64,000 bases of DNA, from positions 232 through 64,231 of the forward strand of contig JBOGUF010000018.1 in the NCBI GenBank assembly GCA_050696075.1. Reading direction: 5' to 3'. Shown here piece by piece: positions 1 through 64,000 of this stretch. Source of the DNA: Thermomicrobiales bacterium (lineage in GTDB: Bacteria > Chloroflexota > Chloroflexia > Thermomicrobiales > UBA6265). Made by a program: the position numbers and the translations under genes. Position 1 is the first letter of the stretch, and each line of letters begins with the position of its first letter. Below the pieces are notes generated by a model. The model worked only from the letters and a program-made list of their open reading frames with translations, was not told where the DNA came from and made no database searches.

Positions 1-54
1 TAGCATGCTAGTAATACGCTTACTAGTTTCCACTGACGCAAGAGAGGAGGAGCG

Positions 55-573
55 GTGGCATACAAGGTCGTCCAACGGCGGGATGAGGCGGAGACCGCGG
101 TTGGCGGTGAATTCGAGGATCACCTGTTCGTCATCGACGAGAGCCTCGGTTATCTCGTCAACTATCTCGGACGGAACTTCGCCCGAGCGCTCGCCGCCCA
201 CCTCGCGCCTCACGGGGTGTCGGTTGCGCAGTGGTCAGTGCTGATGTTCTTGTGGGCGGAGGACGGTCTGTCGCTGTCGGAACTCAGCCAGCGGGTGGCG
301 ATCGAAGACGCCACGATGGTGCGCACCATTGACCGCATGGAGCGGGACGGTTTCCTCCGGCGCATGCGGGACAGGAATGATCGGCGGCGGGTCAACATCT
401 TCCTCGCGGACCGCGGGTCGGCTTTGCGCGACACTCTCGTCCCTTGCGCGATCGCCGCCAACGAGGCGGCAACGCAAGGACTGACTGAGGCGGAGCGGGA
501 TCAGACGATGAAGCTTCTGCGCCGCATCGTCACGTCGCTGATACGAGCGCAATCGAGGCCAGAAAAGGACTGA
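55..573 (+). CDS. MarR family transcriptional regulator
   Basis: The 172-aa ORF has a winged-helix MarR-type core (LSLSELSQRVAIEDATMVRTIDRMERDGFLRRMRDRNDRRRVNIFLADRG). A GGAGG lies 4 nt upstream of the GTG start. Confidence 0.85.
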   Translation: MAYKVVQRRDEAETAVGGEFEDHLFVIDESLGYLVNYLGRNFARALAAHLAPHGVSVAQWSVLMFLWAEDGLSLSELSQRVAIEDATMVRTIDRMERDGFLRRMRDRNDRRRVNIFLADRGSALRDTLVPCAIAANEAATQGLTEAERDQTMKLLRRIVTSLIRAQSRPEKD

Positions 574-575
574 GA

Positions 576-842
576 ATGCTTGGTGGAATCAAACTCTCCA
601 ATAAACGGATGCGAGACATGGAGCGGATTGTTCATCTGGTGGGCGCATTGGTGCTCGTCGTCTACATCTACGCTCCATGGGGGAACTCTCCCAATCTCAC
701 GTCGCTGGTGCAATTCGTGGTGGTCCCGGTGCTCGTCGGATCGGGCATGGCGATGTGGCAACTGCCTCGCATTCGCATGCAGCTAAAGCAACGTCGGATG
801 TCGTCCCAGAGGATCGGGGACGAACGCCCACCCAACAACTAA
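576..842 (+). CDS. small hypothetical membrane protein
   Basis: The 88-aa ORF starts 3 nt after the MarR stop. It has two hydrophobic spans (LVGALVLVVYIY and VVVPVLVGSGMAMW). I recognise no family. Confidence 0.4.
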   Translation: MLGGIKLSNKRMRDMERIVHLVGALVLVVYIYAPWGNSPNLTSLVQFVVVPVLVGSGMAMWQLPRIRMQLKQRRMSSQRIGDERPPNN

Positions 843-967
843 CGACCACCTGAATCTTTCGAGCAGACGGCGCACCGCACCCGAGGAGCGCGTGCCATTT
901 GCCGCGAAGCCGCGACACAGCTTGTCGACGACCTCGAATTCGGAAAGAGCCGTGATACAAACCCAGT

Positions 968-2140
968 TCACCGCGCACTAAGTTCAGTGATTGCATCGGC
1001 AAGCCGCAAACATTCCTCGTCCGTGGTGATGTAGTGGACGGAGGCACGGACGAGTTCGGTGAGGCCGCGGGCTTCCATGTCGTAACGGGTGCTGGCGACG
1101 GTGGAGGTGGTGGTGTTGATGGATTGTGAACGGAGAGCGGCGGCGACGTCGGGCGCGGGGTGGTCGGCGACGGTGAACGTGACGATGCCGCCTTTGACTT
1201 GGCCGAGGTCGTGGACGGTGACGCCGGGAATTTGTGAGAGCCGGTTGCGGAGGAGCACGGCCTGGCAGTGGACGCGGTCCCAGATGGCATCGAGGCCGAG
1301 GGTAAGGGCGTGGTCAACGGCGGCGCCCATGCCGAGCTTGGCGGCGAGATTGGCTTCCCAGTTTTCGAAGCGGCGGGCGTCGGAACGGATTTCATACCGG
1401 TCGCGGGCGATCCAGCGGGCGGCGTGGAGGTCAAGGAAGGGTGGAACGAGGCGGTCGATGACCGCCTCGCGGACATAGAGGAAGCCGGCGCCACGCGGAC
1501 CGCGCAGGTATTTGCGGCTGGTGGCGGAGAGCATGTCGCAGCCGATCTGCTCGACGTCGACTGGCATCTGGCCGACTGTTTGGCAGGCGTCAAGGAGGTA
1601 GAGCGCGCCGGCCTCACGAGTGAGTTGGCCGATGGCCGCCGCCGGTTGGATGAGGCCGCCGTTGGTCGGCATGTGCGAGACGGCGACCAGCTTGACGCGG
1701 TCATCGAGCATGTTGGCGAGAGCCGCGACGGAGAGTTGGCCGTGCTCGTCGTTCGGCACGACTTCGACGCGAACCCCGCGCTCGGCGATCTGGAGGAAGG
1801 CGATCACGTTGCTGGCATACTCGGCGACGGAGGTGAGAATTCGGTCGCCTGGTTGGAAGGGGATGGCGTAGAAGGCCATGTCCCAGGCGCGGGTGGCGTT
1901 TTCAACGACGGCGACCTCGCGCGGTTGGGCGCCGATTAGGCGGGCAATTGATCCGTAGACCGCTTCAATCCGGTCCTCGGCTTCGTGCGCGGCTTCGTAG
2001 CCGCCGATGTGTGCCTCGCGTCGGAGGTGGTCAATAACCACGTCGAGGACGGGCCGGGGGATCAGGGAGGCGCCGGCGTGGTTGAAGTGGATGACGTTGG
2101 CGCAGCCGGGGGTTTCGGCGCGCAGACGAGCGATGTCCAT
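968..2140 (-). CDS. class V aminotransferase (cysteine desulfurase/SufS-CsdA-like, PLP-dependent)
   Basis: The 390-aa ORF shows class V hallmarks: HFNHAGASL near the N-terminus, VAVSHMPTNGG, LLDACQTVGQMPVDV and SATSRKYLRGPRGAGFLYV (PLP-lysine region). Confidence 0.85.
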   Translation of the reverse strand: MDIARLRAETPGCANVIHFNHAGASLIPRPVLDVVIDHLRREAHIGGYEAAHEAEDRIEAVYGSIARLIGAQPREVAVVENATRAWDMAFYAIPFQPGDRILTSVAEYASNVIAFLQIAERGVRVEVVPNDEHGQLSVAALANMLDDRVKLVAVSHMPTNGGLIQPAAAIGQLTREAGALYLLDACQTVGQMPVDVEQIGCDMLSATSRKYLRGPRGAGFLYVREAVIDRLVPPFLDLHAARWIARDRYEIRSDARRFENWEANLAAKLGMGAAVDHALTLGLDAIWDRVHCQAVLLRNRLSQIPGVTVHDLGQVKGGIVTFTVADHPAPDVAAALRSQSINTTTSTVASTRYDMEARGLTELVRASVHYITTDEECLRLADAITELSAR

Positions 2141-2201
2141 AGGACGGCATCATACTCTTTCGCCGAATACCCCGGTGCCCCGGGGGTAAGTCGCGCGCCG
2201 C

Positions 2202-3176
2202 GTGCCGCACCGCGGCCGGACACGAAATGGGTTTGACTTGATCGACCTGCTGATGCTCGGAAATGGCGCGATGACGCCGCTACCCGACCGCTGGCTCTCC
2301 AGCATGCTTGTCCGGTGCCGCGGGGAGTTGACGCTCTTCGATTGCGGTGAGGGGACGCAGATTCCCTGGCGCACCTACGGCTGGGGCTTTCGTCGCGTGG
2401 GCGCGATTTGCATCTCGCACTGCCACGCAGACCACGTCGCGGGTTTGCCCGGATTACTGCACAGTCTGGCCAATGCTGGGCGCACCGAGCCGGTTGCCTG
2501 CTACGGTCCACGGGGCGTGGAACGCGTCGTTCGCGGCCTGCGGGAAATTGCGCGTGATTTACCGTTCCAGATGAACGTTATCGAGCTTGAAGGCGGCGAG
2601 CGCTTCGAGCTACCCGGTAGGATGGACGGAATCACCCTGAGGGTGGATCACCGTATCCCGTGTTTGGCCTATCGGGTCGGCGTGGATCGTGCGCGGCGAT
2701 TCGACCCGGAGCGCGCCCGCGCGCTCGGCGTCCCGATGAATCAGTGGAGCGTGTTGCAGCGGGGTCAGCCGGTCGAAGGGGCCGAGGGGACAGCGATGCC
2801 GGACGACGTCCTCGGTCCGCCGCGGCCGGGACTGTCGTTCGGATTCGTGACCGACACGCGGCCGATCGACGATCTGCCGGGCTTTCTGTCCGGTGTGGAT
2901 CTTCTCGTCTGCGAGGGAACCTATGGGGATTCCGCTGATATTCAGAAGGCGATAGCCCACATGCACATGACGTTTGCAGAGGCGGCGGGGATCGCCCGTG
3001 CCGCCGGGGCCGGCGCCTTGCTGCTGACCCACTTCAGCCCAGCGATGGAGAACCCGGACGAGTTTCTGCCGAATGCGACGGTTATCTTTCCGCGGACGAG
3101 CATTGCCAAGAGCGGGCTGACCCGCACGCTGAATTTTGTGGACGAGACGCTTCTCGGCGTTGAAACGCCGCGCTGA
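2202..3176 (+). CDS. rnz: ribonuclease Z (metallo-beta-lactamase fold)
   Basis: It carries the MBL motif ISHCHADHVAGLPGLL, an N-terminal LGNGAMTP...FDCGEGTQ segment and a C-terminal LLLTHFSP. The true start may be the TTG at 2238 or the ATG at 2253. Confidence 0.8.
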   Translation: MPHRGRTRNGFDLIDLLMLGNGAMTPLPDRWLSSMLVRCRGELTLFDCGEGTQIPWRTYGWGFRRVGAICISHCHADHVAGLPGLLHSLANAGRTEPVACYGPRGVERVVRGLREIARDLPFQMNVIELEGGERFELPGRMDGITLRVDHRIPCLAYRVGVDRARRFDPERARALGVPMNQWSVLQRGQPVEGAEGTAMPDDVLGPPRPGLSFGFVTDTRPIDDLPGFLSGVDLLVCEGTYGDSADIQKAIAHMHMTFAEAAGIARAAGAGALLLTHFSPAMENPDEFLPNATVIFPRTSIAKSGLTRTLNFVDETLLGVETPR

Positions 3177-3274
3177 ACCTACGAAGTCCCGCCGGGACCG
3201 TGGTTGGTAGGCCCTAATCCGTAACTCCGGAGGGAATTTCTAGGTTCAGCCCTGGGACTCCAACTCGGGGAAAC

Positions 3275-4504
3275 CTAAGGATACCGATCGGCCGCGGTGA
3301 CGAGGGCATCGTGGACGAAGTCGACGATGGTGGCGTGGTCGCCGATATAGACCCAGGCGCCAGCGGGGGTTTCACCGGGCTGGAGGATCGGCGGGCCGAG
3401 TGAACTCCAGCGGATCTGGGCTGGGTCCATCTCCCAGGCGATGCGAGCAAGGAGCAGTTGCTGGTCGAGGGCGAAGCTGGTCTGGATCGAGCCGCTGGCG
3501 GCCAGGATCATCTCGTCGGCTTTGGTGATCGATGAGAGTTGCCTGCCCTTGTCGAAGAAGGCGCGCAGAACCTGCATCTGCCGGTCGCGGCGCTGGTCGT
3601 CGCTGTCGGCGTGGCGAGTGCGGACGTACTTCAGCGCGGTTTCGCCGTCCATATATTGCAGGCCGGGCGCGAAGTAGACTTCTTCCGTGCCGTAGTCCTC
3701 GGTCGGATACATGGGGTCGAAGATCTCGTAGGGGACATCGACCTCGACACCGCCGACGGCGTCAACGGCGTCCTCGAACCCGTTGAAGTCAACCAGGACG
3801 TAACCGTCGATGGGGATGCCAAAGACCTCCTCGACGGTGTCGCGGACCAAGGCGACGCCGGCAACGGCGCTGTCCGCGTCGGTCTCGACGCCGTAGTTGT
3901 ACGAGGTGTTGATCTTGTTCGGTCCGACCCCTGGGATCTCGACCAGGAGATCACGCGGGATGCTGACTGCCGCGATCCGCTTTTCGATCAGGTCGAGGTG
4001 GGCCAGGATGATAACGTCGGCGTTTTGGTCGCCGCCGTCTGCCCGCCGGTCGACGCCGAGGACGAGGATGTAGAGTTCGGTGCGCCCGCCCCAGGCCGCG
4101 GCCGTGCCGGGATCGCCTTCGTTGATTCCTGTCGAGATGAGCTGGCGCAGGACGTCGAAGTGCGAGGTCTCGTCGTCATCGTCCGCCTGAGCGATGGCCG
4201 GTCGGGAAGTCGCGGTCGGCTCAGGCCCGGATCCAGTCGTTGTCGGCCGAGTTACGGTGGGCGAAGTTGTCGGCGTCGGGTCGCCCTCGGTGGATGCCGC
4301 ACCGACCGACGCGGGCGTCGAGGTGGGCTCCGGCTCCGAGGTCGGCGTGGTGACGACGACGTTTGGTTGGCCAGTTGGCTCGACCGTCGGGAGTGCGGCC
4401 GAACGCGGGACACGGGTTGGAAGCGGTACGACGGCCGCGCGCTCGACTTGAACGAGCGCGTCGACCACGCGCCAGCTCTGGACCGCAAGTACGGCCAAGA
4501 GCAC
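3275..4504 (-). CDS. LytR-CpsA-Psr (LCP) family cell-envelope phosphotransferase
   Basis: It has the LCP core ILVLGVDRRADGGDQNADVIILAHLDLIEKRIAAVSIPRDLLVEIPGVG...KINTSYNYG and a Pro/Thr-rich linker after the anchor. The coding frame stays open upstream to 4624 (see finding). Confidence 0.85.
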   Translation of the reverse strand: MLLAVLAVQSWRVVDALVQVERAAVVPLPTRVPRSAALPTVEPTGQPNVVVTTPTSEPEPTSTPASVGAASTEGDPTPTTSPTVTRPTTTGSGPEPTATSRPAIAQADDDDETSHFDVLRQLISTGINEGDPGTAAAWGGRTELYILVLGVDRRADGGDQNADVIILAHLDLIEKRIAAVSIPRDLLVEIPGVGPNKINTSYNYGVETDADSAVAGVALVRDTVEEVFGIPIDGYVLVDFNGFEDAVDAVGGVEVDVPYEIFDPMYPTEDYGTEEVYFAPGLQYMDGETALKYVRTRHADSDDQRRDRQMQVLRAFFDKGRQLSSITKADEMILAASGSIQTSFALDQQLLLARIAWEMDPAQIRWSSLGPPILQPGETPAGAWVYIGDHATIVDFVHDALVTAADRYP

Positions 4505-4900
4505 GACGACGACGCCGGCGATGAGGAGCGCAACCCGGCGGCGGCGACTGAGGCGGCGGCCCGGGGCGCGGCGCTCAGTCCGGGCGCCGGTCGCGGGAGC
4601 GGGGCGAATGTCGGTAACGACGGCTCAATCCTTTCGTGCGTCGGGCGTCGGCGAGACGCTGCCGGCGATGGCCGCCCGGACGCCGATTATCGCGTCCATT
4701 GTAGCCACCTATCAATGGAAGTCTGCAACACGTGTGCCCCGGACGGACCGCCTGTCACACGCGGCCGACTCGCGCGACCCGTCCGCGTGAATCAACGCCT
4801 GACGAACCGATTTGGTTTTGACGTGGGGGCACGGATGGGGTACAATACGAACATTAGTTCTATTCCGTCGCCAGGGTGGCCGCGGAGAAGGAGAACGGGA

Positions 4901-5491
4901 ATGAGTGCCATGACCACGACACGAGTGACGAACCAAGACGCCGCTGAGGTGCTGTTCAACGTCGCCACGATCCTCGAGCTGGCGGAGGACAATCCGTACC
5001 GCGTTCGCGCCTACCGGCGCGCGGCGCGGCTACTGCTTCGCACCGCGGACCAGTCGAGACTGCGCGTCAACGACCGCCACGAACTCGATCTGCCGGGCTT
5101 GGGTCCGCGCCTGCGGCGCAAGCTCGGCGAGCTATTGCACACCGGCCAGATGCGCTTCTACGTGGAACTCTGCGCCGATCTACCGAGGGAGGTCGCCAGC
5201 CTGATGGAAATCCCGACTATCGGGCCGAAGACGGCCCGCCGCCTGCACGAAGAGTTGGGACTGGCGACCGCGGCAGACGTGGTGGAAGCAGCCCACGAGG
5301 GGAAGATTCGGCAGCTCTACGGCTTCGGCGAGAAGCGGGAGCGGCAATTGCTGGCGGGCGCCGAGCAGGTGCTGGGCGGGTTCCGCAAGGTCGCCTCGCC
5401 GATGCCGCTGGAGGCTGAGGACGATGTGATCGAAGCGCTGCCGGCGCCGCGGACGCTGACCCTCTTGCCGTCGCTGCCGGAGGCGGCGTAG
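4901..5491 (+). CDS. helix-hairpin-helix protein resembling the N-terminal 8-kDa/fingers region of family X DNA polymerases (no catalytic palm)
   Basis: This is the C-terminal 196 codons of track ORF 3539..5491; the upstream part is antisense to the LCP gene. A GAAGGAGA Shine-Dalgarno precedes the ATG at 4901. Motifs: NPYRVRAYRRAARLL, LPGLGPRLRRKL, IPTIGPKTARRLHEELG, GFGEKRE. Confidence 0.7.
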   Translation: MSAMTTTRVTNQDAAEVLFNVATILELAEDNPYRVRAYRRAARLLLRTADQSRLRVNDRHELDLPGLGPRLRRKLGELLHTGQMRFYVELCADLPREVASLMEIPTIGPKTARRLHEELGLATAADVVEAAHEGKIRQLYGFGEKRERQLLAGAEQVLGGFRKVASPMPLEAEDDVIEALPAPRTLTLLPSLPEAA

Positions 5492-6931
5492 TTGGCGGGC
5501 TGGGCGGGGCGCGGCCGGCCGCCATGGCGGCGGAGCGCGGCGAAATCGAACGATCCTACCGTGATTGCGGACGACGTAGCCGTCGATGGCAACGATGTGC
5601 CGGGCGAACTCGATCTCTTTGACGCGCTGGCCGGCGTCGTGGAGGATGGCGACCAGGGCAGTGTCGAGGCGATATCGAAACTCCAACCCGCCTCTACGCA
5701 CGAGCAATCGACCTTCGACGTGGCCCACGCCTCGACCCAGGCCCGATTTGGGCTCGAACGCCTGCCGTCGCTCGGCGTCACGCCGCGCCCGTACCAGGAC
5801 GAGGCGCTGGCGGCGTGGCTGCGGCACGATGGGCGCGGCGTGGTCGCCCTGCCAACCGGCGCGGGCAAGACGGTCGTCGCCATGATGGCGGTCGCGCGCC
5901 TCGGGGTGCGGACCCTCGTGGTGGTGCCAACGATCGACTTGCTCCACCAGTGGCGGGGCGCGCTGGCGGAACAACTGGGCTACCCGTTCGACGCGGTCGG
6001 CATCGTCGGTGGCGGCAAGCGGACGGTGCGCGACCTGACGGTGATCACCTACGACTCGGCGGCGATGCCGTCGCGTCGCCTCGACGGCTTTGGGCTGCTG
6101 ATCGTCGACGAAGTCCACCATCTGCCGGCACGGGCTTACCGGTCGATCGCGCGGAAGGTGGACGCGCCGTTTCGGCTTGGCCTGAGCGCGACGCCGGAGC
6201 GCGCCGATTTCGGGCACCTCTCGCTGCCGGGCCTGATCGGAGAGGTCGTCTACCGGCGGGACGCCGCCGATTTAGCCGCCGATCAGCACTTGGCGGCCTA
6301 CGACGAGCGTCGCATCTTCGTCAACCTGGCGCCGGCAGAGCAGGTCGAATACGACCGGCTGATGGCCGAGTACAAGTGGTACTTGGCCTCGCGGCGGGGC
6401 CAGCTCGGCCGGAGCGACGGGATCTACCAAGAGTTGATCCGGCGGTCGGGGCACGACCCAGCCGCGCGATCGGCGCTACGGTCGCACCAGCGAGCGCGCA
6501 TGATCGCGCTCAACGCCGGAACCAAAGTGGAGCGGGTAGCGGAACTGCTCGACACGCATCGCGACGAGAAAGTAATCGTCTTCTCCGAGTACAACGCGAT
6601 GGTCGCCGAGTTGAGCGAGCGCCTGCTGCTGCCCGCCATCACTTACCGCACGCCGCTGCCGGAGCGGCGGCTGATCCTCGACCGCTTCCGCGCCGGAGAG
6701 TACACGAAGCTCGTCACCGGGCGGGTGCTCAACGAGGGGGTGGACGTGCCGGACGCGAGCGTGGCCATCGTCGTCAGCGGCTCGTCGGCGACCCGCGAGT
6801 ACATCCAGCGCCTCGGGCGGATTTTACGACCGAAGCGCGAGACCGCCGTCCTCTACGAATTGGTGACGCGGCGCACGGTCGAGGGACGCAGCGCCCGGAA
6901 GCGCCGCCCAAACTCGAAAAAGGCCGCTTAG
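5492..6931 (+). CDS. XPB/Rad25/Ssl2-like superfamily 2 DNA helicase
   Basis: SF2 motifs are present: I LPTGAGKT, II DEVHH, III LSAT, VI QRLGRILR, plus PRPYQDEA (Q-motif region). The frame opens directly after the stop of the HhH gene. The real start is uncertain (a GTG at 5561 is possible). Confidence 0.85.
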   Translation: MAGWAGRGRPPWRRSAAKSNDPTVIADDVAVDGNDVPGELDLFDALAGVVEDGDQGSVEAISKLQPASTHEQSTFDVAHASTQARFGLERLPSLGVTPRPYQDEALAAWLRHDGRGVVALPTGAGKTVVAMMAVARLGVRTLVVVPTIDLLHQWRGALAEQLGYPFDAVGIVGGGKRTVRDLTVITYDSAAMPSRRLDGFGLLIVDEVHHLPARAYRSIARKVDAPFRLGLSATPERADFGHLSLPGLIGEVVYRRDAADLAADQHLAAYDERRIFVNLAPAEQVEYDRLMAEYKWYLASRRGQLGRSDGIYQELIRRSGHDPAARSALRSHQRARMIALNAGTKVERVAELLDTHRDEKVIVFSEYNAMVAELSERLLLPAITYRTPLPERRLILDRFRAGEYTKLVTGRVLNEGVDVPDASVAIVVSGSSATREYIQRLGRILRPKRETAVLYELVTRRTVEGRSARKRRPNSKKAA

Positions 6932-6970
6932 GTTTCGGCCGCCACGACGAGCGAGGAGGGGAATCCCGCG

Positions 6971-8563
6971 ATGGCCTTTCGCCGCCAGGACATTCCGAAA
7001 ACGACCCGCAAAGGGACCGACGGCGAGCGCCGCCGCTTGTACCCGCGTTACTTGCGGGACGGCTCGGTGCTGCCCAAGATCGACTTGGCGACCGCGTATC
7101 TTGACGGCATGGTCGGGCGGCGACGGGCTGAATTGTCGCCGGATGCGGTCGTCGAGTTGTTTGGCGATCCCAAGCTGGCCCGCTGCATCCTCTCCTGCCT
7201 GGCGGATACCTATCGCTACCGTACGCCGGCCATCCGCGAGATCGCGGGTGAGGACGTGGCGACGCGCCTTGCGGCGTGGGATCTCTTGACCTCGGCAGAC
7301 TTGCGGCATCACGTCTACACGGCGCTGCAACGGGATGAGCGGGGCTGCGCGAGACCGGATGGTCGCGCCGACTTTCTGCTGAAGGTTGCCGAGCCGCTGG
7401 GCGTCGATGGAGTGCTCCTCGACCGGCTGCTTCACCTCGACGCCGAGCGCAACGCGCTGTTGGCGCGGACCGGCGAACGACCAGAGGCAGAGGATGTCGT
7501 TGCCCGCTACAACGCGATGCTGACGCTCTCGGTGCTCCGGCAGGCATCCTCGATCACGCTCCATCTGCCGAGGTTGGATGGGACGATGCTGGAGACGATT
7601 TGCGCACGACTCGACGTCGAATGGCAGCGGACGCCGGACGGGGGAGTGCGCTTGGTCGGTCGTCGCGACGCGCACGGCACGTGGAGCCGTTTTGGCGGGC
7701 GGTTGGCGCGGTGCGCCGTACAGCTTTTCATCGTCTGCCCTGGCGAACCGGAAGGTGAGGCGACGGTTCATCTGAACAGCGAGCCGCTTCGCTTCGTGCT
7801 CGATCGCAACGTCGTCGCCTCGGTGCGGCCGAAGCAGCGGGCGTCGGCGGGCGCGGCGGGCACGATCCGAGCCACCCAATTGTTCGACGACCTACTCGCG
7901 TACCGGCGACGGTGGAGCATCGACGGTTGGACATTCCGCCGGGCGATGGAGCCGCTCGTCGTCAAGGGGTCGCTGGTGCTGCCGGAGATGCTCTGCGTGC
8001 GAGGCGACCTGACCGTAGCCGTCGTGGCGGTCGAGCAGGGCCAAGTCGAGGCGATTGCGGCGATTGAGGCAGTCGATCAACAGCGGCCGGTGATCGCCCT
8101 CGGATTGCAACCCGGCACAACCACCTGTCCCGCGATCGCGACCGGCAGCGCGGAGGCGTTGTTGCGGCTGCTGGAGACGGAAGTGGACGAGGCCGAGCCC
8201 GGTCAGACGCCGATGCGATTGGTCGCGGCCGAACTTGCGTTCGACGGCTGGGTTGGGGTGACGCGGCTGGACGAACTCTTCCAGGGTGAAGACGAGATGC
8301 GAATCCGGCTGATGCCGCTGACCGAGGACGGCGAGGCGGCATTCGTGCCCGGTTTCGGACTTTGCCGGACAATGCTCCTGGACGATCTGCGGGATCAACA
8401 CCTGTGCGGTCCGGTCGAGATTCCGTATCTGCGGGCGGCGATTGCGGATCGCTTCGGCGATGGGCCGGCGGCCGACGCGCTGACGCTGCATCTGTTGAGT
8501 GCGGGTGCGTTCGTCCCTGGTCGCCAGGCACGGGGCGAGCCGACCGAGGCGCGGGCCGCCTGA
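6971..8563 (+). CDS. DUF790/Bax1-like protein (putative nuclease partner of XPB-type helicase)
   Basis: The 530-aa ORF has a GAGGAGG Shine-Dalgarno before the ATG. Its N-terminal pattern (LYPRYLRDGSVLPKIDLATAYLDGMVGRRRAEL...GDPKLARCILSCL) matches my memory of DUF790 proteins. It sits immediately downstream of an XPB-like helicase. The family call was not verified by search. Confidence 0.55.
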   Translation: MAFRRQDIPKTTRKGTDGERRRLYPRYLRDGSVLPKIDLATAYLDGMVGRRRAELSPDAVVELFGDPKLARCILSCLADTYRYRTPAIREIAGEDVATRLAAWDLLTSADLRHHVYTALQRDERGCARPDGRADFLLKVAEPLGVDGVLLDRLLHLDAERNALLARTGERPEAEDVVARYNAMLTLSVLRQASSITLHLPRLDGTMLETICARLDVEWQRTPDGGVRLVGRRDAHGTWSRFGGRLARCAVQLFIVCPGEPEGEATVHLNSEPLRFVLDRNVVASVRPKQRASAGAAGTIRATQLFDDLLAYRRRWSIDGWTFRRAMEPLVVKGSLVLPEMLCVRGDLTVAVVAVEQGQVEAIAAIEAVDQQRPVIALGLQPGTTTCPAIATGSAEALLRLLETEVDEAEPGQTPMRLVAAELAFDGWVGVTRLDELFQGEDEMRIRLMPLTEDGEAAFVPGFGLCRTMLLDDLRDQHLCGPVEIPYLRAAIADRFGDGPAADALTLHLLSAGAFVPGRQARGEPTEARAA

Positions 8564-8614
8564 GCCCGCGGATTCAACCTTTGGGGGAACCGGCCGCCCC
8601 TCCCAATAGCGCGG

Positions 8615-9484
8615 CTAGCCGCGCTCGCGGTCGGCATCTTCTTTGCCGAGGGCGACGGTGCGTTGGTAGGCGGCGTAGACCGATTTGGAGAAGACGGTGC
8701 GCAAACCGCCTTTTTCCATCTGGTAGATCGCCTCGGCGGAAGTACCGCCAGGGGAGGTGACCATGTTGCGAAGCTCTGCCATGTGCTTGCCGGAACGGCG
8801 AGCGAAGGCCACCGAGCCCTCGACGGTTTGGAGCACGATCTCTTCGGCGATGCGGCGGGGGAAGCCCATGTGGACGCCGGCGTCGATAAGCGCCTCCATC
8901 ATCAGGAAGACGTAGGTGGGGCCGGTGCCGGAGAGGGCGGTCGCCATGTCGACGTACTTCTCCTCCTCGACCCAGAGTTCCTCGCCGAGGGCGCCGAGGA
9001 CGGTGCGAACGCGCTCGCGGTGGGCCTCGTCGACGTCGACGGTCGAGGTCCAGACGCTCATCCCGGCGCCGATCTGGGCCGGGGTGTTCGGCATGACGCG
9101 GGCGATCGCGTCGTGACCAAGGCCCCGGCTGAGCGCACCGATGCCGGCCCCGGCGATGATCGAGATGACGACCTGCTCCGGGTTCAGGCGCCCGTGGAGC
9201 TGTTTCATCAGCAGGCCGAGGATTTGGGGCTTGACGGTCAGAAAGACGAGGTCGGCATCGACGATCGCCTCGCGATTGCCCTCGACGGCCTGGATGCCAA
9301 AGCGTTGGCTGAGTCGTTCGCGGCGGTCGGCCCGAGGATGACTGGCGATGATGCGATCGGGCTTGAGAAGTCGCCGGTCGAGCAAACCGGCGATCATCGC
9401 CTCCGCCATCACGCCCGCGCCGACGAAGGCGAGTTTGGCTCCTTCGAGCGCGTCGCCACCGATCCGTTCAGAAGTCTCGCTCAT
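8615..9484 (-). CDS. proC: pyrroline-5-carboxylate reductase
   Basis: This is the C-terminal 289 codons of track ORF 8615..10723. Motifs: FVGAGVMAEAMIAGL (NADP Rossmann), VARVMPNTPAQIGAGMS, TSPGGTSAEAI. An alternative ATG lies at 9499. Confidence 0.9.
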   Translation of the reverse strand: MSETSERIGGDALEGAKLAFVGAGVMAEAMIAGLLDRRLLKPDRIIASHPRADRRERLSQRFGIQAVEGNREAIVDADLVFLTVKPQILGLLMKQLHGRLNPEQVVISIIAGAGIGALSRGLGHDAIARVMPNTPAQIGAGMSVWTSTVDVDEAHRERVRTVLGALGEELWVEEEKYVDMATALSGTGPTYVFLMMEALIDAGVHMGFPRRIAEEIVLQTVEGSVAFARRSGKHMAELRNMVTSPGGTSAEAIYQMEKGGLRTVFSKSVYAAYQRTVALGKEDADRERG

Positions 9485-9625
9485 GACCACCTCAATCATC
9501 GTACCAGCCGGATCTGTGGATTGTAGCCGCCGAAGACGGCGCGGGGGCAGCAACCTTGCGCGGGCCTGCGACAATAGGCAGAGCCGGCGGCAATGTCGAG
9601 CCGGTAGCGAGAAGCAGACCGGAAA

Positions 9626-11713
9626 GTGAGCGCAATCGTGCCCAACAGTTTGGCCAACGAAACGAGCCCGTACCTCTTGCAGCACAAGGACAACCCCGTC
9701 GATTGGTACGCGTGGGGGCCGGAGGCGCTGGAGAAGGCGAAGCAAGAGGATAAGCCGATCCTGGTCAGCATCGGCTATTCCGCCTGCCACTGGTGCCATG
9801 TGATGGAGCACGAGTCGTTCGAGGATGAAGCGACGGCGGCCTTGATGAACGAACGGTTCGTCAGCATTAAGGTCGACCGCGAGGAGCGCCCCGACCTCGA
9901 CTCGATCTACATGTCGGCGGTGCAGGCGATGTCGGGGCACGGCGGCTGGCCGCTGAATTGCTTCCTGACGCCGGAAGGCTCGCCCTTCTACGGCGGGACC
10001 TATTGGCCGCCAGATGATCGGATGGGGATGCCGAGCTTCACCAAAGTGCTCGAAGCGGTTAGCGACACCTATCGCAACCGGCGCGAGGAGGTGGTCGAGA
10101 ACGCCAACCAGATCCGCAAATACCTCGTCGAGGCCAGCGCAACCACGCCGAAGCACGACCCGCTCAACGCCGAGATTATCGATCAGGCCGTCCGTGGGCT
10201 GGCGCGGGCCTTCGACCCGGCTAACGGCGGGTTCGGGGCGGCGCCGAAGTTTCCGCAGCCCGCGCTCGTCGAGTTCTTGCTGCGGACGCACCGGCGGTCC
10301 GGCGACGATCGGGCGGCGGCAATGGCCAAGCAGACGCTCGATCGGATGGCGGCTGGGGGCATCTACGACCAGATCGGCGGCGGCTTCCACCGTTACGCCG
10401 TGGACGCGATCTGGCTGGTGCCGCACTTCGAGAAGATGCTCTACGACAACGCGCAACTGGCGCGGGCCTATCTCGACGGCTACCGCGCCCTCGGCGACAA
10501 GCAGTACCGGCTGGTCGCAATCCAGATCCTCGACTACGTTCTGCGAGAGATGACAAGCCCGGACGGCGGGTTGTTCGCGACCCAGGATGCCGATACCGAG
10601 GGCGAGGAAGGGAAGTTCTACGTCTGGTCGAAGGCCGAGTTCGATGAGGTGCTCGAGTCCGATGACGCGATTGTTGTTGCCCGCTACTACGACGTCACCG
10701 ACACGGGGAGCTTCGAGGGACACAACGTGCTCAATGTACCCGAGCCGCCGGTAGACGTTGCGAAGCAGCTTGGCATCACGGCTGAGGCGCTGGAGGAAAC
10801 AGTCGAGCGCGCAAAGGGCAAGCTCTACAAAGCCCGTGAAAAGCGGGTTCGACCCGGCCGCGACGAGAAGGTGCTAACAAGCTGGAATGGGCTGATGTTG
10901 CGGGCGTTTGCCGAGGCGTCGCGGGTTTTTGGCAGGGCAGATTATCGGGATGCGGCTGAGCGAAATGCCACATTTCTGCTGGAGAGACTGTCTCGAGACG
11001 GCAAATTGCTGCACAGCTTTAAGGACGGCGTCGCCAAGATTCCTGCTTTTCTCGACGACTACGCGAACTTGATCGACGGTTTGATCGCGCTCTACGAAGC
11101 GACGTTCGAGCGGCGCTGGCTGGATGAGGCGCTGCGACTGACTGAGACGATGATTGAGGACTTCGCGGACAAAGACGGCGTCGGCTTCTATGATACCGGC
11201 GTCGGGCACGAGGACTTGATCAGCCGGCCGCGCGACCTGCAAGACGGCGCGACGCCGGCCGGGAACTCCGTCGCCGCCTCGGTTTTGCTGAAGCTGGCGG
11301 CGATGACGAGCAATGAGGAGTATCAGCGGCGGGCGACGGCGCTCCTCGGCACGATGGCTCGGCCGATGGCCGAGCATCCGACCGGTTTTGGGCGTTTCCT
11401 TTCGGCGCTCGACGCCTACTTGGCAACGCCGCGTGAAGTCGCCATCGCCGGGAAGCGCGGCGATGCGACAATCGAGGCGTTTGCGGCCGAAGTCTACCGT
11501 CGGTACGAACCGAACGCGGTGATCGGCCTGGCCGATCCGGACGACCCGGCGTTGGCTGAGCGCTTACCGTTCCTCGCCAACCGTCCGATGCGGGACGGCG
11601 CCGTGACCGCCTATCTCTGCGAGCGCTACGCCTGTTTGCCGCCCGTCACCGACCCTGCCGACCTGGCGATCCAGCTCGAACAAGGGACGGGGATCGGGTG
11701 GCAGGAGTTTTAG
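9626..11713 (+). CDS. thioredoxin-domain protein of the YyaL/DUF255 (SSP411-like) family
   Basis: The 695-aa ORF has the N-terminal [52 protein letters not shown]. The remainder is a long alpha/alpha-toroid-like region. Confidence 0.9.
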
Positions 11714-11716
11714 GGG

Positions 11717-12241
11717 ATGCCGACACTGCCAGCGATCTATTCCATTGGACACAGCAATCTTGCGATCGAGGCGTTCATTGAACGTCTCCATCAGAACGGA
11801 GTCGAGGCGATCGTCGACGTGCGGAGCGCGCCGTACAGCCAGTTCAATCCGCGGTTCAACCGGGAGGACTTGGTGCGGTCTCTGGATAGGGCCGGCATCG
11901 CGTACGCCTTTGCCGGTGAGTATCTGGGTGGGCGGCCGAAGGACCCGGCGTGCTACAAGAACGGCGTCGTGCCGGAGGGGAAGGCCGATTACCTCAATCT
12001 GGTCGACTATAAGGCGGTCGCGCGGCTACCCTCCTTCCTGAACGGGCTTGCGCGGCTGCTGGAGATTGCCGGAGAATCGCGCACGGCGATGATGTGCAGC
12101 GAAGAGGATCCAGATCATTGCCACCGCCACCATCTGATTGCGCAATCGTTGCTGGACCGCGACGTCGCTGTGCTGCACATTCGCGGCAATGGCGAGATTG
12201 AGGAAGCGCAACGCGAGGCGGAGCAGTTGAGCTTGCTCTGA
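11717..12241 (+). CDS. DUF488 family protein (paralog 1)
   Basis: The 174-aa ORF starts 4 nt after the yyaL stop. It has IYSIGHSN at the N-terminus and a C-terminal MCSEEDPDHCHRHHLIA (CxE...CHR) signature. Confidence 0.8.
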   Translation: MPTLPAIYSIGHSNLAIEAFIERLHQNGVEAIVDVRSAPYSQFNPRFNREDLVRSLDRAGIAYAFAGEYLGGRPKDPACYKNGVVPEGKADYLNLVDYKAVARLPSFLNGLARLLEIAGESRTAMMCSEEDPDHCHRHHLIAQSLLDRDVAVLHIRGNGEIEEAQREAEQLSLL

Positions 12242-12258
12242 AGCGGAGGATCGGCCCT

Positions 12259-12699
12259 GTGCGGATCTATACCATCGGCTTTACCCGAAAACCCGCCGAA
12301 CGGTTTTTTGAGCTGATCCGCACCAACGGCGTCGAGCGCCTCGTCGACATTCGCCTCCATCCCGACGGCCAACTCGCCGGGTTCGCGAAGAAGGGCGATC
12401 TGCCCTACTTCCTGCGCGAGCTCGCGGGTTGCGACTATGAACATTGTCCGATTCTGGCTCCGACCTCGGAAATATTCACCGACTACCGCAAGGATCATCG
12501 CTGGGACCGGTACGTTGAACGGTTCGAGGCGTTGATGGACGATCGAGGGATTCCGGGCGCGTTAGATCGGCAGAAGTTCGAGGCGATCACGTCCTGTTTG
12601 CTGTGCAGCGAGCACACGCCGGATCAGTGCCATCGTCGGCTGGTGGCGGAGCGCTTGGCGGCAGCGTGGCCGGGGACCGAGATCGTCCATCTCGTGTAG
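12259..12699 (+). CDS. DUF488 family protein (paralog 2)
   Basis: The 146-aa ORF has IYTIGFT at the N-terminus and a C-terminal LLCSEHTPDQCHRRLVAERL. It lies 17 nt after paralog 1. Confidence 0.8.
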   Translation: MRIYTIGFTRKPAERFFELIRTNGVERLVDIRLHPDGQLAGFAKKGDLPYFLRELAGCDYEHCPILAPTSEIFTDYRKDHRWDRYVERFEALMDDRGIPGALDRQKFEAITSCLLCSEHTPDQCHRRLVAERLAAAWPGTEIVHLV

Positions 12700-12717
12700 C
12701 GAGGCAGGAGCCGGGCC

Positions 12718-13521
12718 GTGGCGAGGCGACCGGTCATCATCACCGACCTGACGCGCATGGGCGGCGAGCGTGTCTGCATCGCCGGGTACGTGAAGGAAGG
12801 CTTGGACGCCTATTCCTGCGTCCGACCACTCTTTCGCAACGGCACGCTCGACGAGCGGTGGCTTTACGTCCATGGCGATCCGGTCGTGCGGCCATTCGCG
12901 GTCGTCGAGCTCGACTTCGTCCAGGCCCGGCCGCAACCGCCGCACACGGAAGACTGGCACGTCGCGCCGGGTCATCGCGAGCGGATTCGCCTGTTGGACG
13001 AAGACGAGCGTTGGGATCTGCTGACCAGGATCGATGACGGCGCGGTCTCGGAGATCTTCGGTACGGAGATTCACCACGAGGTTGGCGATTACTTACTCGA
13101 CGGCCAAGGCAGCCGTTCGCTCGGTACGATCTTTCCTGCCCGCGTCAACGAGGTGGTCTACGGGCCACGTCCTGTTACAAATCGGTGGGAATACCGGATC
13201 GGCTTCGAGGACCAATCGGGGCGTGGCTACCGGTTGACCGTGACCGATTTGGCCTTTCGGTATGGTCTTGACCATGCGCGGACGGAACGCGTACTGTCGC
13301 CGACCAAACTATCTGAGCGGATGACTGCCTTCTTTCAACGAGCTGACCACGTCGCGTTGCGGATTGGGTTGGCGCGGGGATGGGAGAAGCATCCAGAGCG
13401 GTGCTATTTGCAGATTACGGGGGTGTATACGCGGCCGGATTACCTGAGCGGTCGGTGTCATGCCGATTTTCATCGGCCGGAAGCGCTGGAGCCGTTGGAT
13501 TTGGCGGACGTGCCGTTTTGA
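12718..13521 (+). CDS. conserved hypothetical protein (possibly the dual-OB-type partner of DUF488 proteins)
   Basis: The 267-aa ORF lies 18 nt after DUF488 paralog 2. Its composition is protein-like (VIITDLTRMGGERVCIAGY...). The family assignment is from uncertain memory only. Confidence 0.55.
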   Translation: MARRPVIITDLTRMGGERVCIAGYVKEGLDAYSCVRPLFRNGTLDERWLYVHGDPVVRPFAVVELDFVQARPQPPHTEDWHVAPGHRERIRLLDEDERWDLLTRIDDGAVSEIFGTEIHHEVGDYLLDGQGSRSLGTIFPARVNEVVYGPRPVTNRWEYRIGFEDQSGRGYRLTVTDLAFRYGLDHARTERVLSPTKLSERMTAFFQRADHVALRIGLARGWEKHPERCYLQITGVYTRPDYLSGRCHADFHRPEALEPLDLADVPF

Positions 13522-13537
13522 TTGACGTACGCCTGTT

Positions 13538-14314
13538 TCAGTGAATGCGGGAGCGAGCGGTGACGGGGTTGCGGAGGGTGCCGATGCCGCCGACGGTAAC
13601 GTCGATGACGTCGCCAGGGGTGAGGGGGCCGACGCCGAAGGGGGTGCCGGTCATGATGACGTCGCCGGGGTGCAGGGTCATGATGTGGGAGATGAAGCTT
13701 ATCAGGAAGGGGATAGGAAAGAGCATGTCGGCGGTGGTGGCGGACTGGCGAACTTCGCCGTTGAGGCGTGATTCGACCTTGACGCTCGTCGGGTCGAGGT
13801 CAGTTTCGATCCAGGGACCGAGGGGGCAGTAGGTATCGAAGCCTTTAGCGCGGACCCGTTGCCCATCCTTGCCCTGGAGGGTGCGATCGGAGACATCGTT
13901 GCCGCAGGTGTAGCCGAGGACGTGGTTCAGGGCACCGGATTCCGGGGCTCGTCGTGAAGTGCGGCCGATGACGACGACGACCTCGGCCTCGTAGTGGGTC
14001 GGGTGGTCGAGGTGGGCAATCTCGATCGGCTGGTCCGGGCCGATCACGGCCGACGGCGGTTTCATGAAGATGACCGGCTCGTCGGGGATCTGGCGGGTAG
14101 CGTCGCGCTCGGTGACGAGGGCCGCGTAGTTGAGACCGACACAGACGATCTTGCCGGGATCGAGCGGCGCCATGAGGTTGATCGACGCCAGCGGCCCGAT
14201 CTCGTCGCCCTTTGCCAGAGCGGCGAAGAGGTCGCCATTGGCGGCAAAGACGGTCTTGTGTTCGACGACTCCCATTGCCGGGCCGTCGTGCCCGACGTAG
14301 CGTACGATCCTCAT
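13538..14314 (-). CDS. fumarylacetoacetate hydrolase (FAH) family protein
   Basis: Starts at MRIVRY (ATG at 14314). Motifs: KIVCVGLNY, IFMKPPSAVIGP, YEAEVVVVIG, GYTCGNDVSDR, PGDVIMTGTPFGVGP. Confidence 0.85.
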   Translation of the reverse strand: MRIVRYVGHDGPAMGVVEHKTVFAANGDLFAALAKGDEIGPLASINLMAPLDPGKIVCVGLNYAALVTERDATRQIPDEPVIFMKPPSAVIGPDQPIEIAHLDHPTHYEAEVVVVIGRTSRRAPESGALNHVLGYTCGNDVSDRTLQGKDGQRVRAKGFDTYCPLGPWIETDLDPTSVKVESRLNGEVRQSATTADMLFPIPFLISFISHIMTLHPGDVIMTGTPFGVGPLTPGDVIDVTVGGIGTLRNPVTARSRIH

Positions 14315-14369
14315 CCTTGACCTCTCGGTGACTTTTCCCAATCCAGCACGCCTATTTTGCATGAGATGT

Positions 14370-14390
14370 GTGCTTCGTGCTTCGTGTTTC
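14370..14390. repeat. heptamer tandem repeat GTGCTTC x3 (third copy GTGTTTC)
   Basis: Read directly in the divergent FAH/SCO1664-like intergenic region. A TAGAAT -10-like hexamer follows at 14406-14411. Confidence 0.6.
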
Positions 14391-14493
14391 GATGCCTGAC
14401 CGGGGTAGAATCCGAACGGGTCCGCGCGGCCGTATGATCTTCCACCGGCCGCACGGCACGAGGCGCGGACGACGAATAGTTGGACACGGAACG

Positions 14494-15270
14494 ATGCCCG
14501 ACCTTTTCCTCGAATTGCGGCATAGCGACAACGAGGCGGGCGCAACGCCGCCCCCACCCCTCTCGGAAGCGGACGCGCTGGTGTTGCTGCGGGAGTCGGA
14601 GATCGTCGCCAGCCGCTTGATCCCGTGGGGATCGAACTACTCCTTTGCCGTCGCCCTGGAAGCGCCGGACGGGCGGGATCAGCTCGCCATCTACAAGCCG
14701 CGCAGCGGCGAGGCGCCGCTCTACGATTTTCCGGACGGCACCCTCTACCTGCGGGAGACGGCCGCCTATCTGCTCAGCAAGCTCCTCGGCTGGGACTTCG
14801 TGCCGCCGACGATCGTGCGCGGCGGTCCGCACGGCATCGGCAGCCTTCAGCTTTATGTTTATCCAGAAGCGGAGTCCGCGGCGAGCCAGGAGTATTGGCA
14901 GGGCTGCGCGCCGGAGATCGAGCGGGTCGTCCTCTTCGACCACATCGCTAACAACGCCGACCGCAAGAACGGGCATTGCCTGCGGGATCAGTTCGGCCAG
15001 GTGTGGGGGATCGACCACGGCCTGACCTTCAATCAGGCGCCGAAGATGCGGACCGTCCTTTGGCAGTACGTCGGACAACCGATCAACCTGGCGTTTCTCG
15101 ACGACTTGGTCGCCTTGCGTCGTCGCGAACCGGAGGTCCGCGCGACGCTGCGCGACTACCTCATCCGGGCCGAAGTCGACGCCCTCTTTGCCCGCACAGA
15201 CCGTCTTATCGAGTCGGGGCACTATCCCCTGCTCAACCCGCGCCGCAATATCCCCTACGGCTGGTGGTGA
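14494..15270 (+). CDS. SCO1664-family protein (PI3/4-kinase-like fold)
   Basis: It has the kinase-like catalytic block FDHIANNADRKNGHCL and IDHGLTF. The N-terminus reads IPWGSNYSFAVALE...AIYKP. The track ORF starts at 14368; the ATG at 14494 is more plausible. Confidence 0.7.
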   Translation: MPDLFLELRHSDNEAGATPPPPLSEADALVLLRESEIVASRLIPWGSNYSFAVALEAPDGRDQLAIYKPRSGEAPLYDFPDGTLYLRETAAYLLSKLLGWDFVPPTIVRGGPHGIGSLQLYVYPEAESAASQEYWQGCAPEIERVVLFDHIANNADRKNGHCLRDQFGQVWGIDHGLTFNQAPKMRTVLWQYVGQPINLAFLDDLVALRRREPEVRATLRDYLIRAEVDALFARTDRLIESGHYPLLNPRRNIPYGWW

Positions 15271-15447
15271 GGAATCAGCGGTTGCTGTTCCGCGTCGGTC
15301 GTGCCGGAACGGTGCGATCTTGACAGGCTCGCGTCACGGGGATACGTTGAACGTCGTCCGTTCCCTTCGCGCGAGTATTGGACCAGGCCCGACGAACGGG
15401 CCGGCCGCGAGGGTATTCGCTTCGAGGATGCAGCGAGAGGAGGAACA

Positions 15448-16755
15448 ATGATGTCGCGGGAGAGAATGCTTGCTCACCATGGGGTCGATTCGCGCTTCTT
15501 CAGCCGGCGTGACGTGTTGAAGTCGGTCCTCGTTTCGGGCGGGGCCGTTGCCTGGGTTGGGTTCGGAGGCGCGCCGAAGCTTGCGGCGCAAGATCAGGTC
15601 ACGATCAAGCAGTGGTACCACCAGTACGGTGAGGAGGGGACGCAGGAGGCGGCGTTCCGGTATGCCGAGGAGTTCACGGCGGCGCACCCTGATATCGCGG
15701 TCGAAGTGACGTGGGTGCCGGGCGACTATGGCTCCGCGCTGTCGGCGGCGCTGCTGACCGATGAAGGGCCGGACGTCTACGAGACCTCCCCGACGGTGGC
15801 GATGGTCAAGGCGGAGCAGTGCGCGCCGCTCGACGACCTCTACACCGAGGAGGTCAAGGCCGACTTCCACCCGAACAACATCGCCGTCAACACGATCGGC
15901 GAGAACATCTACGGCATCAAGATGATCGACGACATGGGGATGCTCTACTACCGGACGAGCATCCTCGAGGCCGCGGGCGTGGCGCCGCCGACGACGATGG
16001 ACGAGGTCATCGCGGCGGCCCAGGCGCTCGACACCGGTCGCCAGAAGGGGTTGTTCCTGGGGAACGACGGCGGCATCGCCGCGCTGTTGACGATCGCCCC
16101 TTGGTCGGCCGGCAGCGACTTCCTCGATCCGGCCGAAGGCCAGATCATCTTCAGCAACGAGCGGACCGTTCTCGCGTACCAGAAGGTCAAGGAGCTCAAC
16201 GACTCCGGCGCACTCCTGATTGGCGCGCCGACCGACTGGTGGGACCCGTCGGCCTTCACCCAGGGGCTGTCAGCGATGCAATGGACCGGGCTCTGGGCGA
16301 TGCCGGGGATCCGGGCCGCGATTGGCGACGACTTCGGCGTGCTGCCGTGGCCGGCGCTCGACGCTGAAGGGACGCCGGCGACCTTCTGGGGCGGGTGGAA
16401 CGAGCTGGTCAACGGTCAGACGCGGTACATGGAGCAGGCCAAGCGGCTGGCGAGCTGGCTCTGGATCGAGAACACGGATATCCAGCAGGACTGGTCGCTC
16501 AGCTACGGCTTCCACGTGCCGCCGCGGCAGAGCGCGGCGGCGTCGGCCGAGCCGCTGCAGGATGGGCCGCCGGCCGAAGCGGTCACGTTCCTGAACGACC
16601 ACGGGCGGATCATGCCGCCGCAGTGGACGGGGGCGATGGGCACGCTCCTCACCACGGCGGTCACGAATATCGTCAAGAACAACGCCGACGCGGCTGCCGA
16701 GGTGGCCTCCGCCGCCGAGCAGTGCCAGGCCGAGCTGGATCAAGTGCTGGCGTAG
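15448..16755 (+). CDS. ABC transporter extracellular solute-binding protein (carbohydrate type, family 1)
   Basis: It has a Tat-like signal (SRRDVLKSVLVSGGAVAWVG). The length and composition are typical of a sugar-binding protein, and two sugar-permease genes follow. Confidence 0.85.
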   Translation: MMSRERMLAHHGVDSRFFSRRDVLKSVLVSGGAVAWVGFGGAPKLAAQDQVTIKQWYHQYGEEGTQEAAFRYAEEFTAAHPDIAVEVTWVPGDYGSALSAALLTDEGPDVYETSPTVAMVKAEQCAPLDDLYTEEVKADFHPNNIAVNTIGENIYGIKMIDDMGMLYYRTSILEAAGVAPPTTMDEVIAAAQALDTGRQKGLFLGNDGGIAALLTIAPWSAGSDFLDPAEGQIIFSNERTVLAYQKVKELNDSGALLIGAPTDWWDPSAFTQGLSAMQWTGLWAMPGIRAAIGDDFGVLPWPALDAEGTPATFWGGWNELVNGQTRYMEQAKRLASWLWIENTDIQQDWSLSYGFHVPPRQSAAASAEPLQDGPPAEAVTFLNDHGRIMPPQWTGAMGTLLTTAVTNIVKNNADAAAEVASAAEQCQAELDQVLA

Positions 16756-17111
16756 GCCGCGAGCGCTTACCGTCATTCTGAACGCGCCCAACGACGTCTG
16801 GAGTGCTCGCACCGTCATGCTGACCGAAGGGAAGCATCCCCCGGCGCAGCCGCTCCGTCGTGCTCCCCCAGGATTGGGGGTCGGGGGGCCGCTGCGCTTC
16901 GCGCGGGGATGTTTCGATACCTCAGCATGACGGCTTGGCCGTGACAGACTACTGAGCTTGTCGAAGGATCCGCCTCTACCTAACCAAAATTCTCACCAAA
17001 GGCGGATTCCTCGACAAGCTCGGAATGACGATGGAGGCGGTCGGGATGACCGCGGCGCGCGGCATGACGGGGTGCGTGTGCGGCGCGATTGCCTGGAGAG
17101 AGGCGGACCGG
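16756..17111. repeat. repeat-rich intercistronic spacer with MITE-like inverted repeats
   Basis: The 12-mer CCGTCATGCTGA at 16812-16823 has an exact inverted copy at 16922-16933. A 1-mismatch direct copy lies at 16770-16781 and a partial inverted copy at 17062-17070. A 21-nt imperfect hairpin (19/21) pairs 16954-16974 with 17001-17021. Confidence 0.6.
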
Positions 17112-18086
17112 ATGAGCGTGAGAGCCAGCGATGCCGGGCACGCGGGTGCGGGACCCTTTTGGAAACAGCAAAAGTGGGAAGCGACGATCGCCTTCTGGGT
17201 GCTGATGGCCCCGATGCTGATCGGCCTGGGTCTCTTCGTCTTCGCGCCGATCGTCTGGGGTTTCTTGATCAGCCTGTCGGAAGCGCGCAATACGGTCAGC
17301 ATCAGCGAGTTCGTCGGTTTTCAGAATTACGTTGACATTCTGCGCGACAGCGCGTTCCGCAAGGCGATGCGGACGGGCGTGATCTTTACCGCCTTCATCG
17401 TGCCGCTGACATTTGTGTTTTCGCTCGGGCTAGCGATGCTGGTGAACGGCGCCGGCTTCGGCCGACCGGTCTTCCGCACCATCTTCTTTATTCCGACCGC
17501 GGTTTCGTATGTCATCGCGTCGCTCGTCTGGAAGACAAGCATCTTCAACGGCACGCCCTACGGCGTCGCCAACTTGGCGCTGTACGAGTGGTTCGGCTAC
17601 GAAAAGGTGATCTCGTGGATCTCGCCGCCCGCGGGCGATCCGCCCTGGTATTGGCTGGTCTTGGTGACTGTTCGGCTCTGGCTCCAGGTCGGTTTCTACA
17701 TGATCATCTTCATCGCCGGGTTGCAGGAGATTCCGCGCGACCTCTACGAAGCAGCGTACGTTGACGGGGCGCGGTCCGGTTGGACGACTTTCCGCACGAT
17801 CACGTTGCCGTTGTTGCGCAACACCTCGATCGCCGTGCTGCTGCTCAACTTCATCGCCGCCTTCCAGGCGTTCGACGAGTTTGCCAACATCTTTGGCAGC
17901 ACCGGCGCCTCGGCCGGCAACGTAGGGCTGGCCCGACCGCCGCTGATCTACCTCTTTCAGATTGGGCTGAATAACCAGAACTACGGGCTGGCTTCGGCCG
18001 GCGCGTTCATCCTGACCGCGCTGATCATCGCCGTGACGCTCGTGCAGGGGCGCATCTTCGGATTCGGCCGGTCGACGGCGGCCTAA
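17112..18086 (+). CDS. carbohydrate ABC transporter permease (MalF/UgpA-like)
   Basis: It is a multi-TM protein with the EAA-loop region LQEIPRDLYEAAYVDGA. The start was chosen at MSVRASD (ATG 17112) within track ORF 17025..18086. Confidence 0.85.
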   Translation: MSVRASDAGHAGAGPFWKQQKWEATIAFWVLMAPMLIGLGLFVFAPIVWGFLISLSEARNTVSISEFVGFQNYVDILRDSAFRKAMRTGVIFTAFIVPLTFVFSLGLAMLVNGAGFGRPVFRTIFFIPTAVSYVIASLVWKTSIFNGTPYGVANLALYEWFGYEKVISWISPPAGDPPWYWLVLVTVRLWLQVGFYMIIFIAGLQEIPRDLYEAAYVDGARSGWTTFRTITLPLLRNTSIAVLLLNFIAAFQAFDEFANIFGSTGASAGNVGLARPPLIYLFQIGLNNQNYGLASAGAFILTALIIAVTLVQGRIFGFGRSTAA

Positions 18087-18098
18087 GGAGGGGATGCG

Positions 18099-19007
18099 AT
18101 GGCAACCATCACCGACACTTCCGCCACCGTTGAGCGCGGCCGGCCGCTCGTCGTGCCGCGAGGCCGAGGGCGCGATTACGCCCGCTACATCGGCGCGATC
18201 CTGCGCTACTCGTTGCTGATCGCACTTTCGCTCATCTTCCTCTTTCCTTTCTACCTCGTCGTCCGCAATGGGCTGATGACCCAGCCGGAGATTACCGGGT
18301 TCGAATGGAAGTGGTGGCCGGCCTCGCCGCAATGGGAGAACTTCACCACCCTATTCGACGATCCGCTGGTGCCGATGGCGACCGGGTTGCGGAACTCGGC
18401 GATTCTGGCGGTGATCAACCTGGTCTTTCAGACGCTTTTTGCCTCGATGGCGGGGTATGCGCTGGCACGGATTCGGGCCCGGGGGAGCGGCGTCGTCTTC
18501 TTCGTGCTTTTGACGACGTTGATGGTGCCGAGCGCCGTCACGTTTATTCCGAGTTATGTCGTGCTGGATCGCCTGGGTGGGGTCGGGACGTTGTGGGGGA
18601 TCGTCGTACCGGGCCTGTTCAATGCCTTTGCGACGTTCCTCTTTCGGCAGTTCTATCTCGACTTCCCGGTCGAGATCGAGGAGGCGGCGCGCCTCGACGG
18701 ATTGAGCTATTTCGGGATCTACCGGGCGATGATCCTGCCCAATTCGATGGGGATCATGATGGCGCTCGGTGTCCTCAGCTTCATCTATAGCTGGAATGCG
18801 TTCCTCTGGCCCCTGGTGGTGGCGCGGGCGGACCAGTCGGTCTGGACCGTGCAAATCGTACTCTCGACCTACCTGACGGCGCAGACGATCAATCTGCCGG
18901 CCCTCTTTATGGGCGCCTTGGTCGGCGCGGCGCCGCTCATCGCGGTCTTCCTGATTATGCAGCGGTACATCGTGCAAGGGGTGCGCCTATCGGGGATCAA
19001 GGGGTAG
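18099..19007 (+). CDS. carbohydrate ABC transporter permease (MalG/UgpE-like)
   Basis: The 302-aa ORF has an EAA loop (EIEEAARLDGLSYFGIYRAMILP) and six hydrophobic spans. Confidence 0.9.
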   Translation: MATITDTSATVERGRPLVVPRGRGRDYARYIGAILRYSLLIALSLIFLFPFYLVVRNGLMTQPEITGFEWKWWPASPQWENFTTLFDDPLVPMATGLRNSAILAVINLVFQTLFASMAGYALARIRARGSGVVFFVLLTTLMVPSAVTFIPSYVVLDRLGGVGTLWGIVVPGLFNAFATFLFRQFYLDFPVEIEEAARLDGLSYFGIYRAMILPNSMGIMMALGVLSFIYSWNAFLWPLVVARADQSVWTVQIVLSTYLTAQTINLPALFMGALVGAAPLIAVFLIMQRYIVQGVRLSGIKG

Positions 19008-19016
19008 ACGGAGGAG

Positions 19017-19078
19017 TCAGGGGTCGGGGGTCAGGAGTCAGGAGTCAGGAGTCAGGGTCGGAGGTCGGGAGTTAGGGA
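19017..19078. repeat. tandem heptamer array TCRGGRG (about 9 units, 3 perfect TCAGGAG)
   Basis: Read directly: tcagggg tcggggg tcaggag tcaggag tcaggag tcaggg tcggagg tcgggag ttaggga. It lies between the permease stop and the GH2 start. Confidence 0.8.
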
Positions 19079-19095
19079 CGACGAGGAGCTACTTC

Positions 19096-20937
19096 GTGTC
19101 GGATCAGGGATTACACCCGCGGCCGGGGATGGCGCGCGAGGGTTGGATCGATCTGTGCGGTCCGTGGCAGTTTGCGTATGACGATGGCGACGTTGGCCTC
19201 GATCAGGATTGGCATGAGCGTGCCGAGCCATTCGATCGCACGATCGTTGTGCCATATCCGCCGGAGTCGCGGCTGAGTGGGATCGGGGAGAGGGCGCCGC
19301 ATCCGGTTGTATGGTACCGGCGGACGTTTCGGGCGGCGCGCCAGGGCGATGGGCGGGTGCTGCTCCACTTCGGCGCGGTCGATTACCAGGCCCACGTTTG
19401 GGTCAACGGGAGACTCGTGGCGCGGCACGAAGGGGGGCACACGCCGTTCAGCGCCGACGTCACCGCCGCGCTGACGGATCAGGACGAGCACGTCCTTATC
19501 GTGCGGGCGGAGGACCGGCCGGGAGATTTGAAGCAGCCGCGCGGCAAGCAAGATTGGCACGACGAGCCGCACCGCATCTGGTACGACCGCACAACCGGCA
19601 TCTGGCAGCCAGTGTGGCTGGAGCGTGTCGGGCACACATATGTCGAAGACGTGCGGTGGGTGCCGGATCTCGATCGCGGCTGCCTCGGTGTGACGCTCCG
19701 GCTCAACGCGCCGCCGACCGGGCCTTTGCGTCTGGGGTTGCGACTGTCGATGCACGGCATCGCGCTGGCCGACGAGACGTGGACGGTCGATCGGATCGAG
19801 ACGAGCCGCGCGGTCGACTTCCCCGACAACCTGCTGACGATGGACACCGACCGGCTGGTGTGGTCGCCGCGCAATCCGAACCTGATCGACGCCGAGATCA
19901 CGCTGAGCGACGGCGAACGAGTTATCGACGCGGTGCAAAGCTACGCCGGGATGCGGAGCGCCGGCGTAGCGGACGGGCGATTCTTACTGAACGGCCGACC
20001 ATATTACCTCCGGCTCGTGCTGGCGCAGAACTTCTGGCCGGAGTCGCATTTGGCCGCGCCGAGTCCAGCGGCATTGCGGCGCGAGGTCGAGCTCGCAAAG
20101 GAGCTTGGCTTCAACGGGGTACGAATCCACCAGAAGGTCGAGGACCCACGATTTCTGTACTGGTGCGACCGGCTGGGCGTCTTGGTCTGGGGCGAGATGG
20201 CGAACGCCTACGCCTTTTCGCCGCTCGCCGTCGAGCGATTGACGCGGGAATGGCTCGAAGTCGTGCGCCGAGACGTCAGCCATCCCTCGATCGTCGCCTG
20301 GGTGCCGTTCAACGAGAGTTGGGGGGTGCCGAACCTGGAGGGCGATCCGGAACAGCGGAATTACGTCCGCGCGCTGTACTACCTGACCAAGGCGCTCGAT
20401 CCGACCCGGCCCGTGATCGGGAACGAGGGCTGGGAGCACGTCGAGAGCGACATCTGGGGCATCCACGACTACGCCTTCTCCGGCGCGGCGCTGAGCGAGC
20501 GCTACGGCTCGCCGGAGGCGCTCGACCGCACGCTGCGCACCGGAAGACCGGCTGGGCGGAACATCGCCCGGCCCGACGAGCGGGCGCATACCCCGGTGAT
20601 GCTGACCGAGTTCGGCGGGATCACCGATGCACCGGAGCCAGGTCAGCCCTGGTGGGGGTATGGGACAGCGGGGGACGCTGACGCGCTGCTCGCGAAGTAC
20701 GAAGAGCTCGTGGGTGCGGTGCTCGACTCGCCGGTGGTGGCCGGTTTTTGCTACACGCAACTGACCGACACCCAGCAGGAACGGAACGGGCTGCTCACCG
20801 CCGAGCGGGAGCCGAAGGTCGACCTGGCGGCGATCCGGGCGATCAACACTCGGCCGTCGCGGGCGTTGATGAACGAGACGGTGCACCAGATCCAGACCGC
20901 GGCAACCGCCACGGCGGCCGCGGGCGGCGGGTCATAG
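19096..20937 (+). CDS. glycoside hydrolase family 2 protein (beta-galactosidase/beta-glucuronidase-like)
   Basis: It has the GH2 sugar-binding-domain pattern WYRRTF...LLHFGAVDYQAHVWVNGRLVARHEGGHTPFSADVT and the TIM-barrel region GFNGVRIHQK...WVPFNESWG. A GAGGAG lies 8 nt upstream of the GTG start. Confidence 0.85.
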   Translation: MSDQGLHPRPGMAREGWIDLCGPWQFAYDDGDVGLDQDWHERAEPFDRTIVVPYPPESRLSGIGERAPHPVVWYRRTFRAARQGDGRVLLHFGAVDYQAHVWVNGRLVARHEGGHTPFSADVTAALTDQDEHVLIVRAEDRPGDLKQPRGKQDWHDEPHRIWYDRTTGIWQPVWLERVGHTYVEDVRWVPDLDRGCLGVTLRLNAPPTGPLRLGLRLSMHGIALADETWTVDRIETSRAVDFPDNLLTMDTDRLVWSPRNPNLIDAEITLSDGERVIDAVQSYAGMRSAGVADGRFLLNGRPYYLRLVLAQNFWPESHLAAPSPAALRREVELAKELGFNGVRIHQKVEDPRFLYWCDRLGVLVWGEMANAYAFSPLAVERLTREWLEVVRRDVSHPSIVAWVPFNESWGVPNLEGDPEQRNYVRALYYLTKALDPTRPVIGNEGWEHVESDIWGIHDYAFSGAALSERYGSPEALDRTLRTGRPAGRNIARPDERAHTPVMLTEFGGITDAPEPGQPWWGYGTAGDADALLAKYEELVGAVLDSPVVAGFCYTQLTDTQQERNGLLTAEREPKVDLAAIRAINTRPSRALMNETVHQIQTAATATAAAGGGS

Positions 20938-21010
20938 ATAGGCAACCGGCGTACACTCCCGGCACGGTGAGCGAGCAAGCGCTTCTAGAGTGCCGGAGGA
21001 GTAGACGCTG

Positions 21011-22156
21011 ATGACAACCGCCCGCCACGGTCTTTCGACGCGCAGCATCCACGCCGGGGAAGCGCCCGATCCTGCTACGGGCGCCCACGGCGTGCCGATC
21101 TACCAGAACACGACCTACTCGTTCCGCTCGTACGACCACGTCGAGGCGTGGCGTTGCGGCCAGGCTCCGCATTTCGTCTACCAACGGGAAGGGAACCCGA
21201 CTGTCCGCTGTTTCGAGTTGAAGATGGCAGACCTCGAAGGCGCGGAGGAGGCGGCGGCCGGGGCGACCGGGATGGCCGTGATCGCGGCCACGCTGCTTGG
21301 GGTGACCGCGGGTGGTGGGCATCTCGTCGCGTCGGCCGACCTGTACGAGGTCGCATCGGGTCTTGTCTGCAATGATCTGCCGGCGGCCGGGGCGGCGGTG
21401 ACGACGGTCGATATCACCGATCTGGCGGCGGTCGAGGCGGCTTGCACCGAGGAGACGCGGGCGATCTACTGTGAGACCTTCTCGAACCCCGGCCTCAAGG
21501 TTGCTGATATCTCCGCGTTGGCTGAGATCGCGCACCGTCACGACGCGCTCCTTATTGTCGACAACACGTTCCTGTCCCCGGCACTGATGCGCCCGCTGGA
21601 GCACGGGGCGGACCTTGTGATCCACAGCGCGACGAAGTACCTCGCGGGCCACGGGCAGGCGATGGGCGGCGTGGTTGCCGGCCCGCGTGAGCTGGTGGCG
21701 CCCATTGCCGGCCGTCTCTCCCGCCTGGGCGGCGCCATGAACCCGTTTACCGCCTGGCTGCTGCTGACGGGCATGAAGACGCTGCCGTTACGGATGGATC
21801 GGCACTCGATAAACGCGGCGCGCATCGCCGACGTGTTGGTTTCCCATCCCGCTGTAAAACGGGTGGCGTTTCCCGGCCTTTCAGGCCATCCGGGGCACGG
21901 CGTCGCGCGGGGATTGTGCGGTGACCAGTTCGGAGGTCTGCTTTCCTTCACCGTGCAGGGTGGGCAGGAGGCGGTTCGCGCGTTCATCAACGCCCTCGAG
22001 CTCTGCACGATCGCCGTGTCGCTTGGCGAATGCGGCACGCTGGTGTGGCCGTATCCGGACGGGCTAATTCGCGTAGCAGTGGGGTTGGAGGATGTAGAGG
22101 ATTTGGAAAGGGACGTGGCGAGGGCTCTTGGACGTGCCTGCTCGGCGGGCATCTGA
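21011..22156 (+). CDS. Cys/Met-metabolism PLP-dependent enzyme (cystathionine gamma-synthase/beta-lyase/methionine gamma-lyase family)
   Basis: The 381-aa ORF has STRSIHAGE near the N-terminus, PIYQNTTY, and HSATKYLAGHG (PLP lysine). Confidence 0.85.
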   Translation: MTTARHGLSTRSIHAGEAPDPATGAHGVPIYQNTTYSFRSYDHVEAWRCGQAPHFVYQREGNPTVRCFELKMADLEGAEEAAAGATGMAVIAATLLGVTAGGGHLVASADLYEVASGLVCNDLPAAGAAVTTVDITDLAAVEAACTEETRAIYCETFSNPGLKVADISALAEIAHRHDALLIVDNTFLSPALMRPLEHGADLVIHSATKYLAGHGQAMGGVVAGPRELVAPIAGRLSRLGGAMNPFTAWLLLTGMKTLPLRMDRHSINAARIADVLVSHPAVKRVAFPGLSGHPGHGVARGLCGDQFGGLLSFTVQGGQEAVRAFINALELCTIAVSLGECGTLVWPYPDGLIRVAVGLEDVEDLERDVARALGRACSAGI

Positions 22157-22428
22157 CCGTCTCCTCGCTCGTGTCATCCCGGATGATCGACGGGACGGTA
22201 GCAACGAGCGCACAGACACCAGTCACCTGAGCCGTGCCGCACCGTGGCCTCGGTCTAAACACCCGCGATCGGCATGTCGGAGCGCTATTGACGCCCGCGA
22301 TACAATGATGTTGCCCGCACGTATTCGTGGCTCTTCCCGGTGAATCCCGCGGCAATTGCGCCGAATCTCGGCAACTGGATCGGGTCGGCCTGTGCCTTCG
22401 GGCAGGGCGAGAGGGAGAAGAGGGAGTC

Positions 22429-23052
22429 ATGGACGCACAACCGGAACTGCACTTCGACGTCGCATATCCCGAACGGCTCAGCCGCCTGTTGATCTTCGTC
22501 AAGTGGCTGCTCGTGATTCCGCACATCGTCGTTCTCTATTTTCTTCAGCTCGGCCTCAACATCGTCACGTTCATCGCCTGGTTCGGGATTCTCTTCACCG
22601 GCAACTACCCGCGGGGACTCTTCGAGTTCGCGGTGATGACGATGCGCTGGCAAGCGCGAGTGACGGCGTACATCTCGCTTTTGCGGGACGAGTACCCGCC
22701 GTTCGGCGACGGGCAGTATCCGGTGCAGTACGAATTGGCCTATCCGCCCCGGCTGTCCCGGCTGTTGATCTTCGTCAAGTGGCTGCTGATCATTCCCCAC
22801 CTGGTCGTGCTCTTTTTCCTCGGCATCGCGGCATTCGTCGCCTTTGTCGTCGCCTGGTTCGCGATCCTGATCACGGGTCGCTACCCGCGCGGTCTGTTCG
22901 ACTTCGTCGTCGGAGTGCAAAGGTGGTCCGGGCGCGTCATGATCTACTACTACCTGCTGACCGACGCCTATCCACCCTTTACGCTCGGACCGACCTCGGC
23001 GCCGACCGACCCGTACCCGCCTGACGCGGCGGTCGCGCCCGTCCGGTTCTAG
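22429..23052 (+). CDS. DUF4389-like membrane protein with internal tandem duplication
   Basis: Two 92-aa repeats share the pattern YP(E/P)RLSRLLIFVKWLL(V/I)IPH...G(N/R)YPRGLF(E/D)F...YPPF. An identical 26-nt core occurs at 22486-22511 and 22762-22787. Confidence 0.75.
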   Translation: MDAQPELHFDVAYPERLSRLLIFVKWLLVIPHIVVLYFLQLGLNIVTFIAWFGILFTGNYPRGLFEFAVMTMRWQARVTAYISLLRDEYPPFGDGQYPVQYELAYPPRLSRLLIFVKWLLIIPHLVVLFFLGIAAFVAFVVAWFAILITGRYPRGLFDFVVGVQRWSGRVMIYYYLLTDAYPPFTLGPTSAPTDPYPPDAAVAPVRF

Positions 23053-23238
23053 GCAGCCCTTCCTTCCGAGGTCACGAGGAATCGCTCCGCCGTTCGTGCC
23101 ACGGGAGAGATTCCTCCATGCTTTCGGCATGACGGAGAGGGGCGGACGCATTACGACGTACAATTCCCCCATTGCGACTCGGCGGCTGTCGCGGAGGCGA
23201 CGCGCACGACCGGACCGACACGGGGGGAACTGAACACG

Positions 23239-26200
23239 ATGACCCGCGGCCGCGACTTTCTCGACCTTGCCCGCGAACGCGTCCTCTTCTACGACGGTTC
23301 GATGGGCGCAACGATTCTCAACCTCCAACTCGACGCCGAGGGGTACGGTGGCAAGGAGGGGTGCAACGAGTACCTCGTCTTCCACAACCCCGGCATCATC
23401 GAGGGGATACACGCCGGCTACCTCGAGGTCGGCTGCGACGTGCTCGAGACCGACACCTTCGGCGGCAGCAAGCACAAGCTCGACGAATATGGAATCGGGG
23501 AGCGGACCTACGAGCTGAATCGCGCCGCCGCGGAGCTCGCCCGCCGTGTGGCCGACGAGTACTCGACACCGTCGCACCCGCGTTTTGTCGCCGGCTCGAT
23601 CGGGCCGTCTGGTCTGTTGCCGGCCTCCGAGGACCCGATGCTGGGCCAGGCCAGATTCCAGGAGGTCGTCGAACTCTTCCTTGATCAGGTGCGCGGGCTG
23701 GTCGACGGCGGCAGCAACGTCCTGATCATCGAGACGGTGCAGGACATCCTCGAACTGAAGGCGGTGATCCACGCCGCGCGCCGCGTCTTCGACGAGGGGC
23801 GGGCGCGGATTCCAATCCACGCCTCGATCACGCTCGATACCTCCGGCCGGATGCTGCTCGGCACCGACATCGCCGCCGCGCTTTCGATCCTGGAAGGGCT
23901 TCGGGTCGATATTATCGGGCTCAATTGCTCGACCGGGCCGGAGCATATGCGGGAGCCCGCGCGCTACCTCGGTGAGTACGCGACGGCGCCGGTCGCGATC
24001 ATCCCCAACGCCGGGATTCCGATCAACAAGGACGGGATGGCGGTCTTCCCGCTCGAACCGGAGCCGATGGCGAGGGCGCTGCGGGAGATGGTCGAGGAGT
24101 TCGACGTTGGGATCGTCGGCGGCTGCTGCGGCACCACGCCGGAGCACCTGCAACTGACGGTAGACCAGATCGAGCGCAGGCCGATCACGGTCGCCAGGCC
24201 CGCCGCGCCGCTGCCGCTGATCGCCAGCATGATCCGAGCGACGCCGCTGCAACAGGAGCCGGCGCCGCTGATCGTCGGCGAGCGAGTCAACACGCAAGGG
24301 TCGCGCAAAGTGAAGCGGCTCGTCCTGGCCGACGACTACGACGGTTTGCTCCAGGTCGCCAGCAGCCAGGTCGAGGAAGGGGCGCACGCGCTCGACGTCT
24401 GTATGGCCCTGACCGAGCGCGCCGACGAGCGTGACATCATGCGGACGATCGTCAAGAAGCTGGCGCTGACGGTCGAGACGCCGTTGGTCGTCGACTCGAC
24501 CGAGCCGGACGTGATCAAGGACGCGCTCGAACAGTACCCCGGCCGTGCAGTCGTCAACTCGATCAACATGGAGAACGGTCGTGCCCGGATCGAGGCGGTG
24601 ATGCCGCTGGTGAAGGATCACGGGGCGGCCGTCATCGCCTTAACGATCGACGAAGAGGGGATGGCCAAGACCGCCGAGCGGAAGCTGGCAGTGGCGAAGG
24701 TGATCCATCAGATCGTGACCGAGGAGTACGGGTTGCGGTCAGAAGATTTGATCTTCGATGCGCTCACCTTCACCCTGGCGACCGGGGACGAGGAGTTCAC
24801 TCGCTCCGCGATGGAGACGATCGAGGGCATCCGGCAGATCGAACGCGAGTTGCCGGGGGTGCTCACGGTCTTGGGGGTGAGTAATGTCTCCTTCGGGCTC
24901 AACCCGGCGGCGCGGAAGGTGCTGAACGCGGTCTTCCTCTACCACTGCGTGCATGCCGGGCTCGATCTCGCCATCGTCCACCCCTCGCACGTCGTGCCTT
25001 TCGCGGAAATCCCGGCCGAAGAGCGAGCGCTAGCCGAAGAGTTGATCTTTGCCCGGCGACCGGACGCGCTCCAACGCTACATCGAGTTCTTCGAGGGGCG
25101 GACCGACTCGGAATCGGAGGGTGGCCCCGATCCGATGGCGGAGATGGCGGTCCGGGAGCGGTTGCACTACCGGGTCGTGCATCGCAAGAAGGAAGGGATC
25201 GAGGAGGACGTCGACGTCGCCGTGCCAGAGGCCGGCGACCCGGTCGAGGTACTCAACAACGTCCTCCTGCCGGCGATGAAGGAGGTCGGCGACAAGTTCG
25301 GCGCCGGCGAGTTGATCCTCCCGTTTGTCTTGCAATCGGCCGAGGCGATGAAGAAGGCCGTCGCCCGCCTGGAGACCTACCTCGAAAAGCAGGAGGGAGT
25401 GACCAAGGGAACAGTCGTCCTCGCCACCGTCTACGGCGACGTCCACGACATCGGCAAGAATTTGGTCAATACGATCCTGACCAACAATGGCTACACGGTC
25501 CACGACCTCGGTAAGCAGGTGCCGATCAGTCGCATCATCGACAAGGCGGTCGAGACGAACGCGACGGCGATCGGCTTGTCGGCGCTGCTGGTCTCGACCA
25601 GCAAGCAGATGCCGCTCTGCGTCAAGGAGCTGCACCATAAGGATCTGGCGTTTCCGGTGATCATCGGCGGGGCGGCGATCAATCGCGCCTACGCGCACCG
25701 CACGCTCTTCGTCGACGAAGACATCCCGTATGGCCCCGGCGTCTTCTACGCCAAGGACGCCTTCGAAGGGCTGTCTTTGATGGACCGCATCATCCAGCCC
25801 GCGGCGCGCGGCTCGCTGTTAGAGGCGACCGTCGAGGAGGCCCGCCGCTCGCTGGGCCGTCCCGGTCGCGAGGCGTTCAGTGTGCCGGAGGAGTCGACGG
25901 CGATCGAGGGCAAGACGGTGCGTGACGTCGAGCCGCCGACGCCGCCCTTCTGGGGCGTGCAAGAGATGAACGGTTTCACGCTGGCCGATGTCTGGCCGCA
26001 TCTCGACTTGAAGACGCTCTTCCGGCTCCATTGGGGCGGCAAGGGGATTAGGGATGAGGCGTGGGAGACGTTGCAAAACGAGGAGTTCCTGCCACGATTG
26101 CAGGCCATGGAGGCGGACGCCATCCGCGAGGGTTGGCTGGAACCGCGGGTGCGCTACGGCTTTTTCCCGGCGAACGGCGACGGCAACGATTTGGTGATCT

Positions 26201-26703
26201 TCGACCCTGGGGACCTGGAGCGCGAGGTCGCCCGCTTCCCGTTCCCACGGCAGCCGCGCCGTGAGCGCCTTTGCCTTGCCGACTACTTCCTGTCGTTAGT
26301 CAGCGGCAAACGCGACGTGGCCGTCTTCCAGATCGTCACCGTCGGCCCCGAGGCGACCAAGCGCACCGAGCTCCTCCAGGCGGCCGGGGAGTATGCCGAG
26401 AGTTACTATAGCCACGGCCTGAGCGTGCAGAGCGCCGAGGGATTGGCCGAGTACGCCCATCAGCGCGTTCGGCGTGAGCTCGGCCTCGGTGAAGAGCAGG
26501 GGAAGCGCTATTCCTGGGGCTACCCTGCCTGTCCAGAGCTTGCTCAGCACACGCTGGTCGAACGCCTGCTCAATGCCCGCTCCATCGGCATCCAGGTCAC
26601 CGAGGGCTACCAATTCGACCCCGAGCAGACAACCGCCGCCCTGGTCGTCCACCACCCGGACGCAAAGTACTACGCGCTGGCGCGATCGGGCGCTGAGGAG
26701 TAG
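23239..26703 (+). CDS. metH: cobalamin-dependent methionine synthase
   Basis: The 1154-aa ORF has the full MetH domain order: Hcy-binding (GGCCGTTPEH), pterin-binding, B12-binding (ATVYGDVHDIGKNLV) and an AdoMet-activation C-terminus. Confidence 0.95.
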   Translation: MTRGRDFLDLARERVLFYDGSMGATILNLQLDAEGYGGKEGCNEYLVFHNPGIIEGIHAGYLEVGCDVLETDTFGGSKHKLDEYGIGERTYELNRAAAELARRVADEYSTPSHPRFVAGSIGPSGLLPASEDPMLGQARFQEVVELFLDQVRGLVDGGSNVLIIETVQDILELKAVIHAARRVFDEGRARIPIHASITLDTSGRMLLGTDIAAALSILEGLRVDIIGLNCSTGPEHMREPARYLGEYATAPVAIIPNAGIPINKDGMAVFPLEPEPMARALREMVEEFDVGIVGGCCGTTPEHLQLTVDQIERRPITVARPAAPLPLIASMIRATPLQQEPAPLIVGERVNTQGSRKVKRLVLADDYDGLLQVASSQVEEGAHALDVCMALTERADERDIMRTIVKKLALTVETPLVVDSTEPDVIKDALEQYPGRAVVNSINMENGRARIEAVMPLVKDHGAAVIALTIDEEGMAKTAERKLAVAKVIHQIVTEEYGLRSEDLIFDALTFTLATGDEEFTRSAMETIEGIRQIERELPGVLTVLGVSNVSFGLNPAARKVLNAVFLYHCVHAGLDLAIVHPSHVVPFAEIPAEERALAEELIFARRPDALQRYIEFFEGRTDSESEGGPDPMAEMAVRERLHYRVVHRKKEGIEEDVDVAVPEAGDPVEVLNNVLLPAMKEVGDKFGAGELILPFVLQSAEAMKKAVARLETYLEKQEGVTKGTVVLATVYGDVHDIGKNLVNTILTNNGYTVHDLGKQVPISRIIDKAVETNATAIGLSALLVSTSKQMPLCVKELHHKDLAFPVIIGGAAINRAYAHRTLFVDEDIPYGPGVFYAKDAFEGLSLMDRIIQPAARGSLLEATVEEARRSLGRPGREAFSVPEESTAIEGKTVRDVEPPTPPFWGVQEMNGFTLADVWPHLDLKTLFRLHWGGKGIRDEAWETLQNEEFLPRLQAMEADAIREGWLEPRVRYGFFPANGDGNDLVIFDPGDLEREVARFPFPRQPRRERLCLADYFLSLVSGKRDVAVFQIVTVGPEATKRTELLQAAGEYAESYYSHGLSVQSAEGLAEYAHQRVRRELGLGEEQGKRYSWGYPACPELAQHTLVERLLNARSIGIQVTEGYQFDPEQTTAALVVHHPDAKYYALARSGAEE

Positions 26704-26715
26704 CAGTGGAAGCGC

Positions 26716-27411
26716 TTATCTAGGCTCGGAGGAACGGCGTCTTGACTCATATAGCGCCCTGAACTTTTCGAACAGGCGGTCCGCCGCGATCTCCATCAAG
26801 ATCGCGTCGGGATCGGGCAGGGGATCTGTCTGTAGCCAGTCTGAATCGAGCCAGAACCCGGATAGCACCGTCGAATGCACCTGGCCATCAGCGTCGGGCT
26901 GAATCGGCTCGTAGACACCTTCATCCGTCAAGGCTGAGGCGTGGACGTCTCGGCGACTTGTGCGGGAATCGATCGTCCAATACTCGCGGACACCAGCCTT
27001 CGCATACTCGTGGAACTTGTCGCGCCGATCCCGTGTGACGCTGTCGGGCGAAATGACGTCAATGACGAGATCGGCCGGTCCATTCAAGCGGTCGACCGTA
27101 ATCCGATCCGAGTGATCGCGGGAGACGAAAGCGATGTCCGGTTCACGCGACGGCCGAACGGGCGCCAAGCGCATTTCGAACGGAGCAATGAGCACCGTTC
27201 CGAGGTCAAGAAGCCGGGCATACCGCGACATGAGACTGCCCAGGAACAGGATGAACTACTGATGCAGTAGCTTCGGCATATCAAGAAGGATCACCTTACC
27301 ATCGACCCATTCGGCACGTGTCTCGTCGCCGGCCCACGCGAGGAACTCATCGTAGGTCATGATTCGTCGTTGCTCATCCGTAGAAGGTGCCGTGAAGAGT
27401 TGCCGTACCAT
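26716..27411 (-). pseudogene. Uma2 (DUF820) family endonuclease interrupted by an in-frame TAG
   Basis: The frame reads MVRQLFTAPSTDEQRRIMTYDEFLAWAGDETRAEWVDGKVILLDMPKLLHQ*FILFLGSLMSRYARLLDLG... The TAG lies at 27256-27258 (minus strand). The track shows only the downstream 171-aa part. The full length (232 codons) matches the two intact paralogs. Confidence 0.7.
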
Positions 27412-27507
27412 CGGATACTCCCCGCCGCGCTTGCAGAATCAGTGGCGGCGTTTCCGGTTCAGTTTACTTCTCGCGAATGATACCCCGGCATTGGAACCGA
27501 ACTGCTG

Positions 27508-28215
27508 TCATTCCGCTGGAGACGACCGCCGCGCCGCGTGAAACGCCTTGATCCGATCCAGGTAGGCGTCAGGCGCGATTTCCATGAGGATCGCGTCCGG
27601 ATTGGGCAACGGGTCTTGCCAGAGCCAGTTCGGGTCGAGCCAGAAGCCTGCCAGGACAGCAGAGTGAAAGAGACCCACATCGTCGAGCGGCAGTTCCTCG
27701 TAGTAGCCCTCGGCGGTGATGCCGTAGGGCCAGAACGACTGACGGCCGGTGCGCGGGTCGAGGAGCCAGTATTCTGGCACGCCAGCGGCCGCGTATTCGG
27801 CGAATTTGTCGCGCCGGTCGCGGGTGACGCTGTCGTCCGACATGATCTCGAGGACGAGGTCGGCCGGACCGTTCAGACGTTGGCCGTCGAGCCGGTCGAA
27901 ATGCTCGCGGGCGACGAAGAGCAGATCAGGTTCGCGGTACGATCTGCCCTCTCGCAACTTCATCTCGAACGGCGCCGTCAAAACCTTGCCCAGATCGAAC
28001 AGGCCGACGAAAAGGCCGAGGAGCACCGTAAGGAAGTAATTCGTGTTGTTGTGACGTTCGTCAGGCGGCACGAAAACTGTCACCTCCCCATCGACCCATT
28101 CGGAAAACGTATCCTCGCCCGCCCACGCGAAGTAGTCCTCATAGGACATGCGGAACGTGCGCTCGGTTTTGGCAGCGGGTTCGATGACTTGGCGTGCCAT
28201 GTTGTGTCCTTCCAC
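27508..28215 (-). CDS. Uma2 (DUF820) family endonuclease
   Basis: The 235-aa ORF carries YEDYFAWAGEDTFSEWVDGEV, APFEMKL, EPDLLFV, GPADLVLEIMSDDSVTRDRRDKFAEYAAAGVPEYWLLDP. Confidence 0.8.
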   Translation of the reverse strand: MEGHNMARQVIEPAAKTERTFRMSYEDYFAWAGEDTFSEWVDGEVTVFVPPDERHNNTNYFLTVLLGLFVGLFDLGKVLTAPFEMKLREGRSYREPDLLFVAREHFDRLDGQRLNGPADLVLEIMSDDSVTRDRRDKFAEYAAAGVPEYWLLDPRTGRQSFWPYGITAEGYYEELPLDDVGLFHSAVLAGFWLDPNWLWQDPLPNPDAILMEIAPDAYLDRIKAFHAARRSSPAE

Positions 28216-28310
28216 GGCGTTGCCAGGAGGCTACTTGACCAGCCCTCGTAGCGGTGGGCGAATTATCGCTCACCACCAGGCGTGTGGTCACTCGGCGACG
28301 TGGTGCTTAG

Positions 28311-28976
28311 TCATGATTGGAGCGCATCCGGCGCAATCGTCGCTAGCAACCGCAAAGGGTCGGGCAGCGGGTTTTGCCAAAGCCACGCCGGATCGAGCCA
28401 GAAGCCAGGTAGGACCGTCGAGTTGAGGCGACCGCGCTTATCGGACGGGATAGGCTGGTAGACGCCGCGGTCGCTGAGCGCAAACGGCTCCACGGTGCGA
28501 TGACGCTCACGGGGGTCGACCATCCAATACTCCGGAATGCCAGCTTGCTGGTATTCGAGGAGCTTGTCACGCTTGTCGCGCGTCACACAATCAGGGGAGA
28601 TGACTTCAATGACGAGATCGGCCGGTCCGTCCAATCGGACTTCGGTAATCCGATCGAGATGGTCGCGAGCGACGAACATGATGTCTGGCTCCCGTGACGA
28701 TCGCACAGGAATCAGCCGCATCTCGAAGGGCGCGACCATGACCTCCCCGAGGCCGAGCACATCCGCATACTGCGACAGGAGTCTTACCAAGAGGACTATA
28801 ATCCTCTGGTGAATAGTGTTTGGCATCTCGAGGACGATCACCTCACCATCGACCCATTCGGCACGCGTCTCCTCGCCAGCCCACGCGAGGAACTCATCGT
28901 AGGTCATCCGCGGGAGGTCGTTGGTCAGGCCGGCCGGTTTCGTCAGTTGCTGCGCCATCATCTGTCCCTGGGGCAT
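28311..28976 (-). CDS. Uma2 (DUF820) family endonuclease
   Basis: The 221-aa ORF carries YDEFLAWAGEETRAEWVDGEV, APFEMRL, EPDIMFV, GPADLVIEVISPDCVTRDKRDKLLEYQQAGIPEYWMVDP. Confidence 0.8.
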   Translation of the reverse strand: MPQGQMMAQQLTKPAGLTNDLPRMTYDEFLAWAGEETRAEWVDGEVIVLEMPNTIHQRIIVLLVRLLSQYADVLGLGEVMVAPFEMRLIPVRSSREPDIMFVARDHLDRITEVRLDGPADLVIEVISPDCVTRDKRDKLLEYQQAGIPEYWMVDPRERHRTVEPFALSDRGVYQPIPSDKRGRLNSTVLPGFWLDPAWLWQNPLPDPLRLLATIAPDALQS

Positions 28977-29030
28977 GTCGTCCGGCGAAGCGCCGAGTTC
29001 TATGGTACATCAGACCCCGCTTGCCGTTGC

Positions 29031-29059
29031 TTGCGCCGCATCGCGGCAGCCGGTATAGT
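29031..29059 (+). promoter_or_regulatory. candidate sigma70-type promoter (TTGCGC-17 nt-TATAGT)
   Basis: The -35-like hexamer is at 29031-29036 and the -10 TATAGT at 29054-29059. The expected start site falls at or next to the ATG at 29066. Confidence 0.3.
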
Positions 29060-29065
29060 CCGGCC

Positions 29066-29182
29066 ATGAACGAGCAGACGTTGACCGACCGGATCGAACA
29101 AGCAACGGTGTCCCTGACTCCCTGTGCTGGGGTCATGAAGATGGTGATGCTTGTGCCTGTCGGTCCGAGGATGAGCGGGTAG
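29066..29182 (+). CDS. candidate leaderless Met-rich leader peptide (38 aa) upstream of metG
   Basis: The peptide is MNEQTLTDRIEQATVSLTPCAGVMKMVMLVPVGPRMSG, with Met at positions 24, 26, 28 and 36. It lies between the candidate promoter and a terminator. This is a hypothesis only. Confidence 0.3.
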   Translation: MNEQTLTDRIEQATVSLTPCAGVMKMVMLVPVGPRMSG

Positions 29183-29225
29183 AGCGGTCGTCGCCCGCGC
29201 ACCTCAACTCGAACCGACAGGCAGG

Positions 29226-29256
29226 CGGGAGCAGTCAGGCTCCCGTTTCCTTTTGT
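29226..29256 (+). terminator. intrinsic terminator-like hairpin in the metG 5' leader
   Basis: The stem CGGGAGC (29226-29232) pairs with GCTCCCG (29239-29245) around a 6-nt loop, followed by TTTCCTTTTGT. No plus-strand gene lies upstream of it. It ends about 60 nt before the metG ATG. Confidence 0.55.
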
Positions 29257-29315
29257 CGATTACCCATCGGACGACCCGCCACCGAAGAGAGGACACCAGA
29301 CAGGAAGCAACCGCC

Positions 29316-30887
29316 ATGAGCGTCACCACGCGATCGGGGCCAACGCCCTTTTACATCACGACCGCCATCGACTACCCCAACGCGCCGCCGCACATCGGGC
29401 ACTCGCTGGAGAAAGTCGCGGCGGACGTCGTTGCCCGCTACCACCGGTTGATCGGCGACGACACTGCCTACACTATGGGGTTGGACGAGAACAGCCAGCA
29501 TGTCCTCCGCGCCGCGATTCAGAACGGCGTCACGCCGGTCGAATGGACCGACGATATGGACGTCGCCTTCCGCCGCGCCTGGGATGCGCTCGACGTCTCG
29601 CGCACCGCCTGGGTCCGCACGACCGAAGAGCGCCACTTCCGCGCCTCCCAGGAGCTCTTCCGTCGGGCACAAGCTAATGGCGACATCTACACCGCGACCT
29701 ACGCCGGCTGGTATTGCCCGAACTGCAACAACTATTACATCGACGAGGAACTGGTCGACGGGCGCTGCCCCAACCACCCGACGATCGAGCCGGACTGGCT
29801 GGAGGAGGAGAACTACTTCTTCGCCCTCAGCAACCACCAGGAGCGGCTCCGCCGCCACATCGAGGAGCACCCGGAGTTCATCACCCCGTCGGTTTGGCGG
29901 CCGGAGATGTTGGCGTTGATCGATCGCGGTCTGCGCGACTTCTCGGTCTCGCGCGCTGTCCGTCCGGGTACGACGCCCTGGGGAGTGCCCGTGCCGGGCG
30001 ACCCGAACCACGTTCTTTACGTCTGGTTCGACGCCTTAACGACCTATCTGACGGCGATCGGGTTCCCCGATGATACGGAGACGAGCGCGCGGTACTGGCC
30101 GGCCGACTCTCAGGTGATCGGCAAGGATATCCAGCGGTTCCACTGTCTCTATTGGCCGGCGATGCTGCTGTCGTCGGGTCTGCCGCTGCCGCGGCGGGTC
30201 ATCGTCCACGGTTTCATCACCGTCGAGGGGCAGCGCATCTCGAAGACGACGGGCAACGTTATCGATCCGGTCAAGCTGGTGGAAGAGTTCGGCGTCGACC
30301 CGGTCCGTTACTACCTGATGCGGGATATCACGTTTCGGTCGGACGGCGACTTCTCGCGGGCGAACCTGATTCGCCGCCACAACGACGACCTGGGCAACGA
30401 CCTGGGCAACCTGCTCAACCGGGTCGTGGCAATGGTCGGCCGCTATCGAGATGGACGTGTGCCGGAACCCGGCGAGCCGGGCGAGCCGGAGGTGGACTTG
30501 CGGCGCGTGGCGGAGGAGGCGCGAGACCGGGCGGCGGAGCAGATCGAAGCGTGGGAACTCGACCGGGCGCTGGAGTCGCTGTGGACGTTGGTGCGGCGGG
30601 CCAATCAATATCTTGAAGCGCGGCAACCCTGGAAGCTGGCCAAGCAACCAGAGGCGGCTCAAACGCTGGAGACGACCCTCTGGACGGCGGCCGAAGCGAC
30701 CCGGCTAGTGGCGATCTTCCTCGCGCCATACGTTCCAGCCACAAGCGACAAGATCGTCCACCAGCTTGGGCTGGAGCCGATTAAGGCCGGCGCCTGGGCG
30801 AACGCCGGGCAGTGGGGAGCGGCGACGTTCGGCGCGGTGAACCTGGCCGGGCCGATCTTTCCCCGAATCGAAGTCGCTACCGTCTGA
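29316..30887 (+). CDS. metG: methionyl-tRNA synthetase
   Basis: It has the class I HIGH motif (PPHIGHSLE), a zinc knuckle (CPNCNNYY...GRCPNH) and the KMSKS variant RISKTTG. The start was chosen at MSVTTRSGPTPFYITT (ATG 29316) within track ORF 29253..30887. Confidence 0.95.
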   Translation: MSVTTRSGPTPFYITTAIDYPNAPPHIGHSLEKVAADVVARYHRLIGDDTAYTMGLDENSQHVLRAAIQNGVTPVEWTDDMDVAFRRAWDALDVSRTAWVRTTEERHFRASQELFRRAQANGDIYTATYAGWYCPNCNNYYIDEELVDGRCPNHPTIEPDWLEEENYFFALSNHQERLRRHIEEHPEFITPSVWRPEMLALIDRGLRDFSVSRAVRPGTTPWGVPVPGDPNHVLYVWFDALTTYLTAIGFPDDTETSARYWPADSQVIGKDIQRFHCLYWPAMLLSSGLPLPRRVIVHGFITVEGQRISKTTGNVIDPVKLVEEFGVDPVRYYLMRDITFRSDGDFSRANLIRRHNDDLGNDLGNLLNRVVAMVGRYRDGRVPEPGEPGEPEVDLRRVAEEARDRAAEQIEAWELDRALESLWTLVRRANQYLEARQPWKLAKQPEAAQTLETTLWTAAEATRLVAIFLAPYVPATSDKIVHQLGLEPIKAGAWANAGQWGAATFGAVNLAGPIFPRIEVATV

Positions 30888-30918
30888 GTCGCAACGCGAA
30901 TGGCGAGGCATATGGTTC

Positions 30919-30946
30919 GCGGTCGGACTGAACTCAGTCCGACCGC
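30919..30946 (+). terminator. perfect 12-bp hairpin downstream of metG
   Basis: GCGGTCGGACTG-AACT-CAGTCCGACCGC lies 32 nt after the metG stop. No U-tract follows, so its terminator function is uncertain. Confidence 0.4.
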
Positions 30947-31000
30947 GCTCCGTTCGGGCACGTTCCTTGCAGGAGAGTGCGGCGGACTGTAGCGACGGCG

Positions 31001-31030
31001 GTTGACAACCGTTTCGCGGCGTTGCTAGCA
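31001..31030 (+). promoter_or_regulatory. candidate promoter TTGACA-18 nt-TAGCAT
   Basis: Read directly upstream of the solute-binding-protein gene at 31169. Confidence 0.3.
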
Positions 31031-31168
31031 TCCGGCAATTCCGCACGCGGCGTGATTCCTGGATCCTTGGGTCGTTCCGGCGTCAGGCGACGTCGGGCGT
31101 GGTTGGCGGGATCGGACCGGCGGTTGCCGGGCCTTTCCGCATCCTCAGAGACGTGAAGGAGCAGCGCA

Positions 31169-32506
31169 ATGGCGCACAATCAGCGGCTGAACGGCTTCAT
31201 CGACGATCTCCTGGCGGGCCGGACGAACCGCCGGACCCTCATGCGACGCGGCGCGGCGTTCGGCATCGGCGTGCCGGCGCTGGCGACTTTTGCGGGCGGC
31301 CGGGGTGTGATTGCCCAGGATGGCGGCACCGTGACCTTTAGCGCCTACGTAGGCGGCAATCCGGTCGCTCAAGAGCGTCTAGAGAATGCGGTCGCGGGCT
31401 TCGAGGAAAACAGCGGGATCGACGTCGAGCTCAACATCGTCGAGCACGAGGCGTTCAAGCAAGCGATTCGCACCTACCTCGCCTCCGACGATCCGCCCGA
31501 TGTCCTAACCTGGTTCGCCGGCAACCGAGCGCGCTTCTTTATCGACCGGGGTCTGATCATGCCGGTCGACGACCTTTTCCAGGAGCAGGGCTGGGAAGAG
31601 GCCTATCCCCAGGGGATCCTCGCGGTCTCGAAGGGCAGCGATGACCAGTATTACTTCGTGCCGACGAGCTACTATCACTGGGGGATCTTCTATCGCAAGA
31701 GCATCTTCGAGCAAGTCGGCATCGAAACGCCGCCGCGGACCTGGGACGAGTTGCTCGCCGCCGTCGACCAATTGAAGGAGGCCGGGATCACCCCGTTCAC
31801 GATCGGCACCAACCAGCCATGGACGGCGGCTGGGTGGTTCGACTACCTCAACATGCGGGTTAACGGTCCGGAGTTCCACATCCAGCTCACCGATGGTGAG
31901 GTCGCCTACAACTCGCCTGAGGTCAAGGAAACCTTCGCGCGCTGGCGAGAGCTGCTGGACAAGGATGCCTTCATCGCACAGCCCGAAGCCCTGAGCTGGC
32001 AGGATGCTGTCAGCCCGATGGTCAACGGAGAGGCGGCGATGTACCTGATTGGCCGATTCCTTTTCGATGCCTACCCACAAGAGGACCAGGCCGATGTCGA
32101 CTTCTTCCAGTTCCCGCGGATCACCGAAGGTGTCCCGGTCGGCGAGGACGCACCGACCGACGGCTACTTCGCGAGCGCGAAAGCGACGAATGTCGACGAG
32201 GCGAAGCAGCTTTTGACCTTCTTCGGTTCGGCCGAATACCAGCAATCGCAGGCCGAGGTCGGTGGCAGCCCGGCGGTCCACCAGGAGGTACCGCTGGACA
32301 TCTACGACCCGCTGACGCGCAAGGGCATCGAGATGCTCCAGCAGGCCGACTACATCGCCCAGTTTTACGATCGCGACACGCATCCGGACATGGCCGAACG
32401 CGGCATGAACGCCTTCATCCAGTTCTGGAACAACCGCGACGACGTCGACCAGATCCTCGATACCCTCGACGTGGAACGCCAGCGCGTCTTTGAAGCGGAC
32501 GAGTGA
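31169..32506 (+). CDS. ABC transporter solute-binding protein (carbohydrate/nucleoside-type)
   Basis: It has a Tat-type signal (RRTLMRRGAAFGIGVPALATFAGG). The 445-aa sequence is typical of a binding protein, and two permease genes and a nucleoside hydrolase follow. Confidence 0.85.
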   Translation: MAHNQRLNGFIDDLLAGRTNRRTLMRRGAAFGIGVPALATFAGGRGVIAQDGGTVTFSAYVGGNPVAQERLENAVAGFEENSGIDVELNIVEHEAFKQAIRTYLASDDPPDVLTWFAGNRARFFIDRGLIMPVDDLFQEQGWEEAYPQGILAVSKGSDDQYYFVPTSYYHWGIFYRKSIFEQVGIETPPRTWDELLAAVDQLKEAGITPFTIGTNQPWTAAGWFDYLNMRVNGPEFHIQLTDGEVAYNSPEVKETFARWRELLDKDAFIAQPEALSWQDAVSPMVNGEAAMYLIGRFLFDAYPQEDQADVDFFQFPRITEGVPVGEDAPTDGYFASAKATNVDEAKQLLTFFGSAEYQQSQAEVGGSPAVHQEVPLDIYDPLTRKGIEMLQQADYIAQFYDRDTHPDMAERGMNAFIQFWNNRDDVDQILDTLDVERQRVFEADE

Positions 32507-32508
32507 TT

Positions 32509-32543
32509 AGGCGGTAGACGGCAGGCGACGGGCGACAGGCGTT
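32509..32543. repeat. tandem heptamers GGCGRYA-like x5 (ggcggta gacggca ggcgacg ggcgaca ggcgttc)
   Basis: Read directly, starting immediately after the binding-protein stop codon. Confidence 0.6.
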
Positions 32544-32613
32544 CTCGTCGTGGGAGGGGAGGATCTACTCCTCACGGCCAATACATCCCTACCGCCTCGA
32601 CGGAGATTGAGCC

Positions 32614-33582
32614 ATGGCTCAGGTTACCGGTGAAGGCACGCGAGTCCCCATCGGTGCATCAACCCCGGCCGCGGCGGCTGGAGCCGCCGCGGCGCGGACA
32701 GGGCGCGCCGGCACCGTCCGCGCGCATTGGACGCCCTACCTCTTCCTCGCGTTCCCGGTTGCCCTCTACGCCGTTTGGGTGATCGGGCCGATGATCTACT
32801 CCTTTTACATGAGCCTAACCAACTCCGATGGGGTGACGCAGCAGGACTTCATCGGCCTCGAGAACTATCGCCGTCTCGTCGACGATCACGTCTTCCGGAC
32901 CGCGCTGATGAACAACGTCAAGTGGCTCGTTGCGTTCATCACGGTCCCCGTCGTTTGCGGTCTCGGCCTGGCGGTGTTGCTGAACAATCACCTGCCCGGC
33001 GTCCGCTTCATCAAGGCCGGTTTCTATTCGCCGATGGTCCTCTCGAGCGTCGTCATCGGCGTTGTCTGGATCTGGATGTATCAACCAGACGGCCTGATCA
33101 ATACCACCGTCGAGCTTCTCGGCTACGGCGGGCAGCGGATCGGCTGGCTTTCCAATCCGGACTTGGTGACGTGGTCGATTATCGGCGCCGCAATGTGGCG
33201 GCAGATCGCCTACGTGATGCTGATCTACCTGGCCGGTCTGAAGAACGTCGACCCGACGTTGGTCGAAGCGGCCCGGGTCGACGGCGCCAGTTCTTTTCAG
33301 AGCTTCCGCCAGATCGTCTTACCGCTGCTCCAGCCCGTGACGGTGATCGTCATCGTTATCTCGATCATTGATGCCCTGCGTGCCTTCGACCTGGTCAACG
33401 TCATGACCCGCGGCGGCCCCTACAATCAGTCGGACGTCCTCGCCAACATGATGTACATCGAGGCGTTCAACAACTACAACATGGGCTACGGCGCCTCGAT
33501 CGCGGTCATCCTGACGCTGATCACGATGGTCTTCATCTTTGCCTACTTGCGGCGGATGCTGAAGGACGAGCTGGAGTATTGA
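32614..33582 (+). CDS. carbohydrate ABC transporter permease (MalF-like)
   Basis: It has an EAA loop (LKNVDPTLVEAARVDGASSFQSFRQIVLP) and multiple TM spans. Confidence 0.85.
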   Translation: MAQVTGEGTRVPIGASTPAAAAGAAAARTGRAGTVRAHWTPYLFLAFPVALYAVWVIGPMIYSFYMSLTNSDGVTQQDFIGLENYRRLVDDHVFRTALMNNVKWLVAFITVPVVCGLGLAVLLNNHLPGVRFIKAGFYSPMVLSSVVIGVVWIWMYQPDGLINTTVELLGYGGQRIGWLSNPDLVTWSIIGAAMWRQIAYVMLIYLAGLKNVDPTLVEAARVDGASSFQSFRQIVLPLLQPVTVIVIVISIIDALRAFDLVNVMTRGGPYNQSDVLANMMYIEAFNNYNMGYGASIAVILTLITMVFIFAYLRRMLKDELEY

Positions 33583-33688
33583 ATGAGCCGTCAGCTATCA
33601 GCGTGCAGCCGCGATCGCCCAACGAACTACTCACGGACTCGCGACTCACGTCTAGCTGACGGCTGACGCCTTCATCGGGAGAGCGGGA
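33583..33688. repeat. intercistronic spacer built from short heptamer arrays plus a 9-bp long-range inverted repeat
   Basis: Arrays: GTCAGCT/ATCAGCG/TGCAGCC, ACTCACG(G)/ACTCGCG/ACTCACG, and GCTGACG x2. GCCGTCAGC near the 5' end is the exact reverse complement of GCTGACGGC near the 3' end. Confidence 0.55.
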
Positions 33689-34540
33689 ATGGCGGCAATC
33701 GCGCCCCAGCGCAAAGCGACGTTTCCCTGGCGGGCGGTCCTGTTCTACGCCTGCCTCATCCCGCTCCTGATTACCTGGCTGACCCCCGTCTTCACCGCGC
33801 TCGTCACGTCGCTCCGTTCCTTCGACGACCTGATCGCGGACGGGCCGTGGAGCCTGCCCACCTCCCTCGAGCTCGGCAACTTCGGCGAGGCGTGGACCGA
33901 TGGCGGTCTGCGGCAGTACCTGACCAATTCGTTCATCATCACGGTTCCCGCCCTGCTGATCACGCTTTTCCTCTCGTCGCTGGGCGCCTTCGCCCTCGCG
34001 CGTTTCCGGTTTCGAGGCAACCTCTTCATCTACTTCACCTTTGTCGGCGGGACGCTCTTGCCCTTCCAAATCTTGATGCTCCCCGTCTATCGGCTGACCA
34101 ATTTCCTCGGTCTGTACAACACCTATTGGGCGCTGATCATCTTCCACGCCGCGTTCCAACTTGGCTTCTGCACCTTCGTGCTCCGCAACTTCATGCGTAC
34201 GATTCCGGGCGAGATACTGGACGCCGCCCGCATCGACGGCGCGAGTGAGTTCCGGATCTACGGCCAGCATATCCTGCCGCTTTCGCTGCCGAGTCTCGCC
34301 GCGCTGGCGACCCTGGAGTTCACCTGGATCTTCAACGACTACCTGTGGGCATTGATCCTGATCCGGGACAACGACCTGAAGCCGGTGACCACTGGCCTGG
34401 CCAGTCTGCGGGGTGAGTACGTGGACCAGTGGAACATCCTCTTCGCGGGCACCCTCATCGCCATTATCCCAACCGTCCTCCTCTTCATCTTCCTTCAACG
34501 ATATTTCATCCAGGGGCTGACACTCGGCTCCGGCAAGTAA
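33689..34540 (+). CDS. carbohydrate ABC transporter permease (MalG-like)
   Basis: The 283-aa ORF has an EAA loop (IPGEILDAARIDGASEFRIYGQHILP). Confidence 0.9.
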   Translation: MAAIAPQRKATFPWRAVLFYACLIPLLITWLTPVFTALVTSLRSFDDLIADGPWSLPTSLELGNFGEAWTDGGLRQYLTNSFIITVPALLITLFLSSLGAFALARFRFRGNLFIYFTFVGGTLLPFQILMLPVYRLTNFLGLYNTYWALIIFHAAFQLGFCTFVLRNFMRTIPGEILDAARIDGASEFRIYGQHILPLSLPSLAALATLEFTWIFNDYLWALILIRDNDLKPVTTGLASLRGEYVDQWNILFAGTLIAIIPTVLLFIFLQRYFIQGLTLGSGK

Positions 34541-34570
34541 TCCATCTCCTTTCTTGAAGGAGCAGTTCGA

Positions 34571-35470
34571 TTGCCGACGCGTCTGATCCTGGACACCGAC
34601 ATTGGCACCGACGTCGACGATTGCCTGGCGCTGGCGGTCATCCTGGGTTCGCCCGAGATTGAGCTCGTGGGCGTCACCTGTGTCTACGGCGACGTCGCCT
34701 TGCGTGGTCGGATGGTGCGTAAGCTGCTGCGATTGAAGAGGCGAGACGACGTCCCGGTCTATCTCGGAGCAGATGACTCGCTGCTTGGGTTGCGGCCGAT
34801 CCACTGGCCAGGGCACGAGGGGGTCGGCCTGCTTGAAGAGTCCGATGAGGGACTGGAACCAACGCCAGGCCGGGCCGTCGACTTCATTGTCGAATCGGTC
34901 ATGGCGAACCCCGGCCAGATCCATCTGCTGGCGATCGGGCCGCTGACGAACGTCGCCATCGCCCTGAAGGTCGAACCACGGATCGCGGAACGCCTCGCGC
35001 ACCTGACGATCATGGGCGGGGTACGGCACAGTGCGCGGACAATTGCGGAGCACAACATCGTGTGCGACCCAGAGGCGGCACAGATCGTGGTCAGTTCGGG
35101 CGCACCAACCACGCTCGTCCCGCTCGACGTGACGTTGCGGGTCACGATCGATCAAGTCGGTGTGGAACAGGTGCGGCGGGCCGGCACGCCGTTTCACGAC
35201 GCGGTCGCCCGACAGGTGGAACTCTATCCTCGTTTCCGCGAGCGTGGAACGACCTACTTGCACGACCCGCTCGCCGCGGCCATTGTTGTACGGCCGGAGT
35301 TGGCGACGCTGACCTCGCTTCGCGTCGACGTCGAGACGGGCGGTCGCCTTTCCGCCGGAGCCAGCCTCATGCGCGAGCCGTCGGTCGATACGCCGGCGAA
35401 CGCGGCCGTCGCACTCGACGTCGACGTGGCGGCGGCCGAGGCGTTCATTATCGAACGGATCGCCAATTGA
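34571..35470 (+). CDS. nucleoside hydrolase (inosine-uridine preferring, IUNH family)
   Basis: It has the N-terminal aspartate cluster LILDTDIGTDVDDCLALA, and HDPLAAA near the C-terminus. The start is TTG. Confidence 0.85.
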   Translation: MPTRLILDTDIGTDVDDCLALAVILGSPEIELVGVTCVYGDVALRGRMVRKLLRLKRRDDVPVYLGADDSLLGLRPIHWPGHEGVGLLEESDEGLEPTPGRAVDFIVESVMANPGQIHLLAIGPLTNVAIALKVEPRIAERLAHLTIMGGVRHSARTIAEHNIVCDPEAAQIVVSSGAPTTLVPLDVTLRVTIDQVGVEQVRRAGTPFHDAVARQVELYPRFRERGTTYLHDPLAAAIVVRPELATLTSLRVDVETGGRLSAGASLMREPSVDTPANAAVALDVDVAAAEAFIIERIAN

Positions 35471-35525
35471 ACGTGCTGCATTCGACGCCAGGACAACGGG
35501 CGCGAGGGCACATTGCCGAAAGTGC

Positions 35526-36476
35526 TCATCGGCCCTGGTAAAAGACCCAGCGTGACGATGAGCGCATCACGACGAGGGTCACGACCATGATGATAACGAA
35601 GAGGATCCAGGCCATAGCTGAGGCATAGCCCATCTTGAAGTAGTCGAACGCGTTGCTGTACAGGTACAGACCGTAGGTCATCGTCGAGTCCGCCGGTCCA
35701 CCCTGGGTGATGACGTACGGCTCGACGAAATATTGAAACCCGTGAATCAGGCCGATGATCGAGTTGAAGAGGATCACGGGCGTGAGGAGCGGGATGGTGA
35801 CGTGGAGCAATCGACGCCAGGCCGATGCGCCATCCAATGCAGCGGCCTCGTAGAGCTCCGTCGGGATGTCTTGTAGTCCTGCCAGGTAGATGATCATCGC
35901 GTTGCCAAGCCCCCACAGCCCGACGATGATCAGCCCGGGCATGGCCCAGGTCGGATCGCTGAACCATCCGAGCGTCGGCAAGCCGACCTTCTCCAGGACG
36001 AAGTTCAGCAGGCCGTAGGTGGGGTGAAGGAGGTAAATCCAGATCACCGAAACGGCGACCAGCGGCACGATCGAGGGCATGTAGAAGATCGTGCGATACA
36101 CCGTCTGGCCCGTGAGTCGCTGGTTCAGCAGCAAGGCAAGGCCAATTGCGCAGACTGTGCCGATCGCCACTGAGGCCAGCGTGTAGTAGACGGTGTTCTT
36201 GAGCGATGTCCAGAAGAGCGCATCGTTAATCAACTCTCGATAGTTGTCGAGGCCAACGAACTCCCCGGGGGAGAGGAGCGTCGTGTCACGGAAGCTGTAG
36301 TAGAGGGACGCGAAGAACGGGTAGACCTGAAAGGCGAGCGTGCCGACGATCCACGGGCTTATGAACGCCAACCCGGTGAGCAGCTTTCGCAGCGACTTCC
36401 GGCGCCGGCTCTTGAGCGGCGGCACGGCAACATCCACTTCGGGGATCAAGGATGAAGTGATTGCTGGACTCGACAC
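35526..36476 (-). CDS. carbohydrate ABC transporter permease (MalF-like)
   Basis: The 316-aa ORF has an EAA loop (LQDIPTELYEAAALDGASAWRRLLHVTIP). Confidence 0.9.
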   Translation of the reverse strand: MSSPAITSSLIPEVDVAVPPLKSRRRKSLRKLLTGLAFISPWIVGTLAFQVYPFFASLYYSFRDTTLLSPGEFVGLDNYRELINDALFWTSLKNTVYYTLASVAIGTVCAIGLALLLNQRLTGQTVYRTIFYMPSIVPLVAVSVIWIYLLHPTYGLLNFVLEKVGLPTLGWFSDPTWAMPGLIIVGLWGLGNAMIIYLAGLQDIPTELYEAAALDGASAWRRLLHVTIPLLTPVILFNSIIGLIHGFQYFVEPYVITQGGPADSTMTYGLYLYSNAFDYFKMGYASAMAWILFVIIMVVTLVVMRSSSRWVFYQGR

Positions 36477-36494
36477 TTCCCGCCTCCCTGCACC

Positions 36495-37397
36495 CTAGCC
36501 TTTGAGGCCCGAAGTAGCAATGCCCTGGATGAAGAACCGCTGGGCTACGAGGAAGGCGACGAGGACAGGGACGACGACCATTGTGGCGACGGCCATGATT
36601 TGCCCGAACTGGCTCAGGCCAAGGGCAGACTGCATGTTGGCAAGGCCCAGCGATAGCGTCCACTTCGCCTCATCATTGAGGTAGAGCAATGGCCCCAGGA
36701 AGTCCTTCCAAGAAAAGAGGAACTGGAAAAGCGCTACCGTGATCAGCGCCGGTTTGGCGAGGGGCACAACGATCTGCCACAGGATCTGAATCTCCGACGC
36801 TCCTTCGAGCCGGGCCGCGTCGGTGAAGTCGCGCGGAATCCCGTTGAAAAACTGGCGCAGCAGGAAGATGTAAAACGCGTGCCCGAAGAAGTAGGGCACG
36901 GTCAGCGGCAGCACTGAATTGGTCCAGCCGAGCTGGGAAAAGACGATAAAGAGCGGAATCATCGTCACCTGAAACGGCAGCATGAGCGAGGCAAGTACGA
37001 CGACGAACATCGTGTCACGCCCCGGCCACTCCAGCCGGGAAAAGCCGTAGGCGACGAGCGTACTGGAGATCAGGGAGCCGAAGATCGTCAGCGCGCTGAT
37101 AACCGCAGTGTTCCACGTATAGCGGAGGAATGGCACGACGTCGAGCGCACCCGAGTAGTTCGACCACTGGATCGGGTTCGGGATCCAGGTCGGCGGCCAG
37201 GCAAGGATCTGCTCGTTGGATTTCAGCGACGTCGAAATCATCCAGAGGAACGGCAGGATAAAGGCGGCGCTAAGTAGGATGAGCGCCGCGTGCCGCAAGA
37301 CCGTTCCGGCGGGCCGACGCAGCCGGTCCCACGTCGCACGGCCGCGTGCCGATGTATCGGTCGACGGGGCGGTGTCCAGCTTGGTCAGGGTTGCCAC
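36495..37397 (-). CDS. carbohydrate ABC transporter permease (MalG-like)
   Basis: The 300-aa ORF has an EAA loop (IPRDFTDAARLEGASEIQILWQIVVP). Confidence 0.9.
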   Translation of the reverse strand: MATLTKLDTAPSTDTSARGRATWDRLRRPAGTVLRHAALILLSAAFILPFLWMISTSLKSNEQILAWPPTWIPNPIQWSNYSGALDVVPFLRYTWNTAVISALTIFGSLISSTLVAYGFSRLEWPGRDTMFVVVLASLMLPFQVTMIPLFIVFSQLGWTNSVLPLTVPYFFGHAFYIFLLRQFFNGIPRDFTDAARLEGASEIQILWQIVVPLAKPALITVALFQFLFSWKDFLGPLLYLNDEAKWTLSLGLANMQSALGLSQFGQIMAVATMVVVPVLVAFLVAQRFFIQGIATSGLKG

Positions 37398-37468
37398 AAC
37401 GAACCTCCGGCGACGACAGTCGTCGGGCGGGGCACTCGTTGCGCGCCCCGCCGATTGTTCCCCCGAAC

Positions 37469-38851
37469 CTATAGGCTTTTGTCGAGCTCCCGCTGGACCT
37501 CTTCGGTAAGCTTGTCGAGAGCGGCCCGCGGTTCCTCCTGGAGCAGCATCACGCGGTCCATCATCGCGGTGAGGCGGTCGTTGTAGAACGCCGCGGCCGG
37601 CATGACCGGCGGCGAGCCAACCCGCCCGGCGCCGAGCAGCGCGTCGATGAACGTCTGGAATCCCGGATAATTGCTGACGACCTCCTGGAACGACGGGACT
37701 TCAAGGACCGACTTCGAGACCGGCACGTTGATCGGCCGGTCACCCCAGACGACTCGCCTGGCGTAGCCCTCCGGATCACCAACGCCGGCGGTGAATTGGA
37801 CGAACTCGGCCGCCGCCGCTGGGTCCTTCGATCCTTTCGGAACGATCTGGATATCGCCCCAGGTCCAGTTGGAGGGCACACCTTCGGCGCCAGCCAGGGG
37901 CGGCGGGACCACACCGTACTCAAGGCCTTCGTCCGCGAACTTCTTGATGTCGCCGAGCTTCCACGGACCCTGCGCCTGGATCGCGTACTTGCCGGCGATG
38001 AAGGGGTCGAGATTCTGCGCGCGTTCGCTCGCCAATCCTTCGTTGAAGGCCGCGACCTTCGTCGCATCGTACTTTTCCGCGTAGGATCGATGCCAGGTCA
38101 GCGCCTCGACGAGCTTCGGGTCGTTCGCGGTGACCTGCCTGGCGTCTTCGTCATAGAAGCCGCCGCCGAAGACGGTGCCCCAGAGCCAGAATTGATCAGA
38201 CGCCGGTAGGAAGCCCATGCGCCCGATGTTGCCGTTGTCCTGACGGACCGTGAGTTGGTCGGCCAGCGCGTCGAGATCGGCGATGGTGGCCGGACCCGTC
38301 TCAGGATCGAGTTCGGCCTCGGCAAACAGCGTCTTGTTGTAGAGAAGCGAGTAGCAGCCGGCCCAATAAGAGAGGCCATAGATCTGGCCGTTGTACTGGC
38401 CCAGCTTGAGGATGTTCGGGTCAACCCAGGACTGGGTCGCCGCGAGGTCGATCAAGTCGTTAATCGGTACAATCGCCTCCTGGTCGGCCAAGGTCGGGAT
38501 CGCGGTCGAGCCGAAGAGGGTCACGATGTCGGGCGGATTGCCGGAGGCGATGGCCGCGGTGAGTTTCGGCAGGAACTGGTCCCACGGCACGACCGTCGGT
38601 TCAATGTGAATGCGGCTCTGCTTCTCGTGGAACATATCGACGACGAATTGGACCATCTCCTCCCACTGTTCGGTCCAGCCGTGCCAGTAGGTGAGTTTGA
38701 TCTCTTCACCCTGAATTGCGGGGACGGCGAGTGCGCTCCGGATACCGGCCGCGGCGGTCACCGTTGCGGCCGCGCCGCCGGTGGCGGCGCGCAGGAACCG
38801 CCGCCGAGAGAGCGGGGGCAGGTGGTTTATCGGGCTCTTCAGCGATGCCAT
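37469..38851 (-). CDS. ABC transporter solute-binding protein (carbohydrate type)
   Basis: The 460-aa ORF has a Tat signal (SRRRFLRAATGGAAATVTAAAG). It heads a binding-protein plus two-permease operon on the minus strand. Confidence 0.85.
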   Translation of the reverse strand: MASLKSPINHLPPLSRRRFLRAATGGAAATVTAAAGIRSALAVPAIQGEEIKLTYWHGWTEQWEEMVQFVVDMFHEKQSRIHIEPTVVPWDQFLPKLTAAIASGNPPDIVTLFGSTAIPTLADQEAIVPINDLIDLAATQSWVDPNILKLGQYNGQIYGLSYWAGCYSLLYNKTLFAEAELDPETGPATIADLDALADQLTVRQDNGNIGRMGFLPASDQFWLWGTVFGGGFYDEDARQVTANDPKLVEALTWHRSYAEKYDATKVAAFNEGLASERAQNLDPFIAGKYAIQAQGPWKLGDIKKFADEGLEYGVVPPPLAGAEGVPSNWTWGDIQIVPKGSKDPAAAAEFVQFTAGVGDPEGYARRVVWGDRPINVPVSKSVLEVPSFQEVVSNYPGFQTFIDALLGAGRVGSPPVMPAAAFYNDRLTAMMDRVMLLQEEPRAALDKLTEEVQRELDKSL

Positions 38852-39083
38852 CCGGGTTCTCCTCTCAGGTCAAATCGCCACGGAGCGTTGGTACACTCCC
38901 TCGGCAAGAACAGCCAAACGCAGCGTGCCGGCTTGCTCCCCTGATCAGGGACAAGCCGCGCGCACTGCAATCGTTTCGCGATGCATCATCGCGATGCGTC
39001 ACCTGTGCTTCCGTTGCGCCCTGGGTCCGGGGGGCTCGCCGCGCGTTGAGCCCACGCCGGGAGCGGGGCGTATCGAAGCCTCG

Positions 39084-40010
39084 TTAGCAGATGCGTCCTC
39101 GCTTGCCAGCAACCCCATGCCCGACCGGGTTCTCCCCGACCCAGCGTTCGTCGACCGGCTCGGACGCGAGTTGATACCGCGAGTCGGACGAGATCCGAAT
39201 CCGGTTCGACTGGTTATCCAGGCTCGCGTGCAGCGTGTAGATCGTAAAGGTCAGGAGGTCCCCAGCCTGGAACTCGGTGGTAAGCCAGCGCACCCCGAGC
39301 TGGCGGCGCAGCTCGAACGGATCGTCCGAGAGCGCTCCGCTCCACCACTTTTCGCCACGTTCATACAAGTCGGCGTCCGGGAAGTTCGCGCAGAAGCTAT
39401 CGACGTCCATTTGGCCGTAGTCGTTCTTGATCTCTTCGATCTTGTGGGACTTCTCAAGCACGATCAGGCCGCCGAGGTGGAAGTCGACGTCCCCCAGCGG
39501 CACCCAGGCGGTGAAGAGGTTGGTCGTGCCGCGGTTCATGAAGACGCTGTCGCCGTGCGGAGCGGTGCCCCGGCCGGGCGCGACCGCCCGCAACCAGGTG
39601 TAATCGAAGTGCCGCACTTCGCCGCCGAGGAAGCGCTCGTAGAATTCCATCATGCGTCCGGCATAGAGCACGCGATCGAGCGGCTCGTTGTTCTTGGCCA
39701 AGTCGGGCCGGAACTTGAACTCGATCCCGGTACGAACGACCACCTCCATGGGATCGGTGCCCGGATCGAGCCCGCCTTCCTCCTCCAGCCGTTTGACGAT
39801 TTCCCGCCGAGCGTCGAGGACGTGTTCTCGATCCAGGTAACCGGGGAGATAGAGGTAGCCGTCGTCCTCCATCCGCCGCCGCAGTTCCGCGACGTCGTCG
39901 ATTGCGTCGATTGAGCTCCGTAGTTCGCCGAAGGCCGCGGGCGAGGTATCCATCACGCGGCCGCTGGCAATCAGGTCCGGTAGTAACGTCGTTGCCATCT
40001 GGCGCTCCAA
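39084..40010 (-). CDS. phytanoyl-CoA dioxygenase (PhyH) family Fe(II)/2-oxoglutarate oxygenase
   Basis: The length and pattern fit PhyH (DDGYLYLPGYL..., HGDSVFM with an HxD-type iron triad, a late ...HASLDN histidine). The alternative start MATTLL is at 39998. The family call is by eye only. Confidence 0.65.
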   Translation of the reverse strand: MERQMATTLLPDLIASGRVMDTSPAAFGELRSSIDAIDDVAELRRRMEDDGYLYLPGYLDREHVLDARREIVKRLEEEGGLDPGTDPMEVVVRTGIEFKFRPDLAKNNEPLDRVLYAGRMMEFYERFLGGEVRHFDYTWLRAVAPGRGTAPHGDSVFMNRGTTNLFTAWVPLGDVDFHLGGLIVLEKSHKIEEIKNDYGQMDVDSFCANFPDADLYERGEKWWSGALSDDPFELRRQLGVRWLTTEFQAGDLLTFTIYTLHASLDNQSNRIRISSDSRYQLASEPVDERWVGENPVGHGVAGKRGRIC

Positions 40011-40077
40011 ACTCGAAGCCGCGTAGCCGTTTGTCGGGGCCGCGACTCAATGGTAAACTCCGCGCCACCCAGATCCG

Positions 40078-40974
40078 ATGATCAATTTGACCGGTTTCCT
40101 TGTGTTTTTTGGCATTCGAGTGAAGAACCTGCTAACGGATCGCCAGACCGCCTTACGGGCACAGCACGCGGTGCGATCGCCGCTGGGGAACATTTCACTC
40201 GCTGGGTTCAATCGCGACAGTGTCGGTATACCGCGACGGCCAATGCGCGTGCTCGGCAGCTATGCGATCGTCTATGTTGTGGACGGACAAGCACACTACG
40301 AAGATGCGAACGGCTTGACACTGATGCTCGAGGCGGGCGATCTCCTGGTTGTGTTTCCTGAGCTACCACATACCTACTTCCCGCCGGAGACAGCGCACTG
40401 GAGTGAGCTGTACTTTGTCTTCGACGGTCCTATCTTCGAATTGTGGCGCACCACCGGCCTGCTTCATCCCCATAAGCCCATCCTTCATCTGGAGCCAGTG
40501 GACCTGTGGCTCAATCGCTTTGAGTCCGTCCTCGGCGCTCCTCACCGGCCGGGATTCGCACCATCGCTGGTCGAGATTTCCCGCCTCCAACTTGTCTTAA
40601 GCGAGGCACTGCTCGCCGGGACACGAGGCGGCAAGCTTGATGAAGAGACGTCCTGGTTTAGCCGCGCATGTGGCCTACTCGAATCGGACATCGCGCAGGA
40701 GGTCGATCTACGCGACGTGGCGCGCGACCTCCACATGTCGTACGACGGGTTCCGCAAGCGCTTCCAACGCCTGGCCAACATGCCGCCGGCGAAATACCGC
40801 GGCATCCGGCTCATCGACCGTGCCTGTGAACTGATGCAGCGCGGCAACCTCACCGACCGCCAGATTGCCGAGCAGCTTGGCTTCTGCGACGAGTTCTATT
40901 TCTCGCGGCGGTTCAAACAGATCACTGGGCGGTCACCGCGGGAATGGCGTCAGCGATTGCCGCGATCGCGATAA
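40078..40974 (+). CDS. AraC family transcriptional regulator (cupin sensor + HTH)
   Basis: It has the C-terminal AraC HTH (LRDVARDLHMSYDGFRKRFQRL...IAEQLGFCDEFYFSRRFKQITGRSPREWR). It is divergent from the PhyH/ABC operon. Confidence 0.8.
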   Translation: MINLTGFLVFFGIRVKNLLTDRQTALRAQHAVRSPLGNISLAGFNRDSVGIPRRPMRVLGSYAIVYVVDGQAHYEDANGLTLMLEAGDLLVVFPELPHTYFPPETAHWSELYFVFDGPIFELWRTTGLLHPHKPILHLEPVDLWLNRFESVLGAPHRPGFAPSLVEISRLQLVLSEALLAGTRGGKLDEETSWFSRACGLLESDIAQEVDLRDVARDLHMSYDGFRKRFQRLANMPPAKYRGIRLIDRACELMQRGNLTDRQIAEQLGFCDEFYFSRRFKQITGRSPREWRQRLPRSR

Positions 40975-41016
40975 CGGACTCGCTATCGACGTGGACCTAT
41001 CCTGAAGAGCATCTTC

Positions 41017-42069
41017 TCAGTCACCGACTGCCTCGAAGAATGGCCGCGCACCGCACGAATGGCGGATCACGAGCTCGGTGGAGAAGACGACCTGCCGTTC
41101 GGCCGGTTCTTTGCCGGCCATGAGTTGGATCGCCATCTCACCGCAGCGGCGACCCATGGCGTACGCTGGCATGCGCACGGTGGTCAGCGAGGGCACGGTG
41201 AAGCGCGCCGTGGGAATGTCGTCGTGGCCGGTGACGGCGACGTCGTCGGGGATGCGCAACCCGCCTTCGGAGATCGCCGCCATGGCGCCAATGGCGATGG
41301 TGTCGTTACCGGCAACCAGGGCGGTCGGCCTCGGAGAGGCGGTCAATAGCGACGCCATCGCCTCGAATCCGCTGGCGGCGCTATAGTCGCCGTCGCGGAC
41401 CAGGCCGCCATCGTATGGGATGCCGGCTTCCTCGAGCGCCTGTCGGTAGCCAAGCAGGCGATAATCGGTCGCGGCGTCGTAGTTTGGCATGAAGTGGATG
41501 AAGGCGATGCGCCGGTGCCCGAGGCCGATCAGGTGCGCCGTGGTGCGATAGGTCGCTTCCGGGCTGATTTCCGGCATCACGGCATGGACCCCGGGATGCG
41601 GATATTTGCCGATGAGCACGAGCGGGTAGCCGGTTTCGATCAGGGTATGCAGATCGGCGTCGTCGTGGCGGGGGCTGAGGACGATCAGCCCGTCGATCTG
41701 CTTGGCGCGAACCAGACGCTCGTAGGCGCCGGGCTTATCGGGGTACTCGGCGGTTTCGAGGAGCAGTCGATAGCCATGTTCGCGACAGACATCGTGAAGG
41801 CTGTGGAGCAGTTGAGGAATGAAGACGTCCACGGGAATGAGCTTGGCATGGCTGACAATCAAACCGAGCGTGCAGGTCTTGCCGCTAGCGAGGGTGCGCG
41901 CGGCAGCATCCGGGATGTAGCCGAGGTCCCGCGCGGCGTCGAGCACGCGCTGCCGGGTCTGCTCGCTAATCTTCATGCTCGTGACGTCGTTCAGGACAAA
42001 GGAGACGGTCGTGCGCGACACGCTCGCCCGTTGCGCGACGTCGCGGCTGGTCACCCGCTTGTGACTCAC
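41017..42069 (-). CDS. LacI family transcriptional regulator
   Basis: It has the N-terminal HTH VTSRDVAQRASVSRTTVSFVLND followed by a periplasmic-binding-protein-like sugar-sensor domain. Confidence 0.9.
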   Translation of the reverse strand: MSHKRVTSRDVAQRASVSRTTVSFVLNDVTSMKISEQTRQRVLDAARDLGYIPDAAARTLASGKTCTLGLIVSHAKLIPVDVFIPQLLHSLHDVCREHGYRLLLETAEYPDKPGAYERLVRAKQIDGLIVLSPRHDDADLHTLIETGYPLVLIGKYPHPGVHAVMPEISPEATYRTTAHLIGLGHRRIAFIHFMPNYDAATDYRLLGYRQALEEAGIPYDGGLVRDGDYSAASGFEAMASLLTASPRPTALVAGNDTIAIGAMAAISEGGLRIPDDVAVTGHDDIPTARFTVPSLTTVRMPAYAMGRRCGEMAIQLMAGKEPAERQVVFSTELVIRHSCGARPFFEAVGD

Positions 42070-42291
42070 GTCGGATTCCTCTATCCTAAAAGAGTTAACA
42101 CGAGTTAGCGCCGAGTGTATGGCGTATGGGATGGCGCGTCAATGGGGCGCACGGACGCGGCGTGCTCGCCAAGGTCGCGCCACAACCGGAAATGGGCCAT
42201 CCTAACGCCGGCCGCACCAGCGACCGTGTGAAGACCGTGATGCGGAGTCCATCCGATTGTCCCTCGGCTCGTCCGAGCAGCGAGAGAGAGC

Positions 42292-43725
42292 ATGACGAAG
42301 ATTGCCTTCATCGGCGCGGGAAGCACTGTCTTCGCGCGCAACCTTCTGCGCGATCTCTTTACGTTTCCCGAGTTGCATGAAAGCTCCATCTCGCTGATGG
42401 ACATCGACCCGGAGCGTCTGCGGGATTCTGAGATCGTCGCGAACCGCGTGGCCGAGCAGGCGGGCGTGTCGCCGCGGATCGAGGCGACGACCGACCGGCG
42501 GTGCGCCTTGGACGGCGCGGACTACGTCATCAACATGATCCAGGTTGGCGGCTATAAGCCGTCGACCGTGATCGACTTCGAGATCCCGAAGCGGTACGGC
42601 TTGCGGCAGACGATCGGCGACACCCTCGGCATCGGCGGCGTGATGCGGGCGCTACGCACGATCCCGGTCATGCTCGAGATGGCGCGCGACATGGAGAATA
42701 ACTGCCCGGAAGCGCTCTTCCTCAACTACACGAACCCGATGGCGATGCTGACCTGGGTGATGACGCGGGCGACGCGGATCAGAACGGTCGGCCTCTGCCA
42801 CAGTGTCTTCGGCACGGCTCACGAGCTCGCCTCCGTGCTCGGTTTGCCGCACGAGGAGATCGACTACCTCTGCGCCGGCATCAACCATATGGCCTTTTAC
42901 CTGCGCTTCGAGCACGAGGGCCGCGACCTCTATCCCGACCTTATCCGGGTCGCGGCCGAGGGGCGGGAACCGGCGCACGAACGGGTGCGGTTCGACATGC
43001 TGCGGCGGCTCGGCTACTTCGTCACGGAGTCGAGCGAGCACTTCAGCGAGTACGTGCCGTGGTTCATCAAACGCGAGCGGCCGGACTTGATCGAACATTA
43101 CAACGTGCCACTGGACGAGTACCCCGCCCGCTGCGAGGAGCAGATCGCCGATTGGAGCGAGATGCGCGCGGCGTTGACGTCGTCCGATCCGAGCGAGATC
43201 GATCGCTACGAAGCGGGGCGGGCCGCGCGCCTGAGTGGGCTGGCCGAGCGACGGCTGGAGGCAACCCGCAAGTCCGACCCCGCGTTGGCCGAGCAGGTGC
43301 GCGCGGGAATGGTCAAGAAGCGCGAGAAGCGCTTCACCGGCCACTCGGGCGAATATGGGACGTTGATCATCCACAGCATGGAGACGGGCCAGCCGCGAGT
43401 CATCTACGGCAACGTATCGAACGAGGGATTGATCGAGAACCTACCGCGCGGCTGCTGCGTTGAAGTCCCCTGTCTGATCGACACGAACGGAGTGCAGCCA
43501 ACGCACATTGGCGCGCTGCCGCCACAACTCGCGGCGCTGATGCAGACCAATATCAACGTTCAGGCGTTGACGGTCGAGGCCGCATTGACCGGGAAACGGG
43601 AGCACGTCTACCATGCGGCAATGCTCGATCCGCACACCGCCGCCGAGCTTGATCTCAACCAGATTTGGTCGCTGGTCGACGAGTTGATCGAGGCCCACGG
43701 CGACTATTTGCCGGCGTATTCGTAG
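42292..43725 (+). CDS. glycoside hydrolase family 4 (NAD/Mn-dependent alpha-galactosidase/alpha-glucosidase-like)
   Basis: It has the N-terminal Rossmann segment MTKIAFIGAGSTVFARNLL, NYTNPMAM and VGLCHSV motifs. The size is 477 aa. Confidence 0.85.
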   Translation: MTKIAFIGAGSTVFARNLLRDLFTFPELHESSISLMDIDPERLRDSEIVANRVAEQAGVSPRIEATTDRRCALDGADYVINMIQVGGYKPSTVIDFEIPKRYGLRQTIGDTLGIGGVMRALRTIPVMLEMARDMENNCPEALFLNYTNPMAMLTWVMTRATRIRTVGLCHSVFGTAHELASVLGLPHEEIDYLCAGINHMAFYLRFEHEGRDLYPDLIRVAAEGREPAHERVRFDMLRRLGYFVTESSEHFSEYVPWFIKRERPDLIEHYNVPLDEYPARCEEQIADWSEMRAALTSSDPSEIDRYEAGRAARLSGLAERRLEATRKSDPALAEQVRAGMVKKREKRFTGHSGEYGTLIIHSMETGQPRVIYGNVSNEGLIENLPRGCCVEVPCLIDTNGVQPTHIGALPPQLAALMQTNINVQALTVEAALTGKREHVYHAAMLDPHTAAELDLNQIWSLVDELIEAHGDYLPAYS

Positions 43726-43752
43726 GCGACAGGCGACAGGTGACAGGACAGG
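43725..43752. repeat. tandem heptamers GGCGACA GGCGACA GGTGACA GGACAGG
   Basis: Read directly. The array overlaps the last base of the GH4 stop codon and ends 6 nt before the next start. Confidence 0.6.
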
Positions 43753-43758
43753 GAGCGG

Positions 43759-44673
43759 ATGGTAGACCTGGCCGATCAGTATCGGGGGTGCCTGCTCGGA
43801 TTGGCCTGCGCGGACGCCCTAGGCGGGCCGGTTGAGTTTCTGTCGCGCGCCGAGATTGCTCGCCTTCATCCGAATGGGCCGCGCGAGTTCACCGGCGGGG
43901 GGTGGCTGCATCTCGCGCCTGGCGAGATCACCGATGACACGCAAATGACGCTGGCGCTGGCTCAGAGCCTGGCAACGGGCGGTCCCCTCGACATGGCGGA
44001 CGTCGCAGCGCGCTTCATCGCATGGGCGGAAACCAAACCGAAAGACATCGGCACCACGACGCGGGCCGCAATCGATCTGCTCGCCCGCGGCGTCCCCTGG
44101 GACGAGGCAGGCGAACGGGTTCAGGCGGCGGCGTTGCCGCGCGGCGCGGCGGCGAACGGCTCGGTGATGCGTTGCGCGCCGGTCGCACTCCGCTTTCGCG
44201 GTGACTTGCCCGCGCTCGTGCAGGCGTCGATCGACACCAGCCGGGTGACGCACGCCGATCCGCGCTGCACATGGGGCACCGTCGCGGTCAACCAGGCGAT
44301 CGCTTTTCTCCTCGATGGCGGCAGCGTTCGGGATGCGATCGCGGCCGCGGTGGTCGACGTGCGGGAGTCGCGAGTCATCGAGGCGGTTTACACCGCGAGC
44401 CGGCGCGGGCGGGACGAGATCCGCTCCGGTGGATTTGTGCTCGATACGATCGTCGCCGCCTTTTGGTCGCTGTCGAGCAACGACAATTTCGAGGAGACGG
44501 TCGTCGCCTCCGTCGCGCTCGGCGACGACGCGGACACGACCGGCGCGGTTGCCGGCGCCCTGGCGGGGGCGCACTACGGGGCGTCCGCCATTCCCGATCG
44601 ATGGCTTGATTTGTTGCAGCCGCGCGCGGAACTGGAGGCGTTGGCTGATCGCCTGTTTGAGCTGAGCAAGTAG
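43759..44673 (+). CDS. ADP-ribosylglycohydrolase family protein
   Basis: It has the N-terminal YRGCLLGLACADALGGPVEF and the C-terminal GDDADTTGAVAGALAGAHYG. Confidence 0.85.
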   Translation: MVDLADQYRGCLLGLACADALGGPVEFLSRAEIARLHPNGPREFTGGGWLHLAPGEITDDTQMTLALAQSLATGGPLDMADVAARFIAWAETKPKDIGTTTRAAIDLLARGVPWDEAGERVQAAALPRGAAANGSVMRCAPVALRFRGDLPALVQASIDTSRVTHADPRCTWGTVAVNQAIAFLLDGGSVRDAIAAAVVDVRESRVIEAVYTASRRGRDEIRSGGFVLDTIVAAFWSLSSNDNFEETVVASVALGDDADTTGAVAGALAGAHYGASAIPDRWLDLLQPRAELEALADRLFELSK

Positions 44674-44709
44674 CATCGTTAGGGGCGGAGCCACACCCCT
44701 TCCGCGCGA

Positions 44710-45792
44710 TTACAACGCGGGTTCCGCCAGTTTCAGGTACCGGCGGACGCTGGCGCGGTTGCGGGGGTCGTCGGCGAGGCCGAGGATGGCGAGGAGGTCG
44801 TCTTCGTCGGCGCCCTCCTTGGCGCGCTCGACGGCGAAGGTGTGGCGAAGGACTTGGGGCGTCACCGCCTTTTGGATGCCGGCCGCGCGCCGCACGCGCT
44901 CGACCATGCCGTTGATCGCCTGAAACCCGAAGGGGAAGAGGAGGTCGATCGGCTGGCGACGGTCAAGGTAGTCGGCGTAAATGGCGGCAAACTCCCGGTT
45001 GGTCGCCAGCTTGCGTTCTTTTCCACGCTTGGTGACGTCGTCGTAGAAGACGTAGACGACCGGGTTTTCGTCCGCGGTGAGGTCAACGTGCTCGCGCCGC
45101 AGCGCCAGGAGCTCGCCCCGCGTCAAGCCGAGGCGCATCATCAGCCAGATCGCGGTCAGGCACCAGGCCTCGTCCTCGGCGGCGGCGTCCAGGAAGCGTT
45201 CCTGCTCGTCGGCGAAGAGGGGCACCGGGGATTTGAGTTGGATGTTGTGCGGGTAGAAGCCGTCGGTCGGGTCCTCACTCAGCACCCGGGCGTCTTCGAT
45301 CAGGAACTGAAAGAAGCGGCGGGCGGAGGTGAGGCGGCGCTTGCGTGTCGAGCGGTTGTTGGCCAGGCCGAGGAAGGTCGCGATATCCGACCGGCTCAGC
45401 CGGTTGATCGGCTTGGGACCGGTCTGTTCCTCGAGCTTCACCAGGTCGTAGGAATAGGACTCGATCGTGTTCGGCGGCCGGTTCGCCTGTTCGAGTTCAC
45501 GGCGGTACCAGGCCCGCGCCAGATCGAGGCGGCTGGTCGGCTGCAGCGGCGGCATCCCGCCGAGGAGTGGCTTGAGCTCGCCGGCCGGGCCCGGCGCGAA
45601 GAGCGGGAGCTGATCGGGAACGACGTCCGCCGCCGCGCGCTCCATCTGGAGCAGGCGTGAGTCGTCGGTGTAAGGCGCCTCGCGCTCTTCGGTGGTGAGC
45701 ACGTCGGTTCGCCGGCGGCGGCGCGTCGGCGGCGCGCCTTCTTCGAAGGCTTGCTGGTGGGCGTCGGAGGACGAAGAGCGGCGCGTCGGCAT
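44710..45792 (-). CDS. tyrosine-type site-specific recombinase/integrase
   Basis: The catalytic-domain pattern is LGLTRGELLALRREHVDL (Arg), VLRHTFAVE (H-x-x-R) and a terminal RRYLKL (Tyr). The N-terminal SAM-like core-binding region reads TIESYSYDL... Confidence 0.8.
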   Translation of the reverse strand: MPTRRSSSSDAHQQAFEEGAPPTRRRRRTDVLTTEEREAPYTDDSRLLQMERAAADVVPDQLPLFAPGPAGELKPLLGGMPPLQPTSRLDLARAWYRRELEQANRPPNTIESYSYDLVKLEEQTGPKPINRLSRSDIATFLGLANNRSTRKRRLTSARRFFQFLIEDARVLSEDPTDGFYPHNIQLKSPVPLFADEQERFLDAAAEDEAWCLTAIWLMMRLGLTRGELLALRREHVDLTADENPVVYVFYDDVTKRGKERKLATNREFAAIYADYLDRRQPIDLLFPFGFQAINGMVERVRRAAGIQKAVTPQVLRHTFAVERAKEGADEDDLLAILGLADDPRNRASVRRYLKLAEPAL

Positions 45793-45947
45793 CGCGGTTC
45801 CCTCCCCAGCCGCGCGGCATACGCCGGCGGTCCGTCCTGGCCAGCCTAGGCAGGCCGATGGGGCTTGTCAAGGTTCAGCGACCGTGGGCGAGGGCTTGGT
45901 AGACTCTGTTCCGCGGGGCTGATCAAACGCCGAAAGGAGCTTGCACA

Positions 45948-46379
45948 ATGGCGCCACGTCACGAGACGACACCCGTTCCAGACGAGCCGGTCTTTGCGCG
46001 GCCGGTGACCGAGCCAGCGACCGAGGACCTCGCGTTTCAGCCGGTCTGGGCACGAAAGGACGACTTGCCGACGTTCGCGCCCATCACCGGACTCTACATG
46101 CAGTCGATGACAGGCGGGCGGATCATGGTGAATTGGGTGACCATCGAGCCGAATCAGGCGGTGCCGCGCCATCAGCACCCGCACGAGCAAGCCGGCGTCA
46201 TGCTGGAGGGCACTCTGGCGCTGACGATTGGCGACGAGACGCGGACGCTGCGCCCCGGCGACGCGTACGCCATCCCGCCCGATTTGCCGCATAACGCCGT
46301 GGCCGGCGACGAGGGCTGCGTTGTCCTCGACATTTTCTCCCCGCCCCGCGACGACTACATCGCAATGGTCGATCAGTAG
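45948..46379 (+). CDS. cupin domain protein
   Basis: It has the cupin_2 pattern AVPRHQHPHEQAGVMLEG...LRPGDAYAIPPDLPHNA. Confidence 0.7.
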   Translation: MAPRHETTPVPDEPVFARPVTEPATEDLAFQPVWARKDDLPTFAPITGLYMQSMTGGRIMVNWVTIEPNQAVPRHQHPHEQAGVMLEGTLALTIGDETRTLRPGDAYAIPPDLPHNAVAGDEGCVVLDIFSPPRDDYIAMVDQ

Positions 46380-46404
46380 TTTGTGATCTGGCACACAAAC
46401 GGTA

Positions 46405-46433
46405 TTGACCGGTTAGGGATATGCTGATATCAT
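46405..46433 (+). promoter_or_regulatory. candidate promoter TTGACC-17 nt-TATCAT
   Basis: Read directly, 48 nt upstream of the ATG at 46481. Confidence 0.3.
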
Positions 46434-46480
46434 CATTGCCAGATCGCACGGTATCGATGGACGGTGGTTGAGGGCTCCCC

Positions 46481-47617
46481 ATGGGCGAGCTAGTGGTCGG
46501 AAAACCGGCGCTTCAAGTCAATTTCGTCGTTTCGTTGCCGCTCGATCTCGTGTCGGTGATGTCGCTCCTCTATCGCGCGGTGCCTGGGAGCGGGTTGGAC
46601 CCTTGGATGGTGACGGCGCGCCGCACGATGCCGGCGGAGTTGCGGGCCGATATCGATCTGCTCCACGGCTTCACCGGCCGAATGCTCTATTACATGGAAG
46701 AGCCGGCCATGCGGTTCGAGCCCTTGCGGCCCGATCGTGTGGACGCGGAAATGGGAGAGTTCCTTGGGTTTCTCGAGGAGTTGCCAGCAGACGAGTTCCG
46801 CGCGATGGCGGGCAACGCGCTAGAGCGCGTTCACCGCGATCTCGGCACTGGTCTGAAGGCGCCAGAGTTCGAGGATGACGCGGCGTGGCGGATGTTCCTC
46901 CAGCCCGGCCTGACCACGGCGCACATCGACGAGGTAGTCGAGCTGATCGGCGATCCGGCGGAGCTGAAGCGCCGCACGATCGCGCTGATCGACGGGATTT
47001 GGAGCGACGTCTACGCCGGGGAATTTGTGAAGCGGCGGCCGGCGCTCGAAGAAGCGGCGGCCCTGGCGACGCAGACCGGCGGTCGCGGGTTTGGGATGGC
47101 GTTCGCCGACCTGACCGGTAACCGGTTGCCGTCGACGCTGGTCTCGGGACTGAACGACGTCGAGCAGGTGGCGTTTTGCCCGGCCTATCACCTCGGCTCG
47201 TTCGTGAGTTACGTGCTTTATCCACCGGCGCTCGTGGTCTTCTTTGGCGCGCCGGAGTTGCTAGAGCGGTCCCAACCGCGGACCGGTGAGCTGAATGGGC
47301 GCCGGCCCGCCGAGCCGGTGCCACTGATCGACCCGATCAGCGGCACGGTCGCGACCGAGGAGTTGCTCGACGGCCTGCGGGCGCTGGGCGACGCGAACCG
47401 GTTGCGGATCGTCGATCTGCTGGCGGGGCGAGAGTTGTACGCACAGGAGATCGTCGGGCGGCTGGGGATCGCACAGTCCGCGGTATCACGGCACCTCTCG
47501 GTGTTGGAACGGGCAGGGATCGTGACGGTCCGGCCGCGCGGCGGTAGCAAGTATTACGCGGTCGAGTGTGGCCGCCTCAGTGCCTTGGCAGACGCCTTGC
47601 GAACACGAGGTCACTAG
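46481..47617 (+). CDS. ArsR/SmtB-type winged-helix regulator with a long N-terminal uncharacterised (DUF5937-like) domain
   Basis: It has the C-terminal HTH LRALGDANRLRIVDLLAGRELYAQEIVGRLGIAQSAVSRHLSVLERAGIV. About 280 aa of N-terminal domain have unknown function. Confidence 0.75.
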   Translation: MGELVVGKPALQVNFVVSLPLDLVSVMSLLYRAVPGSGLDPWMVTARRTMPAELRADIDLLHGFTGRMLYYMEEPAMRFEPLRPDRVDAEMGEFLGFLEELPADEFRAMAGNALERVHRDLGTGLKAPEFEDDAAWRMFLQPGLTTAHIDEVVELIGDPAELKRRTIALIDGIWSDVYAGEFVKRRPALEEAAALATQTGGRGFGMAFADLTGNRLPSTLVSGLNDVEQVAFCPAYHLGSFVSYVLYPPALVVFFGAPELLERSQPRTGELNGRRPAEPVPLIDPISGTVATEELLDGLRALGDANRLRIVDLLAGRELYAQEIVGRLGIAQSAVSRHLSVLERAGIVTVRPRGGSKYYAVECGRLSALADALRTRGH

Positions 47618-48004
47618 TCGGCAAACGGTTCGGCCATGGCACAGATCGTGCAACGAGGCGCGGTGACCTCGCAACACGGCAAATACCTAAGCGTCAAGGT
47701 GTCGTGGAACCTTAACAACTGAGTGCGTGTTCGTTCCCGGCAGGGCCGCCCAACGGCCTCGGCCTTTTGGGGCGAACGGACTTGGATCGGCGGCGCCACG
47801 GCGTGGTCGCTCGGGTCCATCTTACTTAGCCCTCACAGGCGGCGTTAGCCGGTCGCCTGGCAGATCTTCCTCGTTCTTCCTCTTTAGCGGGGCGTGATTC
47901 CGCGGTTCGCCGCAAACGAATCCCGTTTCCGCTCCTCTACACTCCCTCTCCGACGCTTGATCTTTCGATCACGGTCAAGCTGGACATCCTCGGCAGTGGT
48001 CGAA

Positions 48005-48071
48005 CAGACAGGAGCGCCCGGCGCGATTTGCGCCGGGCGCGGCTGTTTAACGGACCGCGCGCGCCTGTCTG
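48005..48071. other. nested stem-loop in gene-free convergent gap
   Basis: The inner hairpin is a perfect 11 bp: GCGCCCGGCGC (48014-48024), loop GATTT, GCGCCGGGCGC (48030-48040). The outer pairing is 8 bp: CAGACAGG (48005-48012) with CCTGTCTG (48064-48071). Confidence 0.6.
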
Positions 48072-48162
48072 CACGACCACGTGATGGCGATCGCTGAAAG
48101 GCATCTCCCCCGCGGGGCGGACGAAAGAGATTCTTCACGAGCGCGGAATGACGGGTGGGGAT

Positions 48163-48813
48163 TCAGTTGCCAGCAGGGGCAGTGCCGACCGGTTGGCGGC
48201 GGACGAGTTTAGGGCGAAAGATGTAGGCGAGTTCGGACGCGAGCACGACAGCGTCCTCGTCGCGGCCAGCCAACTCGTAGCCCCCGACGGCGGCGTGTTG
48301 GCCGTTGCGCGGTAGCGCCCAGAAGGTCGGCACCCTCGATAAATCGAGAGCCGGATCGAGGGTTGCGGCCTCCGCGAACAGGTCGCGCGCCTGATCGAAG
48401 CGCCCGTCTCGCGCCTGCATGAGCGCACGCACAGCGGCAGCCCGCGCCTTTCGCTCACTGACCGTGAGCGGATCGGACGTCGCAACCGGACTCCGTGCTA
48501 CATCGTCTACACCGACGTCGCCGCGAGCAACCACGTCGATACGATGGGCCACGTGCCCTTCAGCGTCGAACAGATCCAAGGAGCTCGGGAGGAAGGCCAC
48601 GTTCCCACCGGAATCGCCCGCCGTCCATTGCCCCGATCGTCTCAAGAGGCGGGAGAGCCGGCGTCGCCAACGTTCCATCGTCAGTTCCATCACGTAAATC
48701 GCCGGTCCTGAGATGACCATCCCCGCTTTTCCTGTCTCGTCTTGCCCGCCGGCTGGGAGCGGCCATGGGCGGTCGCGCGACATCGCGGGGACGCTCGATC
48801 GGTGTCCGTACAC
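48163..48813 (-). CDS. hypothetical protein
   Basis: The C-terminal two-thirds of the 216-aa ORF look protein-like (…SERKARAAAVRALMQARDGRFDQARDLFAEAATLDPALDL…, possibly TPR-like). The start is uncertain and I recognise no family. Confidence 0.4.
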   Translation of the reverse strand: MYGHRSSVPAMSRDRPWPLPAGGQDETGKAGMVISGPAIYVMELTMERWRRRLSRLLRRSGQWTAGDSGGNVAFLPSSLDLFDAEGHVAHRIDVVARGDVGVDDVARSPVATSDPLTVSERKARAAAVRALMQARDGRFDQARDLFAEAATLDPALDLSRVPTFWALPRNGQHAAVGGYELAGRDEDAVVLASELAYIFRPKLVRRQPVGTAPAGN

Positions 48814-48895
48814 AGTGCGTACACGGCACGTATGCTAGCATCGATAGTGTACGTACACAAGGGGGCGTGGCACGGGTAGGGAAGCGACGCGGTAC
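48808..48895. promoter_or_regulatory. cluster of five GTACAC/GTGTAC hexamers and two perfect palindromes in divergent promoter region
   Basis: GTACAC occurs at 48808, 48819, 48853 and 48890, and GTGTAC at 48847. ATGCTAGCAT (48832-48841) is a perfect 10-bp palindrome and GTGTACGTACAC (48847-48858) a perfect 12-bp palindrome. Confidence 0.4.
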
Positions 48896-48905
48896 ACTTT
48901 CGGCC

Positions 48906-49763
48906 ATGACGGCCTTTGCTTCGGCTTCTCCCTCGTGGGACACGCAAGACCAATCGCCGACAGACTTTGATGCGGACGATCTCGCACCGCTGGCAGGGCT
49001 CATTGCCCTCGGCCGGCGCAGCGAGCGGATCGTCGCCTTCACCGGCGCCGGCATCAGCACCGAGTCGGGCATCCCCGATTACCGTGGACCGGGCGGCGTC
49101 TGGGAGCGCAACGCCGCGCCGATCCTGAGCGACTTCCAAACGAACCCGTCGACGCGGCGCGAGTACTGGCGTCGCCGGCGCACCGGCTACCGCAAACTGG
49201 CGGACGCGATGCCCAATCAGGGACACCGCGCCCTTGCCGCGCTCGCCACCGCCGGCCGGGTGACGGCGGTGATCACTCAGAACATCGACGGTCTCCACCA
49301 AAAGGCGGGGAACGATCCGGATCAGGTGATCGAGTTGCACGGCACGGCCCATCGTGTCCGCTGCCTCGACTGCGGGACGACCTGGCCCGCATCCGCGATC
49401 CAGGATCGACTTGTCGACAGCGACGACGAGCCGCGCTGCGAGCGATGCGGCGGACCACTCCGCGGCGCGACGATCCTGTTCGGCGAGTCGTTGCCCGCCG
49501 ACGCGCTCCAGCGCGCGGTCGAGGCGGCGCGCGATTGTGACCTGATGCTGGTGGTCGGCAGCTCCCTGATCGTCAAGCCGGCGGCACAGTTACCCTTGCT
49601 TGCCAAGCGCGTAGGGGCGGGCTTGGCGATCGTCAATCGCACCGACACGCCGCTCGATCAGCTGGCGGACGTCCGGATCGAGGGCGAGGCCGGCCCGACG
49701 CTGGGCGCGCTCGCGACGGCGCTGCTGGGCGACGGTTGGGATCAGCGGTCCTGGATCGACTAG
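48906..49763 (+). CDS. NAD-dependent protein deacylase (Sir2/CobB-type sirtuin)
   Basis: Motifs: GAGISTESGIPDYRGPGGVW, QNIDGLH, HGT, and the zinc ribbon CLDCG...CERCGG. The start was chosen at MTAFASAS (ATG 48906). Confidence 0.85.
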   Translation: MTAFASASPSWDTQDQSPTDFDADDLAPLAGLIALGRRSERIVAFTGAGISTESGIPDYRGPGGVWERNAAPILSDFQTNPSTRREYWRRRRTGYRKLADAMPNQGHRALAALATAGRVTAVITQNIDGLHQKAGNDPDQVIELHGTAHRVRCLDCGTTWPASAIQDRLVDSDDEPRCERCGGPLRGATILFGESLPADALQRAVEAARDCDLMLVVGSSLIVKPAAQLPLLAKRVGAGLAIVNRTDTPLDQLADVRIEGEAGPTLGALATALLGDGWDQRSWID

Positions 49764-49811
49764 ATTGTGGTGGCCAGATCTGGCTGCCTTTGACGCAACG
49801 GGAGCCAACGC

Positions 49812-50681
49812 GTGCCGACGCTCGACAACCCGGTCGCCTTTTCACTCTTTGGGGCCGACATTCGCTGGTACGCGATCTTCATCCTAACCGGGATTGTCGC
49901 GGCGATCCTCGTCGCCCAATGGCTGGCGCGGCGGCGGGGCATGAATCCCCACTTTATCCTGGACGTGGCGCCGCCGGTCGTCCTCGGCGCTATCGTCGGG
50001 GCGCGGCTCTATTACCTCCTCTTGCAAGCAGGCCACTACTTAGACAACCCCGGCGATGCGCTGAACGTTCGTCTCGGCGGCCTCACGATCCATGGGGCGC
50101 TGGCGGCGGGCATCGCCATCTTCGCCTACCTGTGCTGGCGCCGTGGATATCGGTTTCTAGCCTGGGCCGACCTCGTGATCGCCGGCGTGCCGATCGGGCA
50201 GGCGATTGGCCGCTGGGGCAATTGGGCGAACCAGGAGGCATTCGGCACGCCGACCGATCGACCGTGGGCGGTCACGATCGCGCCTGATCGTCGGCCGGCC
50301 GAATACGCCGCATCGAGCACCTTCCACCCGACCTTCCTCTATGAGGGCATCCTCAACCTGTTGATCGCCGGGGTCCTGATCTGGATCGTCTTAAGGATGC
50401 CGCGATCGCGCTGGTGGCGGGAAGGCGACGCGCTCTGGGTCTACTTGATGCTCTATGGCGCCGCCCGCTTCGTCATCGAACGGGTTCGCACCGACAGCCT
50501 CTACATCGGCCCCCTGCCCGCGGCCTACTGGCTGAGTTTCGCGCTCGTCTTCGGCGGCCTCGCCATGCTCGCGTTACGCCACACCGTCTGGCCTGGACGC
50601 AACGCTGATCCGTATCCGGACCCGACGCCAACCCAACCCCGCGCGGTCGAATCCGGCGCTCCTGCTCCCGATGGCGGCTAG
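49812..50681 (+). CDS. lgt: prolipoprotein diacylglyceryl transferase
   Basis: Motifs: IRWYAIFILTGIVAA, GRWGNWANQEAFGTPT, HPTFLYE, plus multiple TM spans. Confidence 0.9.
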   Translation: MPTLDNPVAFSLFGADIRWYAIFILTGIVAAILVAQWLARRRGMNPHFILDVAPPVVLGAIVGARLYYLLLQAGHYLDNPGDALNVRLGGLTIHGALAAGIAIFAYLCWRRGYRFLAWADLVIAGVPIGQAIGRWGNWANQEAFGTPTDRPWAVTIAPDRRPAEYAASSTFHPTFLYEGILNLLIAGVLIWIVLRMPRSRWWREGDALWVYLMLYGAARFVIERVRTDSLYIGPLPAAYWLSFALVFGGLAMLALRHTVWPGRNADPYPDPTPTQPRAVESGAPAPDGG

Positions 50682-50714
50682 CCGTTACGTCAACTCATCC
50701 ACGAAGGGACCGGC

Positions 50715-52127
50715 GTGACCCATCTCGACGACGCATTGGCTGCACGTTCCTGGGAGGCGATCGCCCGCATCGCCGCCGCGCACGTCTCGATGCTGGCCGA
50801 CGTGGGCGTCCTCGAATCCGGGGGGCACGCGTCGCTCATGAGCGCGCTCGACGGCGTGGGGCGAGGCGCAGCGCCGGCGTCGCGCCTCGCCGATCTCGTC
50901 GCGGCGTTCGACGAGCGAACCGAGGGACTGTCGCCACCTGGCATCGTGGGGGCGGCGTCGGTGGGACGGGGCGCGGCCGAGGTCGTTGCCGCCGTCATCC
51001 GGCTGATCCTGCGCGACGATCTGCTGGCCGTCGGCGCCGGGCTCCACCGACCGCGGTCGTCGCTGCTGGACCTGGCAGGGGTGCACGCGGTGACGACGAT
51101 GCCCGCCTACAGTGGTGGCGACGCGGCGCAACCGACGACCTTCGGTCACTTTCTGGGCGGGCTGATCGGGCCACTTGGCCGCGCGGCGGGGCAGCTTCCA
51201 CGTGTTTACGCGATGGTCGACCGTTCGCCGCTCGGCGCGGGCACGCTCGCCTCGACGGCAATCGAGATCGACCGGGAGCGACAGGCGGAGTTGCTCGGCT
51301 TCTCCTCCCTCCTGGACAACACCTTCGACGCGGTCGCCGCGGTCGATCATCTCGTCGCCTGCGCCAATCTGGCCGAGACCGTGGCAACGGGGATCGGGCG
51401 TTTCCTCTCTGAACTCATCGCCTGGCTCCGCATCGAACCGGGGGCCATGCTGCTCTCGGGCGACTGGACCGGGCACGAGCCGGGCCTGCCGCAACTGACA
51501 CCCGCCACGGGTATTATCGAACTTCAGGAGATGGTTGCCGACGTCGTGGTGGGCGCGGACGCCGTGCGACGACTCGCCGCCGACGCACCCTATGCGCCGA
51601 TCACCGGGCTCGCCGATCGGGCGCTTGGGTTGACCAGCCGCTGCCTGACCGAGGTAGCGGCGCTGGCCCAACGAACCGCATCGCTGCTCACCACCGGACT
51701 CACTATCAACCGGGCGCTGCTGGCGAACCGGGCGGGCAAAGGCTTTTCAACAGTCAGTGACCTTGGCGACTTCCTGACGATCGAAGAGGGGCTCGAACCG
51801 GCCGCGGCGCGGGCCATCGCCGCGCTCACCTACCGGCGGGCGGCGGACGAAGGTCTCGAAGCGAGCGGGATTACGCCAGAGATGATCGACGGCGCGGCGT
51901 TGATGGTGCTCGGCCGCGAGGTCGGCGTCGAGTTCGAAGCAATCAGCCGCTACCTGGCCCCGCGCCGATTCATCGAGCGCCGCACGGTGATTGGCGGCCC
52001 TGCCCCGCGGGCGCTACGCGACTACCTCGACCGCGAGCGCGAGCGGTTGCTCGCCGACGAGCGCTGGGTGGCAGAGACGCGGCAGATGATCGATGACGTT
52101 TTTCAGCGCTTAGATGGTCCTCTGTAG
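50715..52127 (+). CDS. argininosuccinate lyase-like (fumarase/aspartase superfamily) protein with degenerate catalytic signatures
   Basis: It is collinear with ArgH: MPAYSGGDAAQPTTFGH aligns with MPGYTHLQRAQPxTFGH, and SPLGAGTLA with LPLGSGALA. The SRND region reads GRGAAE, and the GSSxMPxKxN loop reads GHEPGLPQLTP. Confidence 0.7.
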   Translation: MTHLDDALAARSWEAIARIAAAHVSMLADVGVLESGGHASLMSALDGVGRGAAPASRLADLVAAFDERTEGLSPPGIVGAASVGRGAAEVVAAVIRLILRDDLLAVGAGLHRPRSSLLDLAGVHAVTTMPAYSGGDAAQPTTFGHFLGGLIGPLGRAAGQLPRVYAMVDRSPLGAGTLASTAIEIDRERQAELLGFSSLLDNTFDAVAAVDHLVACANLAETVATGIGRFLSELIAWLRIEPGAMLLSGDWTGHEPGLPQLTPATGIIELQEMVADVVVGADAVRRLAADAPYAPITGLADRALGLTSRCLTEVAALAQRTASLLTTGLTINRALLANRAGKGFSTVSDLGDFLTIEEGLEPAAARAIAALTYRRAADEGLEASGITPEMIDGAALMVLGREVGVEFEAISRYLAPRRFIERRTVIGGPAPRALRDYLDRERERLLADERWVAETRQMIDDVFQRLDGPL

Positions 52128-52154
52128 GGGCGGTCCGCCCCTACAAATCGCCCG

Positions 52155-53039
52155 TCAATCCGCCTCGTATTGTTGCAACGTGATCGCGTTCGTGGCGGTC
52201 ACCCAGGGGCGCCAGCCCTGGTCGTAGGGCGTCGGCCAGCCGCCGTCATCTTGCTGTTCGGCGCGCAGGCGGTCGAGCTGGTTGGCGATGAGATCGGGCG
52301 GTAGGCGGCGGGCAAGTTCGCCTTCCGGCGGGCCGACGTGCTCGAAAAAGTGTTGGGCGTCAGCATAGCCGCCTTCGCGGGCGACCTGCTCGATGCGCGC
52401 GACACTACGTTCAATGAACTCCTCGCGCAGCGGGTGATCAACCCACGGAAAGTACTCGACGTATGGCAGCAACGTGTAGAAGTCGGCCGAATCGACCTCC
52501 TCCGGCGACGCCAGTCGGTCGGCGAGGCTAGCAACACGTGCATGCAGGCGTTCGGAGCCGATGCCTACTCGCGTGGCGGCGCCCGCGAGGTCAAGGGCCG
52601 GGTTGAGGCTGGGGAACTGCCACGCTTGGAACCAGGGCGCCAGCTCATGCTCATAGACGCCGGGCGAGAATCGCCAGCATCCGTCCTCATGCTGCTCCCG
52701 ATCCAACCAGGCTTCGAGTCGCTGAAGCATCGGCTCGTTCCGATTGGCCCCGACCGAGTGCACGACGTGCAGCGCCAAGCGGGCCGCGAAGGGCTGGCTG
52801 TCCGGTGCCTTGATGTCCACTTCCAGGTTACGACCGAAGCCGCCGTCTTCGTTCTGATATGTCGCTAGCTCGGTGATAACCGCGTCGCGCGGTCCGCCGG
52901 CGCAGACGTTGCGAGCCCAGGCCGCTTCGAGTGGCCGCCCTTGTTGTTCGAGAAATGCACTTGCTTTGTCCTGTGGCATCATCGTCAACTCCATTGTCGT
53001 CCGCGAATCGGTCGTGGTGGCCGGCGAATCGGCTCCCAA
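52155..53039 (-). CDS. hypothetical protein with prenyltransferase/terpene-cyclase-like alpha-alpha toroid repeats
   Basis: It has QW-like repeats YQNEDGGFG, HEDGCWRF and QQDDGGWPTPY. The likely start is MELTMM (52994) or MMPQ (52982). It is co-directional with, and 18 nt or more downstream of, the WYL regulator gene. Confidence 0.55.
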   Translation of the reverse strand: MGADSPATTTDSRTTMELTMMPQDKASAFLEQQGRPLEAAWARNVCAGGPRDAVITELATYQNEDGGFGRNLEVDIKAPDSQPFAARLALHVVHSVGANRNEPMLQRLEAWLDREQHEDGCWRFSPGVYEHELAPWFQAWQFPSLNPALDLAGAATRVGIGSERLHARVASLADRLASPEEVDSADFYTLLPYVEYFPWVDHPLREEFIERSVARIEQVAREGGYADAQHFFEHVGPPEGELARRLPPDLIANQLDRLRAEQQDDGGWPTPYDQGWRPWVTATNAITLQQYEAD

Positions 53040-53057
53040 CCAGCCATCCTGATCAGC

Positions 53058-54032
53058 CTAGCAACCGGAAGGTGACACCGTTTCGTCACCTTTGTCGTCG
53101 TGTTGCGTGGCTGTCGCGGTGGCAAGATCGCGGACGAGGTGTCGGAGTTCGGCCGGCGCGACGACTTCCATATCCGGGCCAAGGCCGAGGAAAGTGCGGG
53201 CGTAGTACGGCCACTCGCTCGGGGGGCAGCGGAAGCGCAGTTCCCAGCGGTCGGGCGCGATCTGGCAGACCCGCTCCTCGAGGTCGTGCACGTCATCGGC
53301 CAGGCGTGATCCGGTATAGGTCAGCGCCACGACCACCTCGGGGTGCGAGGGGTCGTCGTATGGCGTACCGGGATGGTACGCGGCGGCGCGGGCCGCTTCG
53401 GCTGCTGCCGGAGTAGGGATCACCTCGACCGACATCATGCGATCTAACCGAAACTGCCGCCGTTCGCGGGCGTCGAGCGAGACGGCGTGGCAGTGCCAGA
53501 AACCATCGCGCTCGACGAGTGACCCGGGCAGGATGGTGTGGACGGCGACGCGGCGCAGCGATTGGTACTCGGTCCGCAGCCACGCTCCGCGCTCGATCGC
53601 CTCCTTGACCGTCGCAAAGTGCTGGAGCCGGCGGGGATGACGCGGCGCTTCGATCGCGATCATCGCCAGGTCACGCTCCGCGGCATCCACAATCTCCGGA
53701 CGCAGCACGCCGCGCAGCTTGTCGACGGCGGATTGCACGGCGGACGCCAAGGGAGCCTGGGGATGGCTGCCGAGGCCACGGGCGGCGAGCAGCAACGCGG
53801 CGGCTTCGGTCGGTGTCAGTTGGACCGGTTTAAGCCAGTGGTTGTCGTGCAACTCCAGACCGCCACCGGCACCTGGGAGGCTGACAATCGGCACGCCGAT
53901 CTCGCAGAGAGCGTCGACGTCGCGCAGGATAGTGCGCCGGGAGACCTCGAACCGTTCCGCGAGCTGTCCGGCGGTACGCCGACCGCTTTGCAAGGCGAAG
54001 ATGATGCCGGTCAGGCGGTCGGTGCGGTTCAT
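53058..54032 (-). CDS. HTH-WYL domain transcriptional regulator (YafY-like)
   Basis: It has the N-terminal MNRTDRLTGIIFALQSGRRTAGQLAERFEVSRRTILRDVDAL and a central WYL-like beta domain (…RRVAVHTILPGSLVERDGFWHCHAV…). Confidence 0.8.
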   Translation of the reverse strand: MNRTDRLTGIIFALQSGRRTAGQLAERFEVSRRTILRDVDALCEIGVPIVSLPGAGGGLELHDNHWLKPVQLTPTEAAALLLAARGLGSHPQAPLASAVQSAVDKLRGVLRPEIVDAAERDLAMIAIEAPRHPRRLQHFATVKEAIERGAWLRTEYQSLRRVAVHTILPGSLVERDGFWHCHAVSLDARERRQFRLDRMMSVEVIPTPAAAEAARAAAYHPGTPYDDPSHPEVVVALTYTGSRLADDVHDLEERVCQIAPDRWELRFRCPPSEWPYYARTFLGLGPDMEVVAPAELRHLVRDLATATATQHDDKGDETVSPSGC

Positions 54033-54136
54033 CGTTGTCCGATGTGAGAATGGTGGAAGCGGCCGCCGTGAGCGGCTGGAGTATACTGGGTTTGGCGTGG
54101 TCCGCCGATGACGGGCAGATCATTTGTATCATTAGG

Positions 54137-55528
54137 ATGGTCACCATTACGCGCATCAGCTTTCCCACCAATCAACCAAACGAGCAGGCGTTGCTCGTCG
54201 CCGTCGACCGGCACGACGCGAGTTGGCAGGTCACCGACGCGCTTGAAGAGCTGGCGCGTTTGGCCGAGACGGCCGACGTCGAGGTCGTCGGCTCAGTGAC
54301 GCAGAAGCTCTCCCACCCCCTTTCGGGCACCTACATCGGGAAGGGAAAACTCGAAGAGATCAAGGAACTGCGGGAGTCGCTCGAGTACGACCTCGTCATC
54401 TTCAACGACGACCTCAGCCCCGCGCAGCAGCGCAATCTGGAAAAGGCGCTCGAGGTCAAGATCCTCGACCGCACGGCGCTGATTCTGGACGTTTTCGCCC
54501 GCCGGGCGCGGACGCACGAGGGCCGGTTGCAAGTCGAGCTGGCGCAGCTCGAATATCGCCTGCCGCGCCTGACGGGCATGTGGACCCACCTCTCCCGGCA
54601 GGCGGTCGGCGGCGTCGGCTTGCGCGGACCGGGCGAGACGCAGCTCGAAGTCGACCGGCGGGAGGCGGGCAAGCGGATCGCGTTCATCAAGCGCGCGTTG
54701 GGCGAAGTGCATCGCCACCGCGAGATCTACCGGGAGCGGCGGCGCGAGCGAAACGTGCCCGTGATCGCCTTGGTCGGCTACACGAATGCCGGCAAGAGCA
54801 CGCTGCTCAACGCGCTGACGGGCGCGGGCGTGCTAGCGGAGGACAAGCTCTTCGCCACGCTCGATCCGACGACGCGACGGGTGTCGCTGCCCGGTGGACG
54901 CGGCGTCCTCTTCACCGACACCGTCGGCTTCATCAACAACCTGCCGACGATGGTGATCGCCGCCTTCCGCGCCACACTGGAGGAGATCAACGAGGCCGCG
55001 CTGCTGGTGCATGTGCTCGACGTGACGCATCCGAACGCGAGCGAGCAGATCGAAACGGTGAATCAGGTCCTGGAAGAGATCGGCGCGGATGGGAGCCCGG
55101 CGATTATGGCGCTCAACAAGACCGACTTGCTGAAGACCAATGGCGGGAGATCCCTCGAGGAGGTGAGCGCGTCGCTCGGCTTACCGGACGACTCCGTTTC
55201 GATCTCGGCGGTCAATGGACACGGGCTAGACGCCCTCCTGGCGCGAATCGAAACCGAGGTCGAACGGCAAGAGCACTACGTCACGGTACGGGTGACGATC
55301 CCCTTCGATCGCGCCGAACTGGTCGACCTCTTCCACCGCCTGGGCACGGTCGAGGCGACGACGTACGATGAGAGCGGCTCGACCGTAACGGGTCGGTTGC
55401 CCGAACGCGCCGTCGCGCAATTCTCCCCCTTCCTCACGGTGATCAAGGGCGTGGAGGCGACCGCTGGCGGCGGCGCGCGGGCAGACGCGCCGCATGAGGA
55501 CGTCGCCGCGCCGCACACCGCGGCCTAG
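54137..55528 (+). CDS. hflX: GTPase HflX
   Basis: It has the HflX N-domain (GKGKLEEIKEL...AQQRNLE...DRTALILDVFARRARTHEGRLQVELAQLEY) and the G-domain GYTNAGKSTLLNALTG, DTVGF, NKTD. The start was chosen at the ATG at 54137. Confidence 0.9.
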   Translation: MVTITRISFPTNQPNEQALLVAVDRHDASWQVTDALEELARLAETADVEVVGSVTQKLSHPLSGTYIGKGKLEEIKELRESLEYDLVIFNDDLSPAQQRNLEKALEVKILDRTALILDVFARRARTHEGRLQVELAQLEYRLPRLTGMWTHLSRQAVGGVGLRGPGETQLEVDRREAGKRIAFIKRALGEVHRHREIYRERRRERNVPVIALVGYTNAGKSTLLNALTGAGVLAEDKLFATLDPTTRRVSLPGGRGVLFTDTVGFINNLPTMVIAAFRATLEEINEAALLVHVLDVTHPNASEQIETVNQVLEEIGADGSPAIMALNKTDLLKTNGGRSLEEVSASLGLPDDSVSISAVNGHGLDALLARIETEVERQEHYVTVRVTIPFDRAELVDLFHRLGTVEATTYDESGSTVTGRLPERAVAQFSPFLTVIKGVEATAGGGARADAPHEDVAAPHTAA

Positions 55529-55544
55529 GTTCGGGGAGCCGCGC

Positions 55545-56621
<1,077 letters not shown>

Positions 56622-56658
56622 ACGACTTCAGACTTCAACCCGTCGAGAGCGGAGACCG

Positions 56659-57234
56659 ATGGCGCTGATCGATCTGACCGCCCGTGAGATTCAGGGCAAG
56701 ATCGTCTACTTCGGCCCTGGGCTCGGCGGCAAAACGACGAACCTGCTCTACGTCTACCGCCGGCTGCCCGACGAGCGGCGGGGGGAGTTGGTATCGCTCG
56801 CCACGGACGAGGGGCGGACTATTTTTTTCGATCTGATGCCGCTCGATCTGGGCACCGTCCTCGGCTACAGGATCCGCTTTCGGCTCTACACGGTCGCCGG
56901 CCAGGAGCACTACGAGCGGGCGCGGGGAGCAATCCTTTCCGGGGCGGACGGCGTCGTCTTCGTCGCCGACGCGCAGCGGTCGCGCCTCGACGACAACCTC
57001 ACCAGTTTGCGCGAGCTCTCTAATCTGATCGCGGCGCAGGGTAAGCGGTTGGAGGAGATGCCGCTGGTGCTGCAATACAACAAGATGGATCTCCCGACCG
57101 CGCTCCCAGTAGACGTGCTCGACCAACATCTGAATCCCGGCCGAGCGGCCCGGTTTGAGGCAGTCGCGGTCCGCGGTGCGGGCGTCTTCGACACGTTGCG
57201 CGCCATCTGCAAGCTGACGGCCGCGAACCTTTAG
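56659..57234 (+). CDS. MglA-like Ras-superfamily small GTPase
   Basis: The 191-aa ORF has the P-loop YFGPGLGGKTTNL, switch II TVAGQEHY (MglA-type TVPGQ) and the G4 motif NKMDL. Confidence 0.8.
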   Translation: MALIDLTAREIQGKIVYFGPGLGGKTTNLLYVYRRLPDERRGELVSLATDEGRTIFFDLMPLDLGTVLGYRIRFRLYTVAGQEHYERARGAILSGADGVVFVADAQRSRLDDNLTSLRELSNLIAAQGKRLEEMPLVLQYNKMDLPTALPVDVLDQHLNPGRAARFEAVAVRGAGVFDTLRAICKLTAANL

Positions 57235-57555
57235 ACTGTGCGCGGGCCCCATCATGCCGATCGCAAAGGGGCATCTCTTCCGCGCGAAACGCCGGCACAT
57301 CTTCCCGCGTTACTAAGTTCAGAGAACCAGACGCCTGACCTTCGGTCCGTAGCCCGTCTGAGCGAAGTACTTGGCGATTCAACGGCTTGGACGAGCGTAG
57401 TTGAAGGCGAGCGAATTGAAGCATACGGCTCGCTCTCATTGGGGTCTCTCCCGGGCGACGCCGGCGATCGCCGTCGCGCCGCCGGGCGCAAGACGTGCCG
57501 GGCGTGTCCGGCAATGTGGTAGGAGGCGGCTGGACGCCGCCGAGGAGGAACAGGC

Positions 57556-58197
57556 ATGCGGCACATTGGCGCGGTACGGCTGGTTGGCGGGCTGGCCATG
57601 CTACTGGCGTTGTTTGGGGCCACGATCTCGACGGGGTCGGCACAACCGGCACTCTCGTCGATCACGATTCACAACCGGATTTGTCCGGTCGAGTTCGCGG
57701 GCGACGATCTCTTCGGTGACTGTCACGGCAACCCGCGGACATCCGGGTTGGAGTTCTTCATCGACGGTCCCGTTGCCGACGGTGGGCCGACCGACGGCGC
57801 CGGCAACATCACCTTTGGCGACCTGCCGGCGGGCACTTACGAGATCAGCGGCGGCGTGCCGGGTGAATTCGCCGACACCTTCGTCTACTGCTCGATCAAC
57901 GAGGACCCGAACAACGTGCTCCCGGTGACAGGAACAGTCATGGGCGTGAGCATCGACGTGCCCGCGGGCGTGGCGGTGGTCTGCGATTGGTACAACATCC
58001 CGATTGACCTGAACGGCGACGGCGACGGCGACGATGATGACGGCGAAGAGGACGACACGCCGCCGGCGAAGCTGCCGAGCACCGGCTCCGGCGTGACTGG
58101 CGACGAGAGCGGCGCCGCCGTCTACCTCGGCGGCGCGGCGGTGATGGCCCTGGCCGGGTTGGCGTTGGTGGCGCGACGGCGGGCGGTGCAACTCTAA
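57556..58197 (+). CDS. secreted surface protein with LPXTG-type sorting signal
   Basis: It has an N-terminal signal peptide (LVGGLAMLLALFGATISTGSAQPA), an acidic linker (NGDGDGDDDDGEEDD) and a C-terminal LPSTG + hydrophobic span + RRRAVQL. Confidence 0.7.
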   Translation: MRHIGAVRLVGGLAMLLALFGATISTGSAQPALSSITIHNRICPVEFAGDDLFGDCHGNPRTSGLEFFIDGPVADGGPTDGAGNITFGDLPAGTYEISGGVPGEFADTFVYCSINEDPNNVLPVTGTVMGVSIDVPAGVAVVCDWYNIPIDLNGDGDGDDDDGEEDDTPPAKLPSTGSGVTGDESGAAVYLGGAAVMALAGLALVARRRAVQL

Positions 58198-58370
58198 CGA
58201 GTTCGGCGTTCGACGTTCGTCGGTGAATGTAGGGGCGAGTGCGGGGCGGTGCCTCGCGCTCGCCCCTTTTGCTGGCGCCGCGAATCGCCCAGCTTGACGC
58301 CGTGCCAATGCTCGAGTTTGATCCCGAACATGGCGGATGGCGATCTGACATGGCAGGAAAGGTGGGCGGT

Positions 58371-59735
58371 ATGAGCGACCTGGATCGGGTGCTTGAAGCG
58401 TGTGATGAGGAAGGGCGGCGCAAGCGGGATCTGGAGGATCTGGTCCGTCTGCTGCGGCAGCCAAGCATCAGCGCCCAGGACGTCGGGGTCGGCGAGTGCG
58501 CGGCGCTGGTCGAAGGGATGATGCGGCAGGCAGGACCACGGACCCGGCTGTTAGAGACCGCGCGTCACCCGATGGTCTACGGCGAATGGCTCGAGGCGCC
58601 GGGGGAACCAACAGTACTGATCTACGGCCACTACGACGTGCAGCCGCCGGACCCGCTAGATGCCTGGGTGTCGCCCCCGTTTGAGCCGACGATCCGCGAC
58701 GGCCGGCTCTTCGCCCGCGGCGCGGGGGACAACAAGGGGCAATTCTTCGCTCAGATCGCGGCGGTGCGGACGTGGCTGGAAACGACGGGGTCGCTGCCGG
58801 TCAACGTCAAGTTCCTGATCGAAGGCGAGGAAGAGACAGGGAGCCCACATCTGGATGCAACCGTCGCCGACCATCGGGAGTTGCTCGCGGCCGACCTGGT
58901 TTACACCTCCGATGGGCCCGTGTTCGACAACGCGCACCCGCAGATTTGCTTCGGCGTGCGCGGCATGCTTTATGTCGAACTGCAAGCTCAAGGAGCCAGC
59001 CACGATCTCCATTCCGGCAACTTCGGCGGCGTCGCGCCGAACCCGGCCTGGTCATTGGTTCGGCTGCTGGGCACGATGCTCGACGAGCAGAACCGGGTCA
59101 AGATCGCGGGTTTTTACGACGCGGTCCGTCCCGTCGACGACCAGACGCGGGCGGCGCTCGACGCGATCCCGCTCGACCTCGGCCGAACGCTGGGCGCCAT
59201 CGGTCTCGATCGCCTACCGCCACCAGATGGGGTGCCCTACTTCGACCGGCTGATGACCAGGCCGACACTGAATATCGCCGGGTTTGCGAGCGGCTACGGC
59301 GGCGCGGGAAGTAAGACGGTGTTGCCAGCGACGGCGACGGTGAAGATGGACATGCGATTGGTGCCGCACCAACGGCCGGACGACATCTTCGAGGCGTTTT
59401 TGGCCCATTTGCGGCGGTACGCGCCTGAGGTGACGGTCCGGCGGATGGGGAGCATGGAACCGTCGTTCACTCCGCTCGACGATGCGTATGCCGCGCCGGT
59501 GCGGCGGGCGGTACGGCGCGGGTTCGGCGCCGAGCCGGTCGACGTGCCGCTCCTCGGCGGCAGCCTGCCGGACGCGGTCTGGACGAAGACGCTCGGTCTC
59601 CCCTCCTTCGTCGTGCCGTACGCAAACAGCGACGAGGACAACCACGCGCCGAACGAGAACATCGAGATCGAGCGGTTCTATCAGGGGATTCGGACGTGCG
59701 CGTCGTTGCTGGCGGAACTTGGGGCGGATCGCTAG
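58371..59735 (+). CDS. M20 family metallopeptidase (dipeptidase-like)
   Basis: Motifs: VLIYGHYDVQPPDPLDAW, RGAGDNKGQ, EGEEETGS. The start was chosen at MSDLDRV (ATG 58371). Confidence 0.85.
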   Translation: MSDLDRVLEACDEEGRRKRDLEDLVRLLRQPSISAQDVGVGECAALVEGMMRQAGPRTRLLETARHPMVYGEWLEAPGEPTVLIYGHYDVQPPDPLDAWVSPPFEPTIRDGRLFARGAGDNKGQFFAQIAAVRTWLETTGSLPVNVKFLIEGEEETGSPHLDATVADHRELLAADLVYTSDGPVFDNAHPQICFGVRGMLYVELQAQGASHDLHSGNFGGVAPNPAWSLVRLLGTMLDEQNRVKIAGFYDAVRPVDDQTRAALDAIPLDLGRTLGAIGLDRLPPPDGVPYFDRLMTRPTLNIAGFASGYGGAGSKTVLPATATVKMDMRLVPHQRPDDIFEAFLAHLRRYAPEVTVRRMGSMEPSFTPLDDAYAAPVRRAVRRGFGAEPVDVPLLGGSLPDAVWTKTLGLPSFVVPYANSDEDNHAPNENIEIERFYQGIRTCASLLAELGADR

Positions 59736-59848
59736 ACGAATGGTCGTCGCGGACGATCACAATTGCCCGCCATGCCGTCAACCATCAAATCCCACGTCTA
59801 TGAGCTATACCACGGTCAACGAACGCAATGGAAAGGAAGGAACGTTCA

Positions 59849-60142
59849 ATGGCGACGAAGCGAGTGCGTATTCATGTCATATTGCCGGAGGAAATGATGG
59901 AGGAGATCATCAAGATCGCTGGGCCGAGGCGGCGAAGCGAATTCATCGCTGAAGCGGTGGAAAATGAGCTCCGGCGGAGACGGCGCAGCGAGATCGCACA
60001 CCGGTTGGCGGGCTCGCTCTCGGCTCCTGGAACACACATTCCGGAGTGGGATACACCGGAATCAGCAGAACGTTGGCTCCGAGACAGTCGGCGTGATCGC
60101 CGAGACCCGTGGCGGGATGCAGATGAAGCGAACCTTACATGA
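59849..60142 (+). CDS. ribbon-helix-helix (CopG/VapB-like) antitoxin
   Basis: It has the N-terminal RHH pattern KRVRIHVILPEEMMEEIIKIAGPRRRSEFIAEAVENEL. Its stop overlaps the downstream PIN gene start in an ATGA. Confidence 0.65.
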   Translation: MATKRVRIHVILPEEMMEEIIKIAGPRRRSEFIAEAVENELRRRRRSEIAHRLAGSLSAPGTHIPEWDTPESAERWLRDSRRDRRDPWRDADEANLT

Positions 60143-60540
60143 CGTCATATCTGTTGGACACCTTGGTACTCGTTGACTTTTCGCTAGATCGCGAGCCCGT
60201 TTGAACTCAGGTCCTCGAGCTGATAGACGGCCCAGGAGAGGTTGCTGTCAGCGCAGTTCAAGTTGCGGAGTTCATCAGCGGTCTGGCTTCAAGCAAGCGG
60301 CCGATTCGGCAGTCCTTTCTCGAGTCTCTCAGGTTCTGGGAGATCAATCAGTGGGCCGCCCAACAAGCTGGAATCTACCGGTACGACTTTGCCCGACGAG
60401 GCGTCGCCCTTTCGACCCCGGACACCCTCATCGCAGCCGTTGCCAGAGAATATGAAGCGATACTTGTGACGAACAATGCCAAGGACTTTCCTTTGCCCGA
60501 TGTGGAACTCATCGTCCTTCGACCAGAGAATCTGGCTTGA
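60139..60540 (+). pseudogene. PIN-domain (VapC-like) toxin gene with in-frame TGA
   Basis: The frame reads MTSYLLDTLVLVDFSLDREPV*TQVLELIDGPGEVAVSAVQVAEFISG...PDTLIAAVAREYEAILVTNNAKDFP...ENLA. The TGA lies at 60202-60204. The gene is absent from the ORF track because the downstream part has no Met. Confidence 0.65.
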
Positions 60541-60555
60541 GTTCCGACCGCGGTG

Positions 60556-63054
60556 TTAAGGCGATTCGGTCGTCGGTTCGGCAGGCGGGTCGATCGGTAC
60601 TTCTTCCGTAGGCGTGGCCGTAGGTTCAGGCTCGGAGGTGAACGTCGCCGTCGGTTCTGGCTCGGGCGTAGTGGTCGGCGGCGCCTCGGTCGGGGTCGGC
60701 GCTGGCGTTTCGTCGGCGTCAGGCGTGGTTGAAACGGTTGGGGTCGGCTCGACGATTTGCGTTGGTCCTGGCGTCGCGGTCGTCTCACTCTCGCTAATAC
60801 TTTCGGACGGGCCGAAACCTGCGGGCGTGAGATTCGGGTCAGTGGTGAGGAGGATGCGGTCGATGCGGAGGCCGTCCTCGCGCGCCCAGACGTTGAGCGT
60901 GTGAACACCAGGAACGGCAATAGTCACGGTGGCGACGACGCCAGCGGTTAGCCGGTTGCTCCAGCGCCAGATGCCGTCTTGCACAACGTCGATGTTGCGA
61001 CCGGACGCGACCGGCTCGCCGTTCAGGCCGACGTGGAACGAGTCGGCTCCGCCGCTGGAGGCCAAAGCGCGGATCCAGACGTAGTAGGCGCCCGCCTGGT
61101 TGAACTCGATCTGGTACTGAAGCTCGGGCGATGCGCCGGCGTAGTCGCTGGTGCGATGCCAGCCGACGTCGGGGAGCACGCCCAAGTAATCCGCGCCGGA
61201 AGCGTCGGGCAGGCTCGATTCCGCCGTCCAGGCGTGGCCGGCGCGGGTCGCGTGGAGGTGGAAGTCCTCCGCTTCGAACGCGACTTCGCCGTTCTGCTCG
61301 ACGAAGGGCGGCGCGGTCACGAGCGTAGGCTCGGGATCGGGTGGGAGCGGGGTCGACGTGGCCGCGGCGGTGGCGGTGGGGGCAACGGCGCCGACCGGTA
61401 GGCTTGCCGCGGGTCCTTGGTCCGATGGGACGAAGCCGGCGTCCCGCGTGAGTAGGATGCGGTCGAGGCGGAGTCCGTCCTCACGCGCCCAGATATTGAC
61501 GACGTGGCGACCGGGCGTCGAGACGGTCAAGGTGGCGGGCGCGTGATCCATCGTCGTATTCGTCCAAGTCCAGACGCCGTAGGTGACGGCGCGCACCTTA
61601 TCGGCGGAGGTGCGGGCTTCGCCGTCGAGGCCGGCGTGAAGGGAGTCGTCCGTACCGCCGTCGGCGTGGACGCGAACCCAGAGGGAATAGGTGCCGGTGG
61701 TCTCGAAGTCGACGGCGATGCGAATCTCAGGACTGGTGGTCGTGTAGTTCGAGGAATAGACCCGTCCATTGTCGGGTTCGACTGACAGGTATCCGTCGCC
61801 CGCGAAACCGGGAACATCAGTGCGCTCGAACCAACTATGGCCATCGCGGGCGATGTTGGCGTGGGCGTCCTCCGCCTCGACTACGAGCTGTCCGGCGCTT
61901 TCGGCGAAGGCGGGATGGGGGAGCGTCATCGTTGCCGTGGGCGAAGGCGTCGGCGTTGGCAGGGGCGCGCCGGTGATCGACGGGCTGCCGGCGATGAACC
62001 GGACCTCGGCGAGGTAGCCGAGACTGTGCTCACGATACGGATTGTCCATATAGAACCGAATGTAGCGCGCGTTCAAGGCGACAGGGAGACCGTGCCACTT
62101 GAGGGCAGGTGGGTTGTAGCGGAAGGCGATCGTCGACCACGTCTTGCCGTCATTCGAGACGCGAATGCGGTACTGATCGGCGGACCCGGAGACGCGAAAG
62201 ATCCAACGGATGCTAGTGAAATCGATCGACCGGCCGAGGTCGAATTGGATATAGCTGACTGGCACTGGCTCAGTACGGACGACCGCCCAACTGGTGTTGA
62301 GACTGCCGTCATAGGTGCGTGTCGGCGCATTGCCAGCCGAGACGCGGCTGGCGACGATCAACATTTGCGGCGATGGTCCCGTCGTGGAGAGGGTGTTGCC
62401 GAAGATCTCGTTGCCGCGATCGGCGATTTTGGTGTGGTAGCGTCCGTCGGTGGCCCAGCGGCCGGTGAGATCGAAGATGCGGTCGGCCACGCCGACGTAG
62501 CCGAGATACGCGGCTTCCTCCCAGGAGGGCGCAACGCCAAGGTACTGGTAGAGCGGGTGACCCGCGACGGGTGGACCCGCTGCGTAGACGTAGAGCAGAT
62601 ACATCTGCCCGCGGGCGGCGTCGGCGCCGGTTGTCCAGCGACCTGGAGTGGCAAAGGGGCTGACGCCGATACCGGCGGGATTCAAGCCGTAGACCCAATG
62701 GCTGCTTTTCCAGTAGCCGGTTTCGAGGGCCGACTGGGCCACGACGATGGCAGGATCGAGGCCGACGAGCGGGGCCAGCCGGTAGACCTCACGGATGTAG
62801 GAACGGACCTCGGCGATACGACCTGACCCGACCTCCTCGGCAAAACGGATGGCGGTGTTCGGATCACCGCGCGGGGCGGCAAGGAGGCGATCGAGGCCGT
62901 ACATCGGCGCCGCTGCCTGGACCGGCTCGACAACTGGATCGCGGAGCGCGGTTAAGAGTGTCAGCAAGAGCACCAGTGCCGCGATGAGCCGGATGACGGT
63001 GACAGTACGCATGGTTGAGAATCCTCGGTGCAGCCCGGCTCCTTTGGGCAACAA
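60556..63054 (-). CDS. secreted multidomain cell-wall hydrolase (N-acetylglucosaminidase-like + F5/8 type C + two carbohydrate-binding-like repeats + Thr/Pro/Glu-rich tail)
   Basis: Signal anchor: VIRLIAALVLLLTLLTAL. Glucosaminidase motif: VAQSALETGYWKS. Discoidin-like: YDGSLNTSWAV...YRIRVSNDGKTW. Two repeats of about 170 aa each end in WAREDGLR(L/I)DRILLT. Confidence 0.8.
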   Translation of the reverse strand: MLPKGAGLHRGFSTMRTVTVIRLIAALVLLLTLLTALRDPVVEPVQAAAPMYGLDRLLAAPRGDPNTAIRFAEEVGSGRIAEVRSYIREVYRLAPLVGLDPAIVVAQSALETGYWKSSHWVYGLNPAGIGVSPFATPGRWTTGADAARGQMYLLYVYAAGPPVAGHPLYQYLGVAPSWEEAAYLGYVGVADRIFDLTGRWATDGRYHTKIADRGNEIFGNTLSTTGPSPQMLIVASRVSAGNAPTRTYDGSLNTSWAVVRTEPVPVSYIQFDLGRSIDFTSIRWIFRVSGSADQYRIRVSNDGKTWSTIAFRYNPPALKWHGLPVALNARYIRFYMDNPYREHSLGYLAEVRFIAGSPSITGAPLPTPTPSPTATMTLPHPAFAESAGQLVVEAEDAHANIARDGHSWFERTDVPGFAGDGYLSVEPDNGRVYSSNYTTTSPEIRIAVDFETTGTYSLWVRVHADGGTDDSLHAGLDGEARTSADKVRAVTYGVWTWTNTTMDHAPATLTVSTPGRHVVNIWAREDGLRLDRILLTRDAGFVPSDQGPAASLPVGAVAPTATAAATSTPLPPDPEPTLVTAPPFVEQNGEVAFEAEDFHLHATRAGHAWTAESSLPDASGADYLGVLPDVGWHRTSDYAGASPELQYQIEFNQAGAYYVWIRALASSGGADSFHVGLNGEPVASGRNIDVVQDGIWRWSNRLTAGVVATVTIAVPGVHTLNVWAREDGLRIDRILLTTDPNLTPAGFGPSESISESETTATPGPTQIVEPTPTVSTTPDADETPAPTPTEAPPTTTPEPEPTATFTSEPEPTATPTEEVPIDPPAEPTTESP

Positions 63055-63116
63055 GATATCTCTCGTGCCGCACGCGGCCGCACGTCATAGCCCTTCGAGA
63101 CTAGCCTGTATGGGGG

Positions 63117-63145
63117 ATTCTATCAGTCGATAAGCGTTTTGTCAT
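63117..63145 (-). promoter_or_regulatory. candidate promoter ATGACA-17 nt-TAGAAT (minus strand)
   Basis: Read on the reverse complement in the relatively AT-rich stretch upstream of the hydrolase start (63054). Confidence 0.3.
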
Positions 63146-63315
63146 CCGTCTATTCACTAACCATACTTCGTGTTCGTTCACGATGTCTCGACGGCACGCA
63201 TCGACAGACGCGAAATCCTGGCAGAGAGTCCGGGCTTTCGGTGGAAGGGCAGGCAAATGCTACACTCGCGATTCGGTGGACCGACGATGACCGTGGCCGG
63301 CGGTGGAGAGCGTTC

Positions 63316-64000
63316 GTGGCGACAGCAGATCGGGACGAAGCGAACGATGAACGCGACGAGCGCGATGCCGAACTCGCGCGGTTGCGCGAGCGCGTCGCGT
63401 TTTACGAATCGTTTGATCGCGTGATTGCCGAGAACGTCGCCCGCTCCGGGGACCTGCTGCGGCTGGCGATGGAAATGCAGTCGGGCGCCACGGTGCAAGA
63501 GGAAACAGAACGACAACGGGTCCAAGAGCTGTCGCGACAACGCGCGCTCTTATCGGCGCTCCTCGACGACGTGATCCAACTCCAGGGGCAGGCCGAGCGC
63601 CTGGCTCGGCGCGTTGCCGACGCATTGGACGAGGTTGAGTCTGAATTACCAACGGGGGAGTTCCCAGCGCACCAAGCTCCGATCGCCGCCGACTCTCCAA
63701 TCAGTGCCGATACCGAACAGATGCCCGCGCCAAGATTGCTTACCCTGCTTGCGCATAGTCTTCCTGACGCCGCGGCGGCGCGGTCGTTGCGCGAGTACCT
63801 GACTGGGCTGGCGCAGGTGGCGGCGGTCGAGCCGAGGGAGTTTGCCGAAGGCGTGCTGCGCCTCGACGTGACCACGCGCGCGCCGTTAGCCGTCGCCGAT
63901 CTTGGCGGCTGGACGACCGCCGGGGCGCTCGAACCGGTGACGGAGCGGGACGACCTGATCGAGATCCGGATGGCGACGCACCCGGCTGCGGCAAGCGACG
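63316..64000 (+). CDS. hypothetical coiled-coil protein (3' end beyond window)
   Basis: The frame is open with no stop from the GTG at 63316 (GGTGGAGAG Shine-Dalgarno upstream) to the window edge. It reads ...ERDERDAELARLRERVAFYESFDRVIAENVARSGDLLRLAMEMQ...LREYLTGLAQVAAVEPREFAEGVLRLDV... It is not in the ORF track because it has no stop. The start is uncertain. Confidence 0.5.
   Translation, partial: MATADRDEANDERDERDAELARLRERVAFYESFDRVIAENVARSGDLLRLAMEMQSGATVQEETERQRVQELSRQRALLSALLDDVIQLQGQAERLARRVADALDEVESELPTGEFPAHQAPIAADSPISADTEQMPAPRLLTLLAHSLPDAAAARSLREYLTGLAQVAAVEPREFAEGVLRLDVTTRAPLAVADLGGWTTAGALEPVTERDDLIEIRMATHPAAASD

Follow-up and report, generated by a model that had tools for sequence, protein, structure and literature searches.

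How is metG, the gene for methionyl-tRNA synthetase (MetRS), controlled in a Thermomicrobiales bacterium in which the gene is preceded by a Met-rich small open reading frame (sORF) and a terminator-like hairpin? We addressed this question in a 64,000-nt stretch of the genome, hereafter the window. A first-pass annotation, made from the letters alone, had proposed that the metG leader could be an attenuator that senses Met-tRNA, and our comparison of this leader with those of related bacteria supports that interpretation at the level of sequence. The elements under discussion are listed below.

29031 to 29059, + strand: candidate promoter (-35 TTGCGC at 29031-36, a 17-nt spacer, -10 TATAGT at 29054-59)
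29066 to 29182, + strand: leader sORF MNEQTLTDRIEQATVSLTPCAGVMKMVMLVPVGPRMSG, 38 codons, then TAG at 29180-82
29098 to 29154, + strand: hairpin P1, with the Met cluster in its 3' arm and the basal stem ACAAGCA (29098-104) : TGCTTGT (29148-54)
29135 to 29149, + strand: Met-codon cluster ATG AAG ATG GTG ATG
29148 to 29163, + strand: putative antiterminator 5' strand ('region 2') TGCTTGTGCCTGTCGG, in the sORF directly past the Met cluster
29175 to 29197, + strand: small apical hairpin GCGGG(T)...(G)CCCGC, with the sORF stop codon TAG inside
29214 to 29233, + strand: putative antiterminator 3' strand ('region 3') CCGACAGGCAGGCGGGAGCA
29223 to 29256, + strand: intrinsic terminator, stem AGGCGGGAGC/GCTCCCGTTT, core 29226-45, loop AGTCAG, T-rich tail to 29256
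29316 to 30887, + strand: metG, methionyl-tRNA synthetase, 523 aa, ATG at 29316; candidate regulated gene

Reading the sequence bore out every element and coordinate that the first pass had named. Public annotation calls no gene inside the leader, in agreement with the claim that no plus-strand gene lies there, and the neighbor upstream is a divergent Uma2-family gene, which rules out the hairpin as the terminator of an upstream gene. The metG gene call matches public annotation, and its product is a MetRS (Pfam tRNA-synt_1g, E = 7e-97, plus Anticodon_3). A start at TTG 29253 was rejected because this codon is part of the terminator tail and alignments with homologues begin at ATG 29316. All five ATG triplets of the sORF are in frame; beyond the start codon, Met codons lie at 29135, 29141, 29147 and 29171, which amounts to four internal Met per 37 codons with three of these inside five codons. 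The MFE fold of the leader holds P1, the terminator hairpin (CGGGAGC-AGTCAG-GCTCCCG then TTTCCTTTTGT, 29226-56) and both pairs of complementary segments that had been pointed out, CCTGTCGG (29156-63) with CCGACAGG (29214-21) and GCGGGT (29175-80) with GCCCGC (29192-97).

Taken alone, the window is suggestive at most: the -35 hexamer is weak, Met clusters recur, and the fold z-score of the leader is modest (-1.76). Clusters of three ATG in five codons occur four times in the six frames of the 64-kb window, and the chance of such a cluster is roughly 1e-3 per 38-codon ORF. The terminator (10 pairs in the terminator scan, 6 of them G-C; hairpin energy -16.1 kcal/mol) ranks first among the only five such sites that the two strands of the 64 kb contain, and it is the sole terminator-like site on the plus strand within 28000-31500. 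The case beyond chance is carried by conservation in relatives, and by nothing else.

We aligned seven distinct Thermomicrobiales metG leaders, the one in the window and six others. The MetRS orthologues are 56-76% identical to the window protein; since no relative with MetRS identity above 76% was found in the genome or metagenome collection, fine-scale covariation of the window's own leader variant was not possible. The predicted sORF with its Met codons recurs in the six other leaders, and all seven have in common the promoter hexamers, an ATG 6-7 nt further on, an in-frame Met cluster, a helix after the cluster and a terminator, which is 97% paired across the seven. The orthologous sORFs are 30-38 codons long, with a conserved start position and frame and unrelated N-termini; their peptides resemble one another only in the Met codons and where RNA pairing constrains the sequence. 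The last ATG of the cluster (29147-49) is invariant in 7/7 leaders, and lies 66-81 nt from the start codon, in frame every time; the antiterminator 5' strand begins there. That invariant strand ('ATGC..GCC.G..GTC') and its partner ('GGC.GGC.GGAGC') are common to all seven. The stop codon falls 11 codons past the invariant ATG in 5/7 leaders, inside the antiterminator apical loop. Among the Met codons singled out in the first pass, the three-in-five cluster held up, and the fourth (29171, Met36) is present in the window but not conserved among the Thermomicrobiales leaders.

The candidate promoter gave a mixed result. TTGCGC-17-TATAGT is present as described, and the layout TTGC-N17/18-TATAGT (GATAAT in the leader L083), then 6-7 nt, then the ATG, is kept in seven of seven Thermomicrobiales leaders, but a generic sigma-70 scan does not pick up the site at 29031-29059, whose -35 hexamer matches at 3/6 positions. 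Given the conserved distance to the -10 hexamer, transcription is expected to start at A29066 or 1 nt earlier, which would give a leaderless mRNA. The sORF frame is open upstream, with no in-frame stop until about 28820, so what singles out ATG 29066 as the start is its distance from the -10 hexamer.

A sister version of the leader lies upstream of metG in most Ktedonobacteria, and about 70 such leaders were collected. Cultured carriers are found, for example, in Ktedonobacter, Dictyobacter and Ktedonosporobacter rubrisoli. The Ktedonobacteria version is apparently preceded by a ribosome-binding site, and the Thermomicrobiales version is predicted to be leaderless. Across 77 distinct leaders of the two architectures, ATG triplets divide among the reading frames as 429/37/32, with 429 in the sORF frame, and Met reaches about 5.6 per 37 residues (~15%). 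The leader ORF, as in an attenuator, is enriched in the codon for the regulated gene's own amino acid (Met, for MetRS). Spacing between conserved blocks ranges from 12 to 66 nt among 50 Ktedonobacteria leaders and is a multiple of three in 46/46, 45/46 and 47/47 cases, or 138/139 comparisons, and the start column holds ATG, GTG or TTG in 44/47. Indels in multiples of three together with a conserved start column point to selection on translation, so that a short leader ORF has both start signals and signs of being kept for translation.

The same leaders contain the covarying stems that had been proposed as a check. In the alignment of 50 Ktedonobacteria leaders the terminator is 99.5% paired, with double changes in 9/11 pairs. 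A hairpin around the Met cluster, the analogue of P1, is 89% paired, with compensatory changes in 6/8 pairs. The antiterminator, which joins an sORF segment to the terminator 5' arm and loop, is 81.5% paired (38-51% in slid controls), and 9/15 of its pairs show compensatory changes. Terminators were detected at 91/159 metG loci examined, and most loci have only 23-125 nt between terminator and metG. An intrinsic terminator between leader ORF and regulated gene is the arrangement of an attenuator.

These results bear on whether the RNA itself might bind a ligand, a tRNA or a protein, as a divergent T-box, a SAM or Met riboswitch or a MetRS operator would, with the reading frame incidental. There is precedent for such control, as Firmicutes metS is among the T-box-controlled genes and E. 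coli thrS is autoregulated by its own product, and the metG leader does have conserved helices. In Firmicutes, T-boxes control most aminoacyl-tRNA synthetase genes (PMC1262725). We consider this explanation highly improbable here. The multiple-of-three indels and the start-codon column speak for translation, and no conserved multi-helix core exists besides hairpin, antiterminator and terminator. A search of 28700-29600 against Rfam 15 at E <= 10 returned no T-box, SAM or other match save a chance snoRNA in metG (E = 2.9), and 19 orthologous loci searched at gathering score contained no T-box, SAM or other family.

We then defined the register of the antiterminator in the Thermomicrobiales leaders. 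The conserved pairing joins 29149-61 to 29220-32, is shifted 4 nt from the CCTGTCGG/CCGACAGG pairing, and enters the terminator 5' arm, so that 29226-32 belongs to both the antiterminator 3' strand and the terminator. The corresponding alignment columns (120-132 : 191-203) are 85.7% paired in the seven leaders, compared with 39-44% when slid. With seven sequences the antiterminator showed no significant covariation: on most measures 88-105 of 500 shuffles reached the observed values, and on the covariation score 39 did. The two registers use 'region 3' differently, 29214-23 in the CCTGTCGG/CCGACAGG register and 29220-32 in the conserved one, with duplex energies of -21.3 kcal/mol for the former and -23.0 to -26.0 kcal/mol for the latter. 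We rejected CCTGTCGG/CCGACAGG as the antiterminator, since this helix does not tie up the terminator core and its pairing reaches only 71% across relatives. The segments noted in the first pass are thus real complements, but their helix is compatible with the terminator and is not the conserved antiterminator; their register would act as a scaffold. Within the window, the terminator-compatible and antiterminator registers are predicted to be nearly isoenergetic, differing by 0.2-1.8 kcal/mol.

Alternatively, sORF and terminator could make up an independent small gene whose product is a Met-rich micropeptide, in which case metG would have a separate promoter downstream of that terminator. The conserved start and frame of the sORF would fit such a gene, as would the terminator, which is predicted to form nearly always at equilibrium: in folds of the full leader with ribosome masks its probability is at least 0.85 in every case except leader L003. 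We nevertheless find this very unlikely. The peptides have nothing in common beyond Met codons and the pairing-constrained stretch, the terminator-metG gap is short at most loci, and a scan between 29257 and 29315 detected no promoter-like site. A covarying antiterminator that overlaps the terminator would be without a role, and two classes keep the element linked to metG although the upstream neighbors differ.

On the sequence evidence taken together, we put at about 0.7 the probability that the metG leader is a leader-peptide transcription attenuator, in which a translating ribosome gauges how much charged Met-tRNA is available. Most likely it is a switch that has not been described before and that would raise MetRS output when charged Met-tRNA is short. 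In the order of events that we infer, transcription would begin at about 29066, the mRNA would begin with the AUG of the sORF, and a ribosome would translate the 38-codon leader as RNA polymerase heads for the terminator. The basal stem of P1 ('region 1:2') would sequester the start of the antiterminator strand when the ribosome is absent. With ample Met-tRNA, the ribosome would cross the Met cluster and 29148-63 to reach the stop codon in the antiterminator apical hairpin; the antiterminator could not close, the terminator at 29223-56 would form, and most transcripts would end before metG. With Met-tRNA scarce, a stall at the first Met codon or codons of the cluster would break P1 and free 29148-63, which could pair with 29214-33, including the terminator 5' arm, and the resulting read-through would yield more MetRS.

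For the window, folding calculations leave this switching logic at most plausible. The isolated P1 hairpin folds at -22.3 kcal/mol. Since the terminator wins at equilibrium, the attenuation model depends on kinetics. Masks that permit pairing across the ribosome gave noisy results; a cleaner model, which folds just the stretch of RNA that a stalled ribosome has yet to reach, still gives a weak effect for the window. In that model, ribosomes at early Met codons lead to sequestration of the terminator arm at 0.55-1.0, and those at late Met codons to 0.13-0.45 (0.65 at the last Met codon of L082). Sequestration varies clearly with ribosome position in L003 but only weakly in the window: there it is 0.65 for ribosome-free RNA, 0.58 when the ribosome occupies the first Met of the cluster and 0.62 when it occupies the stop codon. 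A ribosome that has reached the stop codon leaves the antiterminator 5' strand itself uncovered, and the model assumes that it blocks this strand by steric exclusion. We also considered Met36 (29171) as a sensor through an alternative pairing of GCGGG, GCCCGC and GCGGGAGC, which reaches 0.60-0.70 on paper; it was rejected, as Met36 is not conserved.

The weak switching predicted for the window could also mean that the leader works without Met specificity, as a constitutive 'brake' or as an attenuator coupled to translation, its read-through reporting general translation rate or coupling. The sORF would then be translated and the terminator real, and the ATGs would be conserved as hairpin-building sequence. 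Many conserved ATGs do sit in the arms of the covarying hairpin (GGAUGCC / GGCAUCC), and among the three clustered Met codons of the window only the first leaves the antiterminator strand uncovered. Met codons are also found, however, in hairpin loops and in insertions of variable length, in frame each time, and the helix sequences differ between the two clades while the Met enrichment is common to both. That about 15% of residues are Met in some 77 leaders of two architectures, always before the gene for a Met-specific synthetase, argues further for Met specificity, and we regard a brake of this kind as unlikely.

Our preferred reading, an attenuator sensing charged Met-tRNA, can be compared with known systems, of which E. 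coli pheST is the classical leader-peptide attenuator of a synthetase gene. The first-pass annotation had rightly cited pheST-type attenuation, but its list of precedents was too short, as leader peptides also control trpS and leuS in Streptomyces (PMC1262725) and hisS paralogues in Bacillus (PMC2965389). Like these, the metG leader has a short ORF rich in cognate codons, an intrinsic terminator before the synthetase gene, and an alternative helix that joins a leader-ORF segment to the terminator 5' arm. It differs from them in its amino acid, Met, in its phylum, Chloroflexota, and in that the Thermomicrobiales version is predicted to be leaderless. In addition, its Met codons are interspersed rather than in a straight run, and its stop codon lies in the antiterminator apical loop rather than beside region 2. 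A full-text literature search found no Met leader peptide and no description of metG attenuation, in line with the first-pass remark that no Met-codon leader of a methionyl-tRNA synthetase was known.

Two further systems resemble the metG leader in part. In the polycysteine leaderless sORF attenuators of mycobacteria, ribosome stalling is reported to be the signal and a downstream ribosome-binding site to be masked or unmasked, with no terminator (Canestrari et al., bioRxiv 10.1101/834739). The likeness is a leaderless sORF at the 5' end, as the -10 spacing suggests for the window, with clustered codons that match the downstream genes; the differences are Met codons, a synthetase rather than a biosynthetic locus as target, and a conserved terminator with an overlapping antiterminator. 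The presence of these two elements implies that control of metG would be transcriptional. With the Met T-boxes of Firmicutes (metS and met genes), the metG leader shares the kind of gene, the proposed response to tRNA-Met charging and the choice between terminator and antiterminator. Unlike those T-boxes, which bind tRNA directly without translation, it shows coding constraints.

The behavior of ribosome-free RNA raises a further possibility. In nascent Ktedonobacteria leaders modeled without the terminator 3' arm and without a ribosome, the terminator 5' arm pairs with the sORF segment (median 0.63), and in the full-length leader RNA the terminator is favored (0.97). In most relatives, the ribosome-free nascent RNA is thus predicted to be in the antiterminator form and on by default. 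This is unlike the trp leader. MetRS charges initiator and elongator tRNA-Met alike, so a trp-style leader would turn metG off just when initiation fails. We tentatively suggest, as a possibility that remains doubtful, a new attenuator logic suited to the initiating amino acid, by which a shortage of either fMet-tRNA or Met-tRNA would induce metG. The ribosome-free nascent leader would be an antiterminator, and termination would be 'earned' by initiating, in Thermomicrobiales directly on the 5'-terminal AUG, and then passing the Met codons.

If the attenuator reading is correct, methionine would join the short list of amino acids sensed by leader peptides, and leader-peptide attenuation would be extended to the phylum Chloroflexota. 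It would also explain how metG is controlled in the window and the 19 related loci, where no T-box was detected. The leaderless and apparently ribosome-binding-site-preceded architectures, with the same output, would offer a natural comparison for the evolution of such a switch. As Met starts every protein, the leader further raises the question of whether a ribosome-based sensor can report the charging of both initiator and elongator tRNA. Finally, some 80 sORFs that now go unannotated in front of metG could be labeled as regulatory leaders.

The first-pass annotation had described, upstream of metG, a promoter-like sequence followed directly by the ATG of a small open reading frame (sORF) with clustered Met codons, complementary segments and a terminator-like hairpin. 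We recovered each of these elements by reading the sequence.

Features of the metG leader and its upstream neighbors
26716-27231, minus strand: Uma2-family paralogue (PF05685)
27508-28215, minus strand: Uma2-family paralogue (PF05685)
28311-28976, minus strand: Uma2-family paralogue (PF05685)
29031-29036, plus strand: -35 hexamer TTGCGC
29054-29059, plus strand: -10 hexamer TATAGT, after a 17-nt spacer
29066, plus strand: ATG of the sORF, six bases after TATAGT
29066-29182, plus strand: sORF of 38 codons, stop codon TAG at 29180-29182
29135, 29141, 29147 and 29171, plus strand: Met codons of the sORF (the first three are Met24, Met26 and Met28)
29156-29163/29214-29221 and 29175-29180/29192-29197: complementary pairs
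29226-29256, plus strand: G+C-rich hairpin with T-rich tail, about 60 nt upstream of the metG ATG at 29316

Downstream lies the gene for a methionyl-tRNA synthetase (MetRS; Pfam tRNA-synt_1g, E = 7e-97, plus Anticodon_3). A Uma2-family gene diverges from it upstream, and because the intergenic region is divergent, the terminator can act only on the metG transcript. Just upstream of the leader, three Uma2 paralogues (putative restriction endonucleases) are arranged in tandem, head to tail. The public annotation (GCA_975325355.1, a metagenome-assembled genome) has no gene call in the leader. In the minimum free energy fold, the pyrimidine-rich terminator tail TTTCCTTTTGT (29246-29256) pairs with purine-rich GACAGGAAG (about 29299-29307) before the metG start; this pairing may be incidental or may further mask read-through transcripts from translation.

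Taken alone, the window exceeds chance only partly. The leader hairpin is the sole plus-strand terminator-like site in 28000-31500, and it is the strongest, with the longest stem, of the five such sites that the two strands of the 64 kb contain. Folding energy of the leader is unremarkable (z = -1.76), and clusters of three ATGs in five codons occur four times in the six frames. The other three clusters are at 13680 and 18747 on the plus strand and 17699-17713 on the minus strand. With five sites per 64 kb, hairpins resembling intrinsic terminators are rare in this window, whose G+C content is 65%. ORFs of 201-484 aa begin 5-7 nt after a TANNNT hexamer at 7109, 48906 and 2571 (plus strand) and 9490 (minus strand), and therefore the organism may use leaderless mRNAs more widely.

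A search of orthologous metG leaders found an in-frame Met-rich sORF in Ktedonobacteria and in six other distinct Thermomicrobiales leaders (L002, identical to L081, and L062, L082, L083, L003 and L004), the latter with the same anatomy as the window. The MetRS protein assigns the window to Thermomicrobiales (Chloroflexota), and its closest relatives share 76% identity. The proposed promoter failed a generic sigma-70 scan, but its layout is kept among the Thermomicrobiales leaders: TTGC at -35, a 17-18-nt spacer, TATAGT at -10 (GATAAT in L083), 6-7 nt and ATG. Their sORFs have 30-38 codons with 3-7 internal Met codons each, all in frame, and unrelated N-terminal halves (MNEQTL..., MNVTAR..., MDDQVG..., MDDFVL..., MKRMAR..., MAGIVR...). 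An invariant ATGC is followed by GCC.G..GTC and a G-rich partner strand, GGC.GGC.GGAGC; the terminator lies 38-122 nt upstream of metG. The start ATG precedes the invariant ATG by 66, 69, 78 or 81 nt, a multiple of three every time, and in 5/7 leaders the stop codon falls 11 codons past the invariant ATG, within a small apical hairpin. An eighth leader, L006, is a third variant, neither leaderless nor Ktedonobacteria-like: about 140-240 nt upstream of metG, GGAG precedes a short GTG-start sORF, (V)LRARQRSMMMSMEDRPG, encoding MMMSM, followed by the terminator GGGCGGGAGCG. In several Thermomicrobiales (L010, L011, L059 and L002), a B12-dependent methionine synthase gene (Met_synt_B12 domain, E = 2e-30) directly precedes metG; in the first three no leader separates the genes, and in L002 a Met leader with its own promoter is inserted between them.

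Among Ktedonobacteria, in genomes and in soil metagenomes alike, most metG loci have a sister leader with an sORF of about 40-45 codons (about 70 loci, L012-L063 and L091-L160), which lies 150-250 nt upstream of metG and matches no Rfam family. AGAGGA-like motifs, an apparent ribosome-binding site, precede the sORF wherever upstream sequence is present; its consensus is ...MLT....M.M..M....(R/K)VSLSS..., a small hairpin spans the stop codon, and the strongly conserved terminator GAGGGGCGCAGGCGACAGACCTGCGCCCCTT with its T-run lies 23-125 nt upstream of metG in most loci. L031, with an N run and a garbled second terminator copy, was left out of the alignments as a probable assembly artefact. When 77 distinct leaders of the two types are pooled, the sORF frame contains 429 ATG triplets and the other frames 37 and 32, where the frame was picked as the most ATG-rich and an independent start-column definition agrees; Met density is about 5.6 per 37 residues. 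The start column (ATG 21, GTG 15, TTG 8, of 47 leaders) shares its frame with the Met cluster in 47/47 over distances of 42 to 66 nt, and two further distances between blocks are divisible by three in 46/46 and 45/46 leaders. At the sequence level, the in-frame start column and these distances are direct evidence that selection acts on a reading frame. Indels in multiples of three contradict an RNA that binds a ligand, tRNA or protein, which also has no Rfam match and which we regard as very improbable. Rfam scans gave a single chance snoRNA match, inside metG, in 28700-29600 (E <= 10) and zero matches at gathering score in 19 orthologous loci, ruling out a T-box, SAM riboswitch or other curated leader.

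In a 50-sequence Ktedonobacteria alignment, pairing reaches 99.5% in the terminator, where 9/11 pairs show double changes, and 89% in a hairpin around the Met cluster, where 6/8 pairs show compensatory changes; RNAalifold recovered this hairpin independently. The sORF segment just past the Met cluster, GTGTCGCTGTCC, pairs with the terminator 5' arm and loop (81.5% paired, 9/15 pairs compensatory, versus 38-51% when slid), with matched changes GTGTCGC/GCGACAC, GTGTCAT/ATGACAC, TATCGC/GCGATA and TGTTGC/GCAACA. Judged from the alignment, this helix is an antiterminator. It is predicted in ribosome-free transcripts ending before the terminator 3' arm (median 0.63), and full-length RNA is predicted to favor the terminator (0.97). 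A separate gene for a micropeptide, with a terminator of its own, would leave unexplained both the covarying antiterminator and the short terminator-to-metG gaps, and 29257-29315 has no promoter-like site; we consider such a gene quite unlikely.

The 7-sequence Thermomicrobiales alignment, in which covariation does not reach statistical significance, shows 97% pairing for the terminator and 85.7% (versus 39-44% when slid) for a long-range helix (columns 120-132/191-203, window 29149-29161/29220-29232). This helix has the G of the invariant Met codon as its first base and extends through the terminator 5' arm (29226-29232). The helix first proposed, 29156-29163/29214-29221, is present and uses the same two strands slipped by 4 nt, as CAGGC occurs twice (29218-29222 and 29222-29226), but its pairing across relatives comes to 71% and it does not occupy the terminator core; we therefore reassign the antiterminator to the conserved register. 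Duplex energies in the window are -21.3 kcal/mol for the earlier register and -23.0 to -26.0 kcal/mol for the conserved one; the terminator hairpin has -16.1 kcal/mol. Hairpin P1 around the Met cluster (29098-29154, -22.3 kcal/mol) covers the beginning of the antiterminator strand with its basal stem ACAAGCA:TGCTTGT.

The complete leader at equilibrium formed the terminator every time, and thus any switch must be kinetic, as in classical attenuators. We limited folding to RNA downstream of a stalled ribosome, ending one base before the terminator 3' arm. Sequestration predicted for the terminator 5' arm was 0.55-1.0 with the ribosome at a Met at least 4 codons upstream of the invariant Met (1.00 in L003) and 0.13-0.45 (0.65 in L082) at the last Met codons. 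In the window it was 0.58 at Met24, 0.26 at Met26, 0.42 at Met28 and 0.65 with no ribosome; the value at the stop codon, 0.62, comes from a model that omits steric exclusion by a ribosome within the antiterminator apical loop. The window contrast between ribosome positions is weak and, with the ribosome at the first cluster Met, the registers are only 0.2-1.8 kcal/mol apart. The best structures of both then hold an outer helix, UGCUU (29148-29152)/GAGCA (29229-29233), that ties up the terminator arm.

The conserved frame, Met codons and terminator in relatives support the Met-sensing interpretation of the first-pass annotation, and we give a probability of about 70% to the family acting as a Met-responsive attenuator; we are less confident of the detailed switching logic of the window's own copy. 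The sequence comparisons show the anatomy, reading frame, codon bias and alternative helices, and the start of transcription, translation, stalling, timing and physiological response are inferred. The element would act as a ribosome-mediated transcription attenuator, with transcription starting at the sORF and the sORF translated as polymerase advances. With plentiful Met-tRNA, the ribosome would pass the Met cluster and antiterminator strand to the stop codon in the apical hairpin, where its presence within the antiterminator loop would sterically block antitermination, and the terminator would form. When Met-tRNA is scarce, the ribosome would stall early in the cluster, opening P1 and freeing the antiterminator strand to capture the terminator 5' arm, so that polymerase would continue into metG. 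A translation-rate sensor without Met specificity would fit the many ATGs in hairpin arms, but the two architectures, whose helices differ, are equally enriched in Met and always precede the MetRS gene, and we think such a sensor unlikely.

The synthetase gene pheST is under leader-peptide attenuation. The same control is established or predicted for trpS/leuS (PMC1262725) and hisS (PMC2965389), and a preprint describes mycobacterial leaderless poly-Cys sORFs whose control of Cys genes works through the unmasking of a ribosome-binding site (bioRxiv 10.1101/834739). The full-text literature searched, which covers few subscription journals, yielded no Met-codon leader peptide, metG/metS attenuation or Chloroflexota leader-peptide attenuator; an earlier description is possible. 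The metG leader would share its principle with known leader-peptide attenuators but differ in Met as the amino acid, Chloroflexota as the phylum and the combination of a leaderless start with an intrinsic terminator, and its default state may differ as well.
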